Shown here piece after piece: positions 1 through 64,000 of a stretch of DNA of 64,000 nucleotides. The DNA is from an uncultured Bacillota bacterium (lineage in GTDB: Bacteria; Sysuimicrobiota; Sysuimicrobiia; Sysuimicrobiales; Segetimicrobiaceae). How positions within the stretch are numbered: the first letter of the stretch is position 1; every line of letters begins with the position of its first letter. Position numbers and translations under genes: made by a program. The notes under the pieces were generated by a model, which did no database searches, had not been told where the DNA came from, and worked only from the letters and a program-made list of their open reading frames with translations. The stretch is taken from positions 32,001-96,000 of the forward strand of contig CAWDRG010000010.1 in the NCBI GenBank assembly GCA_963804645.1, given 5' to 3'.

Positions 1-891
1 CACCAGCATCACGATCGCGGTGGCGGACGCGTATCCCATCCGGAAGCCCAGGAAGCCGGTCTGGTAGACGAACAGCGACAGCGTGGTGCTCGCGCTGTCC
101 GGCCCCCCGCCGGTCATCACGAGCGCCAGCACGAAGTTCTGCACCGTGAGCGTGATCGAGAACACCAGCACGACGAGCAGGGTCGGCCGGAGCAGCGGCG
201 CCGTAATCGAGCGAAACCGGCGCACCGTGTTGGCTCCGTCGACCTTGGCGGCCTCATAGAGCTCGCCTGGAATCGTCTGGAGCCCCGTAAGATAGATGAC
301 CATGCACAGGGGCGTGAGCCGCCAGGCCGTCGCGATCACGAGCGCCGGGACCACCCCCTGCGTGGAGAGCAGCCAGTTCACCGCCGGGAACCCGAGGCTC
401 GTCAGCGCATCGTTGACGAGCCCGTAGGCGTTGAAGAGAAACTGCCAGAGGATGGGCACGACGATGATCGGCACCACGGCCGGCAGAAAGATGAGCGTGC
501 GAAACAGCCCCCGCGCCGGCACCTTCTGATTCAGCAGGAGCGCGAGGGCGAGCCCCAGCACCATCGAGATCGCGATGGTCGCGCCTACGTAGTGCGCCGT
601 CGTCTCAAGCGCCCCACGGAAGGCGGTATCGTGGGTGAGCCGCGCGTAGTTTTGGACGCCGATAAAGTGCCGGGTGTGTTGGGTGAGGTTCGCGTCGGTC
701 AGGCTGAGCCAGCCGGCGTACGCCATCGGCCAGAACTTGAAGCACACAAAAAGGCCGAGCATCGGCAGGGCAAACACGAAACCCCACCACGGCTGCGTCG
801 GGCCGAGCCAGCGGCGGCGAAACCTGGTCACGAAGCCGCTCGCCGGTACGTGCTCGCGGCCGAGCACGCGCGCCGTCCCCTGAGTACTCAT
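1..891 (-). CDS. carbohydrate ABC transporter permease (MalF/UgpA-like), runs off left window edge
   Basis: Translated by hand from ATG at 891: MSTQGTARV...WGFVFALPMLGLFVCFKFWPMAY...FIGVQNY; contains EAA loop (IPGELYEAAKVDGA); follows two sugar-binding proteins. Confidence 0.9.
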   Translation of the reverse strand, partial: MSTQGTARVLGREHVPASGFVTRFRRRWLGPTQPWWGFVFALPMLGLFVCFKFWPMAYAGWLSLTDANLTQHTRHFIGVQNYARLTHDTAFRGALETTAHYVGATIAISMVLGLALALLLNQKVPARGLFRTLIFLPAVVPIIVVPILWQFLFNAYGLVNDALTSLGFPAVNWLLSTQGVVPALVIATAWRLTPLCMVIYLTGLQTIPGELYEAAKVDGANTVRRFRSITAPLLRPTLLVVLVFSITLTVQNFVLALVMTGGGPDSASTTLSLFVYQTGFLGFRMGYASATAIVMLV

Positions 892-984
892 GAATCGTGA
901 CGCCGCGGCGCGGCTCCGTGACGTCCACGGCCTTCACGGAGCAGCGTCATCGCGGTCGTCTCAGCGCGGGCGATGTCCGGCCCG

Positions 985-2301
985 CTATTTGCCGATCGAC
1001 TGCAGGTATTCTTTCTGCATCTCGTCGAGCGCCTGCGAAACCGGCTCCTGCTTGAATACGACCTTCTGCACCCCGTCCTGAATCGCCATCTGCAGCTGTC
1101 CCCAGGTTTTGGTCTGGGGAAGCGGCTGCGCGTGGGCGAGCTCATCCCTGAACACATTGATAAACGGAGTGTCCTTCACTTCGGGTGAGGAGAAGAAGCT
1201 CTTCCGCGGCGACACGGAGCCGAGCTGCTGCCAGCGGACGCCGCTCTGGTTCGTGATGTAGTTGATGAGACTCCAGGCGGCGTACTGCTCATCGGCCGAG
1301 GCGTTCTTGTTGACGCAGTAATCGAACGAGTACTTGGGCGAGCCGCCGATCTGCCCGGACAGGCTCGGCAGCGACGAGACGTAGACGTTGCCCTCGAGCT
1401 TGGGGTTCAGGCGCGTGGCGAAGCTGAGGGCGTTCGCGCCGCCGTACGACATCACGTCAAGGCCGTCGGCAAAATCCTGGTAGGGCGAGGTCTGGACGTC
1501 CTTGGTGACGGTCGGCTCGACCGCGACATCCGGGAAGATCTGCATCGCCTTGGCCGCCGCCGCCGAGGTCAAGAGCGGGTTTCCGCTGGGGTCCAGCACC
1601 CGCGCGCCCTGCGATTCCACGGACGCGACGAACAGCATGGCGTACCATTGGGGGCCGGCGGTGTACCGGATGCCGAACCCCCGCTGGACGAGGTGATGAT
1701 TGCTGTCGTACTTCGTCAGCGTCTTCTGCAGGGCGGCGACCTGCGCCCAGGTGTGCGGCACGTCCTGCGGAATCTTGAGCCCCGCGGCCGTGAACAGCGG
1801 CTTGTTGATGAACAGGCTCCACGCCGGTGCCACGCTCGGGAGGCAGTAGATCTGGCCCGCCCGGCTCTGCGCGTCGAGCGCGTGCGGAAGATACAGCGCG
1901 TAGATCTGGCTCACGTTCGGCACGTCGAACGGACCCGGGGTCGCCGGCGCCATGTACGGGATGAACCCCTCGATCCACGGCTCGAACGCCGAGAAGAGCG
2001 TCGGCCCGCCCCCGGCCGGCAGCTGGGTCGAGAGCTGCTGGAACGCCGGGCCGAGGGGCGCCTGCTGCGCCTGCACGGTAACGTTCGGGTGCAGCTTCTG
2101 CCACTCCGTGATGTACTTCTGTTCGAACTGGAACGACGGCAGCTCGTCGCTGCCGTTCATGGTGATCGTGATGTTCCCAGCCGGGAAGGCCGACCCGGCC
2201 GGACTTGCGGCGATGCTGCTGCCCACCCCGAAGGCGGCCGGGAGCACGGCCGCCAAGCACACTGCGATCCACACGAGAAGCGATCTGCGCACGATTCTCA
2301 C
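985..2301 (-). CDS. sugar ABC transporter substrate-binding protein (copy 1)
   Basis: 438-aa ORF, Sec signal peptide without lipobox, SBP_bac_1-like motifs (HPNVTVQ, LFINKPLF..AGL..P.TW), upstream of permease. Confidence 0.88.
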   Translation of the reverse strand: MRIVRRSLLVWIAVCLAAVLPAAFGVGSSIAASPAGSAFPAGNITITMNGSDELPSFQFEQKYITEWQKLHPNVTVQAQQAPLGPAFQQLSTQLPAGGGPTLFSAFEPWIEGFIPYMAPATPGPFDVPNVSQIYALYLPHALDAQSRAGQIYCLPSVAPAWSLFINKPLFTAAGLKIPQDVPHTWAQVAALQKTLTKYDSNHHLVQRGFGIRYTAGPQWYAMLFVASVESQGARVLDPSGNPLLTSAAAAKAMQIFPDVAVEPTVTKDVQTSPYQDFADGLDVMSYGGANALSFATRLNPKLEGNVYVSSLPSLSGQIGGSPKYSFDYCVNKNASADEQYAAWSLINYITNQSGVRWQQLGSVSPRKSFFSSPEVKDTPFINVFRDELAHAQPLPQTKTWGQLQMAIQDGVQKVVFKQEPVSQALDEMQKEYLQSIGK

Positions 2302-2467
2302 CCCTAAGGGACTGTGGTAGAGTACGTTCGTTGTTCTCGACCGGTGGCGCTTGGCTGAGTGCTACGGTCACGGGTCTTGACATCCCGACGCGCCGGCTCG
2401 GCGCTCACGGGGCCTCGCCAGACCGACACGATCGCTGCGGCTTCAGCGCGGGCGAACGTCCGGCCCG

Positions 2468-3775
2468 CTATTTGCCAATCGATTGCAAGTACTCCTTCTG
2501 CATCTCCGGAAGTGCCTGCGAGATCGGCTCCTGCTTGAACACGACCTTCTGAACCCCGTCCTGAATCGCCTGCTGCAGCTGACCCCAGTGGCTTGTCTCG
2601 GGAAGTGCCTGCGCATGGACCAGCTCGTTCTCGAAGACACTGATGAACGGCGTGCTCTTCACCGCGCTGGAGGCGAAAAAGTTCTTCCGCGGCTGTATCG
2701 CACCGGTCTTCGTCCAATACAGATCGCCGTGGTTCGTCATGTAGTCGATCAGGCTCCAGGCTGCGTACTGCTCGTCGGCGGACGCGCTCTTACTGACGCA
2801 ATAGTCGAACGAGTACTTGGGCGATCCCCCGACCTGCCCCGACAAGCTCGGGAGCTGCGAGACGTAGACGTTGCCGGTCAGCTTCGGATTCAGGCGCTCG
2901 GCGAAGCTGAGCGCGTTCGCGCCGCCGTACGACATGACGTCGAGGCCGTCGGCAAAATCCTGATACGGAGACGTCTGAACGGCTTTGGTGACGGAAGGAT
3001 CGACCGCGGTCTCCTGAAAGATCTGCATCGCCTTCGCGGCCGCCGCGGACGTGAGCAGCGGGTTCCCGCTGCTGTCCAGCACCTGCGCGCCCTGCGACTC
3101 GACGGACGCGACGAACAGCATCGAGTACCACTGGGGCCCCGCGGTGTACCGAACGCCGAAGCCGCGCTGAATGAGGTGATGACTACTGTCATACTTCGTC
3201 AGCCGCTTCTGCAGCGCGGCGACCTGCGCCCACGTGTGCGGAACGTCCTGCGGGATCCTGAGGCCCGCCGCCGTGAACTCCGGTCTGTTAATGAGCAGAC
3301 TCCATGAAGGAGCCGCACTCGGAAGGCAGTAAATCTGGCCCTGCCGGCTCTGGGCGTCGAGCGAGTGCGGGAGATACAGCGCATAAATCTGACTCATGCT
3401 CGGGAGCTCGAACGCGGCCGGATTCGCTGGCGCCATGTACGGGTAAAAGCCTTCGATCCAGGGCTCGAAGACCGAGAAGATCGTTGGCCCGCTCCCGGCC
3501 GGCAGCTCGGTCGAAAGCTTCTGAAACGCAGGGCCGAGGGGCGCCTGCTGCGCCTGCACGGTCACGTTCGGGTGCGCCTTGTTCCAGCCTGCGATCAGGC
3601 TCTGCTCGAGCTGAAACTGCGGCAGCTCGTCGCTGCCGAACATGGTGATCGTGATGTTGCCTGTCGGGAAGCCGGATGCGGCTGCACCGGCAGCGATACT
3701 GCTGTCCACGCCGAGCGCGGCCGGGAAGACGGCCGCCAAGAACACTGCGGTCCACACGAACAGCGATCTGCGCAT
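2468..3775 (-). CDS. sugar ABC transporter substrate-binding protein (copy 2, tandem paralog)
   Basis: 435-aa ORF colinear with 985..2301, long identical stretches (QTSPYQDFADGLDVMSYGGANALSFA; EMQKEYLQSIGK). Confidence 0.88.
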   Translation of the reverse strand: MRRSLFVWTAVFLAAVFPAALGVDSSIAAGAAASGFPTGNITITMFGSDELPQFQLEQSLIAGWNKAHPNVTVQAQQAPLGPAFQKLSTELPAGSGPTIFSVFEPWIEGFYPYMAPANPAAFELPSMSQIYALYLPHSLDAQSRQGQIYCLPSAAPSWSLLINRPEFTAAGLRIPQDVPHTWAQVAALQKRLTKYDSSHHLIQRGFGVRYTAGPQWYSMLFVASVESQGAQVLDSSGNPLLTSAAAAKAMQIFQETAVDPSVTKAVQTSPYQDFADGLDVMSYGGANALSFAERLNPKLTGNVYVSQLPSLSGQVGGSPKYSFDYCVSKSASADEQYAAWSLIDYMTNHGDLYWTKTGAIQPRKNFFASSAVKSTPFISVFENELVHAQALPETSHWGQLQQAIQDGVQKVVFKQEPISQALPEMQKEYLQSIGK

Positions 3776-4233
3776 CTACCTCACCTATGCAGATGTGTCG
3801 TTTACCACAGCGATCCTTACCGTGTGACCGAACAGCACTCGGCTTGATTCTACGGCGACCGGTGGGGACCTGTTCCGCTGTCAGCGCCGGTGATACACAG
3901 GGCGGCACAGACTCCCGCAGCCGGAACGGACCGGTGCCGACGGCAGTCAGCGCCAGATTCTGCTGCTCCGCGATGCCGTTCGGGATGATCCCGGACGCGC
4001 AGGCTGGCGAACTCGCTCAGCAGCCCCGGGGTGCGGCGCGTTCACTTACCCCGAAGAGCCAGATGGACTTTTGCAACAGAAGGTGTTCAGGCACAGATAA
4101 TGGAAGTTCCGGATCATATAGACGTCGTTTCAGAGAAGGAACGACGAATCGGCAAGCCCGCAAAGGTACAGCATCCCCCGGTCAGGGGCGACTGCCGAAG
4201 ACACTGTGGAATCTGAATTTAGGGAGGAAGAAG

Positions 4234-4650
4234 GTGAGTGACCAAGCCAATGTGGCTTTGGTTCAGAGTGTGTACCACGAGTTCAGCCGCGGCGATATCG
4301 CGGCCGTCCTGAATCACCTGGATCCGCAGGCGGACCTGAACTTCGAGGGGCCGTCGGCGATTCCGTGGGCTGGAAATTGGCACGGACGCGAGGGCTGGGC
4401 GAAGTTCTTCCAGGCGCTCGGCGAGAACCTCGACGACATCACGGTGACGATGGAACCGTTCGCGGTGCAGGGTGACAACGTGGTAGCGGCCGGGCGGTAT
4501 CAGGCGCGCGTCAAGCTGACGGGCAAGCGGATCGATTCGCCGCTGGTGCATCTGTGGACCATCCGCAATGGCATGGTAGTACGGTGTCAGGAACTGACCA
4601 ACACAGCGACAGAGGCGGCCGCATTTACTGCGGGCGCTGCAGCACGGTAA
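4234..4650 (+). CDS. SnoaL-like / NTF2-family (ketosteroid isomerase-like) protein
   Basis: GTG at 4234 after AGGGAGG SD; NVALVQSVY..FSRGD, AGNWHGREG, VHLWTIRNG pattern; the longer ORF start at 3676 is not supported. Confidence 0.85.
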   Translation: MSDQANVALVQSVYHEFSRGDIAAVLNHLDPQADLNFEGPSAIPWAGNWHGREGWAKFFQALGENLDDITVTMEPFAVQGDNVVAAGRYQARVKLTGKRIDSPLVHLWTIRNGMVVRCQELTNTATEAAAFTAGAAAR

Positions 4651-4713
4651 ACGCGGCAGTCTCCTCAATTCTGAAATTTGCCGTTAAGGCCTCGCGCTGC
4701 GGATGAGACCATA

Positions 4714-4866
4714 TTATGCTAAACCATTAACGCCCTGGGCGTACGTGGCAAACGTGTCCGGCACGTCGGTGATCGTATAGCCGTAGGTGTCGGCCGTGCG
4801 GACCGGCATCGCGCTGAGCACGCCGATCGTGAGCAGGACAGCCAGGAGTCGAACGACAATTCGCAT
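4714..4866 (-). pseudogene. truncated secreted-protein gene (50 aa: signal peptide plus start of mature domain)
   Basis: Hand translation MRIVVRLLAVLLTIGVLSAMPVRTADTYGYTITDVPDTFATYAQGVNGLA*; GC-rich codons end abruptly in AT-rich DNA. Confidence 0.45.
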
Positions 4867-4943
4867 CGGCCCACCATGCCAGGCGTCCGGCGCACCTCTC
4901 TTTGCGAATCAGGCGCGATCGTGCCGCGGTCCGCGCCGTCGCG

Positions 4944-4973
4944 TTGACGCCTCGAGCCGGTGAATGGTATCAT
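4944..4973 (+). promoter_or_regulatory. sigma70-type promoter TTGACG-N18-TATCAT with extended -10 TG
   Basis: Consensus-like hexamers in GC-rich background, immediately before a structured leader. Confidence 0.55.
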
Positions 4974-4979
4974 CCTGAT

Positions 4980-5161
4980 ACAGTCGGAGATGCGTCCGGC
5001 GACGGCGACCTTCGGTCGTGCTGCTCCGGGCACGCCCGGCGAGTCGGAGCGCATCCGGACGGCGCGCGTGATCGCTGTTGCGTGCCAGGCGCGGCTGCCT
5101 GGAACTGCACTGACACCGCGGTGATGCTCTCGCCTCCGCACGGCGGGAGCACTTTTCGTTT
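4980..5161 (+). ncRNA. candidate structured 5' leader / cis-regulatory RNA of unknown class
   Basis: Multiple stems between promoter and intrinsic terminator, 57 nt upstream of aminotransferase ATG; no match by eye to a known riboswitch. Confidence 0.4.
5125..5161 (+). terminator. intrinsic terminator / attenuator upstream of aminotransferase-serS
   Basis: Stem TGCTCTCGCC/GGCGGGAGCA (10 bp incl. one G-U), 7-nt loop, tail CTTTTCGTTT. Confidence 0.6.
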
Positions 5162-5218
5162 CGGCGAGACGCGCGCGTCCAGGCGGACCGCGCCACACGC
5201 ACCACGAGGGGGAGCGTC

Positions 5219-6382
5219 ATGACCCGGACCACCCTGCTGATTCCCGGCCCGACCCCACTGCCGCCCGAAGTGCTCCAAGCGATGGACCGGCAGATGATCA
5301 ACCACCGCGGCCCGGTGTTCGGCCGGATGATCCGGGACATCCTGGACGGCCTCGGGACGATCTTCCAGACGAAGAACGAGATCATCCCGCTCAGCTCGTC
5401 CGGCACCGGCGGCTTGGAGGCGTCGATCGTCAACTTCCTGTCCGCCGGCGACCGCGTCCTGTCGGTCAACAACGGCAGCTTCTGCGAGCGGTGGGCGGTG
5501 ATCGCCGAGCAGTACGGCGTGCGCGTGGACCGCGTGGAGGCGGCGTGGGGGAAGCCCACCCCGCTCGAGGCGGTCGCCGAGCACCTCCGGAAAGATGCCC
5601 GGCGGGAATACCGCGCGGTCTTGGTCACGCAGAGCGAGACCAGCACGGGGGTGCTGAACGACGTGCGCGGCGTCCGCGAGGCGCTCGGCGATCACCCGGC
5701 GCTCCTGATGGTGGACGGGATCAGCTCGATCGGCGCGGTCCCGATCGACACCGACGGCTGGGGCGTGGATGTCGCCGTGACCGGCTCTCAGAAAGCGCTG
5801 ATGAGCCCGCCGGGCCTTGCGTTCGTCAGCGTGAGCGCGCGGGCGTGGCAGGCGGCGGAGCGGTCCACGCTGCCCAAGTTCTACTTCGACCTGCGCAAGG
5901 CCAAGGCGCAGATCGAAGGGGCCTCACCGTCCACGCCGTTTACGCCGGCGATGAGCATCGTGTTCGCGGTGCATGCGGCGGTCGGCCTGATCCTCCGCGA
6001 AGGACTCGCGCAGGTGTTCGAGCGCCACCGCCGCCTGGCCCGGACCGCCCGTGCGGGCGTCCGGGGCATGGGGCTCAGGACGCTGGCCGAGGATGCGTAC
6101 GCCGTCGACACGGTGACGCCGGTCGTGATGCCCGACGGCGTACAGGGACGCGCCGTCGTCGCGCGCGCGCGGGACGCGTACGACGTCGTGCTGGGAGCGG
6201 GCATCGGCCGCCTGGATCAGACGACCATCCGGATCGGGCATCTCGGCTACATGCTGCCGGAGTGGCTGCTCACCGGGCTCGAGGCGCTCGGCCGCTCCCT
6301 GAGCGACGTCGGACATCCGGTCGAGACCAACGCGGGCCTGTTGGCGGCGCGGCAGGTCCTCGAGACCGCGGCGCGGCGGTAG
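5219..6382 (+). CDS. class V PLP aminotransferase (serine-pyruvate / alanine-glyoxylate family)
   Basis: LLIPGPTP, INHRGP, SETSTGV, VDGISSIG, TGSQKALMSPPGL (PLP Lys), RIGHLG. Confidence 0.92.
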   Translation: MTRTTLLIPGPTPLPPEVLQAMDRQMINHRGPVFGRMIRDILDGLGTIFQTKNEIIPLSSSGTGGLEASIVNFLSAGDRVLSVNNGSFCERWAVIAEQYGVRVDRVEAAWGKPTPLEAVAEHLRKDARREYRAVLVTQSETSTGVLNDVRGVREALGDHPALLMVDGISSIGAVPIDTDGWGVDVAVTGSQKALMSPPGLAFVSVSARAWQAAERSTLPKFYFDLRKAKAQIEGASPSTPFTPAMSIVFAVHAAVGLILREGLAQVFERHRRLARTARAGVRGMGLRTLAEDAYAVDTVTPVVMPDGVQGRAVVARARDAYDVVLGAGIGRLDQTTIRIGHLGYMLPEWLLTGLEALGRSLSDVGHPVETNAGLLAARQVLETAARR

Positions 6383-6405
6383 CCGATGCGAGCGGACGCC
6401 CACTC

Positions 6406-7689
6406 GTGATCGATCTCAGACTGCTGCGCGAACAGCCGGACCTCTTCCGCGCCTCGATGACGAAGCGCGGGCTCGACCCCGGCCTTGTGGATCGGGTGCT
6501 CGCCCTCGACCGGACCCGGCGTGAGTACCTGCACCGCGTCGAGGAGCTGCGCGCGGCGCAGAAGCGGGCGTCCGAAGAGATTCCCCGCCTCAGCGGCGAG
6601 GCGCGCAGCACGCGGATCGACGAGATGAAGCGGCTCGCGGCGGAGATCAAGGCCGAGGAACCCGCCCTCGCCGCGACCGAAGCCACCCTGAACGCGGCGC
6701 TGGCACTGATCCCGAACCCGCCGCATCCGTCGGTTCCCGCGGGCGGCGCCGATCACAGCGAGGTCCTCCGCCTGGTGGGGGAGATCCCGGCGTTTCCGTT
6801 CGCGCCGCGGGATCACGTGGAGCTCGGCACGCGGCTCGGCCTCCTCGACATGGAGCGCGGCGCCAAGGTGTCGGGATCGCGGTTCTTCTTCCTGCGCGGG
6901 GACGGCGCCCTGCTCGAGCTGGCCCTGATCCGCTACGCGGTCGACCGGCTGCTCGCGGAGGGCTTCTCTCCGACGATCACCCCGGTGCTCGTCCGCCAGG
7001 AGCACCTCCTCAGCATGATGGGCGGCGCGCTACTCGACGACCAGATGGTATACCGCGTCGAAGGCGAGGACTTGGCGCTGACCGGCACCTCGGAGATGGC
7101 GCTCGGCGCCATGTACGCCGGCGAGATGCTGGACGACTCCGCGCTGCCGATCCGCCTCTGCGGCATCTCGACGTGCTTCCGCCGGGAGGCCGGGGCGCTC
7201 GGCAAGGACACGCGCGGGATCTTCCGGGTGCACCAGTTCGACAAGGTCGAGATGTTCTCGTACTGCCACCCCGACCGGTCGTGGGAGGAGCATGAGCATC
7301 TGCTCGACGTGGAGGAGCGGCTGTGGCAAACGCTCGGCCTGCCGTACCGCGTCGTCAACATCGCCGCCGGGGATCTCGGCGATCCCGCGGCGCGCAAGTT
7401 CGACATCGAGACGTGGATGCCGGGGCGCGGGGATTACGGGGAGACGCAGTCGTGCAGCAACTGCACCGACTTTCAGTCACGCGCGCTCAACATCCGCCTG
7501 CGGCGGCGCGAGCGGGGGACGGAGTTCGTGCACACGCTGAACGGCACGGCGCTCGCGGTGCCCCGGACGATCGTGGCGATCTTAGAGAACTACCAGCAGG
7601 AGGACGGCAGCGTGCGGGTCCCGGTGCCGCTCGTGCCGTACCTCGGGGGGCTGACCGAACTCCGTCCGCGCCCCGCGCCGGGCGGCTAG
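6406..7689 (+). CDS. serS: serine--tRNA ligase
   Basis: GTG start 6406 (IDLRLLRE); coiled-coil N-arm; GTSE, CFRREAG, RVHQFDKVE, SCSNCTDFQSR, HTLNGT, ILENYQ. Confidence 0.97.
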   Translation: MIDLRLLREQPDLFRASMTKRGLDPGLVDRVLALDRTRREYLHRVEELRAAQKRASEEIPRLSGEARSTRIDEMKRLAAEIKAEEPALAATEATLNAALALIPNPPHPSVPAGGADHSEVLRLVGEIPAFPFAPRDHVELGTRLGLLDMERGAKVSGSRFFFLRGDGALLELALIRYAVDRLLAEGFSPTITPVLVRQEHLLSMMGGALLDDQMVYRVEGEDLALTGTSEMALGAMYAGEMLDDSALPIRLCGISTCFRREAGALGKDTRGIFRVHQFDKVEMFSYCHPDRSWEEHEHLLDVEERLWQTLGLPYRVVNIAAGDLGDPAARKFDIETWMPGRGDYGETQSCSNCTDFQSRALNIRLRRRERGTEFVHTLNGTALAVPRTIVAILENYQQEDGSVRVPVPLVPYLGGLTELRPRPAPGG

Positions 7690-7728
7690 CGCGCGCGCCC
7701 GCCGCGCGCCATCACGATCGCGCGGGCG

Positions 7729-8346
7729 CTATCCCTCGGCCGCGACGCGCGGCATCCAGTCCGGCCGTCCCGCTTCGAACCGCACGAGCTCGGCCTCGTG
7801 CTGGAGCGTCAGGCCGATCGGATCGAGCCCGTTGAGCAGGCAGTGCCGCTTGAACGCATCGATCTCGAATCGGTCCCGCCGCCCGAACCCGTCGACGACC
7901 GTCTGGCCCTCGAGATCGACCGTCAGCTGGTACCCCTCGCGCGCGGATGCGGTCTCGAGGATCTCCCGGATCCGCGCCTCGGGGAGCACCACCGTCAAGA
8001 GACCGATCTGCGCCGCGTTGTTCGAGAAGATGTCCGCGAACGAGGGCGCGATCACCACCGAAAAGCCGTAGTCCTGGAGGGCCCACGCCGCGTGCTCCCG
8101 CGAGGAGCCGCAGCCGAAGTTGCGGCCCGCCACGAGCACCGACCCCTCCCGGTACTGCGGCCGGTTCAACACGAACTCGGGGTTCGGGGAGCCGTCGGGA
8201 AGATAGCGCAGGCTCTGGAACAGGACGTCGCCGTAGCCGGTGCGCTCGATGCGCTTGAGGAAGCGCGCGGGGATGATCAGATCCGTGTCCACGTCCGCGC
8301 GGTCGAAGGGCACCGCCACGCCGGTATGGTTGGTAAACGGTTTCAT
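7729..8346 (-). CDS. leuD: 3-isopropylmalate dehydratase small subunit
   Basis: ATG 8346 overlapping leuC stop; [45 protein letters not shown]. Confidence 0.96.
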
Positions 8347-9755
8347 CGCTCGCCCCCCCACGCACGGATGTCCACGAAGTGGCCGGCGATCGCCGCGGCG
8401 GCCGCCATCGGCGGGCTCACGAGGTGCGTCCGGCCCCCGGGCCCCTGCCGCCCCTCGAAGTTCCGGTTGGACGTCGACGCGCACCGCTCGCCCGGACCGA
8501 GAATGTCGGGGTTCATCCCGAGGCACATCGAACAGCCCGCCTCGCGCCACTCGAATCCCGCGCCGAGGAAGATCCGGTCGAGCCCCTCTCGCTCCGCCGC
8601 GGCCTTGACCTGCTGCGAGCCCGGCACGACGAGCGCCCGCACGGACGGGTTCACCTTCCGGCCGTCCGCGATGCGCGCGGCCGCCCGCAGATCCTCGATC
8701 CGCGCGTTGGTGCACGACCCGATGAACACTCGGTCGACCGCGATCTCCTGAATCGGCGTGCCCGGCCGCAGGGCCATGTACGCGAGCGCCCGCTCCACCG
8801 CGGCGCGCGCCCGCGGATCGGACTGCGCGTCCGGATCGGGCACGCGGCCCGTCACCGGCTCGGACTGCGACGGATTCGTGCCCCACGTCACGAACGGCTC
8901 GATCGTCTTCGCGTCCAGCTCGACCCGCGCGTCGTAGGACGCTCCCGGGTCGGTCGGGAGTCCCCGCCAATACTCCACGGCCCGCGCCCACGCCGCGCCA
9001 CGCGGCGCGTACGGCCGGCCCTCCGAGTACGCGAGCGTCGTGTCGTCCGGGGCGATGAGCCCGGCACGCGCCCCGCCCTCGATCGTCATGTTGCAGACCG
9101 TCATGCGCCCTTCCATGGAAAGCGCCCGGATCGTCGACCCGGTGTATTCGACCACGTGCCCCATGCCGCCGCCGACGCCGATCTTCCGGATGATGCCCAA
9201 GATCAGATCCTTCGGCGTGGTGCCCGGCGGGAGCGCGCCGTCCACGCGGATCTCCATCGTCTTCGGCCGCCGCTGGGGCAGCATCTGGGTCGCCAGCACG
9301 TGCTCCACCTCGGACGTGCCGATGCCGAACGCGAGCGCGCCGAGCGCCCCGTGGGTCGCCGTGTGACTGTCTCCGCACACGATCAGCATCCCCGGCAGCG
9401 TGAGCCCCAATTCCGGCCCGATGATGTGCACGATCCCCTGCCGCTGGCTCAGGAGGCCTTCGAGCCGCACCCCGAACTCCGGAGCGTTCCGCTCGAGCGC
9501 CTCGATCTGCTTCTTGCTGATCGGATCGGTGATCGGCTGCGTACGCGGCCAGGTCGGCACGTTGTGGTCGAGCACGGCAAACGTCAGGTCCGGGCGGCGC
9601 ACCCGCCGGTGATGGATCCGGAGCCCCTCGAACGCCTGCGGCGAGGTGACCTCGTGGACGAGGTGCATGTCCACGAACAGCAGGTCGGGCTCACCGTCGC
9701 CGCGGTGCACGACGTGCGCGTCCCAGATCTTTTCCACCAGTGTGCGAGGGGTCAC
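8343..9755 (-). CDS. leuC: 3-isopropylmalate dehydratase large subunit
   Basis: [58 protein letters not shown]. Confidence 0.97.
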
Positions 9756-9794
9756 AGGGCCTCCTGCGCGGCGGTCTCGGACCGCCGCGGGCGC

Positions 9795-10328
9795 CTACTC
9801 GCCGGCGGCGCGCCGCGCCGCCGGCACCCGGGCGTGGGATCGCATCCGCGGCGACGACTTGCCGGTCTCGCGATCGGCGACTTTGCTCGCGCCGTAACTG
9901 TCCGGCTTGGTCACCGCGGCGTACCCGCTGCCCTGCACCATCCCGACGACCTCGCGGATGATGCGCTTGGTCTCGCCGCGGTCGCCGACATCGAGGTGAA
10001 TCTCGACCGGCAGCTCGCTGACGCCGTTCTTGGCCAGCTCCGCGCTGAGCTGGCTCGCCGTCTCAAGGCTGAGCGACGTCTCGTACAGAATGCGCTGCCG
10101 AAGGCTCTCGATCTTTCGGTTGCGAAACTTGTGGTAGAAGTAGCGGCCGCCCCGCCCGACACGATGGATCACCACCGCGGTCACAAAGCAGGTATCGTCG
10201 CCCAGCAGCGAGTCCGTGCCGATGATCAGATGGTACCGCTGCTCTGGCTGCTCCTGCATGTAGCCGACGAGATGCTGAAACATACGGTCAAAACTCAGCC
10301 GGCCGTGAGTCGGGCTAATGAACTCCAT
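9795..10328 (-). CDS. ribonuclease H-like YkuK (DUF458) family protein
   Basis: Likely start MEFISPT at 10328; IIGTDS, FVTAVVIHRVGRGG, EIHLDVG, KPDSYGAS..AD motifs. Confidence 0.8.
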   Translation of the reverse strand: MEFISPTHGRLSFDRMFQHLVGYMQEQPEQRYHLIIGTDSLLGDDTCFVTAVVIHRVGRGGRYFYHKFRNRKIESLRQRILYETSLSLETASQLSAELAKNGVSELPVEIHLDVGDRGETKRIIREVVGMVQGSGYAAVTKPDSYGASKVADRETGKSSPRMRSHARVPAARRAAGE

Positions 10329-10519
10329 ACGCTCACCGGGGCCAGTATACCCAAGCGGGAGGCGTCCAGGCAATCCTCGCGGCGGCCCGACGCCTCAGTG
10401 GGCCGGGGACCGGCGCGGGCGGCCCACGAGGGCGCGCGGCGCTCCGCGGGAGGGAAGGCCGCGATCCGGTCTGAAGCACCCTGCAACATCGCGGCGGGTC
10501 GGTCGACGGGGAGGATGTC

Positions 10520-11830
10520 ATGCCCAAGCGGATCACGGTGACGGCCACGGGAGACGCGCTCATCACGCGGCGGATGCCGCCGTACGAGGACGCGGCGTTT
10601 ACCGAGATGCTGCGGCTCGTGCGGTCGGCGGACGCCAAGTTCACCAACTTGGAAATGGTGCTGAGCGACTACCGCGGCACGCCCGTCGTTGAGAGCGGCG
10701 GGATGAACCTCTCCGCGGAGCCCGCCGTGGCCGCCGATCTGATGCAGATGGGATTCAACCTCACCGCGTTCGCCAACAATCATACGCTCAACTACGGCGA
10801 GGAAGGATGCACCGGGACGCTGGACGCCCTGGCGGCGATGGGATTGGTCTGCGCCGGCGCCGGTCGAACCCTGGCCGAGGCGCGGCTGCCCGCGTTCCTC
10901 GAGACGCCGCGCGGGCGGATCGGACTGGTCGCCTGCGCCTCGACGTTCTCGCCGGGACAGCGCGGCGGCGCGCAGCGTGCCGACACGCCCGGCCGTCCCG
11001 GCCTCAATCCGCAGCGCTTCGACACCCTGTACGTCGTCGATCAGGCGCACATGGACGCGGTGCGGCGCATCGCCGAGCGGACCGGCGCCGAACGCCAGCG
11101 GCAGCGCCGCATCTGGATGGGGTTCGAGCACCCGAAAAAGCGCGAAGGGGAGTTCGTCTTCGCCGAGCGCTCGTTCATCGTGGGCGAAGAGTTCGGCATC
11201 CGCACGGAGCCGCACGACGGCGATCTGGCCGCCAACACGCAGGCCGTCGGGGCCGCGAAGGAGATGTCGGACCTGACGCTGGTCAGCATCCACGCGCACG
11301 AGCAGGGCGCCGAGCGCTGGCTGCCGGCCGACTTCATCACGGCGTTTGCCCACGCCTGCGTCGACGCCGGCGCGGACATGGTGATCGGCCACGGCCCGCA
11401 CCTGCTCCGGGGGCTGGAACTGTACCGGGGAAAGCCCATCTTCTACTCGCTCGGCAACTACATCTTTCAGTTCGAGTACCTGCGGCGGCTCCCCGCGGAC
11501 GACTACGAGACCCTACGGGTCGATCCCAGCCGCACGGCGCCGGAGCTCTTTCGCGAACTGTCCAAGAACGACACGCAGAGCTTTGCCGCCGACCGGCACT
11601 ATTGGGAGACCGTGCTGCCCCTCTGCGTGTTCGAAGACCGCCGGCTGGTCCGGATCCAGCTGCACCCCCTGTCGCTTGGCTTCGGCACGCCGTGGCCGGA
11701 ACGGGGCACGCCGCGACTGGCGGCGGCGCCGGCCGCCGACGAAATTCTGGCCGCGTTCGCGTCGCTCTCGCGACCGTTCGGGACGGAGATCACGATCGAC
11801 GGGCAGACCGGCGAGGTACGAATACCCTAA
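10520..11830 (+). CDS. CapA / poly-gamma-glutamate synthesis-like metallophosphoesterase family protein
   Basis: ATGD, NLE, FANNHTLNYG, SIHAHE, VIGHGPH, IFYSLGNYIF; GGGAGG SD. Confidence 0.88.
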   Translation: MPKRITVTATGDALITRRMPPYEDAAFTEMLRLVRSADAKFTNLEMVLSDYRGTPVVESGGMNLSAEPAVAADLMQMGFNLTAFANNHTLNYGEEGCTGTLDALAAMGLVCAGAGRTLAEARLPAFLETPRGRIGLVACASTFSPGQRGGAQRADTPGRPGLNPQRFDTLYVVDQAHMDAVRRIAERTGAERQRQRRIWMGFEHPKKREGEFVFAERSFIVGEEFGIRTEPHDGDLAANTQAVGAAKEMSDLTLVSIHAHEQGAERWLPADFITAFAHACVDAGADMVIGHGPHLLRGLELYRGKPIFYSLGNYIFQFEYLRRLPADDYETLRVDPSRTAPELFRELSKNDTQSFAADRHYWETVLPLCVFEDRRLVRIQLHPLSLGFGTPWPERGTPRLAAAPAADEILAAFASLSRPFGTEITIDGQTGEVRIP

Positions 11831-11947
11831 CCCAAGGTGCCACGGTGGACACCGCCCAATTCCGCGCGTCGACGGGAACCTACTGCGGCGGCAGGCCGAC
11901 GACGATCGACATCAGCGGCGGCGCTCGGAACGGTCGCGGCGGGATGT

Positions 11948-12547
11948 CTAGAGGTCTCGGCGGCCTTCGAGCGCGCGGGCGAGCGTCACCTCATCCGCGT
12001 ACTCCAAGTCACCGCCGACCGGCAGCCCGTGCGCGATTCGGGTCACCCGCACGCCGAGCGGCTTCAACACCTTGGACAGGTACAGCGCGGTCGCTTCCCC
12101 TTCCACCCGGGGATTCGTGGCGACGACCACCTCGCGCACCTCGCCGCCCGCGACCCGCTGCAGCAGCTCGGCGATTCTGAGGTCGTCCGGCCCGATGCCG
12201 TCGAGGGGAGAGATTGCGCCCCGCAGGACGTGATAGACACCTTTGAACTCGCGGGTGCGCTCCATCGCCGCGATGTCGCGGGGGTCCTCCACCACGCAGA
12301 TCACGGACCGGTCTCGCTGGCCGTTCGTGCAGAACACGCACGGGTCGGCCTCGGTGATGTTGCCGCACACGGAACAGTGCCTGATGCGGCGCTTGCAGTC
12401 CAGGATCGCGGAGGCAAGGGCCTCCGCATCCTCGTCCTTCATCGACAGCATGTAGAACGCGAGGCGCTGCGCGGTCCTCGGCCCGACCGTGGGAAGCTTG
12501 CCGAGTTCTTCGATCAGCCGCGCGAGCGGGGGGGCGTAGGTATACAT
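11948..12547 (-). CDS. recR: recombination mediator RecR
   Basis: LPTVGPRTAQRLA HhH, C4 zinc finger, TOPRIM ICVVEDPRD, EGEATA, GLPVGGDLEYADEVTL. Confidence 0.97.
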   Translation of the reverse strand: MYTYAPPLARLIEELGKLPTVGPRTAQRLAFYMLSMKDEDAEALASAILDCKRRIRHCSVCGNITEADPCVFCTNGQRDRSVICVVEDPRDIAAMERTREFKGVYHVLRGAISPLDGIGPDDLRIAELLQRVAGGEVREVVVATNPRVEGEATALYLSKVLKPLGVRVTRIAHGLPVGGDLEYADEVTLARALEGRRDL

Positions 12548-12554
12548 CGGGCGC

Positions 12555-12878
12555 TCATCCGCCGAGGCCGGGAAGGTTCGGCAGATTCATCCCCCCGGTC
12601 ACCGCCTTCATCCGCTCCGCGGCCACGTCCTTGGCCTTTCGCAGCGCTTCGCCCGCGGCGGCCAGCACCAAGTCTTCCAGCATCGAGACGTCCTGCGGGT
12701 CGACGACGCTCGGATCGATCGAGATCGACACGAGGTCTCCGTGCCCGGATACCACCGCCTTGACCATCCCGCCGCCGGCCGTGCCCTCCACCCGCTCGTT
12801 CGCCAGCGCTTCCTGGACCCGGGCCATCTCCTCCTGGACCTTCTGGACCTGCTTGAGCATCTTCTGCATGTTGAACAT
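12555..12878 (-). CDS. ybaB: YbaB/EbfC nucleoid-associated protein
   Basis: GTAGGGMV, DPQDVSMLEDLVLAA; canonical position between dnaX and recR. Confidence 0.95.
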   Translation of the reverse strand: MFNMQKMLKQVQKVQEEMARVQEALANERVEGTAGGGMVKAVVSGHGDLVSISIDPSVVDPQDVSMLEDLVLAAAGEALRKAKDVAAERMKAVTGGMNLPNLPGLGG

Positions 12879-12920
12879 CGCTCACTCCCGACACAGCATG
12901 ACGGGCAGGACGGACCGGCC

Positions 12921-14672
12921 CTACTCGGGGCGCCGGATCTCCTGCACCGGATTGCCGAACCGACGGACCGCTTCCGAGATCAGCACGTCTTCCCCCGCGG
13001 CCGGCTCCTCCGCCGGGACGTCGGGCGGCGCCGGCGTGTCGTCCAAAGTAAACCGCAGGCGCACGGGAGCGCCGAGCACGCGCGCGAGCGCGTCCTCCAC
13101 AATCATGCGGTTCTTCCGGTCCTGCAGGTTCTCCATGTGGAAGCGGTGGCGCACCCCGAGCACGAGCTCGTTGCCCGCGAACTCCCGCGGCGAGCTCTCC
13201 AGCAGGAACGCGTGCACCGTGCGCGTCTGCGCCTTCACTTCCTCCATCACGCGCCCCCACTTGGTCTGGAGCAGCTCAAAGCTCACCGCCGCCGCGCCGG
13301 CATCCGGCGCGGGCTCGGCCGCCGACGGTGTCGGCACCGCGGCCTCGGGGGCGGGCGCAGGCGCGCGCTCCGGCTCCGCCCGCGCGGGCCGGCGGTCCGG
13401 CGGCGGGTCGCTGCGGCCGGGGCGCGGGACGCGCGTCCGCGGGGCGGCGTCCGGGGCGGCCGGCGGCGGGACCTCGGCCGGCTTCGGCGTCGGTGTCGGC
13501 GCCGGTCCTGCCGCATCGCGCGCCGGTGCTCCGCCGCGCTCCAACGCGGCGACCCGCGCCGACAGCCCGTCGAGCGACGGATCCATCTCCGGGCGTGCCG
13601 CGCGCAGGAGCGCCATCTCGAGTACGATCCGGGGCTGCGTCGTCTGCCGGGCGTCGGCCTCGGCGGCGGCCAGCAGCCGGATCTTCTGCGTGATCGCGGC
13701 CGGGTTGATCTTCGCACTTTGCGCGCGCAGCGACGCGAGCCGGGCGTCGCTGGTCTCGAGAATCCCCTGCGGCTCCGCCACCACGGCCACCACCAGCAGA
13801 TCCCGGAACTGCTCGACGAGCCCCCGCAGCAGCTGCCGCACGTCGCGGCCCTCGTCGACCGCCCGCCCCGCGGCCACCAGGCACCGCGCGGCGTCGCCGG
13901 CGATGATGGCGTCGGCCAGCTCCTGCGTCACCTCTTCCTCGACCACGCCGAGGACGGCGAGCGCGTCCGCCGTCGTCACCGTGCCCTGCCCGAACGCCCC
14001 GAGCTGGTCGAGCAGGCTCTCGGCATCGCGCAGCGCCCCGTCGGCGCTCCGCGCGATCAGGCGCAGCGCGTCGTCGTCGATCGTGAACCCCTCCTCCGCC
14101 GCGATGGTCCGGAGCCGCTCGACGATCGTGGCCTGGGGGATCCGTTTGAACTCAAACCGCTGGGTGCGCGACGTGATCGTCGGGGGCAGCCGGTGCGGCT
14201 CGGTCGTCACGAGCACGAGCACCGCGTGCGCGGGCGGCTCCTCCAGCGTCTTCAGGAGGGCGTTCGCCGCCTCCGTCGTGAGCATGTGGGCCTCGTCGAT
14301 GATGTACACGTTGTAGCGGCTGCCGACCGGCACGCGGGTGATCTTCTCGCGGAGGTCCCGGATCTCATCGATGCCGCGGTTGCTCGCGGCGTCGATCTCG
14401 ATCACATCCAACGACGTCCCGTCGCTGATCGCGCGGCAGTTGACGCACACGTTGCACGGCGTCGGCGTGGGGCCGCGCTCGCAGTTCAGCGCCTTCGCCA
14501 AGAGACGCGCCGTGGTCGTCTTGCCCGTCCCGCGGTACCCGCAGAACAGGTAGGCGTGGACAATGCGGCCCGACGCGATCGCGTTCTGGAGAGTGCGAAT
14601 GACGCGTTCCTGTCCGAACACGTCTTCGAACGTCTGGGGCCGCCATTTCCGGTAGAAGGACACGTGAGACAA
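12921..14672 (-). CDS. dnaX: DNA polymerase III subunit gamma/tau
   Basis: YRKWRPQTF, Walker A GYRGTGKTT, zinc Cys cluster, EIDAASNRG, IIDEAHML, Pro/Ala-rich linker. Confidence 0.97.
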   Translation of the reverse strand: MSHVSFYRKWRPQTFEDVFGQERVIRTLQNAIASGRIVHAYLFCGYRGTGKTTTARLLAKALNCERGPTPTPCNVCVNCRAISDGTSLDVIEIDAASNRGIDEIRDLREKITRVPVGSRYNVYIIDEAHMLTTEAANALLKTLEEPPAHAVLVLVTTEPHRLPPTITSRTQRFEFKRIPQATIVERLRTIAAEEGFTIDDDALRLIARSADGALRDAESLLDQLGAFGQGTVTTADALAVLGVVEEEVTQELADAIIAGDAARCLVAAGRAVDEGRDVRQLLRGLVEQFRDLLVVAVVAEPQGILETSDARLASLRAQSAKINPAAITQKIRLLAAAEADARQTTQPRIVLEMALLRAARPEMDPSLDGLSARVAALERGGAPARDAAGPAPTPTPKPAEVPPPAAPDAAPRTRVPRPGRSDPPPDRRPARAEPERAPAPAPEAAVPTPSAAEPAPDAGAAAVSFELLQTKWGRVMEEVKAQTRTVHAFLLESSPREFAGNELVLGVRHRFHMENLQDRKNRMIVEDALARVLGAPVRLRFTLDDTPAPPDVPAEEPAAGEDVLISEAVRRFGNPVQEIRRPE

Positions 14673-14744
14673 CGCGGATCATTCACCTCTCGCAGGTCTC
14701 GCGACGTATTCGCCGAACCTTAGGGCCACTCCTGGAGGTGCCGC

Positions 14745-15629
14745 ATTCCGCTCCGACTCTTCGCCGCGATCTCCGCCGCCGCCGCGATCATCGTGTTCCT
14801 GGACGCGCGGCCGCGTGTCGGTCCCGCGCGGGCGGCGGCATGGGCGGCCGCCTCGCTGGCCGCCGTGGCCCTCGCCGTCCCGGCCTACCTCGTCACCCGC
14901 CCGTCGCGCGCGGACACGTGGGACGGGGCCGAGATCTTAGGGTTAACGCTGTTCTTCGCGGCGACGATCCCGACGCTTGCCTTCGTCTTCCGCGGCGCGT
15001 CGGGAGACCTCCCGCCCCTGCCCGTCATCGGGGCCCTTGCCGTCCTCCAGAACGCGGTGTTCGCCGGAGGAGCGCTCTACATCGTGCGGATGAAATACCG
15101 GCTCCCCCTCGCCGCGCTCGGCCTCACCGTCGGCCGGTGGAGCCGAACGCTGGTGCAGGGCGCCGCGGCCGGCGCCGCGGCGATCGCCGGAAACAACCTG
15201 GGACAGGCCGCGACCGTCTTCGTGCTCGGGCTCTGGATGGGGCATCGCGCGGCGGACGCCGTGGTCCAGCGGGACGAGCTCCGGACGCCGGTATTTCGCG
15301 TCCTCACGCTGGTGCACCAGCCTCTCGAGCTCGCGGCGATCGTAGTGCTGGTGGGCGTGATCGTGCCGATCGGCGAAGAACTGTTCTTCCGGGGGTTGGT
15401 GTTCGGCGCCCTGCGCCGCCGCCTGAACCGCCATCTCGCGGCGTTCCTGAGCGCGCTGTTCTTTACTGCCGCGCACCTCGAGCCCGCCGCGGCGCTGTCG
15501 ATCCTGATGCTCGGGCTCGTCCTCGCCTACACGTACGAGTACACGGGCTCGCTGCTGCCCGGGATGATCGCGCACGGCGTCAACAACCTGATGGCGCTGG
15601 TCGCCTTCTACCAAAACCCGCCCGGCTAG
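14745..15629 (+). CDS. CPBP (CAAX/Abi) family intramembrane glutamic metalloprotease; start uncertain (14738/14745/14793)
   Basis: EELFFRG, FTAAH, HGVNN motifs with multiple TM helices; in-frame hydrophobic stretch extends upstream of 14793. Confidence 0.85.
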   Translation: MPLRLFAAISAAAAIIVFLDARPRVGPARAAAWAAASLAAVALAVPAYLVTRPSRADTWDGAEILGLTLFFAATIPTLAFVFRGASGDLPPLPVIGALAVLQNAVFAGGALYIVRMKYRLPLAALGLTVGRWSRTLVQGAAAGAAAIAGNNLGQAATVFVLGLWMGHRAADAVVQRDELRTPVFRVLTLVHQPLELAAIVVLVGVIVPIGEELFFRGLVFGALRRRLNRHLAAFLSALFFTAAHLEPAAALSILMLGLVLAYTYEYTGSLLPGMIAHGVNNLMALVAFYQNPPG

Positions 15630-15656
15630 ACGCGGCCGGGCGGGCGGGGAGATCTT

Positions 15657-15923
15657 GGCCGTGCACCCACCGTCGACAACTTCTCCGAGGCGGTCCCCAC
15701 GCAGCCAGCTCCGACCAGGTGTCCCCACGGCACACGAAACGCCTTACGTACCGTTGCTTCCTTCCGGACCTGGCGGGGTTGGTAAGATCTCGTTGCGCGG
15801 GACCCGATCCTCCTCACCGCTTACGCGGGCCGTTCCTCAGAGATGAGGCCTCGGGCGGGAATTCAGCCCCGCTGTAGCGGGTTGCGGGTACAGGGAACCG
15901 CTAGCTCCCCGCCTAGCACGGCC
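15657..15923 (-). ncRNA. ffs: signal recognition particle RNA, large (Alu-containing, Bacillus-type) form
   Basis: Reverse complement begins GGCCGTGCTAGGCGGGGAGCTAGCGGTTCCCTGTACCCGCAA, contains helix-8 CCGCCAGGTCCGGAAGGAAGCAACGG, terminal helix GGCCGTGC/GCACGGCC, ~267 nt. Confidence 0.95.
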
Positions 15924-15930
15924 ACCTGCC

Positions 15931-15943
15931 AGTATAGCACAGC
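15931..15943 (-). promoter_or_regulatory. extended -10 promoter of ffs (GCTGTGCTATACT)
   Basis: TGnTATACT ending 7 nt before SRP RNA 5' end. Confidence 0.7.
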
Positions 15944-16024
15944 CGCCCCGCCGCGCCCGCCCCGTGGGAGATTCGGCCTCGGCCGCCTAATGGAGACCGC
16001 GATCCTGACATCCCAGAGGAGCGT

Positions 16025-16801
16025 GTGATGAGGTCCCGGATGATCCGCGTCCTGCTGGTCCTCGCGATCGCCCTCCCGCTGCCCGCGTCGGCGGACTCGC
16101 CGGCGCGCGTGACCTGCGGGCCGCTCACCGCCCTCACGACGGGACAGAGTCCCGAGCAGCACGTCCGCATCGTGAAGGGCCCGGAGGTGCTCGCGTCGGC
16201 GGCGGAGGTCACGGACGTGCAATGCGCCTCGGGGTTCACCGGTCCGGCCCCGGCCCTGTTCATCACGATGTATACCGGCGGCGAGCACTGCTGCAACGTC
16301 CTTGAAGTGTACGCGGTCGACCCGTTTCGCCGGGTGCTCCGGTACGACAACGGCGTCGCCGGCTGGACCCTGCACCCCGCCGCCCGGGGGACGGTCGCAC
16401 TCGTGCTCAACGACGGCCACTTCGACGGCTACGACGGCCTCTCGCACTCCTACTCCCCCGCCGAGATCCCCCTCGTCGCGTGCGACCGCGGCGGGACGCT
16501 GGTCGATTGCACGCGGGAGTTCCCGGACGTCATCAAGTCCTGCGTCGGTCTCTATGTGGACGCGCTGGGCTATGCCGGCAACAATCCAGAGGACGATGTC
16601 GCCGCGGAGGGCGGAGCGCTCGGCACGTACGCGTGCCAGTTGCTCGGAGGACAGGACTCGGTGGACGCCGTCGAGCGAGCGATCGTCCGTGAGAGCGGCA
16701 ACGCGACCGCCGCACGGCGGATCGCCGCGTGGGTGCGGACCCATGCCGCGGACGTGCGTCAGTGGCTCGCCGTGCGCGGGGCGCGGCTGCTGTCACTCTG
16801 A
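16025..16801 (+). CDS. secreted hypothetical protein (8 Cys, YTGGEHCC motif)
   Basis: Signal peptide MIRVLLVLAIALPLPASA, AGAGGAG SD, coding-like codon usage. Confidence 0.7.
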   Translation: MMRSRMIRVLLVLAIALPLPASADSPARVTCGPLTALTTGQSPEQHVRIVKGPEVLASAAEVTDVQCASGFTGPAPALFITMYTGGEHCCNVLEVYAVDPFRRVLRYDNGVAGWTLHPAARGTVALVLNDGHFDGYDGLSHSYSPAEIPLVACDRGGTLVDCTREFPDVIKSCVGLYVDALGYAGNNPEDDVAAEGGALGTYACQLLGGQDSVDAVERAIVRESGNATAARRIAAWVRTHAADVRQWLAVRGARLLSL

Positions 16802-16822
16802 GCCGCGAGGTCCGCGCGGCGC

Positions 16823-17518
16823 CTAGGGGATCGTCCGAGACGGCGGAGGCTGGCCCCCGGACGCGGCCGCCAGGCGCGCCTCGCCCCGGCGCCGTGCCGC
16901 GCGCGCGTACCGCACGGTCCACAGGATCAGCACGAGGGTGATTGCACCCGACTCGATCGGCCCGACGACGAGGGCCTCCGGGATCGACAGGCTGAACACG
17001 ATCAGCACCTTGAGCGCGACCTCCGCCAGCCAGCCGATCCCCCACACCGCCGTCATCACGCGAAACACGTGCCGCGCGGCCGGGATCTGCCACAGCGCGT
17101 CAAACGCCGCCATCCGGACGGGATCGTGCCCCGTCGAGAAGTCGCGGCCGATGTAGAAGAGCAGCGGGCGGGGCGCCCAGAGCGAGGCCAGGCAGACCAG
17201 CGCCACGGCCCCCGTGACGAACGATTCCCGGATCAGAATCAGCCGCGGGCCGCCGCCGAGCAGGGCCGCCACGGCGCCGACGACGATCCCGAGCAGCACG
17301 ATGACGCCGATGATGTCCAGCGACCGGCTGCGCACGATGCTGATCACGTTCGCGAGCGCCGGGAACACGCCCGACAGCAAGAGCGCGACGGTCTGCGACA
17401 TGGCCGGGTCGTTGCGCTGGAGCAGCCGGTAGGTGAGATACGGGCAGACGACGTCCAGGAGCAGCATCGGCGCGAAGGTGCGCAGGCTCAGCCCGCTCTC
17501 CGGGTGCTGCGCGGCCAT
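16823..17518 (-). CDS. VC0807-family integral membrane protein
   Basis: Multiple TM helices; LILIRES, RPLLFY.GR, FRVMTAVWGIG pattern. Confidence 0.7.
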   Translation of the reverse strand: MAAQHPESGLSLRTFAPMLLLDVVCPYLTYRLLQRNDPAMSQTVALLLSGVFPALANVISIVRSRSLDIIGVIVLLGIVVGAVAALLGGGPRLILIRESFVTGAVALVCLASLWAPRPLLFYIGRDFSTGHDPVRMAAFDALWQIPAARHVFRVMTAVWGIGWLAEVALKVLIVFSLSIPEALVVGPIESGAITLVLILWTVRYARAARRRGEARLAAASGGQPPPSRTIP

Positions 17519-17536
17519 GTGGTGAGGTCTCCGGCG

Positions 17537-17998
17537 CTAGGGCTTCGTGACCATCATGTAGAGGACGATGAGCGGCAGCAGGGTCGCGATGCCGCCCCAC
17601 ATCGCCCACCGCTTCGACAGCCCACCGTACTCGGGCGGGAGCGTGCCGGAGCGGCGCGCGGCGTCAGACGCGGCGAGCATCCGCCGCTGGACCGGGATCA
17701 GCACGATCAGGTAGATCAGGACCGTCAACCAGAACAGGCCCTGCCCGTACTCGAGCCACGGCAGGCCGTGCAGCGGCCACGGGCGCCGCGCGGCCATCAA
17801 GTAGCCGGTCAGCGCGATCAGCACCGCGCCGGGCACCGTGAACACGAGGTCGGTCGCCGCGACCAAGCGGTTCGCGAACGCGATCGTCGCCAGGTCGCCG
17901 GTGCGGTCGGCGCGCGCCTTCCACATCGCGGTCACGATGATGTTGCCGACGAAGAGCACGGCGCCGAGAATGTGGAAGAACTTCACGACATCGTACAT
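17537..17998 (-). CDS. DUF2269-family integral membrane protein
   Basis: Start MYDVVKFFHILGA..FVG; C-terminal LYMMVTKP signature. Confidence 0.8.
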   Translation of the reverse strand: MYDVVKFFHILGAVLFVGNIIVTAMWKARADRTGDLATIAFANRLVAATDLVFTVPGAVLIALTGYLMAARRPWPLHGLPWLEYGQGLFWLTVLIYLIVLIPVQRRMLAASDAARRSGTLPPEYGGLSKRWAMWGGIATLLPLIVLYMMVTKP

Positions 17999-18141
17999 CG
18001 TCTCACCCAAAGGGTCGTCGAGGTCCTCCACGGACACGTGAAGGTCGGTCCACGCGCGTAGGTTCCGCTCTGGCCGGGCGCACTCCTGTCTTGCCCCGAT
18101 CGGCGCCGCCGGACCGTGGCGGGGCATCCGTGGCCCAGGAG

Positions 18142-18273
18142 ATGGCCGCCGCGCAGGCGGAAGCCGAGACCCGGAGTTTCTTCCGCGAGGTCTACGGCTG
18201 GATGATGCCGGGGCTCGCGGCGACGGGTGCCGCGGCGTGGTTCGTCGCGTGCGATCCCACACTCGTCCTCTGA
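18142..18273 (+). pseudogene. N-terminal remnant of a Bax inhibitor-1/YccA-family membrane protein
   Basis: MAAAQAEAETRSFFREVYGWMMPGLAATGAAAWFVA resembles first TM of BI-1/YccA proteins; stops after 43 aa. Confidence 0.5.
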
Positions 18274-18402
18274 TGTGCTCATCGACGTGGTTGACACCCA
18301 GCGATAGGACTGCGGCCGTGCGCGTGGAATCCGTGTACGGATCGCACCCCCGACGATGCCGGGGAGAGCCCGCAGCAACCCGCACCGTCGGGGAGGTGAC
18401 GT

Positions 18403-20136
18403 GTGGAGGATCGTCCGTGGCACCGGTTCTACGGGAACGCGGTGCCGCGCACGCTGTCGAACATCGGCGGCACCCTCCATGGGGTCCTCGAAGCGACCGC
18501 GCGCCGCTTCCCACATCGGCCGGCCGTGCAGCTTGCCGGCCCCGGATTTACCGGCATCGTCACGTACCGCGCACTCGACCGGCTGAGCAATCGATTCGCC
18601 CGCGCGCTGATCCGGCTCGGGATTCGGCCCGGCGACCGGGTCGCCCTGGCACTGCCCAACCTGCCGCAGTATCCGATCGCGCTGTACGGCATCTTCAAGG
18701 CGGGCGCCGCCGCAGTCCAGGTGAACCCCCTGTACCATGGCGACGACCTCGCGCACGTGCTCGAAGACTCCGGCGCGCGGGTCGTCGTCACGCTCACGCG
18801 GCTCCATCGGCAGATCGACGAGATTCGCGCCCGCACGGCGCTCGAGCACGTCGTGCTGACGAAAATCTCCGATTACTTTCCGCCGCTGTGGCGGACCCTC
18901 TACACGCTCGGACGCGAGCGCCGCGAGGGGGATGCGATGCCGCCCGGAGACGCGCTCGCCTGGCGCCGGCTCCTCTCCCGGGCGTCCGCGGCCGCTCCGG
19001 CGATTGCGGTGGACCCCGGCGCGCTCGCCGTGCTCCAGTACACCGGCGGCACCACGGGCGTGCCGCGCGGGGCGATGCTGTCCCACCATAACCTCGTCGT
19101 GAACGCCGCGCAGGGGGTCGCGTGGTTTGTCGGCCTACGAGAAGGCACGGAGTGCCTGCTCACCGTCGTCCCGCTATTTCACGCGTATGGGCTGCTCGTC
19201 CTGAACGCCGGCGTGCGGCTCGGGGCGTCCCTGCTCATGGTCCTGATGCGCCTCTTCGACGCGCGCCTGGTCGCGGCGCAGGTCCCGCGGTACCGGCCGT
19301 CGGTGTTCCCGGGCGTCCCGGCGATGTACGTCGCGATCAACCGCCTGAAACACGTGGAGCAGTACGACCTCCACAGCATCCGCATGTGCGTCTCAGGGGC
19401 GGCCGAGTTGCCAAGGGACGTCGTTGAGGAGTTCGAGCGGCTCACCGGCGGCCGGCTGGTTGAAGGCTACGGACTGACAGAAGCCTCGCCGCTCGTCGCG
19501 GCGAATCCGCTCTGGGAGGGCAGCGTGCGGAAGCCCGGGAGCATCGGGATCCCCCTCCCGGACACCGAAGCGCGGATCGTCGACATGGAGACCGGAACCA
19601 AGACGCTGGCCGTGGGCGAGCCCGGAGAACTCGTGGTGCGGGGACCGCAGGTGATGCAGGGCTACTGGCACGCTCCCAAGGACACCGCGAACGCGATTCG
19701 CGACGGCTGGCTCTATACCGGCGACATCGGGCGCACCGACGAGGACGGCTTCTTCTTTCTCCTCGACCGCAAGAAGGACATGATCATCACGGCCGGGCTG
19801 AACGTCTACCCGCGCGAGATCGAGGAGGTCCTGCGCCAACATCCAGGCGTGCGCCAAGCGGGCGTGGTCGGAGTGAAGCACCCGATCCGCGGAGAGACGA
19901 TCGTCGCGTACGTGGTCCCGGAGCACCCCGGAGCGGACCCCAGCCCGCTCCGTGCCGACATCCGCGAGTTCCTCCGAGCACACCTGCCGAGCTACAAGGT
20001 CCCGAGGCGCATCGAGCTCGTTGACGCAATCCCGACCACGCTCATCGGGAAGCCTCTGCGCCGCGTGCTCCGCGACCAAGCCGCCCGGGATGGTGCGGAC
20101 GCCCACGCAGAACCAACCGACGGCACCAGCGCCTGA
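18403..20136 (+). CDS. long-chain-fatty-acid--CoA ligase (FadD-like)
   Basis: AMP-binding YTGGTTGVPRG, EGYGLTEASP, GWLYTGDIG, DRKKDMII, GKPLRR. Confidence 0.92.
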   Translation: MEDRPWHRFYGNAVPRTLSNIGGTLHGVLEATARRFPHRPAVQLAGPGFTGIVTYRALDRLSNRFARALIRLGIRPGDRVALALPNLPQYPIALYGIFKAGAAAVQVNPLYHGDDLAHVLEDSGARVVVTLTRLHRQIDEIRARTALEHVVLTKISDYFPPLWRTLYTLGRERREGDAMPPGDALAWRRLLSRASAAAPAIAVDPGALAVLQYTGGTTGVPRGAMLSHHNLVVNAAQGVAWFVGLREGTECLLTVVPLFHAYGLLVLNAGVRLGASLLMVLMRLFDARLVAAQVPRYRPSVFPGVPAMYVAINRLKHVEQYDLHSIRMCVSGAAELPRDVVEEFERLTGGRLVEGYGLTEASPLVAANPLWEGSVRKPGSIGIPLPDTEARIVDMETGTKTLAVGEPGELVVRGPQVMQGYWHAPKDTANAIRDGWLYTGDIGRTDEDGFFFLLDRKKDMIITAGLNVYPREIEEVLRQHPGVRQAGVVGVKHPIRGETIVAYVVPEHPGADPSPLRADIREFLRAHLPSYKVPRRIELVDAIPTTLIGKPLRRVLRDQAARDGADAHAEPTDGTSA

Positions 20137-20548
20137 CCGCCCCACCCCCTCGCTAGAAGTACAGGTCGAGCCCCACGCTCCCCGTCTGGCTCGTCTGTAC
20201 GTGCTCAGCACCGCGTCATACGTGACGGGAAGTCCGCGCCGTACGCGAGACCCGGCGGAGTTTGGACTGCGGCTGCGATGCGAAGTAGATAGCCTGTCGT
20301 GAACTTACGCCGTGCTGTGCCGTCTCCCGCCCGAGTAGCGCTGTTCCACGCCCCGCTTGATTGTCTGGCAGAACGCATACTGCGCGTGCCGGTGGAACGT
20401 GAACGGGCGATTAAGAAGCGCGAAAAAATGGGGACGGCCGTATGCGCACGCGACCCGCCCGCACGGTGTCGGGCGCACGTCTGATGAGGTTTTCCGACAA
20501 CAAAGCGCCGGCCGTGCTACGCGGGACGCGAAGCGGAGGGCGCGCGCG

Positions 20549-21070
20549 CTACCGAAATACCCGCGCGCGGTCGGGCGGCCAGTAGATCATCACCGCTTCG
20601 CCGACGACGTTGGCGTACGGCACGAATCCGAACGACCGGCTGTCCTCGCTGTTGTCGCGGTTGTCGCCGAGCACGAAGATGTCGCGGGCGGGGACCGTGG
20701 TCGGCCCGTAGGTCCCATCGGTGGCGACGTGCAGGTAGGGCTCCGACAGCAGCCGGTTGTCGACGTAGACGCGCCCGTCGTGAATCCAGATCGACTGGCC
20801 CGGGGTCCCGACGACCCGCTTGATGTAGTTGCGCTGTGGAAAGTCCGGCGGGTGAATGACCACGATCTGCCCCTCGTGGGGCTGCGCGAACCGGTAGAGG
20901 AACTTGTTCACGAGCACCCGGTCTCGCGGCAGCAGGTTCGGCTCCATCGAATACTGCTCCACCTGAAACGCCTGCGCCACCGAGACCATGACCACCTGGG
21001 CCAGGATGAAGGCGATCACGAGCGTCCTCAGAAACTCCAGTCCGGCGCGGCGAAGGTCGCGCTTCTCCAT
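20549..21070 (-). CDS. lepB: signal peptidase I
   Basis: ATG 21070 after GAGGAG; single TM, SMEPNL (Ser), YIKRVVG (Lys), LGDNRDNSEDSR. Confidence 0.95.
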   Translation of the reverse strand: MEKRDLRRAGLEFLRTLVIAFILAQVVMVSVAQAFQVEQYSMEPNLLPRDRVLVNKFLYRFAQPHEGQIVVIHPPDFPQRNYIKRVVGTPGQSIWIHDGRVYVDNRLLSEPYLHVATDGTYGPTTVPARDIFVLGDNRDNSEDSRSFGFVPYANVVGEAVMIYWPPDRARVFR

Positions 21071-21095
21071 TGGTCTCCTCACCTCGTGGGGCATC

Positions 21096-21187
21096 TGGCG
21101 GAGGGGGTGGGATTTGAACCCACGAGGCGGTTGCCCACCTACACGCTCTCCAGGCGTGCCGATTCGGCCGTGCTCTCGCACCCCTCC
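21096..21187 (-). tRNA. tRNA-Ser (anticodon GGA), CCA encoded
   Basis: Cloverleaf: acceptor GGAGGGG/CCCCTCC, anticodon stem CACGC-CTGGAGA-GCGTG, long variable arm AGGTGG-GCAA-CCGCCT, T arm GTGGG-TTCAAAT-CCCAC, discriminator G + CCA. Confidence 0.97.
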
Positions 21188-21197
21188 GGGCGCGCCA

Positions 21198-21210
21198 ATT
21201 ATAGCACAGC
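21198..21210 (-). promoter_or_regulatory. extended -10 promoter of tRNA-Ser (GCTGTGCTATAAT)
   Basis: Perfect TGnTATAAT followed by GC-rich discriminator, 10 nt before tRNA 5' end. Confidence 0.7.
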
Positions 21211-21233
21211 GCCCCCGCTCCGGCGGGGGCGCT
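21208..21233. terminator. GC-rich hairpin downstream of coxM-like gene
   Basis: AGCGCCCCCGC-TCCG-GCGGGGGCGCT, 11-bp perfect stem, no clear U-tract. Confidence 0.45.
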
Positions 21234-21253
21234 GGCCGTGCCGTTCGGACCCG

Positions 21254-22117
21254 CTACTTCGCACGCGATGCGGCGAGCAGCACCGCCCGCTTCGTATAGA
21301 CCTGCGCGAGGTGCGCGCGAAACTCCCCGGACGCGTACACGTCGCCCTGCGCATCCGCGGCCTTCGCCGCGTGCGCGGCCGCCGCGGCGACGGTCTTTTC
21401 ATCGAGCGCCTGGCCGACCAGCGCCTTCTCCACCGCGGTCGCGCGATAGGCCTTGCCCTCGACCCCGTTGATGCCGATCGCCACCCGCTGGCACTTCCCG
21501 CCGCTCACCGACAGCACGACCGCCACGCCGACGACCGCGTACCCGCTCGCCGGGTGCGCGTGCTTCACGTACGCGGTCCCGGTCCCCTTGGCAAGCGCGG
21601 GCACGCGCACCTCGGTGATCAGCTCCGTCGGTGCGAGCGCGGTGGTCAGCATCTCCACGAAGAAGTCCTTGGCCGCGATCGTCCGGCTGCCCTTCGGGCC
21701 CGTAGCCACGATCTGCGCGTCAAGCGCCAGCACCGCCCCCGGATAATCGGCCGCCGGGTCCGCGTGCGCCAGCGCGCCGCCGATCGTGCCGCGGTTGCGG
21801 ACCTGCATGTCGCCGATCACCCCCGCGACCTCCGCGAGGAGCGGGCACTTGTCCTTGAGCACGTCGCTGTGCTCGACCGCATCGTGCGTCGCGAGCGCGC
21901 CGATCGTCACCCCGTCCTTCGAGGCGGCGATCCCATCGAGTCCGGGGATCCGGCCGATGTCGACGACGACCTTCGGCTGCGCGAGCCTGAACTTCATGAT
22001 CGGCAGGAGGCTGTGGCCGCCGGCCAGCACCTTGGCATCGTCGCCGTGCTCCTGGAGCAGGCCGACCGCCTCTTTGACGCTCTTCGGCGAATGGTACTCG
22101 AACGCCGCGGGAATCAT
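21254..22117 (-). CDS. coxM: xanthine dehydrogenase/CO dehydrogenase family FAD subunit (CoxM-like)
   Basis: MIPAAFEYH.P, LAGGHSLLP, QVRNRGTIGG, HADPAAD. Confidence 0.92.
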   Translation of the reverse strand: MIPAAFEYHSPKSVKEAVGLLQEHGDDAKVLAGGHSLLPIMKFRLAQPKVVVDIGRIPGLDGIAASKDGVTIGALATHDAVEHSDVLKDKCPLLAEVAGVIGDMQVRNRGTIGGALAHADPAADYPGAVLALDAQIVATGPKGSRTIAAKDFFVEMLTTALAPTELITEVRVPALAKGTGTAYVKHAHPASGYAVVGVAVVLSVSGGKCQRVAIGINGVEGKAYRATAVEKALVGQALDEKTVAAAAAHAAKAADAQGDVYASGEFRAHLAQVYTKRAVLLAASRAK

Positions 22118-22124
22118 CGTGTGG

Positions 22125-24491
22125 TCACCTCCGGGTCTGTGCTGCGTGGATCGCGTTCCAGATCCGCTCCGGCGTGAGCGGCATGTCGAGGTGCGTCACG
22201 CCGAGCGGCCGGAGCGCGTCGAGCACCGCGTTCACCACGGCCGGCGTGCTCGCGATCGTCCCCGTCTCGCCCGCGCCTTTGACCCCGAGCGGGTTGTGCG
22301 GGGACGGGGTCTCCGTCCGCTCGGTGATGAACATCGGGAACAGATGGGCCTTCGGAACGGCGTAGTCCATCATCGATCCGGTCAGGAGCTGGCCCTCCGG
22401 GCTGTATACCGCTCCTTCCCACAGCGCCTGCGCGATCCCCTGCACGACGCCGCCGTGCACCTGCCCGTCCACGATCATCGGGTTGATCACGCGGCCGCAG
22501 TCGTCCACCGCGACGTACCGCCGGAGCTCGACCTCCCCGGTGTCCGCGTTCACCTTCACCGCCGCGATGTGCGTCCCGAACGGGAACGTAAAGTTCGACG
22601 GGTCGTAATACGCCGACGCCTCGAGCGAGGGCTCGACCCCGGGCGGCAGGCTCCACGCGAGGTACGCCGCGAGCGTCACCTCCTGGATCGTCTTGACCCG
22701 GTCGGGGCTGCCGCGGACGGAGAAGCGGCCCTGGTCGAACGTCACGTCCGCCTCGGCCGCCTCCAGCATGTGGGCGGCGATCTTCGTCGCCTTCTCGCGC
22801 ACGCGGCGCGCAGCGATCACGAGCGCCGCGCCGCCGACGACGGTCGAGCGGCTGCCGTACGTGCCCCAGCCCATCGAGACGGCGCCGGTGTCGCCGTGGA
22901 CGACCTCGATGTCGTCGACCGGCAGTCCCAGCTCTTCCGCGACGATCTGCGCGAACGTCGTCTCCTCGCCCTGGCCGTGCGGCGAGATCCCGGTGAACAC
23001 GGTCGCCTTCCCGGTCGGGTGCATCCGCACCGTCGCGCTCTCCCAGAGGCCTCCTTGAAAGCCGACGGCGCCCGCGACCTTGGACGGGCCGAGGCCGCAG
23101 ATCTCCACGTACGTGCTCAGCCCCACCCCGAGGTAGCGGTTGTCCTTCGGGCCCTGCTTCTGGAACTCGCGCAGCCGCTGGTACCCGATGAGATCGAGCG
23201 CCTTCGTGAGCGCCGGCCCGTAGTTGCCGCTGTCGTAGGCCAGGCCCTCGGCCGTCGTGTACGGGAACTTGTCTGACGGGATGAAGTTCTTGCGGCGCAC
23301 CTCGGCCGGGTCCATCTTCACGCGCTCGGCGACGAGGTCCATCATCCGCTCGATCAGGTACGTGGCCTCGGGCCGCCCGGCGCCGCGGTACGCGTCGACC
23401 GGGACCGTGTTCGTGAACACGCCCTGGACCTCGTAGGAAATGTTCGGGATCGCGTAGCACCCCGTCATCATGAGGCCGTGGAGGATCGTCGGGACGCCCG
23501 GGGCGGCGGTCGACAGGTAGGCGCCGAGGTTGGCCCACGTCTTGCCGCGGATCGCCGTCACGGTCCCGTCCTTGCGCGCCGCGACCTCGAAATCGGTAAT
23601 GTGGTCCCGGCCGTGGATCGTCGCCAGATAGTTTTCCCGGCGGTCCTCGATCCACTTCACCGGCTGGCCGGTCGCCTTCGAGCAGAACACGACGATCGCG
23701 TCGTCCGCGTACAGCGGGATCTTGCTCCCGAACCCGCCGCCGACCTCGGGGGCGATGACCCGAATCTTCTGCTCGGAAATGCCCGTGACGACGGACATCA
23801 GGAACCGCGCGATGTGCGGGTTCTGGGTGGTCGTCCACACCGTCAGGTCGCCCGAGCCGCTGTTGTAGCGGGCGACGGTCCCGCGCGTCTCCATCGCGTT
23901 CGGGATCAGCCGCTGGTTCAGGAACCGCTGCGAGATCACGACGCCGTCCCGCTTCGCCTCGGCAAACGCGGCCTCCGCGTCCCCGCCGGCCACGCGCCAC
24001 GTGAACGCCACGTTCCGGGGAGCGTCCGCGTGCAGCTGCGGCGCGCCGTCGCGCACCGCGCGCTCCTGGTCTACGATCGCCGGCAGCGGCGCGTACTCGA
24101 CGCGCACGAGGGCCGCGCCGTCGCCGGCCGCAAACGGGCTGTCGGCGACGACCACCGCGACGCCGTCCCCCACGTACCGGACGACGTCAACCGCGAGCGC
24201 GGGATGCGGCGGCGTCTTGAGGTCGGACCCCGGGATCAGCCACGCCGTGGGAATCGGCTTGATCTTGCCCTCCAGATCCTTCCCCGTGAAGACCGCCACG
24301 ACCCCGGGCAGCGCGCGCGCGGCCTTCGTGTGGACGCGCACGACCTTCGCGTGGGCGTGCGGGCTCCGCACGATCTGCGCGTAGAGCATCCCGGGCAGCT
24401 GCAGGTCGTCGACGTAGGTGGCCTTCCCGGTGATCAGGCGCGGATCTTCCCGCCGCTTGATCCTCGCTCCAAAGAGCTTGCTGACGGCCAT
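22125..24491 (-). CDS. coxL: molybdopterin-binding large subunit, form II CoxL-like
   Basis: RREDPRLITG, VGGGFGSK, active-site loop AYRGAGR (form II), HGQGEET, GVKGAGE. Confidence 0.92.
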   Translation of the reverse strand: MAVSKLFGARIKRREDPRLITGKATYVDDLQLPGMLYAQIVRSPHAHAKVVRVHTKAARALPGVVAVFTGKDLEGKIKPIPTAWLIPGSDLKTPPHPALAVDVVRYVGDGVAVVVADSPFAAGDGAALVRVEYAPLPAIVDQERAVRDGAPQLHADAPRNVAFTWRVAGGDAEAAFAEAKRDGVVISQRFLNQRLIPNAMETRGTVARYNSGSGDLTVWTTTQNPHIARFLMSVVTGISEQKIRVIAPEVGGGFGSKIPLYADDAIVVFCSKATGQPVKWIEDRRENYLATIHGRDHITDFEVAARKDGTVTAIRGKTWANLGAYLSTAAPGVPTILHGLMMTGCYAIPNISYEVQGVFTNTVPVDAYRGAGRPEATYLIERMMDLVAERVKMDPAEVRRKNFIPSDKFPYTTAEGLAYDSGNYGPALTKALDLIGYQRLREFQKQGPKDNRYLGVGLSTYVEICGLGPSKVAGAVGFQGGLWESATVRMHPTGKATVFTGISPHGQGEETTFAQIVAEELGLPVDDIEVVHGDTGAVSMGWGTYGSRSTVVGGAALVIAARRVREKATKIAAHMLEAAEADVTFDQGRFSVRGSPDRVKTIQEVTLAAYLAWSLPPGVEPSLEASAYYDPSNFTFPFGTHIAAVKVNADTGEVELRRYVAVDDCGRVINPMIVDGQVHGGVVQGIAQALWEGAVYSPEGQLLTGSMMDYAVPKAHLFPMFITERTETPSPHNPLGVKGAGETGTIASTPAVVNAVLDALRPLGVTHLDMPLTPERIWNAIHAAQTRR

Positions 24492-24509
24492 GACGTCCCC
24501 CCCGTGGCG

Positions 24510-25001
24510 CTACCGCGCCGCCTTCTGTGGAGATTCGCCGCGCATCTTCTTGGCCGCGTACTGGATCGCGTTGACGATGTGCTGGTACCCGGTGCAGCGG
24601 CAGAGGTTCCCCTCGAGCCCCGCGCGGATCTCCGCCTCGGTCGGGTTCGGGTTGCGGTGCAGCAGCTCCACGGCCGTCAGCATCATCCCCGGCGTGCAGA
24701 ACCCGCACTGCAGCCCGTGCTCCTCCCAGAACCCTTCCTGGATCGGATGCAGGTCCCCGTTCTTCGCCAGCCCCTCGACGGTGGTGAACGAGGCCCCGTC
24801 CGCCTGCACCGCGAGCAGCGTGCACGACTTCACGGCCTTGCCGTCCATCAGAATCGTGCACGCGCCGCAGTTGCTCGTGTCGCAGCCGACGTGGGTGCCG
24901 GTCAGGCCCAGCACGTCGCGGATGTAGTGTACCAGCAGCAGCCGCGGCTCGACCTCGTGCGAATCGGTGTGGCCGTTCACCGTGATCGTCACGCGATTCA
25001 C
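24510..25001 (-). CDS. coxS: (2Fe-2S)-binding small subunit (CoxS-like)
   Basis: GTG 25001 after [35 protein letters not shown]. Confidence 0.93.
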
Positions 25002-25352
25002 CGTTCGTCCCTCCTTCATCCGTGGTGCCGGGATGCGCCGACGAGCGGGCGCTCGGCGCGCGCGGTCCGTCATGTTCGCAGGACCGCGATGCCAGACTCT
25101 CGTACCCGAGGCGTACACACGAGCAAGTGCGCAGCGATGAGCGACGGGCCCGGAGGATGGTCAGAAGATGCCGGGGCAGCGGTCGCGGTTGGGCCGTCGT
25201 CGTGGTCCTCGCCGTGTCTCGTTCGCGACGCGGGGGGGACTTCCTCCTCTCCATACAAGGGGCCCGCCGCGCCGCCCCGGGACGCTCGCCGCCCCGGCCC
25301 GGTGCGGTATACTGGTCCCCGCGGCGCCGCCGCACCGTCTCCGGGAGGATTC

Positions 25353-26234
25353 ATGCCGACGAGCTCGCGCATCGCCTGTCCCGCGGGCTTCGAGTTCCTG
25401 CGCACGATCGAGGTGCTGCGCCGGGGGCCGCACGACCCGCTCCACTGGTGCGACGGCCGGCGCTGGCGCCGCCTGTTCGCCTTCGACGGCCGCGTCGTGC
25501 TCGTCGAAGCGACGTGCGGGCGGACCGTGACCGTCCGGCGCCTGGCCGGCGACGCGCCGCCGGAGGTGGTCCGGCGGCTCGTAACGCGCGTGCTCGGCCT
25601 CGACGACCCCGGCCCGGTGCGGCTCCGCGGCCTGCCGGCGTCCGTCCGCCGCGTCGCGCGCGCGCACCGCGGCCTCTCGCTGCCCGGCCACGGGACCCTG
25701 TTCGAGGCGCTGGTGCAGACGGTCCTCGGACAGCAGATCCACGCGAAGGTCGCGAACCGCCACCGCGCGGCGTTCATCTACGCGTTCGGCATCCGGTACG
25801 ATTATCGCGGGCGCGGCTACTGGGCGTACCCCACGCCGGAGCGCCTCGTCGGGGTCCGCGTCCCGACGATCCGCGCGCTCGGCATCAGCACCGCAAAAGC
25901 GCGCGCCATCGTCGCGATCGCGAAGAGCCTCCGGACGGGCCGCCTCGTGGAGGACGCGATCGCGCGCATGCCCGCAGAGGAGGCGATCGCCGCGATGAGC
26001 GCCCTGCCAGGGATCGGACGGTGGACGAGCGAGTGGGTGCTGCTGCGCGGATTTCGGCGGTTCGATGTCGTGCCGGCCGGAGATCTCGCGATCCGCAAAG
26101 CCGTGGCGTGGTCCCTCGGCCGGACGCGCCTCCTCACTGAGCGCCAGGTGCGGGCGGCGGTGCGCGGCTGGGCCCCGCACGGGGGCCTCGTGACGTACCG
26201 CGCGCTCTACGCCCACCGCCAGACGGTCGGATAG
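25353..26234 (+). CDS. alkA: DNA-3-methyladenine glycosylase II (AlkA-like, HhH-GPD)
   Basis: ATG 25353 after GGGAGG; FEALVQTVLGQQI, YPTPE, LPGIGRWT, PAGDLAI. Confidence 0.88.
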   Translation: MPTSSRIACPAGFEFLRTIEVLRRGPHDPLHWCDGRRWRRLFAFDGRVVLVEATCGRTVTVRRLAGDAPPEVVRRLVTRVLGLDDPGPVRLRGLPASVRRVARAHRGLSLPGHGTLFEALVQTVLGQQIHAKVANRHRAAFIYAFGIRYDYRGRGYWAYPTPERLVGVRVPTIRALGISTAKARAIVAIAKSLRTGRLVEDAIARMPAEEAIAAMSALPGIGRWTSEWVLLRGFRRFDVVPAGDLAIRKAVAWSLGRTRLLTERQVRAAVRGWAPHGGLVTYRALYAHRQTVG

Positions 26235-26239
26235 CGCCG

Positions 26240-27433
26240 ATGCCGTCGACCCCGCCGGATGAGCTGATCCGCCGCGCCGCGTCGCTGCAGCGGCATCTCG
26301 AGCAACTCGCGCTGGACGCGGCGCTCATCACCCAGAACGTCGACCTCTTCTACTTCGCGGGCAGCATGCAATCCGGCGTCCTCGTCGTGCCGGCGCGCGG
26401 CCGCGCGGCCTACGGCGTCCGGCGCGTGCTCGAACGGGCGCGCAGCGAGAGCGCGCTCGACCAGGTCCTCCCCCTGCCGAGCTTCCGCGGCCTGGCGGCG
26501 CTCGTGCGCGACGCCGTGGGCGGGCCGGTCCGCCGGGTGGGGGTCGAGCTCGACGTGCTGCCCGTCCAGGTGCGCGACCGCCTCGCGGCGGCGCTGCCGG
26601 ACGTGGAGCTCGTGGATGTGTCGGCCGCGATCCGCACCGTCCGGACCGTCAAGTCCCCCTACGAGCTCGACAAGATGCGCGCCGCCGCGGTCCTCGCCGA
26701 GGCGATGCTGCACGCCGCGGTCGGCGCCCTGCGCGAGGGCATGACGGAGCTCGAGCTGTCGGGTGTGGTCGAAGCGGCGGCGCGGCGGGGTGGACATCAG
26801 GGCGTCGTCCGCGCCCGCGGCTGGAATCAGGAGGTCTACTACGGACATCTGCTGGCCGGCCCCTCGGGCGCGGTCGAGAGCGCGCCCGACACGCCCCTCG
26901 CCGGCGAGGGCCCGAGCGCGGCCGTGCCGTTTGGGGCCGGACACCGGCGCATCGCCGCGGGCGACCCCGTGATCCTCGACTACACCGGAGTGCTCGACGG
27001 CTACATCTGCGACCAGACGCGCACGCTCGTGATCGGGGCGCTGCCCGAGCCGCTCGCCGCGGCGCACGACGCGGCGGTCGCGGTGCTCGGGACGGTCGCG
27101 GACGCGATCCGGCCGGGCGTCACGCCGGCATCGCTGTACCGGCTCGCGGTCGAGCGTGCCGGCGGACTTGGGTACGCGGCCGCGTTCATGGGAGCCGGCC
27201 CCCTGCGCGCCCGGTACGTCGGGCACGGCGTCGGCCTGGAGCTCGACGAGTGGCCGGTACTGGCGGAGGGATTCACGGAGCCGCTCGTCCCCGGCGTCGT
27301 GTTGGCGATCGAACCCAAAATGGTGTTCCCGGGCGTAGGCGCGGTCGGGATCGAGGATCAGTTCGCCGTCACGTCCGACGGCGCCGAGCGGATCACGCGG
27401 CCGGCGCAGCGGGTATTCGCCGTCAAGCGCTGA
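26240..27433 (+). CDS. Xaa-Pro peptidase family M24 protein
   Basis: Creatinase-like N-domain; RTVKSPYE, GYICDQTRT, GHGVGLELDE, AIEPK, GIED. Confidence 0.9.
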   Translation: MPSTPPDELIRRAASLQRHLEQLALDAALITQNVDLFYFAGSMQSGVLVVPARGRAAYGVRRVLERARSESALDQVLPLPSFRGLAALVRDAVGGPVRRVGVELDVLPVQVRDRLAAALPDVELVDVSAAIRTVRTVKSPYELDKMRAAAVLAEAMLHAAVGALREGMTELELSGVVEAAARRGGHQGVVRARGWNQEVYYGHLLAGPSGAVESAPDTPLAGEGPSAAVPFGAGHRRIAAGDPVILDYTGVLDGYICDQTRTLVIGALPEPLAAAHDAAVAVLGTVADAIRPGVTPASLYRLAVERAGGLGYAAAFMGAGPLRARYVGHGVGLELDEWPVLAEGFTEPLVPGVVLAIEPKMVFPGVGAVGIEDQFAVTSDGAERITRPAQRVFAVKR

Positions 27434-27468
27434 GGAACGCAATCAAGGGACACCGACGGGAGAACGTC

Positions 27469-27920
27469 ATGCACATGCCAATGCCGCTAGTGTATCGAAC
27501 GGTGTGTACGGCGTCTTCAATCGCAATGCTGCTTTCCCTACCGTATTGGGCATATGCGAATGGCGCTGACTCGCCAGAAAAATTAGCGGCAACCATAGAA
27601 ACCGCCTATGCATCGAAAGACAAGACCGCCTTGAACGCCCGGTATCTGCCGCGTCGTGAGAGACAGCAGATCGATGCGACCGTGTCGGTTGTGCCTCAGG
27701 ATTTTGGCCGGAGCGTACAATCCGTAGAGTGGAAAAACACACGAACACCAACCAGCCCGCTGGTTCCTACACAGGGGCGAATGGTATTGTGCATACGTAT
27801 TGTCCTGTGTCCGCAGGCACGATCACCGTCACGTGTGCCGATACATCCCCGGCGGTCTTCCAGTAGGGTGAAGAGAATGGCAGGTGTTATCTGGTGACAA
27901 CCTGTTCGCGCCCGTCCTAG
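27469..27920 (+). pseudogene. degraded lower-GC gene for a secreted protein
   Basis: Signal-like N-terminus ..IAMLLSLPYWAYA-NGADSPEKLAATIETAY; protein-like continuation in another frame with in-frame TAG (GTITVT...VFQ*GEENGRCYLV); atypical codon usage. Confidence 0.4.
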
Positions 27921-28052
27921 CACAGCCGGCTCCGGCAGCCTGCGCGCGAGAGGGATGCTCTGGGCCTGACCAGAACCAAAATCGGCGGCACGACACCGCC
28001 GCCCGCGGTCCGCTCGGGCGCCGCCCGGCGGATCTGCAAGGAGGATGCGCAG

Positions 28053-30158
28053 ATGGCTAAAGCCCACGAACGTGAGGTCCCGACCGAGGTAACCGAGGCG
28101 GAGATCGCCGTCCACTGGCGGGAAGAAGAGCTCTACCGCCCCTCGCCCAAGTTCATCGCCCAGGCGAACCTGGCGGATCCCGCCGTCGTCGAGCGCTTCG
28201 CCCCCGAGCGCTTCCCCGAGTGCTTCCGCGAGTACGCGGACCTCCTGTCCTGGGACCGCTACTGGCACACGACGCTCGACACCTCCGACGCACCGTTCTG
28301 GAAATGGTTCGTCGGAGGCAAATTGAACGTGTCCTACAACTGCGTCGACCGCCATCTCGCGCAGTACAAGAACAAAGCCGCGTTCATCTTCGTCCCCGAG
28401 CCCGAGGACGCGCCCCACGAGGTGCTCACCTACCAGGAGCTGTACGTGCGCGTCAACGAGGTCGCGGCGCTGCTGCGGGACTTCGCGGGCCTCAAGGCCG
28501 GCGACCGCGTCACGCTGCATCTGCCGATGACGCCGGAGCTGCCGATCACGATGCTGGCGTGCGCGCGGCTCGGCGTCATCCACTCGGTTGTGTTCGGCGG
28601 CTTCAGCGGTGAAGCGTGCGGCCTCCGCGCCGCCGACTCCGGCAGCCGCGTGCTCATCACCATGGACGGCTACTACCGGAACGGCAAGCTGCTCGATCAC
28701 AAGGCGAACGCGGACATCGCGGTCGCCGCCGCCGCCAAAGAGGGCCAGACGATCGACAAGGTGCTGGTGTGGCGCCGGCTCCGGGACCGCGGCGCGTCGG
28801 AGACGCCGATGGTGGCGGGGCGCGACCACATCATGAACGACGTGCTCAAGGCGTACGCCGGCCGGCGCGTCGAGCCGGTCTCGATGGACGCGGAAGCGCC
28901 GCTGTTTCTCATGTACACGAGCGGGACGACCGGCCGGCCGAAGGGCTGCCAGCACCGCACCGGCGGCTACCTCGCGTACGTCGCGGGCACGTCCAAGTAC
29001 ATCCAGGACATCCACCCCACCGACGTGTACTGGTGCTTCGCCGACATCGGCTGGATCACGGGGCACTCGTACATCGTCTACGGGCCGCTGGCGCTCGCGG
29101 CCACTGGCGTCCTGTATGAAGGCGTGCCCACCTATCCCGACGCGGGCCGGCCGTGGCGGATCGCGCAGCAGCTCGACGTCAACATCTTCCACACCTCGCC
29201 CACGACGATCCGGATGCTGCGCAAGGTCGGCCCGGACGAACCCAAGAAGTACGCGTACCACTTCAAGTGCATGACGACGGTCGGCGAACCGATCGAGCCG
29301 GAGGCGTGGCGCTGGTACTATGACACGGTCGGCAAGGGCGAGGCCGCGATCACCGACACGTGGTGGCAGACGGAGAACGGCGGCTTTCTGATCAGCACGA
29401 AGCCGGCGCTCGATCCGATGAAGCCCGGCAGCGCCGGTCCCGCGATGCCCGGCATCTACCCGGTGATCTACGACGAAACCGGGAAGGAGATCCCGGCGGG
29501 TTCGAACAAGGCGGGCAACATCTGCATCCGCAACCCCTGGCCGGGGATCATGCAGACGATCTGGGGCGACCGCGACCGGTACGTCCGCCAGTACTTCGAG
29601 AAGTACAACCGCGCCAAGGCCAGCAAAGACTGGCGGGACTGGCCGTACTTCGCCGGGGACGGCGCGATGCAGGCCGCAGACGGCTACTACCGCATCCTCG
29701 GCCGCGTCGACGACGTGATCAACGTCGCGGGCCACCGCCTCGGCACGAAGGAGATCGAGTCCGCGTGCCTCACGGTCCCGGAGATCGCGGAGGCCGCCGT
29801 CGTGCCGGTGGTCGACGAACTCAGGGGCCGCGTCCCCGAAGTCTACGTCTCACTCCGGCCGGGCATCGCGCCGAGCCGCGAGATCGAGGAGAAGGTGGTG
29901 CGCGCGATCGAGACCTCGATCAGCAAGATCGCGCGGCCGAAGGCGGTGCACATCGTCGCCGACATGCCGAAGACCCGCTCGGGCAAGATCATGCGCCGGA
30001 TCCTCGCCGCGATCTCGAACACGATGGACACCGGCGACACCACGACGCTCGCGAACCCCGATATCGTCGAGCAGATCCGCCAGTCCGTGCAGGGCGCGGC
30101 GCCGGTCGCGACCAAGTCGGCGCCGGAGGACATCAAGCGGTTCGGGGACGAGCGGTAG
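28053..30158 (+). CDS. acs: acetate--CoA ligase (AMP-forming acetyl-CoA synthetase)
   Basis: WFVGGKLNVSYNCVDRH, YTSGTTGRPKG, ADIGWITGHSY, DTWWQTE, PKTRSGKIMRR. Confidence 0.95.
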   Translation: MAKAHEREVPTEVTEAEIAVHWREEELYRPSPKFIAQANLADPAVVERFAPERFPECFREYADLLSWDRYWHTTLDTSDAPFWKWFVGGKLNVSYNCVDRHLAQYKNKAAFIFVPEPEDAPHEVLTYQELYVRVNEVAALLRDFAGLKAGDRVTLHLPMTPELPITMLACARLGVIHSVVFGGFSGEACGLRAADSGSRVLITMDGYYRNGKLLDHKANADIAVAAAAKEGQTIDKVLVWRRLRDRGASETPMVAGRDHIMNDVLKAYAGRRVEPVSMDAEAPLFLMYTSGTTGRPKGCQHRTGGYLAYVAGTSKYIQDIHPTDVYWCFADIGWITGHSYIVYGPLALAATGVLYEGVPTYPDAGRPWRIAQQLDVNIFHTSPTTIRMLRKVGPDEPKKYAYHFKCMTTVGEPIEPEAWRWYYDTVGKGEAAITDTWWQTENGGFLISTKPALDPMKPGSAGPAMPGIYPVIYDETGKEIPAGSNKAGNICIRNPWPGIMQTIWGDRDRYVRQYFEKYNRAKASKDWRDWPYFAGDGAMQAADGYYRILGRVDDVINVAGHRLGTKEIESACLTVPEIAEAAVVPVVDELRGRVPEVYVSLRPGIAPSREIEEKVVRAIETSISKIARPKAVHIVADMPKTRSGKIMRRILAAISNTMDTGDTTTLANPDIVEQIRQSVQGAAPVATKSAPEDIKRFGDER

Positions 30159-30186
30159 CCGCCGGATCCGCAGCGGCCCGAGACAG

Positions 30187-30217
30187 CGGGGCGGGACGGC
30201 CTCGCCGTCCCGCCCCG
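30187..30217. terminator. perfect 14-bp hairpin between convergent genes
   Basis: CGGGGCGGGACGGC-CTC-GCCGTCCCGCCCCG. Confidence 0.6.
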
Positions 30218-30221
30218 ACCG

Positions 30222-30644
30222 TTACTTCTTCATGTTGCCGATTACGCTGTTCGTGGTCGCCTGCGTCGCTTTGAGGAGGTGGCTGAAGGTCTCCTCGAAC
30301 TGATCCTTCTGCTGCATCGCCTCCTGCAGCACCAGCTGGTCCTGCGTGGAGAGGTCCGCGAGCGACGAGATCTGCTGCATGAGGACCGACTGCGACACCC
30401 CGGGCGTGGCGGCGAGCTTCGCGACCGACGCGATCCGGCCGTTCAGCGTCCGGAACGCCGCGAGCTGTTTGCTGTCGATGGCCGTCATAGTCGCGTGGAG
30501 GCGCTCGAGCTGCGCAAGATTGGTCGACACGTCGTTCAGCGTCCGCAGGGTCGCCGAGGAGTCGACGGCGGCCCGGGATCCGGCGGCGAACGGCCCCAGG
30601 GCCGTCCCGATCGTAAGCAGCACCACCCCCAGCGATCTCAGCAT
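30222..30644 (-). CDS. secreted helical protein with T3SS needle (SctF)-like C-terminus, paralog B
   Basis: ATG 30644 after GGGAGG; signal peptide; ends LQEAMQQKDQFEETFSHLLKATQATTNSVIGNMKK. Confidence 0.75.
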   Translation of the reverse strand: MLRSLGVVLLTIGTALGPFAAGSRAAVDSSATLRTLNDVSTNLAQLERLHATMTAIDSKQLAAFRTLNGRIASVAKLAATPGVSQSVLMQQISSLADLSTQDQLVLQEAMQQKDQFEETFSHLLKATQATTNSVIGNMKK

Positions 30645-30672
30645 CGCAGCGCCTCCCATGCGACCCCGGCCG

Positions 30673-31140
30673 TCATTTCATGTTCGCGAGAATCCGTTTC
30701 ATCGTGTCATACCTCGACTTCAGCACGTTGCTCAGCACCGTGTACTGGCGCGAGTCGTTCTGCATCTGCTCCTGCAGCTGCAGGTACTGCAGATTGAAGC
30801 TCATCTGCGTCTGCTGCATCTGCTGGGTCGCCTGCATCAGATCGGTCGAGCTCCCCGAGGACCTTCCTGAGGACACCCCCGACGACGCGGCCAGCTTCGA
30901 GACCGACGCGACCTTGGCGCTCAGCGTCTCGTACAGCGTGGCCATCTTGCCGTGCAGCGCCATCATGTCCGCGTGCAGGCGGTCGAGCTGCGCGGCGGTG
31001 GCGGCCACGTCGTTGAATGCCTGCATCGCGTCCCGCTGCGCGGGCGAGGATTCCACGGCCCCTCCGGGCCCGGCGGCGAACGGAGCCAGGACCGTCCCGA
31101 CCGCCAGCAGCACGACCCCCAGCATCCTCACGATGCGCAT
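30673..31140 (-). CDS. secreted helical protein with T3SS needle (SctF)-like C-terminus, paralog A
   Basis: Signal peptide MRIVRMLGVVLLAVGTVLAPFAA; ends LQEQMQNDSRQYTVLSNVLKSRYDTMKRILANMK. Confidence 0.75.
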   Translation of the reverse strand: MRIVRMLGVVLLAVGTVLAPFAAGPGGAVESSPAQRDAMQAFNDVAATAAQLDRLHADMMALHGKMATLYETLSAKVASVSKLAASSGVSSGRSSGSSTDLMQATQQMQQTQMSFNLQYLQLQEQMQNDSRQYTVLSNVLKSRYDTMKRILANMK

Positions 31141-31203
31141 CGCCCATCCCCCCGGCGGGCCCGCCCGCCCCGTCCTGGTCCGGATGCCGGGCCCGGCCCG
31201 GGT

Positions 31204-32187
31204 CTAGGCCAAGCTCAGTTCGTCTCCGATGCCGCGCGCAAGCGCGTGCTCGTACGCGAGCTTGGCGCTCGCGACGTCCTCCACCGCGAGCCCGAGGGAC
31301 TCGAACAGCGTGATCTCGTCGGCCTCGGTCCGCCCGGGGTGGCCGCCCGCGAACACTTCGCCGATCTCCGCCCGGATGTGCGACGGGCTGAGCGCGTTCA
31401 TCCCGATCGGCACGACCAGATCGCCGGCCTCCGCGAGCGCGCTCTGCCGGCTGTCGACGAACACCCGGCACCGGCGGACGGCGTCGGTATCGAGCTCGCG
31501 CCAGTCCGGCAGGCACGCGCCGACGGCGTTGATGTGCATCCCCGGCTCGAGCCACTCGCCCTCAAGCACCGGGGTGCGGCTCGACGTCACGGTGCAGATC
31601 ACGTCGGCCCCGCGCACGGCGTCGCGCGGCGACCGCACCGCCGAGACGTTCAAGCCGAGCCGCTCCCGCATCTCTCCCGCGAACCGGTCGGCGCGCTCGG
31701 TCGTGCGGCTCCACACGCGCACGTCCTCGACCGGCCGCACCTCGCGCATCGCCTCGAGGTGGCTGTGCGCCTGCACGCCGGCGCCGAGCAGCGCGAGCGT
31801 GCGGCCCGTCCGCGCGGACAGCGCCGCCGTCGCCGCCGCGGACGTCGCCGCGGTCCGCATCTCCGTGATAAGCCGGCCGTCGAGCAGCGCGCGCAGCGCG
31901 CCGGTCTCGGCGTCGAGCAGCAGGATCGTCGCGAGGTGCGTCGGCAGATCGCGGGCGGCGTTTCCGGGGTACACGGTCACGGCCTTGAGCCCGACCGCCT
32001 CCTGCGCGACGAGGTAGGCCGGCATCACCGCCAGCAGCCCGCCGTGCGCGCTGACCGGCACGACCGGGCGCAGCGGCTGCACCGCGCCCCCCGTGCTGAA
32101 CGCGGCGAGGGTACGGTCCATCAGCGGGACGAGCTCCCGCATCGTCAGCAAATCTCTCAGGTGCGCTTCCCGCAGCAGCAGAGCCAT
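31204..32187 (-). CDS. ornithine cyclodeaminase / mu-crystallin family protein
   Basis: MPAY, GLKAVTVYPGN, ITEMRTAATS, GAGVQA, HINAVGA, FESLGLAVEDVA. Confidence 0.92.
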   Translation of the reverse strand: MALLLREAHLRDLLTMRELVPLMDRTLAAFSTGGAVQPLRPVVPVSAHGGLLAVMPAYLVAQEAVGLKAVTVYPGNAARDLPTHLATILLLDAETGALRALLDGRLITEMRTAATSAAATAALSARTGRTLALLGAGVQAHSHLEAMREVRPVEDVRVWSRTTERADRFAGEMRERLGLNVSAVRSPRDAVRGADVICTVTSSRTPVLEGEWLEPGMHINAVGACLPDWRELDTDAVRRCRVFVDSRQSALAEAGDLVVPIGMNALSPSHIRAEIGEVFAGGHPGRTEADEITLFESLGLAVEDVASAKLAYEHALARGIGDELSLA

Positions 32188-32277
32188 CGGCACGCCCTCC
32201 GGGACGTCGGTCTCGACACACGGTCCCCTCCGGAGATTCTGCCGCGTCCGGAGACACTCCCGCCGCCGCGCCGGTGC

Positions 32278-33377
<1,100 letters not shown>

Positions 33378-33380
33378 CGA

Positions 33381-34172
33381 TCACCGCTTCCCGGCGGGGG
33401 AGGCCGCCGCGGCGTCGCGCATCGCCGCGACCTGCGCCTGCGCCGCCCGCAGAAACGTCCGGGTCGCGCTGTCGACGAACATCGTGGCGCCGAGCGCGCG
33501 GTACGCGCGGACGTCGTCCGCGGTGAGCGCGAGGATGCCCACGGCCACGCGGTTCGCGAGGCCCGCCTCGATGATGCGGCGGATCGCCGCCTGCACGTCG
33601 GGGTGGTCGACGCGGCCGGGATGCCCGAGGCTCTGCGACAGGTCCGACGGGCCGATGAACAGCACGTCGGCACCGGGCACGCGGGCGATCGCGTCCACCG
33701 CCTCGAGCCCGCGCCGCGTCTCGATCTGCAGCACGTTCAGGACGGCCGCGTTGCTGGCCGCCACATGGTCCGCGAGCGGCACGAGGCCCCACGACGCCGC
33801 GGGCGTGCCGCCCGCGAGGCTCCGCGTGCCCTCCGGCGCGTACTTGGTGGCCGCCACCGCGGCCGCCGCCTGCTCCACGGTCTCGATCTGGGGGATCATC
33901 ACCCCAAGGCATCCCACGTCGAGCGCCTGGAGCACCTGCTTGGGCCGGTGGTCCGGCACGCGGGCGATCGGCGTCGCCCCGGCCGCCCGGCACGCGCGCG
34001 CCATCGCCAGCCACTGCTCGGGACCGAGCGGGCCGTGCTCGCCGTCGAGCAGCACCCAATCGTAGCCGGCCAGGGCCACGAGCTCGACCACTTCCGGACT
34101 GGGCAGCGGCACGATCGTGCCGAACGCGGGCTCGCCGCGGCGGAGCTTGTCGCGAAGCGGGTTCTGGAGCAT
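33381..34172 (-). CDS. HpcH/HpaI aldolase family protein
   Basis: GYDWVLLDGEHGP, LDVG..GVMIPQI, QIET, FIGPSDLS. Confidence 0.92.
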   Translation of the reverse strand: MLQNPLRDKLRRGEPAFGTIVPLPSPEVVELVALAGYDWVLLDGEHGPLGPEQWLAMARACRAAGATPIARVPDHRPKQVLQALDVGCLGVMIPQIETVEQAAAAVAATKYAPEGTRSLAGGTPAASWGLVPLADHVAASNAAVLNVLQIETRRGLEAVDAIARVPGADVLFIGPSDLSQSLGHPGRVDHPDVQAAIRRIIEAGLANRVAVGILALTADDVRAYRALGATMFVDSATRTFLRAAQAQVAAMRDAAAASPAGKR

Positions 34173-34234
34173 CCATGCCTCCTTGAGGACGATCGCAGCA
34201 TGGATTCCATCCCGGGCGGGAGAATTCCCCCATC

Positions 34235-34885
34235 ATGCCCACGACGCTGTACGTCATCCGCCACGGGATCACGGAGTGGAACGCCGCGCACCGCCTCGCG
34301 GGGCGCCTGCCGGGCGTGCCGCTGAGTGACGACGGACGGCGGGAAGCGAGCGCAGTGTCGGCGCGTCTCGCCGCGGTCCCGCTCGCGGCGGTCGTCTCGA
34401 GCCCGATCGCGCGGGCGCGGGAGACCGCCGAGCTGATCGCGCGGCCGCACGGCCTCACGGTCGTCTCGGACGACGCGTTCACCGAGCGGGAGTACGCGGC
34501 GTGGCAGGGCTTGTTCTCAACCGAGATCCACGCGCGGTTTCCCGACGACGCGCGGGCCCTCGCCCGCGGGGAGCCCGTCACGGGGGTCGAGTCGGTCCGA
34601 GCGATGGCGGAGCGCGTGTGGGACGGCATGGAGCGGCTCGTGCTGGCGCATCCGGACGCCGCGGTCGCGATCGTCTCCCACGCCGATCCGATCCGCGCGC
34701 TGATCACGCGCGTCATCGGCATGCCGGCGTCGCGCCTGCGCGCCGTGACGATCGACACGGCCTCCGTGACGCGGATTCGCCGGAGGGCGCAGCGCGCGGT
34801 GGTGGACTACGCGAACAGCCGGACCCATCTCGAGGGCGCGGGCGCGTGCGGATGGCCCCCGGCCGCGGCCCGGGGCGTCGTCTAG
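34235..34885 (+). CDS. histidine phosphatase (phosphoglycerate mutase) family protein
   Basis: IRHG.T.WN, SSP..RA.ETA, VSHAD. Confidence 0.9.
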   Translation: MPTTLYVIRHGITEWNAAHRLAGRLPGVPLSDDGRREASAVSARLAAVPLAAVVSSPIARARETAELIARPHGLTVVSDDAFTEREYAAWQGLFSTEIHARFPDDARALARGEPVTGVESVRAMAERVWDGMERLVLAHPDAAVAIVSHADPIRALITRVIGMPASRLRAVTIDTASVTRIRRRAQRAVVDYANSRTHLEGAGACGWPPAAARGVV

Positions 34886-34894
34886 GGCGCCGGG

Positions 34895-35446
34895 TCAGGA
34901 GTTGCCGATCAGAATCCCCGCGAGGAAGACGAGCCCGCCGCCGACCACGACCTGCAGCACGGACAGCCAGAAGCTCAGGCCGAAGTAGCGGTTCCGGATC
35001 ATTGCGATCGCGACCAGCTCGACACCGACCACCAGGTACGCGACGGCTAGCGCGACCCCGAGGCGCGGGATCAGAAACGGCAGCGCGTGCATCATGCCGC
35101 CGAGCAGGGTCGCCATCCCGGTGATCGCCCCCCGGATGACGGGATTGCCGCGCCCGGTCACTTCGCCGGTGTCGGACAGCGCCTCCGCGAAGCCCATGCT
35201 GATGCCGGCACCCACCGCGGCCGCGCTGCCCACGAGGAACGCCGTGTGGGGGACCCGCGTCGCGAACGCGGTCGCGAAGAGCGGCGCGAGCGTGGAGATC
35301 GACCCGTCCATCAGCCCGAGCAGCGCCGGCTGCACCACTCTGAGTAGGTACCGCGAGTGCACCTCGCCGGCGGTCGACACCGGAGGGTCTGGCGTCGTCG
35401 GCGCAGCCGCGACCGCCCCCGCCGCCCCCTCGTCGTCGGGCGTCAT
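34895..35446 (-). CDS. VIT1/CCC1 family metal (iron) transporter, MbfA C-terminal-domain-like
   Basis: VQPALLGLMDGSISTLAPLFA, AGISMGFAEALSD.G.VTGRG.P; ATG overlaps stop of Fur-family gene. Confidence 0.85.
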   Translation of the reverse strand: MTPDDEGAAGAVAAAPTTPDPPVSTAGEVHSRYLLRVVQPALLGLMDGSISTLAPLFATAFATRVPHTAFLVGSAAAVGAGISMGFAEALSDTGEVTGRGNPVIRGAITGMATLLGGMMHALPFLIPRLGVALAVAYLVVGVELVAIAMIRNRYFGLSFWLSVLQVVVGGGLVFLAGILIGNS

Positions 35447-35907
35447 CGCCCCCGCCCCGCCCGGCCCCGCCGGCACCGCGGGCACAGCCCGTGCAGCTCG
35501 AACCGGGCCGACCGCACCTGGAACCTCGCCCGGGTCGCGGCCGCGCGCTCGAGCTCACTGAGCCGCATCTCCGGCACGTCCACCACCGTTCCGCACCGCT
35601 CGCAGATCAGGTTCATGTGCGGCCCCACCCTCCCGTCGTATCGCCGGACCGGCCCGCCGATCTCGTGCACCAAGCCGAGCTCTGCAAAGAGGTCGAGCGT
35701 CGCGTACACCGTCGCCTGGCTGAGCCCCGGGAAGCGCCGCCGGACCTCCGCGTACACCGTCCGGGCGCTCGGATGCGTCGTCCGCCCCACGACCGCCTCG
35801 TAGATCGCCATGCGCTGCGGGGTCAGCCGCCCGCCGCGCGCGGCGAGCCGGCGGCGCAGATCGGCCGCGGGCGCGCCTATCTGCATCGGATCCTTATTAG
35901 TATTCAT
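35443..35907 (-). CDS. Fur-family transcriptional regulator (PerR-like); start 35907 or 35886
   Basis: RLTPQR, HPSA, LSQATVYATL, RYD, two CxxC (CERC, CPRC). Confidence 0.9.
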   Translation of the reverse strand: MNTNKDPMQIGAPAADLRRRLAARGGRLTPQRMAIYEAVVGRTTHPSARTVYAEVRRRFPGLSQATVYATLDLFAELGLVHEIGGPVRRYDGRVGPHMNLICERCGTVVDVPEMRLSELERAAATRARFQVRSARFELHGLCPRCRRGRAGRGR

Positions 35908-35916
35908 TCTAGATAA

Positions 35917-35945
35917 ATAGTACTCCGCGCGGCGCCCGGCGTCAA
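35917..35945 (-). promoter_or_regulatory. sigma70 promoter TTGACG-N17-TACTAT for fur/VIT1 operon
   Basis: Hexamers with 17-nt spacing directly before an AT-rich imperfect palindrome. Confidence 0.65.
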
Positions 35946-36006
35946 CGGCAGGGACGGGACGGGCCCGGGGCCAATCACCCCGCGAGACTCCCTGGGGAGG
36001 TGGACG

Positions 36007-36970
36007 ATGCGGCTCGTGACGTTCGCGGCGCGCGGCCGGACGCGGATCGGCGCGCTGGCCGGAGACTGGGTGATCGACCTCACGAGCGCCGCGCAGGCGC
36101 GCGACGCGGCGGCCGGCGCGCCCCATCCTGCGGCGCAGGCCCGCGCGGCCGTCCCCCCGTCGATGCGGCGGTTTCTCGCGGGCGGCGACGACGCGCTGGC
36201 GCTCGCGCGCCGGCTCGTCGACGACACCCGCACACGCCTGACCGGCACAGGAGCCGCGGCCCTCGAAGCCGCGGGCATCGCGTGGCGGCGCGGCGAGGTC
36301 CGCCTCCTCCCGCCGGTCCCGGCGCCGCCGAAGATCCTGTGCGTCGGCCGCAACTACGCCGAGCACGCGCGCGAGGGCGGCAGCGCGCCCCCGGAGATCC
36401 CGATCTTCTTCGGACGGTTTCCCCACAGCCTGCTCGGCCCCGGCGAGCCGTACGTCATGCCGCGCGCGAGCACGCAGGTCGACTATGAGGGCGAGCTGGC
36501 CGTGATCATCGGCGCGGGAGGGCGCGACATCCCCGAAGCGCGCGCGCTCGAGCACGTCGCCGGGTACGCGATCTTCAACGATCTCTCAATCCGGGACTAC
36601 CAGCGGCGGACGTCCCAGTGGATGCTCGGCAAGAACTTCGACCGCAGCGGCCCGTTCGGGCCGGCGCTCGTGACGCGGGACGAGGTCCCGGACCCCCAGG
36701 CGCTGACGCTCACGGTCGACGTGAGCGGCGAGCGAATGCAGGAGGCCGACACGAGCACGATGATCTTCTCGGTCGCCTATCTGATCGCGGACGTCTCCCG
36801 GGCGCTGACGCCTGGAGCCCGGGGACGTGATCGCGACCGGCACGCCGAGCGGCGTCGGATTCGCGCGCACCCCGCCGCGCTGGCTCCGCCCGGGCGACCT
36901 CGTCCGGGTCGAGATCACGGGGCTCGGCGCGCTCGACACACCGATCGTCGCGTCGGACCGGACGAGGTAG
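36007..36970 (+). CDS. fumarylacetoacetate hydrolase family protein, +1 frameshift near 36811
   Basis: [30 protein letters not shown]; removing one C in ACG-C-CTG restores [17 protein letters not shown] to TAG at 36970. Confidence 0.88.
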
Positions 36971-37007
36971 GTTCGCCGCCCCGGCGCATGCGCGCCCCAC
37001 GCGGCAT

Positions 37008-37040
37008 CGGCGGGGCGGGATCGCGGATCCCGCCCCGCCG
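37008..37040. terminator. perfect 15-bp hairpin between convergent genes
   Basis: CGGCGGGGCGGGATC-GCG-GATCCCGCCCCGCCG. Confidence 0.6.
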
Positions 37041-37068
37041 GTTCTACGCGGCCCTGGGCGGGTGACGT

Positions 37069-38606
37069 CTAGCCGGCCGCGACCGGCGCGCCCTGGTCCT
37101 CGGCGCCGTAGTCGTCCCGCGCCGTTTGGTCCGTCCCGCGCGCGACCCCGATCAGGTCGAAGAGCACCGTCAGCACGATCGAGACCACGATGTTCAGCAC
37201 AAACGCGGACAGCCCCGCGTACAGCGGCAGCGTGTGGCCGAAGACGTGGATGGGATAAACCGGCGTGAAGTTGTTCGTCACCGCCATGTAGGTGCCCCAC
37301 ACCATGCCGGCGAGCCACCCGAGGAGCAGCGCCACGTGATGGAACCACCGGGTGTACAGGCCGAACGCGATCGACGGGAACGTCTGTAAAATCCACAGGC
37401 CGCCGAGCAGCTGGAGGTAGATCGCGTACGCGTTCCCCAGGGAGAGGACGAACACGAGCGCGCCGACCTTCACGATCAGCGAGACAAACTTCGCGACGGA
37501 CGCTTCCTCGCCCGGGTCGCTCACCGCCTTGAAGTACGCGTGGTAGATGTTCCGCGTAAAGAGGTTCGAGGCGGCGATGGACATGATCGCGGCCGGCACG
37601 AGCGCGCCGATCGCGATCGCCGCGAACGCGAATCCGGCGAACCACGCCGGGAACATCGCGTTGAACAGGCGCGGGACGATCAGGGTCGGCGACGGGGCGG
37701 TGATCCCCGCGGCGATCGCCATGTAGCCGAGGAGCGCCAGCAGGCCGAGCACGAGGGAGTACGCCGGCAGCAGCGCCGCGTTCCGGCGCACGACCCGGCC
37801 GCTGTACGAGGCGAGCACGCCGGTGATCGCGTGCGGGTACATGAACAGCGCGAGCGCGGAGCCGAGCGCGAGCGACGCGTACGGCATGTACGCCGCGGGC
37901 GGCAGGATCAGCGGAAGCCTTTCTTGGCCGGCAGCGCCGCCGCGGCGGCGGCGAAGATGTGCCCGTAGCCGCCGAGCTTGATCGGGATGATGATCACGGC
38001 CGCGATGACCGTGATGTAGATCATCGTATCCTTCACGAGCGCGATCATCGCCGGCGCGCGCAGGCCGCTCGTGTACGTGTACACCGCCAGGATCAGGAAG
38101 GCGATGATCAGCGGGAGATCGGAGGCCGCGGCCGAGCCCGTGATGCCCATCGTCGCGAGCACGACCTGGATGCCGACGAGCTGCAGCGCGATATACGGCA
38201 TCGTGGCCAGAATCCCGGTGATCGCCACCGCGAGCGCCAGGCCCTTCGAGCCGTAGCGGCCGTTCACGAAATCGGCCGGGGTGATGTAGTGGTGACGCCG
38301 GCAGACGGCCCAGAGGCGGGGCATCAGGACGAATACCAGCGGGTACACGATGATGGTGTAGGGCACGGCGAAGAAGCCGAGCGCGCCCACCCCGAAGATC
38401 AGCGCCGGCACCGCGACGAACGTGTACGCGGTGTACAGGTCGCCGCCGAGCAGAAACCAGGTGACGACGGTCCCAAACCGGCGCCCGGCCAGTCCCCACT
38501 CGTTGAGTTGGGTCAGATCTCCCCGCCGCCAGCTGACCGCGATGAAGCCCAGGACCGTGACGAGGAGAAAGAAGAAGATGAAGACGCCGAGTTCCGTCCA
38601 GTTCAT
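37069..38606 (-). CDS. sodium:solute symporter, MctP/YhjB-like monocarboxylate permease; frameshift near 37915
   Basis: EWGLAGRRFG, WFLLGGDLYTAYTF, ATMPYIALQ in one frame; ALFMYPH, IGALVPAAIMSIAA in the next. Confidence 0.9.
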
Positions 38607-38854
38607 GACTCGGTCCCTCCTCGCGTGAGGCCGTAGATGATCGCGGTCAGGATGGCCGTCAGGAGGAGCCAGAGGAACTGATACCAGTAGAAGAATGGGA
38701 TCCCCGAGAGCTCCGGCTGGTCCATGGCGTAGAACGGAGGCCACAGGAGCGCGATAAACGGGATCAACAAGAGGAGGTAGAGCGGGTGGAAGGCTGGAGA
38801 TGAAGCGGCTTGATCGCTGCGCTTTCCTGGACCCGAACCCGATCCGGTCGCCAC
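38603..38854 (-). CDS. DUF3311 small membrane protein (symporter partner)
   Basis: LLLIPFIALLWPPFY...P.L.GIPFFYWYQ; overlaps symporter start. Confidence 0.85.
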   Translation of the reverse strand: MATGSGSGPGKRSDQAASSPAFHPLYLLLLIPFIALLWPPFYAMDQPELSGIPFFYWYQFLWLLLTAILTAIIYGLTRGGTES

Positions 38855-38997
38855 GGCAGACACCCCCCCGTCGTCATCACGCCGCACGGCGTGTCCTGGC
38901 GCGTTCAGAGCGACCCTGTACGCCATACCCCCCGGCTTTTCCTGGTGACCGGGCGCCGCCGCCGGCGGGTGCCCCCGCCGCGGGATTCCGGCGCCGC

Positions 38998-39855
38998 CTA
39001 CCCAGTTTCCGCGGCCGCGAGCGCGGCGAGAAGGTCCGCGGCCGCCCCGGCGCGCGCCTCCCAGAACGCCGCGATCGGACCCGCGACGTCCTGCCACCGG
39101 CGGTGCCGCGGCGCCCACGCGCGCACCTCGGACTCGAGCCAGGCCAGCGTGCCTGCCGGATCTTGGGACAGCAGCGCGTCGAGCGCGAACCGGCGCTCTC
39201 CCATGCGGAGCCCGAGCCCGGTGTGCCGCGCCGCCCGGGCGAGATCCGCCCGCGTCAGCACGGCCCCGCTGCGGACCGGGGCCAGCAGACCCTGCAGAAA
39301 CGCGGGGGCGCCCGCCTCCCGGGGGTCAGGAAGCGGAGGCGCCTCGCGCAGCTGCAGCGGGAGCACGTCCGGCGTCCCGCACGACGCCAGCTCGGCGCGG
39401 AGCGCCTCGCCCAGCATCGCCCCCCACGCGCGGTAGCACGGCGGCGCGAGATCCGCGAGTTTCTCCAGGTACGGCGGAAGCCAGGACGCGAGGTGTTCCC
39501 AGAGGAGGGCGCCGCGGGCTTCCTTCCAGAGCAGCCGCCGCGCGGGGTCGGACTCCCCGTCCTCGTGGTCGCCCAGCGCGGCGTAGAGCGCCAGCAGCAC
39601 GGCGAGGTGGTCCGGTTCGGGAGGTGGAGTGCGGCCGAGCGCGCGCCAGAACCCCGCGACGCGATCGCGGGCCTCACCGCCCAGCATGCCCTCCCCATCG
39701 AGGTAGACGGACGCATACGGGTACAGTTGAAGGATGAACAGCTCGGTGAACTCGGCCGGATCGGGGCGATCCGGGAGGCCGAGGATGCCGGCGAGGCGCA
39801 CCTGCTCCGGCCCGGGAGCCTCCGCGAGGGCGCCGAGCGCCCGGAACAGTTCCAT
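38998..39855 (-). CDS. TorD/DmsD-family redox enzyme maturation chaperone
   Basis: PYASVYL, EPDHLAVLL, EHLASWLP motifs; follows molybdoenzyme. Confidence 0.88.
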   Translation of the reverse strand: MELFRALGALAEAPGPEQVRLAGILGLPDRPDPAEFTELFILQLYPYASVYLDGEGMLGGEARDRVAGFWRALGRTPPPEPDHLAVLLALYAALGDHEDGESDPARRLLWKEARGALLWEHLASWLPPYLEKLADLAPPCYRAWGAMLGEALRAELASCGTPDVLPLQLREAPPLPDPREAGAPAFLQGLLAPVRSGAVLTRADLARAARHTGLGLRMGERRFALDALLSQDPAGTLAWLESEVRAWAPRHRRWQDVAGPIAAFWEARAGAAADLLAALAAAETG

Positions 39856-39907
39856 CAGACGGCTCCGACGCGCGGCCGGGCGGGAACTCCCGGCGGCCTC
39901 TCGGCCG

Positions 39908-42832
39908 TCAGTCCCCGACCGGCGCGGGCGTCCCGCGATCGGGCAGCCGGTACGCCTCCTTGGCCGGCCGGAGGGGCCGCATCAGCCACCACGGACGCCG
40001 GCTGCCATCCGGGGAGTACCGGTCCGCCGGGCGCGTGAAGCCGAGCCATTTCGCGTAGACGTCGCGCGCCCGGGCGGTGTCGACCGAGATGTCGCCGTAG
40101 CGGTCCCCGGCCTCGGCCGGGCGGACCCGCACCGCCTGATGCCAGCAGTGCTGACCCGACACGGGGTCCGGGTGCACCGGGAACGTCAGGTTCTGATGCA
40201 CGCCCACGTCGGTCCACCAGATGCGCAGCGTGTCCGGATCCGCGGACGCGTAGGGGGCGCCGCCGCGCACCCGATGCATCGCCCAGCGGTCCTCGCGGTG
40301 GTCGAGCGTCACCGTGGCCATCGCCTGGCGCTGCCCGGCGTCCTGGAGCTTCCACCGTCCCATGTGGTGGCTGCAGGCCACGACGCCCGGCCGGATGCCC
40401 TCCGTCACCCACGCCTTGACGACAAAGTAGCCGATCTCGGTCTCCACGCGGACCAGATCGCCGGTGCGCAGCCGCATCGGCGCGGCGTCGCGCGGATGTA
40501 TCCACAGCGGGTTGGTGTGCGCGATCTCGTCGAGCCATTTCGCGTTCGCGCTGCGCGTGTGGATCTGCACGGGCAGCCGGAACGTCGAGATCAGCACCAT
40601 CTGATCGGGGCCGAGCGCCTCCCGATGCACGTGACTGCGGAGGTACGTCGGCAGCGCGCACTCCGGCCACCCCCACTCCACCAGCGTCCGGGAGTAGAAT
40701 TCCAGGCGGCCCGACGGCGTCGGGAACCCACGGACGATCTCCCCGTCGACCCGCACCCCGACCGGACGGCGTCCCTCGGCGTCGGGCTCCGGGCTGCCGA
40801 CCGGCACGATGTTGGGGTCCGCGGGCTGAGGCGCCCGCGTGTACGCGCGCCCGAACCGGCCGACGCGGACGTCCTCGAGCTCGGCCAGCGGGACCCGGAT
40901 CTCGTGGCGCGCCCCGATCTTGCGCGCGATCTCAAACGCCCCGTACCGGCGCATGAACGCGAGCGGAGAGAGCCCCTCGGCCGCCGCCCGCTCCGGCAGC
41001 CCCGGCACGGAGTGCTCGAAGATGTACCCGTAGTACTCGTCGACGCCGAGCTTCTCCCCCGGGGCCGCCTGCGACTCGAAGAACTTGCGGATGCCGAGGG
41101 TACCGTCGGGATCGATCCGCCACGACAGCTCGATCCAAAACTCGTTCTCCTCCCAGACCTCGCCGGGGTTCGCGGCGCGCGTGTCCGCCAGGCGCTCGCC
41201 GAGCCGCTCCCTCGCCGCGCGCAGCACGGGCTGGCGGAACCCGATCCACTGCCCGTCGTACTGCTCGTAGGAGTGCAGGTCGTGCCGCTCGGACGCGTGC
41301 CCCATCGGCAGGATGTAGTCGGCGAAGAACGCGGTCTCGTTCCACGTCGGGGTGAGCGCCACGTAGCAGCCGATGCGGTCGGGGTCGAGCAGCATCTCGA
41401 TCCAGGAGAACCCGTCCGGATTCGTCCACACCGGGTTGTAGACGCGGGTGAAGTAGACCGCGAGACGCTTCCCGCTGTCGCGCAAGAGGTGCGGCAGCAG
41501 AAACGACAGCTCGTTGATCGCGAGCGGGTACTCGATCGGCCACGTCAGGTCGTTCCACGTGCGCGGGTGCGGCGGCACGTACATCGGCCGGGGCACGAAC
41601 TTGTTCCAGGCGTTCGGGTACGTCCCGCCTTCCGTCGCGACGGCGCCGAGCAGCGCGTTCAGCAGGAACAGCGTCCGCGGCACCTGCCAGCCGCCCAGGT
41701 TGCCCGCGGCGGCGCTGCGCCAGGTGTGCGTGGAGAGGCGCGTCCCGGCGGTCGCGACCACTCCGGCGACCGCCTCGAGCGCGGACGCGTCGACGCCCGA
41801 CTCCGCGGCCGCGAACGCGAACGTGTACGAGGCGTAGAGGCCCCGGAGCACCGCCTCGAACGCCTCGAACGTCTGCGGCCCGTCCGGATGCTCGTACGCC
41901 AGATATTCCTCCCAGTTCCACCAGCGCCGGACGAACTCGCGGTCGTAGCGGCCCGACTGGATCAGGAAGTTCGCGATCGCGAGCAGGATCGCGGCCTCGG
42001 ACCCCGGGTGCGGCGCGACCCAGTGATCGGCGTGCGTGGCCGTGTTCGACAGACGGGTGTCGAAGACGATCAGCGTCGCCCCGCGCTGCTTGGCCTCGAT
42101 GACGCGCTGCGCGTGGGGGTTGAAGTAGTGGCCGGCCTCGAGGTGGCTGCTGATGAGCAGCATCACCTCCGCGTTCGCGTGGTCGGGGCTCGGGCGGTCC
42201 GCCCCCATCCAGAAGTGGTAGCCGGCGCGCCCGCCGCTGCTGCACACGTTCGTGTGGGTGTTGTGCCCGTCGACCCCCCAGGCCGCGAGGACGCGCTCGG
42301 TGAACCCGTCCTCGCCGGGCCGGCCGACGTGGTACATCACCTCGTTCGGGCGGCCCTCGGCGATCGCGCTCCGGATCCGCGACCCGATCTCCCGCAGCGC
42401 CTCGTCCCAACTCACCCGCTCCCATTTCCCCTCGCCCCGCTTGCCGGCGCGCCGCAGCGGGTACAGGATCCGGTCGGGGTCGGTGATCTGGTTGAGGGTG
42501 GCGGGGCCCTTCGCGCAGTTCCGCCCCCGCGACCCCGGGTGCTCCGGGTTGCCCTCGAACTTGCGGACCTGGAGCGTCTCCCGGTCGACGTACGCGAGCA
42601 GGCCGCACGCGGACTCGCAGTTGAAGCAGGTCGTCGGCACGAGCATATACCGCTTCTCAACGCGCCGCGCGGGCCACGCCTTGCTGTCCAGCTCGACCCA
42701 GTCGTCCCACCGCTCCTTCGGCGGAAACGACGCCAGGTGAATGCGGCTCGGGCCGGGATAAAACGTCTCACCGCGCGCTTCCACGTCCCGCCGCGCGGCG
42801 CCGACCCGCTTGTTCAGCTCATGCGTGTCCAT
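39908..42832 (-). CDS. Mo/W-bisPGD (DMSO reductase superfamily) oxidoreductase catalytic subunit
   Basis: FS0 motif CFNCESAC...NCAKG, DRILYPLRR, WERVSWDEAL, GFPTPSGRLE, C-terminal molydop-binding domain; no Tat signal. Confidence 0.92.
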   Translation of the reverse strand: MDTHELNKRVGAARRDVEARGETFYPGPSRIHLASFPPKERWDDWVELDSKAWPARRVEKRYMLVPTTCFNCESACGLLAYVDRETLQVRKFEGNPEHPGSRGRNCAKGPATLNQITDPDRILYPLRRAGKRGEGKWERVSWDEALREIGSRIRSAIAEGRPNEVMYHVGRPGEDGFTERVLAAWGVDGHNTHTNVCSSGGRAGYHFWMGADRPSPDHANAEVMLLISSHLEAGHYFNPHAQRVIEAKQRGATLIVFDTRLSNTATHADHWVAPHPGSEAAILLAIANFLIQSGRYDREFVRRWWNWEEYLAYEHPDGPQTFEAFEAVLRGLYASYTFAFAAAESGVDASALEAVAGVVATAGTRLSTHTWRSAAAGNLGGWQVPRTLFLLNALLGAVATEGGTYPNAWNKFVPRPMYVPPHPRTWNDLTWPIEYPLAINELSFLLPHLLRDSGKRLAVYFTRVYNPVWTNPDGFSWIEMLLDPDRIGCYVALTPTWNETAFFADYILPMGHASERHDLHSYEQYDGQWIGFRQPVLRAARERLGERLADTRAANPGEVWEENEFWIELSWRIDPDGTLGIRKFFESQAAPGEKLGVDEYYGYIFEHSVPGLPERAAAEGLSPLAFMRRYGAFEIARKIGARHEIRVPLAELEDVRVGRFGRAYTRAPQPADPNIVPVGSPEPDAEGRRPVGVRVDGEIVRGFPTPSGRLEFYSRTLVEWGWPECALPTYLRSHVHREALGPDQMVLISTFRLPVQIHTRSANAKWLDEIAHTNPLWIHPRDAAPMRLRTGDLVRVETEIGYFVVKAWVTEGIRPGVVACSHHMGRWKLQDAGQRQAMATVTLDHREDRWAMHRVRGGAPYASADPDTLRIWWTDVGVHQNLTFPVHPDPVSGQHCWHQAVRVRPAEAGDRYGDISVDTARARDVYAKWLGFTRPADRYSPDGSRRPWWLMRPLRPAKEAYRLPDRGTPAPVGD

Positions 42833-42842
42833 GCGGTCCTCC

Positions 42843-44505
42843 CTAGGCCAGCGGCACGCACTGGCCGGCCTGCACGTAGGCGTGCTCGTAGACGAGCAGC
42901 GCCGCGAGCGCGAGCGCGGCGGCGAGCCACCCGCCCGGCCCCGCCGCGGTCCCCGCGCTGCACGCCGCCACCGCTGCCGAGGCGAGCTGCGTCGACGGGC
43001 AGGCGGAGAGCGCGAGGAGCGCCGGCGCCGCCACGGCGGCGGCCACCGCGAGGACTCCGAGCCACACGCCCCACCGGAACGGCGCCCGGTACCGGCCCGC
43101 GGTCATCTCCCGTGCGGCCAGGCGCGCGTGCGCGGTCGCGTGCGGCAGGGCCGCCTCGCTCCAGACGAGCAGCAGGTGGAGTGCGCTGCCTCCCGCGACA
43201 ATCTCCAGCAGCGGCCGCCCGGCCGCGGGGTCGAGGTACGCCGCGAACGGCAGCAGCGCGGCGGCGCCCGCGATGAGCGCCTGCACCAGGAAGTGCAGCG
43301 GCAGCAGCGGGTTCTGCCACAGATCCCGCGCCTTGGCCTGCGCGAACAGGTACGCCGTGTACACAGCGGTGAGTCCCGCGAGCACGACGCCGGGGACGGC
43401 GAGGGCCTGCGGCAGCGCCGGCCACCCCGCGAGGGCCGCGAGGAGGTGCAGCGCCAGCACGACCGCGTACGCGGCGATGATGAACGCCCCCCGCACGAGC
43501 CAGCTCCGCCACTGGGGGCGCGTGAAGATCAGGTAGAACCGCTCCGGATGCTTCAGATCCGCGATCAAGAGGCCGCCGGTCGCCGCGAGGAACGCGCCCG
43601 CCGAGCATCGGGGCGCCCCACAGCCACAGCGGGTTCGTCCACGAGAGCGCGCCGCGGAGCGCGAGGGCGACGAGCACCAGATACACGCCCGCCGCGATCC
43701 CTTTCGTCCACGTGTAGAGGCTGACGCGCCAGTGCCAGGGCGCCTCGTGGGGCACGTCGTAGCTGAGGAGCGCCGCGGCGGACGTGTTGTTCCACGGCGC
43801 CGGGACGCCGGACGGGACGCCGTCCGCGGCCTGCTCGCTCCACATGTAGAGCCCGCCGTCCGGCCGGCGCGCGGCCAGCGGATCGAGCGTCGCCTCGTGC
43901 GCGCCGTGATAGAAGAGCTTCGGCCGCGTGTCCTTCTCGGGCCGGCGCACCGCGACGGCGTCACGATGCACCATCTGCGCGACCCGCGAGCCTGGGTCGT
44001 TCAGATCGCCGACGAGGATCGCCTCGGTGGGGCACACGACGACGCAGGCGGGCTCGAGGCCGACGTCCAGCCGGTGCGCGCAGAAGTTGCACTTCTCCGC
44101 CGCGTGGTCCTCGGGATTCATGAAGATCGCGTCGTACGGGCACGCGGCGATGCAGGCCTTGCACCCGATGCAGATCGACTTGTCGAAGTCGACGATCCCG
44201 TCGCGGCGCGCGAACATCGCCCCGGTCGGGCAGGCGGTCACGCACGGCGCCAGGTCGCACTGGTTGCAGCGGGTCACCTGGAACGCGCGCCGCGCCTGGG
44301 GAAAGACGCCGACGTCCACGGACTTGACGTAGGTGCGGGTGACGCCGAGGGGCACCTCGTTTTCCGACTTGCACGCCACCGTGCAGGCGTGACAGCCGAC
44401 GCAGCGCGTGTGATCGATCACTTTCGCCCACTTGACCGGACGCGCCGGGACCACGCGGGTCTCTGGGCCGGTCGTCCCAACGGCAAGCGGGGGCAATGGC
44501 GTCAC
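42843..44505 (-). CDS. 4Fe-4S ferredoxin (NrfC/DmsB-like) fused to NrfD/PsrC membrane anchor; +1 frameshift near 43600; start uncertain
   Basis: CVGCHAC, CNQC..APC, CIGCKAC, KCNFC clusters then W.W.VSLY.WTKGIAAG; continues LIADLKHPERF, SWLVRG in the adjacent frame. Confidence 0.88.
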
Positions 44506-44655
44506 TCCCGGAGTGATCGAGTCGGTGCGACCGGTACGGTTCGCCGAGGATTTGTCGGCCCCTGCTCTCCGCGGCGTTCCCCGCTGCGCGCGAAAGGGTC
44601 GCTCACCCGTTCGGGGGGGGACTGGGCCAAAAGTACGTTCCGGCGGGAAACCCGA

Positions 44656-44667
44656 CTGTGCTATAAT
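44656..44667 (+). promoter_or_regulatory. extended -10 promoter CTGTGCTATAAT
   Basis: Perfect TGnTATAAT 9 nt before ATG 44677; no SD. Confidence 0.6.
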
Positions 44668-44676
44668 TTCGGGCAT

Positions 44677-46840
44677 ATGGCACCCCACAGCCGCCGCGGC
44701 GAAGCCGGATTGGCGATGATCATCCTGCTCGTGGTCATCTTGGCCGCAACGACGCTCCTCTTTGCGATGGCCAACATCGTCATCAGCGAAATCCTCACGG
44801 CGACCAACGAAGGCAACCAGGTCAGAGCCCAGAATCTGGCCGAAGCGGGCCTCGCGATGGGCTGGGCCGCGGTCGAAAATTGGAGCACGTGGTGCGCCGG
44901 GGCGCAAACGGGAACCGAACCGGCCTGCCCGCTGACCTACACGTGGAACAACGTCGGCGGCTATCAGCCCCAGGGCGGCTACGCGGCGGCGCAGATCGAC
45001 ACGACGTCGTCGCCGACACCCAGCGGGGCGTCCATTGCGAACTACGCGGTCAGGGTCGTGGTCGGCTACGGGAACACCACGTTTTCGACCCTGGCGGGCA
45101 ACGCGGGCTCCGCCACCGCGACCGGCAACCCCACCCAGCTGGCGACCGGCGACGCGTTCGTGCGCCAGACCGCCCTGGTGCTGCCCGCCGCATTCTCGTT
45201 CGGGATCTTCAGCAACACGACCGCGATGGTCAACGGCGTGGCGTCGATGCCGCTCTCCTCCGGCGTCAACAACGGCAGCGGGATGCCGGTGCAGTGCCTG
45301 ACGAACGCGGTGATCGCGGGAGGCGTGTCGGGCAAGAGCGACGTCACGGACATCTGTCAGACGATGGGGCCGCTGTTCTCCCCGAGCCCCACGACCGGGG
45401 GGATCAACATCGGCTATCCGCTGATCGGCACCGTGTACGCCAATAACAACACGGTCGGCAACGGCGTCGCGCCCATCAACGGCGGCAGCTACAGCCCCGC
45501 GGGCTCGCCCGTGACCGGCTGCAACAGCACTCCCGCGGCGCCGAGCACGCTGTGCCTGCTCCCGGCGGAGAGCGCGCCCTCGGCCGGCGTGTCGCTGACC
45601 GGACCGCTCCCGGCGGTCGCCTCCAACAACTCGGGCACCGCCGGCAATATCTACTCGGGCGGGGCGGCGCCGTTCCCGCTCTGCAACACCGGCGGGTGCG
45701 GTTCGGCCAACGTGGGCACGCAGTACCAGTTCCCGGCGTGGAACTGGAGTGCGATGAGGACCGCGGCGAACACGCAGGGTACCCTGTTTGCGTCCGCGCA
45801 GTTATTCTATGCGAAGGCGTGTACCACTTGGTACAACGCCGGCACTCATGTCACCACCATTCCCGCCGGCATGTACATGATTGAGGACCAGGCGGTGATC
45901 TTCGATAACGACCCCACCCGCTGCCTCGGCAACGTCGTGCTGCAGGGTGGTGCGATCGCGGTCTACTGTACGGGCAGCGGCGGCAACGCGCTGTGCGGCA
46001 GCAACAACGCGGTGAACTACCCGCCGGGCAACAACCTGCTGGGCACGGGGTTGAGCCAGCTGTGGAGCGGCTCGCCCGAGATCCCCGGCGGCAGCCCGGC
46101 GCCGAATTCATGCTCCAACACCACCCCGTGCGGAGACATCATCCTGGGCGGCCCGGTGACGGGAACCAGTCCGGGGTGCACCCCGCCGTCCAACCCGTGC
46201 TCCTTCACGTTCCAAACCAGCGGCTACGCGGGCGGCGGCGGCGCCGACCTGAACACGCCCGTGCTCATGGCCGGCGGAAGCATCGGCAGCTGCGCGAGCG
46301 GCTGCGTCAACGCCGTCACGTACAATGGTGTGCCGAACAACATGGTGTACGTCTACGGCAACGGATACGTGACCGGCGCCGGCGCAGAAGTGTGCGGCAC
46401 GGTGGGGTCCGACTGCAACGTCGCCTACATCCTCCCGCCGTACAGCGCCCAGTCGAGCCCCCCGTGCGGAGTGGCCACGGGAGGCACCGCCGCCAACCCC
46501 GCCGTCCTCTACGTCAAGGGGATGGTCTACGTGCTCGCCAACCGGGACCGGCAGTTTGGCGCTCCGTCTCTGGGCGTTGATGCCTACTCCACCTACGGCT
46601 GGTGCGTTGAAGCCGATGCCAACGACACCGTCGCGATTCAGGGGGCGCTGGTGGGGGAGCAGATCTACGAGTTCGAGGGCCAACTGCTCTGGGACCCGTC
46701 GATGCACTTCGCCGGCTTCAATGCAGAGTGGGTGTTCTGCAAGCCAGCCTATTCGAAGCTGTGCTGCGCTGTCGAACTCGAACCCGCTGACCGCGGGCTC
46801 CGTCACGATCATCCCGCTGTCCGAATCCACCGGCCAGTAA
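44677..46840 (+). CDS. large PilX-like type IV minor pilin with Cys/Gly/Asn/Thr-rich C-terminal region; probable +1 frameshift at ~46720-46770
   Basis: Class III signal RRGEAG|LAMIILLVV, PilX_N-like AQNLAEAGL; +1 frame gives host-like codons ending ..VTIIPLSESTGQ* at 46840. Confidence 0.7.
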
Positions 46841-46884
46841 CCCTACCGGGCCTCCCCCTGTCGCCCGGCGCCCGTCCCGCCCGC

Positions 46885-47349
46885 ATGTCCACGCGACGAG
46901 ACGGGACGCGGCCACCTGCCCGGTCCACCCGACGCGACGCGGCAGCCCGGACGTGGCTTCAGACCTTTGAGGGCCACGTCCGGGCCGTCGATTTTCCCTC
47001 CGCCCGCGCCATGTTCGCGGCCGACGTCGTCGCGTTCGGGACCTACGCCGCCGTCGTACCGGGACGGGCCGCGCTCGAACGCCGGCAGTGGGCGAACGTG
47101 TGGCCGGCGATCCGCGGGTTCAGGTTTCGGATGGACGCGATGCGCTGCCTCGGGGGATCCGGCGGGATGTGCGTGGTCGTCCCGTGGGACTCCCGCGGCG
47201 TCCGGCCGGACGGCTCGACGTTCTCGCGACCGGGCCGGGCGACGCTGTTTCTCATCCGGCGCGGCGACCGGTGGGTCGCCGCCCACTCGCACTTCTCGCT
47301 CGCCCCCGCCCGCGCCGGGCGCACCTCCCGGTCACGGCCCAAGCGGTAA
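46885..47349 (+). CDS. SnoaL-like / NTF2-family protein
   Basis: ATG 46885; F.ADVV.FGT, QWANVWP, GRATL, W.AAHSHFS. Confidence 0.75.
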   Translation: MSTRRDGTRPPARSTRRDAAARTWLQTFEGHVRAVDFPSARAMFAADVVAFGTYAAVVPGRAALERRQWANVWPAIRGFRFRMDAMRCLGGSGGMCVVVPWDSRGVRPDGSTFSRPGRATLFLIRRGDRWVAAHSHFSLAPARAGRTSRSRPKR

Positions 47350-47366
47350 CACCCGGTCCCGCCGCC

Positions 47367-49337
47367 TCAGCGTTCCGGGGGCTCGTCGCGCGCCAGGTCG
47401 ACGAAGAATCCGAGCGCCTCGGGATTGCTCAGCGCGTCGACGCTCGCGGCGCGGTCCGGCGCGATTCCGGCGAGGATCCGCTTGACCGGCACCTCAAGCT
47501 TCTTGCCGCTCAGCGTCCGGGGGACCGCGGCGATCGCGTGGATCTCGTTCGGCACGTGGCGCGGAGACAGCTCCCGGCGGATCTTCGCGACGATTCGATC
47601 GCGCAGCGGCGCGTCGAGCACGGCACCGGCGCGCAGTACGACGAACAGGAGCAGCCGCCCGTCCTTCCCGAGCTCGCCCGTGTCGACGACCAGGCTGTCC
47701 ACGACGTCCGGCAGATCCTCGACCACCCGGTAGAACTCGCTCGTGCCCATCCGGACGCCGGCCCGGTTCAGGGTGGAGTCGGACCGTCCGTACACGACGC
47801 AGCCGCCCTCGCGCGTGATCTTGATCCAGTCGCCGTGGCGCCAGATCCCCGGGTACGTCTCGAAGTAGCTGGCCCGGTACCGGCGCCCGTCCGGATCGTT
47901 CCAAAACCCCACCGGCATGGACGGCATCGGCTCGGTGATCACGAGCTCGCCCACCTCGTCGACGATCGACCGCCCCTCCGGGTCGTAGGCCTCCACCTTG
48001 GCGCCGAGCCCGCGGCACTGGATCTCGCCCGCGCGCACCGGCAGGAGCGGGCACGACAGGATGAACGCGGTGCACACGTCCGTCCCGCCGCTGACGGAGC
48101 CGAGCAGCAGGTCGCGCTTGACGTGCTCGTACACCCACTCGAACCCCTCGGGCGGCAGCGGCGCGCCCGTGGACCCCACCGCGCGCAGCCGGCCGAGATC
48201 GGCGTCCCGAGCCGGCTCGACCCCCGCCTTCTGGCATCCCAACAGGTACGGCGCGCTCGTGCCAAAGTACGTCATGCCGGTCCGCTCCGCGAGCCGCCAC
48301 AGGACCCCCAGATCGGGATGCGCCGGGTTGCCGTCGTACAGCACGATGGTCGTCCCGACCAGGAGCCCGCTGATGAGGAAGTTCCACATCATCCAGCCGG
48401 TCGTCGTGAACCAGAACAGCCGGTCCTCGGGTCCGAGGTCGAGGTGCAGGATCAGCACCTTCAGCATCTCGAGCAGGACCCCGCCGTGCCCGTGCACGAT
48501 CGCCTTGGGGAGGCCGGTCGTGCCCGACGAATACAGCACCCAGAGCGGGTGATCGAAGGGCACCGGCTCGAAGACGAGCTCGCGATCCGCCGCCCCGCCG
48601 GCGAGCTCGGCCCAGGGGTGCACGCCCGCGGGAAGCGGCCCGACGGGCCCGCCGAGACGCGGCACCAGCACGGTCGACTCAAGGGTCGGCAGCTGACGGC
48701 GGATCTCGGTGATCTCGGCCGTCCGGTCGAACGATCGACCGCCGTACCGGTAGCCGTCCGCGGCGACGAGCACGCGCGGCTCGATCTGCCGCACCCGCTC
48801 CACCACGCTGCGGATCCCGAACTCCGGCGCGCAGCTCGACCAGATCGCTCCGAGGCTCGCCGTGGCCAGCGCCGCGACGACCGTCTCCGGCGCGTTCGGC
48901 ATGTACGCGGCGACGCGGTCTCCGCGCCGGACCCCGAGGCGCCGGAGCCCGGCGGCGGCGGCCCGCACCTTCTCGTAGAGCTCCGCGTAGGTGATCGTCT
49001 CCGGCGGCGCGTCCTCCGACGCGAACACGATCGCCGGGTGCGCGTCGCGCCGGCGCAGCGCGTGCTCCGCGTAGTTCAGCTCGGCCCCGGGGAACCACCG
49101 CGCGCCGAACATCCGCCGCTCGGGCAGCACCTGCGTGTAGGGGCGGCGCGGCCGGACGTCGCAGAATTCCCAGATCGACGCCCAGAACGCCTCGAGATCC
49201 GTGACCGACCAGCGCCACAGCGCGTCGTACGAGTCGAAGGCGAGCCCGCGCGTGTCCCGCAGCCACGCGAGATAGCGCGTCAGGTTCGCCCGCGCCCGCT
49301 CCTCGTTGGACGGCGTCCACAGCACCGTGCCTTCCAC
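47367..49337 (-). CDS. acetoacetate--CoA ligase
   Basis: WFPGAELNYAE, YSSGTTGLPKAIVH, TTTGWMMWN, SGGTDVC, WRHGDW, GKKLEVPVK. Confidence 0.93.
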   Translation of the reverse strand: MEGTVLWTPSNEERARANLTRYLAWLRDTRGLAFDSYDALWRWSVTDLEAFWASIWEFCDVRPRRPYTQVLPERRMFGARWFPGAELNYAEHALRRRDAHPAIVFASEDAPPETITYAELYEKVRAAAAGLRRLGVRRGDRVAAYMPNAPETVVAALATASLGAIWSSCAPEFGIRSVVERVRQIEPRVLVAADGYRYGGRSFDRTAEITEIRRQLPTLESTVLVPRLGGPVGPLPAGVHPWAELAGGAADRELVFEPVPFDHPLWVLYSSGTTGLPKAIVHGHGGVLLEMLKVLILHLDLGPEDRLFWFTTTGWMMWNFLISGLLVGTTIVLYDGNPAHPDLGVLWRLAERTGMTYFGTSAPYLLGCQKAGVEPARDADLGRLRAVGSTGAPLPPEGFEWVYEHVKRDLLLGSVSGGTDVCTAFILSCPLLPVRAGEIQCRGLGAKVEAYDPEGRSIVDEVGELVITEPMPSMPVGFWNDPDGRRYRASYFETYPGIWRHGDWIKITREGGCVVYGRSDSTLNRAGVRMGTSEFYRVVEDLPDVVDSLVVDTGELGKDGRLLLFVVLRAGAVLDAPLRDRIVAKIRRELSPRHVPNEIHAIAAVPRTLSGKKLEVPVKRILAGIAPDRAASVDALSNPEALGFFVDLARDEPPER

Positions 49338-49475
49338 GCGATCCTCCGATCGGCCGCACGCATCCGCCGCGGCCGGTGCCGTCCTCTTCCGCGCCCGCGC
49401 GGTCCCGCTCCTGCCGCCGCCGCGCCGGCACGCGCCCCACGCGGCGCGGGGGATGCGCCAGCACGGCGTTCGCGG

Positions 49476-50138
49476 CTACGCCGGATAGATAAGCGGACGC
49501 AGTCCCAGGATATCGGCCAGCGTCTCGCCGCGCTCCATGCGCGCGCGCATCTCCGCTTCCTTCTTCGCGACCGCGTCCACCGCCGTCATGATGTCCGCGA
49601 GACGCACCCGCGGGATCACCGCGACGCCGTCCGCGCCCCCGACGATCAGGTCGCCGGGCCGGACCACGACCCCGCCGCACGCGATGTCGTCCTGCGTGGC
49701 CCCGACGCGCCGGTTGGCGCCCACCCGCGGGGTCACCGCCCGTGCGAACACCGGAAACCGAAGGACCCGCAGCGCGTCACGGTCGCGCACGGCGCCGTCG
49801 GTCACGAGGCCCGCGAGGCCGGACGCGCGCGCCTGCGTCGCCATCATCTCGCCGAACAGGGCGCCGCTCGCATCGCCGGCCGCGTCCACCACGACGACCG
49901 ACCCCGGAGGCGCCTCGAGCAGCGCCTTGTGCACCGTGATGATGCTGTTCGCGTAGCACCGGACCGTGAACGCCGGACCGACGACCTCGGCGCCGTCCCA
50001 CACGGGGTTGATGTCGGGAGCCATCACATTCGTCGTGCCCTGCGCGTCGCTGATCCACGCCGGCGAGACGCCCCGCAGCCGCTCGACCGCCGCCCCGAGC
50101 GCGCCGGTCAGGTCATACCGTGCATCCCCGTGCGCCAT
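49476..50138 (-). CDS. RraA-like / HMG aldolase family protein
   Basis: ATG 50138; ISDA, GPAFTV, ALFGEMM, TDGAVRD, PGDLIVGGADGV. Confidence 0.88.
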   Translation of the reverse strand: MAHGDARYDLTGALGAAVERLRGVSPAWISDAQGTTNVMAPDINPVWDGAEVVGPAFTVRCYANSIITVHKALLEAPPGSVVVVDAAGDASGALFGEMMATQARASGLAGLVTDGAVRDRDALRVLRFPVFARAVTPRVGANRRVGATQDDIACGGVVVRPGDLIVGGADGVAVIPRVRLADIMTAVDAVAKKEAEMRARMERGETLADILGLRPLIYPA

Positions 50139-50315
50139 GCGTCCACGCCCCCTTGCCGCGCGCACACGCCGCGCGCGGCGCGAACCAGTTCGGCGCAGGC
50201 GAGCGGGAATCCCGGGCGCACGCTCACCCGCGCCCAGCGGGCCAAGGGAGGACGGCCGCCGCGGCCGAATCAAGGGAGCGTTCCCCCTGGGCCGGCATCG
50301 AGCGGAGGTGTCAGG

Positions 50316-51140
50316 ATGGCGTGTCGCGTGTTCATCTCGGCGGACATCGAAGGGGTGGCCGGCGTCGTCACGAGCCTCCAGGTCGCCGACACGGCGAGGC
50401 AGTACCAGGAGGGGCGGGAGCTCATGACCGCCGAGGTCAACGCGGCGATCGCGGGCGCGTACGACGGCGGCGCGACGGACGTGACGGTCTGCGACAGCCA
50501 CGCGGCGATGCAGAACCTGATCCCCTCGCGCCTCGACGAACGCGCGGTGCTCGTGCGCGGCGCGATGCGCGACTCGCTCCAGATGGAAGGGATGGACGCC
50601 TCGTTCCACGCGGTGTTCGTCACGGGAACGCACGGCCGCGCCGGCACGGCCGACGCGGTGATGGATCATACTTGGAACGGCGCGGTCATCTACAATCTCC
50701 GGATCAACGGGCGCACGGTCAACGAGACCGAGCTGAACGCGCTCGTCGCCCACCGCTTCGGCGTCCCCGTGGCGCTCGTCACCGGCGACGAGGCCACGCT
50801 GGCGCAGACGCGCGAGACCCTGCCGGACGCCGTCATGGTCCCGGTAAAGGCTGGCCGCGCGCGGGGCGCGGCGGCGAGCGTGCACCCCGCGGAAGCCTGC
50901 CGGCGGATCCGCGCGGGCGCGGCCGAGGCGGTGCGGACGCGCGGCAACATCGCCGTCCCGGCGGTCCCCTCCCCCCTCGTCATGGAGATCGACTACATGC
51001 GGACGGACATGGCGCAGACCGCGGCGCTCGTCCCGGGCGTCGCGCGCATCGCGCCGCGCACCGTCCGCGTCGAAGCCGACCCCGACACGATGTTCCGGAT
51101 CCAGGAATTGATCGTCTACCGGCTGCGGTACGAGCTCTAG
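50316..51140 (+). CDS. dppA: D-aminopeptidase, peptidase family M55
   Basis: ATG 50316 after GGAGG; FISADIEG, EVNAAI.GA, DSH, MDHT, VTGD. Confidence 0.88.
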   Translation: MACRVFISADIEGVAGVVTSLQVADTARQYQEGRELMTAEVNAAIAGAYDGGATDVTVCDSHAAMQNLIPSRLDERAVLVRGAMRDSLQMEGMDASFHAVFVTGTHGRAGTADAVMDHTWNGAVIYNLRINGRTVNETELNALVAHRFGVPVALVTGDEATLAQTRETLPDAVMVPVKAGRARGAAASVHPAEACRRIRAGAAEAVRTRGNIAVPAVPSPLVMEIDYMRTDMAQTAALVPGVARIAPRTVRVEADPDTMFRIQELIVYRLRYEL

Positions 51141-51180
51141 CATCGGCGGCCGTCCATTCAGCGAAGGAGGGAGATACGCG

Positions 51181-51975
51181 ATGAGACTCGGTGAGATGAC
51201 TTGGACGCAGGCCCGCGAGGCGGTGGACGCGGGCGTGACCGCGGTGCTGCCGCTCGGCTCGATCGAGGAGCACGGCCCCCACAACGTGATGGGCGACTAT
51301 CTGGCCTGCGACAAGATCACGGCCGCCGCGACGGAGCTGACCGGCGACGTCATGGCGCCGGTCGTCCCCTACGGCTACTCCGAGTACTTCCGGAACTACC
51401 CAGGCACGATCACGCTCAGGGCGTCCACGCTCGCGCGGGTGGTCACGGACGCGCTCGACTGCCTGCTGCACCATCACTTCGCCCGCGTCGCCATCTTCAA
51501 CGGCCACTCCGGCAACGGCAGCGTCCTCAACCTGGTCACGCGGCGGTTCCGCCGGATGCACGGCATCGTGATCCCGACGCTGAACGTGCTGGGGCTCACG
51601 CAGACGCCCGAGTTGATCGAGCGCGTCTACGGCGGGAAAGTCGGCCTCGGCCACGGCGGCGAACCGATGGGGTCGCTGATGATGCACGTCGCGCCCGGCA
51701 AGGTGCGCATGGAGCGCGCCGGCGAGTGGGGCCGGGGGCAGGTGTTCGGCGTGCCGACGGAGGGCCTCGATGGGATCCGCGTCGATGGCATCCGCGTGTC
51801 GGTCCCCCTCGACATGGAGGACGTGACGCCGCCGAGCGGGAGCCTGTCCGACCCGACGCTCGCGACGCCGGAGCGCGGTCGGCAGCTGTTCGACAGTGCG
51901 GTCGACGGGTGCGCACGATTCCTCCGGTGGTTCCGAAACGTGGACCCCTACCTCGGGAGCGGCGCGCCCCGATAG
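51181..51975 (+). CDS. creatininase / creatinine amidohydrolase family protein
   Basis: LPLGSIEEHGPH...D, PGTITL, NGHSGN, HGGE, AT.ERG. Confidence 0.9.
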   Translation: MRLGEMTWTQAREAVDAGVTAVLPLGSIEEHGPHNVMGDYLACDKITAAATELTGDVMAPVVPYGYSEYFRNYPGTITLRASTLARVVTDALDCLLHHHFARVAIFNGHSGNGSVLNLVTRRFRRMHGIVIPTLNVLGLTQTPELIERVYGGKVGLGHGGEPMGSLMMHVAPGKVRMERAGEWGRGQVFGVPTEGLDGIRVDGIRVSVPLDMEDVTPPSGSLSDPTLATPERGRQLFDSAVDGCARFLRWFRNVDPYLGSGAPR

Positions 51976-52026
51976 CGCGTGCGCGCGACCGGCGGAGCGC
52001 AGCGGCCGAAAGGAGGGGGTGTGGCG

Positions 52027-53031
52027 ATGAGAGACCTTCACACGATCCCGCGGGTCCAGCTGGCGTTTACGCCGACGCCCCTCCAGGACGTCCCGCGGCT
52101 GGCGAAGACGCTTGGTCTCCGGCGCCTGCTGATCAAGCGAGACGACCAGACCGGGCTTGCGCTCGGAGGGAACAAGGCGCGCAAGCTGGAGTTTCTGCTT
52201 GCCGACGCAATCGCCCAGGGCGCGGACACGGTCGTGACCATGGGCGGCCCGCAGTCCAACCACTGCCGCATGACCGCGGCGGCCGCCCGGGTGTGCGGCC
52301 TGCGGGCGCAGTTGGTGTTCAACACGTACGACCTGCGGCCGGTCGACGACGTGCAGGGCAATATGATCCTCGACCGGTTGCTGGGCGCATCCTGGAGGTT
52401 CACCAAGCCGGGCCAAACGAGGAACGACTGCGTGCAGGAAGTCGCGGCGGAGCTCACCGCGCAGGGGCGCAGGCCGTACATCATCCCGGCCGGAGGCAGC
52501 AACGGCCTCGGCGTCTTGGGCTACGTCAGGGCGGCCCTGGAGCTGTCCGAGCAGTGCCGCGACCTCGGGGTGACGCCCGACTATATCGTGTGCGCTGGCG
52601 GGTCCTACGGAACGCAGGCCGGCCTCGAGTTGGGCGTGCGCCTCGCCGGGCTGCCGTCGCGGGTCGTCGGTGTCGGCGTGTCGGGCCTGGTCCCCGAGAT
52701 TCACGCCCGCATCGCGTCCTTGGTGGAGGCGGCGGCGGGCTTCCTGGAGACCTCGGTTCCTGGGGCTGATCCGCTGGTCTGGGAGGATTACGCCGGCGAC
52801 GGGTACGGCGTGCCGACCGAGGCATCGCGGCAGGCCCTAGAATTGGTCGCGTCGACGGAGGGCATTCTGCTGGACCCCGTGTATACCGCCAAGGCGTTTT
52901 CCGGCCTCATGGGAGAACGTCGCCGGGGCCGAATCACACCCGATGACGTCGTGGTCTTCGTGCACACGGGAGGCGCCCCTGCGCTCTTCGCCGAGCAGCG
53001 GCTGTATTGGGGGCCCGTCCCCACCGGCTGA
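52027..53031 (+). CDS. D-cysteine desulfhydrase / ACC deaminase family PLP enzyme
   Basis: IKRDDQTG..GGNKARKLE, QSNHCR, IPAGGS, LDPVYTAK, HTGG. Confidence 0.9.
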   Translation: MRDLHTIPRVQLAFTPTPLQDVPRLAKTLGLRRLLIKRDDQTGLALGGNKARKLEFLLADAIAQGADTVVTMGGPQSNHCRMTAAAARVCGLRAQLVFNTYDLRPVDDVQGNMILDRLLGASWRFTKPGQTRNDCVQEVAAELTAQGRRPYIIPAGGSNGLGVLGYVRAALELSEQCRDLGVTPDYIVCAGGSYGTQAGLELGVRLAGLPSRVVGVGVSGLVPEIHARIASLVEAAAGFLETSVPGADPLVWEDYAGDGYGVPTEASRQALELVASTEGILLDPVYTAKAFSGLMGERRRGRITPDDVVVFVHTGGAPALFAEQRLYWGPVPTG

Positions 53032-53113
53032 GCGGCCCGCCGGCAGATGACGCGGCCCCTGTGAGGCTCGTCCCGCGGCAGGAGTACGGGCCTGCAGGCG
53101 GAATGCGTGGCCC

Positions 53114-54658
53114 ATGTGGGTTCGGGTCGCGGCCACCGTGGGTATCCTGGCCGTCGCGGTCGCAGTCGGGATTCACCCCGCGTTTCCGGCGCCATCCAGC
53201 ACCGCGCTCACCTACGCCCTGATCTCCACCGGGACGAGCAAGATTCCGGCCTTCACGACCACCGGAGAAGACGTGCAGGTCATGACGCAGCTGTACGACG
53301 CGCTGCTGCAGGTGGACCCGAAGACGCTCAAGGTCGGCCCGGACTTGGCCACCGGGTACACGGTCAGCCGCGACGGCCTCACGTGGACCTTCACGCTCCG
53401 CAAGGGCGTCAAGTGGCAGCGCGGTTTCGGCGACTTCACCTGCGCCGACGTACAGTTCACCTGGGCGCTCCACAAGAATCCGGACACGCATTCGTTCTGG
53501 CGGACGGAGGCCGAGACCGCGGACAGCGTGAGCTGCCCGGACCCGTACACGGCCGTGCTGCACCTGCGCGCGCCGTTCCAGGGGTTCCTTTGGAACGTCG
53601 TCAACGTCCAGCCGTCAACCGGGTGGGTGCTGTCCAAGGCGGCGTGGGACAAGCTCGGCCGGGCGGGCTACGAGAAGACGCCCGTCGGCACCGGCCCGTT
53701 CGTGTACGACACGCTGCTGGCCGGCCAAAGCCAGACGCTGACCCGCAACCCGGACTACTGGGGCCAACGTCCGGGTGTGGACACGGTCACGTACGTCGTC
53801 GTGGCCGACAGCCAGACCGCGGCGCTCGCGGTCAAGAGCGGCGCCCTCGACATCGACGGCACCGTCGACCCCGTCACCGCGGCGTCGTACAGCCATGACC
53901 CCAGCGTCCGCCTCGTGATGAAGCCCTCGTTCTTCATCGATTACCTGGCGGTCAACACGTCGCTCAAGCCGTTTGACAACGTGGACGTGCGCCAGGCGAT
54001 GCGGGACGCGATCGACTACAAAGGGCTCGTGTCGTCGGTCTTCCAGAACTTCGCGGTCCCGGGCTACGCCGGACTGCTGCTGCCCGGGATGGTCGGCTAC
54101 GACCCGTCGATCAGCCCGCAGAACGTGTACGCACCTGACAAGGCAAGAGCGCTGCTGCGGGAATCCGCCGTGCCGCTCCCGATTCGCGGATTCTTCACCA
54201 CGTACAACGACACGAAGGACATCAACATGGCGCAGTTCATCGCCGCGAACTTTGCCGCGGTGGGGATCGACCTCCAGGCGCGGCCGCTCGAGCGGGGCAC
54301 GCTGGTACAGGAGCGCGTCCAAGCCACGACCCCGGCCTCGGTGATCGGGACGATCTACACGACCGACCCGGACTTCGCGTTCGCCACCTTCACCAGCGCG
54401 AATCTGCCTCCGGCAGGGCTGAACATTCCGCGCTACACGCGGATCGATGCGCTGTACACACAGCAGCACACTGCGGTGACCGCCGCGGACCGCCTCCGCG
54501 CGGTCAAGCAGGCGTCTCAGCGGCTCGCCATGGACGTGCCGATCATCGAGCTGATTCAGCAGCAGGATCTCTGGCTCGCCAACCCGCGCGTGCAGAACTT
54601 CGAGCCCACGATTCTGTTTAGCGGCGACCCGCTCTGGCCGGTGACGCTGAGACCGTAG
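53114..54658 (+). CDS. peptide/nickel ABC transporter substrate-binding protein (family 5)
   Basis: Signal peptide; LYDALL, S.DGLTWTFTLRKGVKW, PVGTGPF, RNPDYWG, PFDNVDVRQA. Confidence 0.9.
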   Translation: MWVRVAATVGILAVAVAVGIHPAFPAPSSTALTYALISTGTSKIPAFTTTGEDVQVMTQLYDALLQVDPKTLKVGPDLATGYTVSRDGLTWTFTLRKGVKWQRGFGDFTCADVQFTWALHKNPDTHSFWRTEAETADSVSCPDPYTAVLHLRAPFQGFLWNVVNVQPSTGWVLSKAAWDKLGRAGYEKTPVGTGPFVYDTLLAGQSQTLTRNPDYWGQRPGVDTVTYVVVADSQTAALAVKSGALDIDGTVDPVTAASYSHDPSVRLVMKPSFFIDYLAVNTSLKPFDNVDVRQAMRDAIDYKGLVSSVFQNFAVPGYAGLLLPGMVGYDPSISPQNVYAPDKARALLRESAVPLPIRGFFTTYNDTKDINMAQFIAANFAAVGIDLQARPLERGTLVQERVQATTPASVIGTIYTTDPDFAFATFTSANLPPAGLNIPRYTRIDALYTQQHTAVTAADRLRAVKQASQRLAMDVPIIELIQQQDLWLANPRVQNFEPTILFSGDPLWPVTLRP

Positions 54659-54689
54659 CCCGGTCGAGCCGTACGAGCGCCGTCTGGGA

Positions 54690-55922
54690 CTACTCCGGGC
54701 CGAGACGCGCCCGCAGCAGCGCCTGCTCCGCGGGATTCGCCGTCAGCGCGATCGCGCGGAGGTCGGCCGCCCTCGCCTCTTCGGCGCGGCCGAGCGCGCG
54801 CAGCAGCTCGGCGCGGGTCGCGTGGAACAGATGGTACCGGTCGAGCGCCGGCGCGAGCGCGTCGGTCTCCGCGAGCGCCGCGGCGGGGTCCGCCGCGTAG
54901 CGGAGCGCGATCGCGCGGTTGAGGGCGACGATCGGCGACGGGTCGAACCGCGCGAGCACGTCGTACAGCGCCAGGATCTCCGCCCAGTCCGTCGTCTCCC
55001 AGGACGCCGCCTCTGCGTGGCACGCCACGATCGCCGCCTGCAGCTGGTACGGCCCCGGGTGCCGCAGCCGCGCCGCCTGCTCGAGGAGCGCGACGGCGCC
55101 CGAGATCGCCGCGCGGTCCCACCGGCGCCGGTCCTGGTGCTGAAGCAGCACGAGGCGCCCCTCGGGGCCGAGCCGCGCCCGGTCGCGCGCCCGGTGCAGA
55201 CGGATCAGCGCGAGCAGGCCCATGACCTCAGGCTGATCGGGAAGCAGACGTGCGAGCAGCGCCGTCAGCCACTCCGCGTCCTCCGCGAGGTCTCGCCGTG
55301 CCGCCGCGGGCCCGCCGGTCGACAGATAGCCTTCATTGAAGAGCAGATACAGGACGCGCAGCACGCCGGTGAGGCGCGCGGTGAGATCTCCGGGGCCCGG
55401 CACGCGATACGGAATCCGCGCCTCCACGATCTTCCGCTTGGCGCGCACGATCCGCTGCGCGATCGCCGGCTCGTTCGAGAGGAACGCCCGCGCGATCTCC
55501 GCGGTCGTCAGCCCGAGGACGGCGCGCAGCGTCAGCGCGAGCTGCCCCTCCGGAGCGAGGGCCGGATGGCAGCACGTGAAGATCAGCCGGAGGCGGTCGT
55601 CGGGCTCACCCGGAGGACCGTCGGGCTCCACGAAGGCGCGCGCCAGCAGCTCCTGATAGCGGCTCTCGCGCCGCCAGCGGTCGATCGCCTTGCGGCGGGC
55701 GGCCGTGAGCAACCACGCGCCGGGGCGATCCGGGATCCCCTCGGTCGGCCAGTGCTGGAGCGCGGCCAGCAGCGCGTCCTGGACGAGGTCCTCCGCGTCG
55801 TTGAAGTTGCCCAGCGCGCGCACGAGCGCGCCGGTCAGCCGCCCCGTCTCCTCCCGAACGACGCGGACGATCGCGGCGTGCGTCGCCGCGACCGCCCCGC
55901 GCCCAGGGCCCTGGCTATCCAC
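54690..55922 (-). CDS. ECF sigma factor with C-terminal TPR-like extension (ECF42-type)
   Basis: AEDLVQDA, DDRLRLIFTCCHPAL, YLLFNEGY, GPYQLQAAI, VALNRA; adjacent DGPF gene. Confidence 0.9.
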   Translation of the reverse strand: MDSQGPGRGAVAATHAAIVRVVREETGRLTGALVRALGNFNDAEDLVQDALLAALQHWPTEGIPDRPGAWLLTAARRKAIDRWRRESRYQELLARAFVEPDGPPGEPDDRLRLIFTCCHPALAPEGQLALTLRAVLGLTTAEIARAFLSNEPAIAQRIVRAKRKIVEARIPYRVPGPGDLTARLTGVLRVLYLLFNEGYLSTGGPAAARRDLAEDAEWLTALLARLLPDQPEVMGLLALIRLHRARDRARLGPEGRLVLLQHQDRRRWDRAAISGAVALLEQAARLRHPGPYQLQAAIVACHAEAASWETTDWAEILALYDVLARFDPSPIVALNRAIALRYAADPAAALAETDALAPALDRYHLFHATRAELLRALGRAEEARAADLRAIALTANPAEQALLRARLGPE

Positions 55923-56250
55923 GCTCCACGATCGGCCTGATCTCCACCAGATGGTTCTGGGGGGCCGGCCACGACTTGGCGATCGCGATCGCGGCGTCGA
56001 GATCCGGGACGTCGAGAATGCCGTACCCGCCGATCGTTTCCTTGGCCTCGACGAACGGTCCGTCGGTGACGACCGGCTGGCCGCCCTTCCACCGCACCGT
56101 CGTGGCGGTGCTGGCGGATCGCAGCTGATGGCCGCCGATGATGCGCCCCGCGCGCGCATGCTCGCCCCACCACCGCATGACCGACTCGCTCGGACCCTCC
56201 TTCTCCATCGCTTCCCCGTCCGTCTGCACCAGCAGCATCATGTACTTCAT
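55915..56250 (-). CDS. YCII-related DGPF protein
   Basis: MKYMMLL, ATTVR, VTDGPFVEAKE.IGGY, VEIRP. Confidence 0.92.
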   Translation of the reverse strand: MKYMMLLVQTDGEAMEKEGPSESVMRWWGEHARAGRIIGGHQLRSASTATTVRWKGGQPVVTDGPFVEAKETIGGYGILDVPDLDAAIAIAKSWPAPQNHLVEIRPIVERG

Positions 56251-56298
56251 GGCCGCGCTCCTCCCCAACCCGATGTGCGGTTCGCCTTCACCCTTCTC

Positions 56299-56325
56299 GA
56301 CGAACGGAAGGGGCTGAATTCGACA
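56299..56325 (-). promoter_or_regulatory. ECF42-type promoter TGTCGA-N17-CGTC upstream of DGPF gene
   Basis: Matches the -35 TGTCGA / -10 CG(A/T)C pattern known for ECF42 autoregulation, ~50 nt before ATG. Confidence 0.65.
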
Positions 56326-56361
56326 GCCCCCGGACGCCGCCCGACGTCCTGGCGCGCGCGG

Positions 56362-57234
56362 CTAGGCGCGTTGCCGCGGGTCCAGCGCGTCGCGCAGGCC
56401 GTCGCCGACCATGTTGAACGCGAGCGTGACGACCAGAATCACGAGGCCTGGGACCACGACGAGCTGCGGGCTGCTCGTAATGTAGTCGCGGCCGATGCTC
56501 ATCATCGCCCCCCACTCGGGCGTCGGCGGCTGGACGCCCAGCCCGAGAAAGCTCAGCCCGGACACGGTGAGGATCGCCGTGGCCAGGCGCAGCGTCGCCT
56601 CGACCACCAGCGGCGACAGAATGTTCGGAAACACGTGCCGCGCCATGATCAACCGCTCGCTCGCCCCGAGGGTCCGCGCCGCCTGCACGTAGACCTCTTC
56701 CCGTACCAAGAGCGTCGACCCGCGGGCGATGCGCGCGAACGGCGGGATCGAGTTGACGCCGATCGCGATGATGACGTTGCCCATGCTGGGGCCGAGCGCG
56801 GCGATGATCGCGACCGCGAGCAGAAACCCCGGCAGCGCGAGCAGGACGTCCATGATCCGCATGATCGCGGTGTCCGCGGCGCCGCCGCGGTACCCGGCCA
56901 CCACCCCGAGCGCCGAGCCGCTCACGAACGCGATCGCCACGGCCGCGCCCGTGACGAGCAGCGTGTTGCGCCCGCCCCAGATGAGCCGGCTCAGCACGTC
57001 GCGGCCGAGCTCGTCGGTCCCGAGCGGGTGGGCGCGCGACGGGGCCGCCGTGGTATGGCTCATGTCGAACGCGTTCGGACTGTAGGGGGCGAGCAGCGGC
57101 GCCGCCGCGCTCACCGCGACGGCGAGTACCAGGACCGCGAGCCCCGCGACCGCGGCGCGGTGGCGCCCAAACTGCCGGACCGCCCGGGCCGCCGGAGTCT
57201 GCCCCGCCGGCAGCGCCGGCACCGCCACCGCCAT
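56362..57234 (-). CDS. peptide ABC transporter permease (DppC/OppC-like)
   Basis: HPLGTDELGRDVLSR, YVQAARTLGA, LSFLGLG..PP.PEWG, GDGLRDALDP. Confidence 0.93.
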   Translation of the reverse strand: MAVAVPALPAGQTPAARAVRQFGRHRAAVAGLAVLVLAVAVSAAAPLLAPYSPNAFDMSHTTAAPSRAHPLGTDELGRDVLSRLIWGGRNTLLVTGAAVAIAFVSGSALGVVAGYRGGAADTAIMRIMDVLLALPGFLLAVAIIAALGPSMGNVIIAIGVNSIPPFARIARGSTLLVREEVYVQAARTLGASERLIMARHVFPNILSPLVVEATLRLATAILTVSGLSFLGLGVQPPTPEWGAMMSIGRDYITSSPQLVVVPGLVILVVTLAFNMVGDGLRDALDPRQRA

Positions 57235-58154
57235 CAGTCGAACCGGATCCGGGGATCGAGGTAGGCGTAGAGCACGTCGACCGCGAGGTTGACGACGATG
57301 AACGTGATCGACAGCACCATCACGGCCGACTGCACGACCACGACGTCGCGCGAGCGGATCGAGTCGACGATCAGCCGGCCGAGCCCCGGCCGGGCGAACA
57401 CGGTCTCCGTCAACACGGTCCCGCTCAGGAGATACCCGAGCTGGAGCCCCACCACCGTGACGATCGGGATGACCGCGTTCCGAAACGCGTGGCGCATCAC
57501 CACCGCCCAGCGCGTCGCCCCTTTGGCTTCGGCCGTGCGCAGATAGTCCTGCTGGAGGACCTCCAGCATGGCCGACCGGACCTGCCGGGCGATGATCGCC
57601 GTCGACGCCGCGCCGAGCGTCAGCGCCGGGAGAATGAGCTGGGCGGTCGTTCCGGCGCCGGTGCTCGGCAGCCAGCGCAGGTCGACCGAGAACGTCATCA
57701 TCAGCATCAGCCCGAGCCAGAAGATCGGCATCGACACCCCGAGCGCGGCGCCGACCGACGCGATCGCGTCCCAGGCCGAGCGCTGGTGCGTGGCCGCGGT
57801 CACGCCCATCACGACGCCCGCCGCCACGGCCAGCCCCAGCGCGGAGCCCGCGAGCTCCGCGGTCGGCCGCACGCGGGTGGCGATCTCGTACGAGACCGGC
57901 CGGCGCGTGACCGCCGACCGGCCGAGGTCGAACCGGGCCAGGCGGCCCAGCCACAACGCGTACTGCACGTACACGGGGCGGTCGAGACCCAGCTCGTGGC
58001 GGATCGCCTGGACGTCGGCGGCCGTCGCGTCCGTGCCGGCCACGACCACGGCCGCGTCGCCCGGGATCATCTTCAAGATCCCGAACACGATCAGGGAGAC
58101 GCCGAGCACCACCGGGAGGGCCCAGAGGACGCGCCCGGCGATGTGGCGCAGCAT
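57234..58154 (-). CDS. peptide ABC transporter permease (DppB/OppB-like)
   Basis: IPGD, LGLDRP, P.FWLG, DYLRTA.AKG, ETVFARPGLG, LDPRI. Confidence 0.93.
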   Translation of the reverse strand: MLRHIAGRVLWALPVVLGVSLIVFGILKMIPGDAAVVVAGTDATAADVQAIRHELGLDRPVYVQYALWLGRLARFDLGRSAVTRRPVSYEIATRVRPTAELAGSALGLAVAAGVVMGVTAATHQRSAWDAIASVGAALGVSMPIFWLGLMLMMTFSVDLRWLPSTGAGTTAQLILPALTLGAASTAIIARQVRSAMLEVLQQDYLRTAEAKGATRWAVVMRHAFRNAVIPIVTVVGLQLGYLLSGTVLTETVFARPGLGRLIVDSIRSRDVVVVQSAVMVLSITFIVVNLAVDVLYAYLDPRIRFD

Positions 58155-58172
58155 CAGGCTAGGGGCGCGGGC

Positions 58173-59768
58173 TCAGGAGCGGCGCGCGAGCTGACCGGGC
58201 ACGAAGTCTCCGGTGGGCAGGACGATATAGCCCGAGGTGCCGTTGCGCGAGCCCCAGAGATTCACCATCTGGAACAGGTAGATCAGGGGCTGGTCCTGCC
58301 AGATCAGCGCCTGCGCCTGCCTGAGGATCGGCAGCCGCTTCGCCGGGTCGAACGTGCTGCGCTCCTGGTCGAGCAGCTTGTCGACCTGCGGGTTCGAGTA
58401 GCCGGTGCGCTGCTGCGTCCCCGGCACGTTCGTCGCCGCGGAGTCGTACATGCGGTAGAGGTGATAGTCGATGTACGGGCTGGCCTTGAGGAGCGACGTC
58501 ATCGCCCCCGGGCGGGAGTCCGGATCCGACGAACTGCCGACCAGCAGCGTCGCGAAGTCCATCGAGTGGACGACCACCCGCAGGCCGATGAGCGTCCAGT
58601 ACCCCTGGACGGCCTCGACGACCTGGGTGTCGCCGGCCCACCGGCCGTCGGTGATGTTGATCGTCAGGTCCATGCCGTTCGGGTAGCCCGCCTCGGCCAG
58701 CAGGTTCTTCGCCGCGACCGGGTCGTACTTCACCGGCGCAAAATTATAGCTGCCCCAGATCCCCGGGATCCCCGGGCTGTTCAGCGGGATCGCGTACCCC
58801 TTCATGATCCCGCGGATGATCGCGTCCTTGTCGATCGCCATGTTGAGCGCGCGGCGGACCCGGACGTCGTGGAGCGGCGCCTTCGTCTGCGCCGGCTCGA
58901 GCTCCGCGATCTCCGCGGCCGGCGTCGCACGGGCGGTCAGGCCGGTCTCCTGCTTGAGGGCGTCGATGTCCGCGGGCGGCAGATCCAGCACGACGTCCGC
59001 CTCGCCGGTCTTGAGCACGACCACGCGCGCGGCCGCTTCCGGAATCGGCCGGTACACGAACCGCCGCACCCGCGGCTTGGGCCCCCAGTAGTCGGGGTTC
59101 GCCGTGGCCGAGGCGTGATCGTTCGGCACCCACTCCTCGAACGCGAACGCGCCGGTGCCGACGGGGTGCCGCCCGAAATCCTGTCCGTAGGTCCGCAGCG
59201 CCGTGGGGCTCACGATCTTGGCGGACCCGTCGGCCATGAGCAGCGCAAAGTCGGGGTTCGGCGGGTCGGTGGTGAAGCGCACCGTGTGGTCGTCGGGCGT
59301 GGCGACGTCCTTGATGAGCTGGTAGTTGCCGCGCCGCGTCGCGGGCACGCTCTTGTCGTTGATGTGGTCGATCGTCGCCTTGACCGCGGCGGACGTGAAC
59401 GGCGTCCCGTCGTGGAACTTGACCCCGGACCGCAGCACGAACGTCCAGGTCCGGCCGTCCGGGGCAACGCTCCACGAGGTCGCGAGCGCGGGCACGATCT
59501 CTCCCTTTTCGTTCCACTGGACGAGCCCGTCGAAGATCGCGTTGATGATCCCCTGGAACGGACCCGTGCCGACCGCGGGGTCAAGACTGTTCGGCTCGGT
59601 GCCCTGCGACACCACGAAGGTGTCGTTCCGCGCCACCGGACTCGACGCCGCGCGGACGATCACCGCGGGAACCCCCCGCGACGCGGCCCCCGCGCCGAGC
59701 GCGAGCGCCACCGCGCCCGACCGCACCGCCGCCTGCTTCAGCAACTCACGACGCCGAATCCGCTTCAT
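58173..59768 (-). CDS. peptide ABC transporter substrate-binding protein with Tat-like signal
   Basis: IRRRELLK twin-arginine motif; SLDP, LATSW, VKFHDGTP, PVGTG. Confidence 0.9.
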   Translation of the reverse strand: MKRIRRRELLKQAAVRSGAVALALGAGAASRGVPAVIVRAASSPVARNDTFVVSQGTEPNSLDPAVGTGPFQGIINAIFDGLVQWNEKGEIVPALATSWSVAPDGRTWTFVLRSGVKFHDGTPFTSAAVKATIDHINDKSVPATRRGNYQLIKDVATPDDHTVRFTTDPPNPDFALLMADGSAKIVSPTALRTYGQDFGRHPVGTGAFAFEEWVPNDHASATANPDYWGPKPRVRRFVYRPIPEAAARVVVLKTGEADVVLDLPPADIDALKQETGLTARATPAAEIAELEPAQTKAPLHDVRVRRALNMAIDKDAIIRGIMKGYAIPLNSPGIPGIWGSYNFAPVKYDPVAAKNLLAEAGYPNGMDLTINITDGRWAGDTQVVEAVQGYWTLIGLRVVVHSMDFATLLVGSSSDPDSRPGAMTSLLKASPYIDYHLYRMYDSAATNVPGTQQRTGYSNPQVDKLLDQERSTFDPAKRLPILRQAQALIWQDQPLIYLFQMVNLWGSRNGTSGYIVLPTGDFVPGQLARRS

Positions 59769-59828
59769 GCCATCACTCCCCTTGTCGTAGTCCGGTCCCC
59801 CGTGCCCGCCCCGCTCCGCCTCCCTACC

Positions 59829-60953
59829 CTACGGTGACGCCGCCGCCTCCGGTTCGCGCGCCGCGGCACCCCGGGGCTCGAAGCCGTACAGCTCCGCCGC
59901 GGTGTCGTAGAAGATCCGTCGCCCAAGGTCCTGGGGCAGCCGCGGGAACGCGTCGGCCGGCGAGTCGAAGTCCCAGTGCGGGTAGTCCGACGCAAACATC
60001 AGGGTCCGCTCCGCGCGGTTCCATTGAAAGACTTCCAGGAGGTGGGCGGGCTGCTCCGGCTCCTCGAGCGGCTGGGACGTAAACCGGACGTGCTCCCACA
60101 CGTACTCGCTCGGCGGCCGCGTAACCCAGGGGGTCTGATCGCGCAGACCCTTCCAGTCCGCATCCAGGCGCCACAGGAACGGTGCCAGCCACGCGTACCC
60201 GCCCTCGATGAACACCACGCGCAGCCGCGGGAACTTCTCGAAGACGCCCTCGAAGATCAGGCTGGTGAGGTGGGTCATGTACCCCTGCGGCCGGACCTGG
60301 CGGTTCTCCACGTAGTACGAGCCGTAGCCGGCGACCGACGGCTGGCCGTTGATCCCGGCGCCCTCGCTGCCGGTGTGCAGCGCGAACGGAAGTCCGAGCG
60401 CCTGGCACGCCTCGAAGATCGGGTGGTAGTAGCGGTTGCCGTACGGCAGCCGCGCCCCGTTCGCGACCAGCACCTCGACGATCGATGGGTGCGGGCCGGT
60501 GCGCTCGATCTCCCGCACCGCCTGGCCCACGTCCTGGGTGGCGATCAGCATCGCGCCCCGGAGCCGCGGCTCCCGCTCGAGCCAGTGCTCGATCAGGAAC
60601 TGATTGTACGCGCGCGCGAGCGCGGCGGCGTAGTCGGCGTCCGGAAGCGTCCCGAGCGGCCGCAGCTCCTGCCCGAGGAGAATCGCGTACGCCACGTGGT
60701 ACCGGTCCAGCAGCTGCTCGCGCAGCAGGTCGAGATCGGATCCCGCGTACCCGCCTCCGGCGGGCCACGCGTCGGCCCGGTAGCCGCGGTCGCCGCCGTT
60801 GAGGTAGCCGCCGCTCGGGAGGTTGACGCCCCACTGCTTGATGTCTTCCTGGTACACGCGCGGCAGGTAGGGCAGGATCTCCTTCATGCCGCGGTCGTGG
60901 AACCGGTTGTGGACGTCGCAGTCGATGATCGGAGCGGTCGGCGTCGCCGCCAT
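59829..60953 (-). CDS. amidohydrolase family 2 protein
   Basis: IIDCDVH, LHTG, GVFEKFP.L, EGG..W, FASDYPHWD. Confidence 0.9.
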   Translation of the reverse strand: MAATPTAPIIDCDVHNRFHDRGMKEILPYLPRVYQEDIKQWGVNLPSGGYLNGGDRGYRADAWPAGGGYAGSDLDLLREQLLDRYHVAYAILLGQELRPLGTLPDADYAAALARAYNQFLIEHWLEREPRLRGAMLIATQDVGQAVREIERTGPHPSIVEVLVANGARLPYGNRYYHPIFEACQALGLPFALHTGSEGAGINGQPSVAGYGSYYVENRQVRPQGYMTHLTSLIFEGVFEKFPRLRVVFIEGGYAWLAPFLWRLDADWKGLRDQTPWVTRPPSEYVWEHVRFTSQPLEEPEQPAHLLEVFQWNRAERTLMFASDYPHWDFDSPADAFPRLPQDLGRRIFYDTAAELYGFEPRGAAAREPEAAASP

Positions 60954-60990
60954 CGCGCGTGCCTCCTCGCGGCCGGGCCTGTCCCGCCGG

Positions 60991-61395
60991 TCAGGCGTGC
61001 AGGATCACCAGCTCGCCCTCGGTCGTCACCGAGAACGTCTCCAAGACGACGTCCTCGACGACGGGCCGTTCGATCGTCACGTCGTACGTCTTCACCCGCA
61101 TCCGGTGCGGGTTGAAGTACGTGCGCCCCGTCGCGATCTCGAACTCCCATCCGTGCCAGGGGCACTGGATGATCTCGTCATCCCGCGCGTACACCCGCTC
61201 GTACGGCCGCCCGGGAAGCGTCGTGCCCTTAATCCGACCGAGGCAGAGGGGCGCCCCCTGGTGCGGGCACCGGTTCCGAAGGGCAAAGAACCGGCCGCGG
61301 ATATTGAACACCCCGATCGACCGGCCGTCGACGGTCACGATTGTCCGGCTGCCGGGAGGCAGCTCCGTCACCTTCCCTACCACGCACCGTGACAT
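60991..61395 (-). CDS. Rieske (2Fe-2S) ferredoxin
   Basis: CPHQGAPL...CPWHGWEF. Confidence 0.92.
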   Translation of the reverse strand: MSRCVVGKVTELPPGSRTIVTVDGRSIGVFNIRGRFFALRNRCPHQGAPLCLGRIKGTTLPGRPYERVYARDDEIIQCPWHGWEFEIATGRTYFNPHRMRVKTYDVTIERPVVEDVVLETFSVTTEGELVILHA

Positions 61396-61568
61396 CGGCG
61401 GCGCACCCGCGCTCGGCGTGCCTCACCTTACGCGGCGGGGCGGGCCGAATCCTCCGCGTTCCCCGGGACGGCCCGCGCGCCGCGTGGGAGGCGGAGAGAT
61501 GCGCGGCGAACTTCCCGTCCGAGAGCCGGCGCCTCCCGGGCGCCCCACGTCGAGTAGGAGCGATCCGC

Positions 61569-62708
61569 ATGGCGAACGACGCGTTCACGGAGCGGGGCCC
61601 GAACAACTCCCTGACGGACGTCGGCCGCATCCGCGTCGGCCACGTCACGCTGGTGTCCGGGGACGGTCCGCTCGTCCCGGGCCGCGGCCCCGTGCGCACC
61701 GGGGTCACGGCGATCATCCCCGACGACGACATCTACGAGCACAAGTGCGCCGCCGGCGTCCACGTCATCAACGGCTTCGGCAAGATGACCGGGATCTCGC
61801 AGGTCGAGGAGATGGGCCGCCTCGAGACCCCGATCGCCCTGACGAGCACGCTGTGCGTGTGGCACGCGGCGGACGGGATCGTCGACTATCTCCTGCGCCG
61901 GCACCCGGATCTGGGACGGATCGGACCCACCTGCAACCCGATCGTCGGCGAGTGCAGCGACGCCCGCCTCAACGACATGCGGGGGCGCCACGTGCGCGCG
62001 GAGCACGTGCTCGACGCGCTCGACCGCGCCACGCGCGCGCCGGTCGAGGAGGGCGCCGTCGGCGCCGGCACCGGCATGATCTGCTACGAGATGAAGGGCG
62101 GAATTGGCGCGTCGTCGCGCACCGGCCGCTCGAGCGTGCTCGACCGGGCCGTGACGGTCGGCGGCCTCGTGCTCGCCAACTTCGGGCGGCGCAGGTTTCT
62201 CCGGATCCACGGCTGCCCGGTGGGTACCCTCCTCGATGAGGCCGCGGCGCCGCGGGACGCCGCCGAGCCCGGTTCCGGCCGCGGCGGCTCGGTGATCGTG
62301 ATCCTCGCGACGGACGCGCCGCTGACGTCGCGGCAGCTCACCCGCGTGGCCCGCCGCGCCGCGGCCGGGCTGGCGCGCACCGGATCGGTGTACCACAATC
62401 ACAGTGGAGATTACGTCCTGGCCTTCAGCACCGCGCGGGCGTACCCGCCCTTCCTCGGGGACGAGGACGAGCTGATCAACCCGTTCTTCGAGGCGGCGGC
62501 CGACGTAACCGAAGAGGCGGTGATCCGCGCGCTGCTGTGCGCCCGTCCGATGACCGGACGGGACGGCTATCGCGTCGAGGCCCTCGGCGCGGCGCGGCTC
62601 CGCGACATCTGGGATCGCTGGCGTCGCCGCCCGGACGCGGCACCCGGATCCGCGACCACGGCCGCGCTCGATCTCGAGGGGCTGGTGGGGCCGCGCGTGC
62701 TCGACTGA
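61569..62708 (+). CDS. dmpA: P1/S58 family peptidase (DmpA-like L-aminopeptidase/D-amidase)
   Basis: ATG 61569; NSLTDV, RTGVTAI, NGFGK, EEGAVGAGTG, autoprocessing G|SVIVILATDAPL. Confidence 0.88.
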   Translation: MANDAFTERGPNNSLTDVGRIRVGHVTLVSGDGPLVPGRGPVRTGVTAIIPDDDIYEHKCAAGVHVINGFGKMTGISQVEEMGRLETPIALTSTLCVWHAADGIVDYLLRRHPDLGRIGPTCNPIVGECSDARLNDMRGRHVRAEHVLDALDRATRAPVEEGAVGAGTGMICYEMKGGIGASSRTGRSSVLDRAVTVGGLVLANFGRRRFLRIHGCPVGTLLDEAAAPRDAAEPGSGRGGSVIVILATDAPLTSRQLTRVARRAAAGLARTGSVYHNHSGDYVLAFSTARAYPPFLGDEDELINPFFEAAADVTEEAVIRALLCARPMTGRDGYRVEALGAARLRDIWDRWRRRPDAAPGSATTAALDLEGLVGPRVLD

Positions 62709-62824
62709 GCCGGCCGTGGTAGGTGCGGCCCGACCGGACACCGGCCGAGCGGACCCGGCAGCCGGGAGGGAGTGTGCGGTTCCAGAGACAAGTCTTCACC
62801 CAACACGGTTGCGGAGGGACGCAC

Positions 62825-63442
62825 GTGAAACAACGTACATGGTTTGGCCTGGCACTGGTAGCCGTGTTTGCGATCGGCGTGCTCGCCGCGCCCGCGCTCG
62901 CCGATCCCACGGTGACCGGCGATCCGAGCGCGTGGGCGGACCTCAAAGCCGCGTGGATGAAGCTCTACTCGCTCCCGGGGTTTCGCGCCAAGGTGACGAC
63001 CCAGAACGGCACGGACATTGTGATGGAGTTCGTTCCCCCGGACTCGATGCACATGACCGCGCAGACCCAGGCCGGCCCGATGGAGATGATCAAGGTCGGC
63101 CAGAAGACGGCGATGAAGCTCGGCATGGCGGGCGCGCCGGCCGGATGGCAGTGCCGGGACATCCCCCAACCCACGACCATGCCGGACCTGAATAACGTCC
63201 AGGGAGCGATCAATATCACCCGGGAACCAGATACGAACGTCAACAACACGCCCGTCCACGCGTTTCTCTACAGCGCGACCACGCCCGGATCGCAGACGAC
63301 CAACAAGGGCACCTGGTACATCGGCATCCAGACCGGCCTGCCCGTGCGGTTCCTCATTGATGGAGGACCGGGGAACCAGAGCACCATCGACTACTACGAC
63401 TACGGCGCGGCGATCACGATCACGATGCCCCCCTGCGGGTGA
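62825..63442 (+). CDS. secreted hypothetical protein (possible LolA/LppX-like fold)
   Basis: GTG 62825 after GGAGGG; signal peptide ending PALA-D; beta-rich pattern ending YYDYGAAITITMP. Confidence 0.7.
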   Translation: MKQRTWFGLALVAVFAIGVLAAPALADPTVTGDPSAWADLKAAWMKLYSLPGFRAKVTTQNGTDIVMEFVPPDSMHMTAQTQAGPMEMIKVGQKTAMKLGMAGAPAGWQCRDIPQPTTMPDLNNVQGAINITREPDTNVNNTPVHAFLYSATTPGSQTTNKGTWYIGIQTGLPVRFLIDGGPGNQSTIDYYDYGAAITITMPPCG

Positions 63443-64000
63443 ACGTCAGGCACGGAGCCGCGGCATCGACCACCGCGGGCACGCTCGGTTCGACCACTGA
63501 TCCAGCGCGGCACGCGCGCCTCTCGGGCCGCCGACGCCGGCGGCGCGCCTCCGGGGCGCTGAGCGTCTTCCTCGCCCTCTGCCTCGCCGTCTCGACGATC
63601 CCGTCCGCGGCCGCCCCGCGCGCCCGGGACCCTCGCCGCGTTTCGGACGCTCGACCCGCTCCTCGACGGTCTCGTGCCGGCAACACTCTACCGGCCCGCG
63701 GGCGTCGGCCCGTTTCCCGGCGTCGTGCTGCTCCACGGCTGCGGCGGCCTCGGCCCGTCGATCTACGCGTGGGGGCGATGGCTGCAGGCCGCGGGATACG
63801 AGGCGCTCGTCGTCAACAGCATGGCCCCGCGCTCCGTGAAGACCGTGTGCGTCGTCGGCGGACATCCGACGGACCGCGACCAGGCGCTCGACGCGTTCGG
63901 AGCCCTCGAGTATCTGCGCACGCTGCCGGAGATCGACCCGCACCGCGCCGCCGTGATCGGGTGGTCGCACGGCGGGGGCGCCGCGCTCGAGATCGCCGGC
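63439..64000 (+). CDS. dienelactone hydrolase-family alpha/beta hydrolase, partial at window edge; +1 frameshift near 63617
   Basis: Hand translation: GPFPGVVLLHGCGG...IDPHRAAVIGWSHGG (GxSxG); signal-like LSVFLALCLAVSTIPSAAA lies in the preceding frame. Confidence 0.8.
   Translation, partial: MNVRHGAAASTTAGTLGSTTDPARHARLSGRRRRRRASGALSVFLALCLAVSTIPSAAAPRARDPRRVSDARPAPRRSRAGNTLPARGRRPVSRRRAAPRLRRPRPVDLRVGAMAAGRGIRGARRQQHGPALREDRVRRRRTSDGPRPGARRVRSPRVSAHAAGDRPAPRRRDRVVARRGRRARDRR

Follow-up and report, generated by a model that had tools for sequence, protein, structure and literature searches.

The window analysed here, a stretch of 64,000 nucleotides, carries two adjacent and co-oriented genes on its minus strand, here called A and B (Table 1), much as the first-pass annotation had described them. 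The encoded proteins are by pairwise comparison true paralogs (40% identity, E 5e-29), and the gap of 28 nt that separates the genes suggests that both are probably carried on one transcript. Two start codons come into question for B, an upstream ATG at 30659 that would give a protein of 145 aa and an ATG at 30644 that would give one of 140 aa. The shorter form is the likely one, since the GGGAGG motif lies 7 nt before the second ATG, similarity to the orthologous gene on the metagenome contig L108 begins only at that methionine, and public gene calls give exactly 140 aa. A scan of the locus for consensus promoters and terminators yielded no match. The G+C-rich hairpin downstream of B, with an RNA folding energy of -46.4 kcal/mol (z -3.99; none of 200 shuffles was equally stable), probably acts as a terminator that lacks a U-tract. 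The exact A protein is present in public collections with no name attached to it, and a sequence search with A returned 78 homologs. The sequencing runs that contain this DNA are peat metagenomes, and no RNA run containing it was found in the run listing.

Table 1. Features of the A-B locus in window coordinates
Feature	Position	Strand	Description and basis
Gene A	30673-31140	minus	155 aa + TGA stop; ORF list and sequence
A residues 1-28, Sec-type signal	31057-31140	minus	MRIVR + 18-residue hydrophobic core + PGGA, read from sequence
A residues 33-88, N-terminal long helix	30877-31044	minus	AF2 secondary structure, block pLDDT 69-75
A residues 89-96, Gly/Ser-rich interhelix loop	30853-30876	minus	AF2 and alignment A1
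A residues 97-155, conserved C-terminal helix domain (...MSFNLQYLQLQEQMQNDSRQYTVLSNVLKSRYDTMKRILANMK)	30676-30852	minus	HMM 104.7 bits; last 21 residues align with the SctF C-terminus
Shine-Dalgarno GGGAGG of B	30652-30657	minus	7 nt 5' of ATG 30644, read from sequence
Gene B	30222-30644	minus	140 aa + TAA stop; diverged paralog of A
B residues 1-25, Sec-type signal	30570-30644	minus	MLR + hydrophobic core + GSRA, read from sequence
B C-terminal domain, last 56 residues	30225-30392	minus	HMM 60.4 bits, E 2.3e-16; 3-residue deletion
G+C-rich hairpin	30183-30222		perfectly paired 14-bp core stem; lies where the acetyl-CoA synthetase gene and B converge, between their stop codons
B-A segment, an indel with respect to congeners	30150-31216		1.07 kb; acs and ocd abut in G411, G413 and G416

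The pair is surrounded by metabolic genes, and the family to which it belongs is patchily distributed, being carried by 3 of 60 relatives. In the three genomes of the same genus in which the flanking genes abut, the match to acs ends 19-39 bases before the start of the match to ocd; another genome, G414, contains an ortholog of A only, together with about 2.8 kb of other DNA. On contig L108, an ortholog of B that is 77% identical adjoins an ortholog of A, with the same flanks as in the window. Measured against L108, B diverges faster than A (dN/dS 0.58 vs 0.26), the last 40 residues of B are identical, and the C-terminal 58 codons of A have a dN/dS of 0.11.

Both proteins begin with what reads as a Sec-type N-terminus, in agreement with the earlier annotation. 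In A, MRIVR is followed by a hydrophobic core of 18 residues and by PGGA↓VES, with cleavage expected after A28; in B, MLR and a hydrophobic core are followed by GSRA↓AVD, where the signal would likewise be removed. The same n/h/c layout, with unrelated sequences, recurs throughout the branch that carries signal peptides, in relatives from at least five phyla, and Sec export with cleavage is probable for both A and B. By a crude hydropathy rule, a signal-like N-terminus is present in 63 of the 150 best family representatives. Another 80 have other N-termini with no hydrophobic segment, so that the family does not fall into a simple dichotomy of T3SS and Sec forms.

An AF2 model of A, of moderate quality (mean pLDDT 67, pTM 0.35), places two long helices, the second spanning residues 97-154, on either side of the Gly/Ser-rich loop, consistent with the arrangement previously read from the sequence. 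With Foldseek and VIA-align, this model resembles long antiparallel helical hairpins. Foldseek against the PDB returned nothing at E <= 0.001, its best matches being the colicin E3 receptor domain, LXG and Vipp1, and VIA-align over 48,161 chains returned generic long hairpins only, with a best Z of 11.2 that is below the meaningful level for long helices. Identification by structure was rejected because the hairpin fold is too common to discriminate, and the proposed structural similarity to needle proteins was not borne out by these searches. A four-copy complex prediction for A residues 31-155 scored 0.25 (mark 0.42), which is no evidence either way.

What A has in common with other proteins lies at its C-terminus. 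A helix of ~58 residues is, by alignment, the only part shared by the whole family, of which A is a canonical member. The core of this domain, at the extreme C-terminus, reads FNLQYLxLQ...SN(I/V)(M/L)K.(K/R)(H/Y)D......N(I/M/L)(K/R/H), and L120, Q123, S137, K141 and N153 (A numbering) are invariant in alignment A1. A matches the core; B matches it without FNLQY, its C-terminal domain lacking the FNLQYLQLQ core that is the most conserved motif of the family, and ends in NMKK. Searches with the domain HMM yielded 2,543 clusters (50% identity) at E <= 0.001, of which 1,240 reach E <= 1e-10. Among the 150 best clusters, 149 carry the domain up to the very last residue, and in the 66 loci that were fetched and contain a match it stops at most 5 residues short of the C-terminus. 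The C-terminus of A is more than a product of chance, given its low dN/dS (0.11), the 1,240 clusters at E <= 1e-10 and the failure of any of 100 column shuffles to reach the hhalign score described below.

No Pfam or NCBIfam model exists for the family. DUF5407 (PF17401), which the Atlas lists together with needle clusters, was considered as a candidate and rejected, as it matches nothing in the genome at E <= 10 and does not appear among the Pfam rows of A or B; no literature on DUF5407 was found. A phage origin was also rejected, with 6 family loci among 2.9 million viral contigs and no PHROG family better than E 2e-4. One of these six, L092, has T3SS-like neighbours and is probably bacterial. 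A tree of the C-terminal domain mixes phyla as well as signal and signal-less forms and resolves no direction of evolution, and the term "domesticated", which the first-pass annotation had applied to the needle fold, finds no backing in it. The proposed two-subunit system draws on a tandem arrangement that is rare: the A-B pair was seen only in the window's own lineage, and just one of the 66 member-bearing loci fetched contained a second family match (L036, a convergent 92-aa SctF-like ORF).

The signal-peptide form is independent of type III secretion. No T3SS or flagellar gene was found among the 45 window proteins scanned, as had been noted before, and the genome contains one FHIPEP gene, which is part of a complete flagellar locus carried by a different contig. 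Of ten other carrier genomes, four have no FHIPEP gene (those of Algoriphagus, a Chitinophagaceae MAG, a beta-proteobacterial MAG and an Acidiferrales MAG). Since the sole FHIPEP gene is flagellar and these four carriers have none, dependence of A and B in the window on an injectisome is excluded. In addition, no injectisome family was detected among 70 proteins neighbouring signal-form members in 12 loci. A conserved partner gene of the signal form was sought and rejected, no neighbour cluster being common to more than 3 of 31 loci. The signal form was also observed in a Bdellovibrionales MAG (L025), and in one of the 12 signal-form loci examined (L011) the member is divergent and adjoins FlgF/FlgG.

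Signal-less members, on the other hand, are linked to T3SS. In Myxococcales they sit at the needle (SctF) position, directly before SctI-SctJ-SctQRSTUV. The order in Anaeromyxobacter is member, SctI-like, SctJ, SctQ, SctR, SctT and SctU, with SctV in the same locus; in a 9.8-Mb Myxococcales genome, a YscE-sized ORF, the member and a TPR chaperone are followed further along by SctI and SctJ and then, further still, by SctN, a YscO-like protein, a FliK/SctP-like protein and SctQ. One SctV gene has a family member at a distance of 6.5 kb in all five large Myxococcales genomes, and the other SctV has one at 19-22 kb in four of the five. The TPR protein beside the member matches the LcrH/SycD (1.4e-9), SctY and CdsG chaperone models, in each case below the cut-off, and the SctI candidate directly after the member in myxobacterial loci matches PF17001 at E 0.019 and EprJ by hhalign at P 0.0066. 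The concern raised in the first-pass annotation that homologs might always lie in complete T3SS loci is thus justified for some of them, in Myxococcales, and not for the signal-peptide forms, which lie outside such loci.

The host system of this signal-less branch is the myxobacterial T3SS* (MXAN_2434-2464 type). Its loci are described as being without a needle homolog in passages of three sources (PMC3459982, Abby and Rocha 2012; PMC10433427; PMC12075869), and the reading of T3SS* as a "pre-needle" intermediate given there rests on this absence. The same passages contain no mention of the C-terminal-helix family, nor of a triplicated 72-aa SctF-like gene that we found in one myxobacterial T3SS* locus.

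The position of the signal-less members bears directly on the resemblance to SctF, for which it is stronger evidence than several weak sequence results. Counted from the last residue, A and EprI of E. coli are identical at 8 of 34 positions (N, I, D, K, V, N, S and Q; hand count), and hhalign recovers the same end-to-end register. Comparison of a 49-sequence alignment of the family domain with a 45-sequence SctF alignment gave P 3.5e-4 and a probability of 37% over 21 columns, with both alignments ending at the last residue, a test that is limited by the SctF alignment, which came from one protein search with EprI and is dominated by one T3SS clade. The real score of 23.8 compares with 8.5 for the reversed control and 16.8 for the best of 100 column shuffles, none of which reached it. 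The signature S-N-x-x-K...D...I-x-x-N-x-(R/K), running to the last residue, is present in A, and S137, K141 and N153 within it are invariant in the family. The first-pass annotation had placed the C-terminus of A in the needle register by comparison with the C-terminus of PrgI (SctF), and this register is confirmed here with EprI. Its further claim that B keeps the same spacing needs correction: with its extra terminal K (NMKK) B is off register by one, SH stands for SN and Q for D, and the match to the signature is partial and weaker.

Matches of family members to needle models all lie below curated cut-offs. The only Pfam match of a 187-aa myxobacterial member in a T3SS locus is to PF09392 (E 0.0024, 18.5 bits vs a cut-off of 29.4), with residues 128-186 aligned to model positions 16-71 of 71. 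The 92-aa ORF of L036 matches the family HMM at 6e-7, TIGR02105 at E 0.0012 (19.2 bits vs a cut-off of 41.7) and PF09392 at E 0.035. For A and B themselves, the profile match to the needle family that had been anticipated was not obtained: PF09392 is not listed for either at E <= 10 in Pfam, NCBIfam gives no needle row, and a PF09392 scan of the genome did not find them. A phmmer search of PDB sequences returned nothing and a profile search one chance row at E 0.96, with no solved needle matched. Across 400 genomes of one class, canonical SctF gave a single sub-threshold match. Among the protein-language-model neighbours of A, the nearest named ones are two T3SS-needle clusters (0.86 and 0.85), which is a lead only. 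Taken with the context in Myxococcales, these results make it most likely that the C-terminal helix of the family is distantly related to the polymerisation helix at the C-terminus of type III axial subunits (the needle protein SctF), and homology is probable.

Known axial proteins of injectisomes offer several points of comparison. SctF self-polymerises into a helical tube. Like A, SctF (PF09392, TIGR02105; EprI and EscF of E. coli, PrgI, MxiH) is a helix-loop-helix protein whose C-terminal helix runs to the last residue, and the two share S-N-x-x-K-x-x-x-D-x-x-x-x-I-x-x-N-x-(R/K); the signal-less members resemble it also in gene position before SctI-SctJ and in the adjoining TPR chaperone gene. 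Unlike SctF, which leaves the cell through a T3SS without a Sec signal and is encoded in a T3SS locus with dedicated chaperones, A and B have Sec-type signals, lie outside any T3SS context and reach no curated threshold. The helices of A, at 56 and 58 residues, compare with about 30-38 residues in SctF, and the hairpin is about 50% longer; its turn is a Gly/Ser loop as against the P-x-x-P turn of SctF, and mature A would have about 127 aa as against about 70-90 aa.

A second comparison is with EspA (PF03433, enteropathogenic E. coli), a filament subunit larger than SctF, at about 190 aa, in which a long coiled-coil helix at the C-terminus is responsible for polymerisation. Signal-less family members are of similar size (137-190 aa), and EspA-like clusters are among the named neighbours of a related 76-aa ORF in L036 at 0.85, again a lead only; no alignment or profile match of the family to EspA was obtained, and EspA differs from A and B in being a T3SS substrate with its own chaperone. 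The A-B tandem also recalls the succession of SctF and SctI (PF17001), the inner rod of the T3SS, which is likewise axial and has a related helix at its C-terminus. B, however, is a paralog of A and no relative of SctI, and the family domain compared with EprJ gives an hhalign P of 0.53.

These likenesses have to be weighed against readings of A and B that involve no needle-type polymer. It is unlikely, in our judgement, that the two are generic periplasmic coiled coils, either a chaperone of the Spy/CpxP kind or a structural spacer, whose likeness to SctF arose by convergence from Gln/Asn-rich amphipathic helices. Spy/CpxP proteins (PF13801 and relatives) are exported through Sec, as A and B probably are, and with about 130-160 aa they adopt long helical hairpins in the diderm periplasm; convergence of this sort would accord with a common hairpin fold, with the failure of A and B to pass any family threshold, with an hhalign probability of just 37% and with a weak Pfam row that places A residues 7-111 on a CpxP-like Metal_resist family (E 0.49). 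That chance-level row is nevertheless the only link; A has no LTXXQ motif, and Spy/CpxP is absent from the fold matches listed. Convergence also leaves unexplained the place of the domain in Myxococcales, where it stands ahead of SctI-SctJ as SctF does, the occurrence of PF09392 as the sole Pfam match of a member over 56 of 71 model positions, and an hhalign score, in exact last-residue register, that no shuffle reached. A different alternative, which we regard as quite unlikely, concerns the N-terminal segment, which if left uncleaved would tether A and B to the inner membrane as a type II anchor, their periplasmic hairpins acting as scaffold or sensor instead of a free polymer. The hydrophobic core of A is long, AF2 models a helix there (residues 3-17, low pLDDT), and the sequence LGVVLL..GT.L.PFAAG is conserved in A, B and the L108 and G414 orthologs, a similarity that may simply reflect recent duplication. 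A and B have no canonical A-x-A site, yet small residues occupy positions -3 and -1 (GGA↓V, SRA↓A), and relatives in Bacteroidota carry canonical sites such as AMA↓Q and LVA↓Q.

Two further readings connect the pair with other secretion machines. A very unlikely one holds that the proteins are periplasmic decoys, by which prey bacteria export a mimic of the axial helix of T3SS-like predation machines (Myxococcota, Bdellovibrionota) and cap or poison the incoming structure as an anti-predator defence. The presence of signal-less members in T3SS loci of predatory lineages and of signal forms in unrelated soil bacteria would suit such a role, as would the patchy carriage among relatives, the insertion of the window pair and the mixing of phyla and forms in the C-domain tree, all of it typical of accessory defence genes. 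This reading is, however, wholly inferential; the signal form occurs in a Bdellovibrionales MAG as well, and T3SS* has no known filament insertion into prey according to passages of PMC12075869 and PMC10433427. Extremely improbable, and already disfavoured, is the reading of A and B as substrates or accessories of the genome's flagellar export apparatus: the full flagellar locus and the divergent member beside FlgF/FlgG in one of 12 signal-form loci speak for it, but the pair lies on a contig other than that of the flagellar locus, among metabolic genes, and four of ten other carrier genomes have no FHIPEP gene. To our knowledge, flagellar substrates do not use Sec-type N-termini.

The explanation that we prefer, and to which we give about an even chance, is that A and B are co-transcribed, Sec-exported helical hairpins that self-associate through a polymerisation helix related to that of SctF, with B as a minor or modulating partner. 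Doubt attaches to this explanation because A and B match no needle model, hhalign gives 37% over no more than 21 columns, the fold matches are generic and the AF2 model has a pTM of 0.35. Of the first-pass reading as a whole, the genes, the Sec-like N-termini, the resemblance to SctF and the independence from T3SS are supported, and the passing of profile thresholds, the fold match, the two-subunit idea and the direction of evolution are not.

The window organism is a flagellated diderm without an injectisome; under the preferred explanation, the needle-type domain there comes after a Sec signal and an N-terminal helix of a different kind. On the common view, spontaneous polymerisation is the reason why needle subunits require chaperones of their own. 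Export of the unfolded A and B chains by SecYEG would take the place of those cytoplasmic chaperones, which stop needle subunits from polymerising prematurely. Signal peptidase would then cut off about 25-28 residues, a mature hairpin some 115-127 residues long would fold in the periplasm, and the conserved C-terminal helix would drive self-association into an oligomer or filament, in which B may act as a diverged minor or modulating partner of A. Self-assembly and any interaction between A and B are speculative.

A wider interpretation may be drawn, though it is unlikely. The family could represent an axial subunit, needle- or rod-like, that has been overlooked in the "needle-less" T3SS*, its helix having been placed repeatedly behind Sec signals in soil bacteria of many phyla and having given rise there to the first needle-type polymer without a type III machine, as a periplasmic filament or as a decoy for a predator's apparatus. 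A literature search on Sec-dependent, signal-peptide-bearing SctF needles gave nothing relevant, as judged by titles and the openings of abstracts.

On the common view, needle subunits occur solely as cargo of type III secretion machines. If the preferred explanation is true, a widespread Sec-exported branch in genomes without a type III machine would mean that the self-assembling module is detachable from its machine, and the pair would offer a simple two-gene system in which needle-type assembly could be studied. If the family genes at the needle position of T3SS* in Myxococcales encode an axial structure, the model of effector passage across the periplasm in the predation machine would become directly testable, and so would a scenario for the origin of the injectisome.

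The first-pass annotation had noted a tandem of genes with needle-like tails. The two ORFs, A and B, are present (see table), are separated by 28 nt and are paralogs (40% identity, E 5e-29), and their tail likeness was upheld on retesting. The 140-aa form of B, starting at the second ATG, is likely because GGGAGG lies 7 nt 5' of that codon, conservation with the orthologous ORF of a related metagenome contig begins at the Met of this form, and exactly this protein is present in public gene calls. The pair is flanked by a convergent acetyl-CoA synthetase gene (acs) and an ornithine-cyclodeaminase-family gene (ocd). Between the convergent stops of acs and B lies a G+C hairpin of very high predicted stability (-46.4 kcal/mol, z -4.0). 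Measured against L108, a metagenome contig carrying both orthologs, A has a dN/dS of 0.26, falling to 0.11 within its C-terminal domain, and B has 0.58, with no difference in the last 40 residues of B. Long ORFs of up to 769 aa also run antisense to real genes in the window, as is typical of 69% G+C DNA; one of them, favoured by GC3-based calling, was set aside in favour of gene A, ocd and tadA. A gene of the VIT family of iron/manganese transporters is found a few kb away from the family member in the window, and the Anaeromyxobacter type III secretion system (T3SS) loci have one close to their member as well; this is probably a coincidence.

Coordinates of the features discussed (window-based unless a locus, L, or contig, C, is named)
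Feature	Position	Strand	Remarks
Gene A, 155 aa	30673-31140	minus	ORF reading
Gene B, 140 aa from ATG 30644 (145 aa from ATG 30659)	end at 30222	minus	ORF reading
acs/ocd insertion or deletion	30150-31216
Long antisense ORF (example)	30952-33261	plus
VIT-family gene	34898-35485	minus
Second VIT-family gene	L045:4888-6000		Anaeromyxobacter T3SS loci
72-aa ORF, three identical tandem copies	L104:1520-2619 (G554:C1 ~8927820-8928920)		after export-gate genes, 1.4-2.5 kb from SctV
273-aa protein, signal-less member, SctI-like gene	L092:4884-6599		IMG/VR, 235 kb contig
Signal-form gene/flagellar rod gene junction	L011:6405-7912 and 7986-8414	minus and plus	Vulcanimicrobiota MAG
A ortholog without B	L091 (G414:C1:71800-75500)
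Third needle-like-end ORF of own genome, up to 164 aa	C2:70931-71425 (= L005:6935-7426)	minus	outside window
SctF-like needle-sized ORF, 92 aa (76 aa from first Met)	L036:8328-8603	minus	Eremiobacterota MAG

Searches of Pfam and NCBIfam gave no meaningful match to A or B, and a PDB sequence search returned none either. A word-indexed search yielded 78 homologs, and a full scan of 1.84 billion cluster representatives with an HMM of the C-terminal domain found 2,543 matches (E <= 0.001), of which 1,240 reach E <= 1e-10. Only the last ~58 residues are common to the family, everything N-terminal of them being variable, and the domain runs through to the final residue of the protein in 149 of the 150 best representatives. 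Its consensus is LMQATQQMQETQMSFNLQYLQLQ..MQNENRQFT.VSNIMKTKHDT.KN.I.NI(K/R), with L120, Q123, S137, K141 and N153 (A numbering) invariant. Sorted by a crude hydropathy rule, the N-termini of these best 150 (four lacking an initial Met) comprise 63 that are signal-like, 3 with the motif of the T3SS-linked branch and 80 others without a hydrophobic segment. The domain tree (64 columns) is poorly resolved and mixes phyla, and its well-supported branches require the family to have changed at least twice between the forms with and without a signal. Two members on contigs binned as archaeal (L012 and L070; Thermoplasmata and Thorarchaeota MAGs) nest among bacterial sequences in this tree, which would reflect either mis-binning or gene transfer.

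One branch of the family is linked to T3SS. Scanning one genome per species yielded 67 loci. The member encoded in 22 of these, which belong to Anaeromyxobacter and related Myxococcota, is signal-less, combines a conserved N-terminal part with a Gly/Ser/Ala linker, and is directly followed by a 115-aa gene. This gene resembles the inner rod SctI (hhalign against EprJ, P 0.0066; its counterpart in a larger genome matches PF17001, E 0.019), and in L045 it is followed by SctJ (YscJ_FliF 3.5e-21), SctQ, SctR, SctT and SctU; the complete A. oryzae genome shows SctV to be part of this locus too. A match to the family was present in 55 of the 101 genomes sampled from the taxonomic order to which Anaeromyxobacter belongs. 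A second group, in MAGs labelled Bdellovibrionales or Myxococcota, has a 111-aa ORF, the member and a 138-aa TPR protein that hits LcrH/SycD (1.4e-9), SctY and CdsG chaperone models, all below cut-off; in Pseudomonas and Yersinia the needle gene stands in this order with its two chaperones. Five large genomes (9-10 Mb) have two SctV genes each, and in all five a member is located 6.5 kb from one of the two. In four of them the second SctV likewise has a member at 19-22 kb, and in the fifth the pieces are on different contigs. One such locus opens with a YscE-sized ORF, the member, a TPR gene, an ORF, an SctI-like gene and SctJ, and continues with 705-aa, 225-aa and 437-aa ORFs, a YscO-like gene, a FliK/SctP-like gene (Flg_hook 31.0 bits, above the Pfam cut-off), a 460-aa ORF and the export-gate genes; the names SctL, SctN, SctQ and SctRSTU for its unscanned ORFs are a reading from size and order only. 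The triplicated 72-aa ORF is made up of two helices joined by a PEEQ turn, the second ending in ...MAAVNNLK, and its sole Pfam row is PF09392 (E 0.14, whole ORF length). Abby and Rocha (2012; PMC3459982) described myxobacterial systems without SctF, an absence on which their 'intermediate without needle' scenario rests, and a 2023 review (PMC10433427) and a 2025 paper (PMC12075869) likewise give the Myxococcus T3SS* no needle homolog. The family does not figure in the relevant passages of these three accounts. The triplicated ORF and the FliK/SctP-like ruler gene sit oddly with the 'needle-less' label. The tandem in L092, whose 273-aa protein has the needle-like end ...MISNVLKTMHDMSMTSIRNIK, is probably from a bacterial T3SS locus misfiled as viral.

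The signal form in the window is independent of any T3SS. No T3SS or flagellar gene was found among the 45 window proteins scanned, and the 5.3 Mb genome (96.8% complete) has a single FHIPEP gene. This gene belongs to a complete flagellar locus that includes those for the L- and P-rings; the organism is therefore a flagellated diderm. Of 10 other carrier genomes tested, FHIPEP is absent altogether from 4 (Algoriphagus terrigena and Chitinophagaceae, beta-proteobacterial and Acidiferrales MAGs). None of 70 neighbour proteins in 12 signal-form loci matched an injectisome family, and no neighbour cluster is common to more than three of 31 such loci, apart from the family and its own antisense ORF. 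Distribution is patchy, with the family in 3 of 60 relatives and two copies in none of those three. Because acs and ocd abut within 19-39 bases in three same-genus genomes, the intervening segment in the window represents an insertion or deletion. The pair recurs with the same flanks in one metagenome contig (A 85%, B 77% identity). The same junction in a fourth congener (G414, locus L091) holds an A ortholog without B and 2.8 kb of unrelated DNA, including a 405-aa ORF and a ~1 kb proline-rich repetitive stretch; the junction is therefore a variable spot in the genus.

The first-pass annotation had likened the tails to PrgI; the likeness was retested with the needle proteins EprI and EscF of E. 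coli O157:H7 Sakai. Comparison by hhalign of the family domain (49 sequences) with SctF (45 sequences, from EprI homologs) paired the two profiles over their terminal 21 columns, right up to the final residue of each, with a score of 23.8 (P 3.5e-4, probability 37%), against 8.5 for the reversed target and at most 16.8 for the best of 100 column-shuffled targets. For a 187-aa member encoded in a myxobacterial T3SS locus, PF09392 is the sole Pfam match (E 0.0024; residues 128-186 on positions 16-71 of 71; 18.5 bits against a cut-off of 29.4), the L036 ORF matches the family HMM (6e-7) and, below threshold, TIGR02105 (E 0.0012) and PF09392 (E 0.035), and a protein-language-model atlas places A closest, among named clusters, to two of T3SS needles (0.86 and 0.85, leads only); these signals are weak but concordant. 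None of these comparisons passed a curated model threshold. The L036 ORF, convergent to a signal-less member with no T3SS gene among nine neighbours scanned, appears to be an SctF-like gene standing alone, away from T3SS loci. A third ORF of the window's own genome, on contig C2, resembles it, with a needle-like end ...SEMASMQLQMLMDLRSKLLQTASDIEKSVTDTNNAIVGNIK, and lacks a signal peptide, lies beside peptide ABC-transporter-like genes and matches the family HMM weakly (E 0.1) and Pfam/NCBIfam at no meaningful level. AlphaFold2 modelled A (33-sequence alignment) as two helices (33-88 and 97-154) joined by a Gly/Ser loop, at moderate confidence (mean pLDDT 67, pTM 0.35), and fold searches were uninformative because any long helical hairpin matches. 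We consider it probable that the C-terminal helix is remotely homologous to SctF; a periplasmic coiled coil that reached the same tail by convergence is the foremost rival, and an unlikely one.

A and B both open with a short basic segment that leads into a 17-18-residue hydrophobic core, with small residues at -3/-1 (A: GGA|V; B: SRA|A). Relatives in Acidobacteriota, Eremiobacterota, Chloroflexota, Bacteroidota and others have the same layout in unrelated sequence, often with a canonical A-x-A, and both proteins are probably exported by Sec. That the segment instead stays uncleaved as a membrane anchor is slightly less likely than convergence, and a role as an anti-predator decoy is improbable. 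Export as a flagellar substrate is the least credible of these readings, given the carrier genomes without FHIPEP. At the L011 junction, FlgF/FlgG and a sigma factor adjoin the signal-form gene divergently, the only one of the 12 loci with a flagellar neighbour.

No curated test places A and B in SctF, from which they differ in size, turn and export route; most likely they share its C-terminal helix by descent, and they may work like it. By analogy with needle subunits, this helix would be a self-association surface, Sec export of the unfolded chain would replace the T3SS signal and anti-polymerisation chaperones, and the mature hairpin would assemble in the periplasm or envelope, with B as a diverged partner of A. 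The first-pass annotation had proposed a two-subunit, Sec-exported, self-assembling filament or channel from a domesticated needle fold; that reading is partly supported, Sec export and the kinship of the tail with needle subunits being probable and self-assembly speculative. What emerges is a needle-like module with a branch that does without the T3SS machine and is probably exported by Sec; T3SS loci regarded as lacking a needle also carry needle-like genes that had gone unrecognised.
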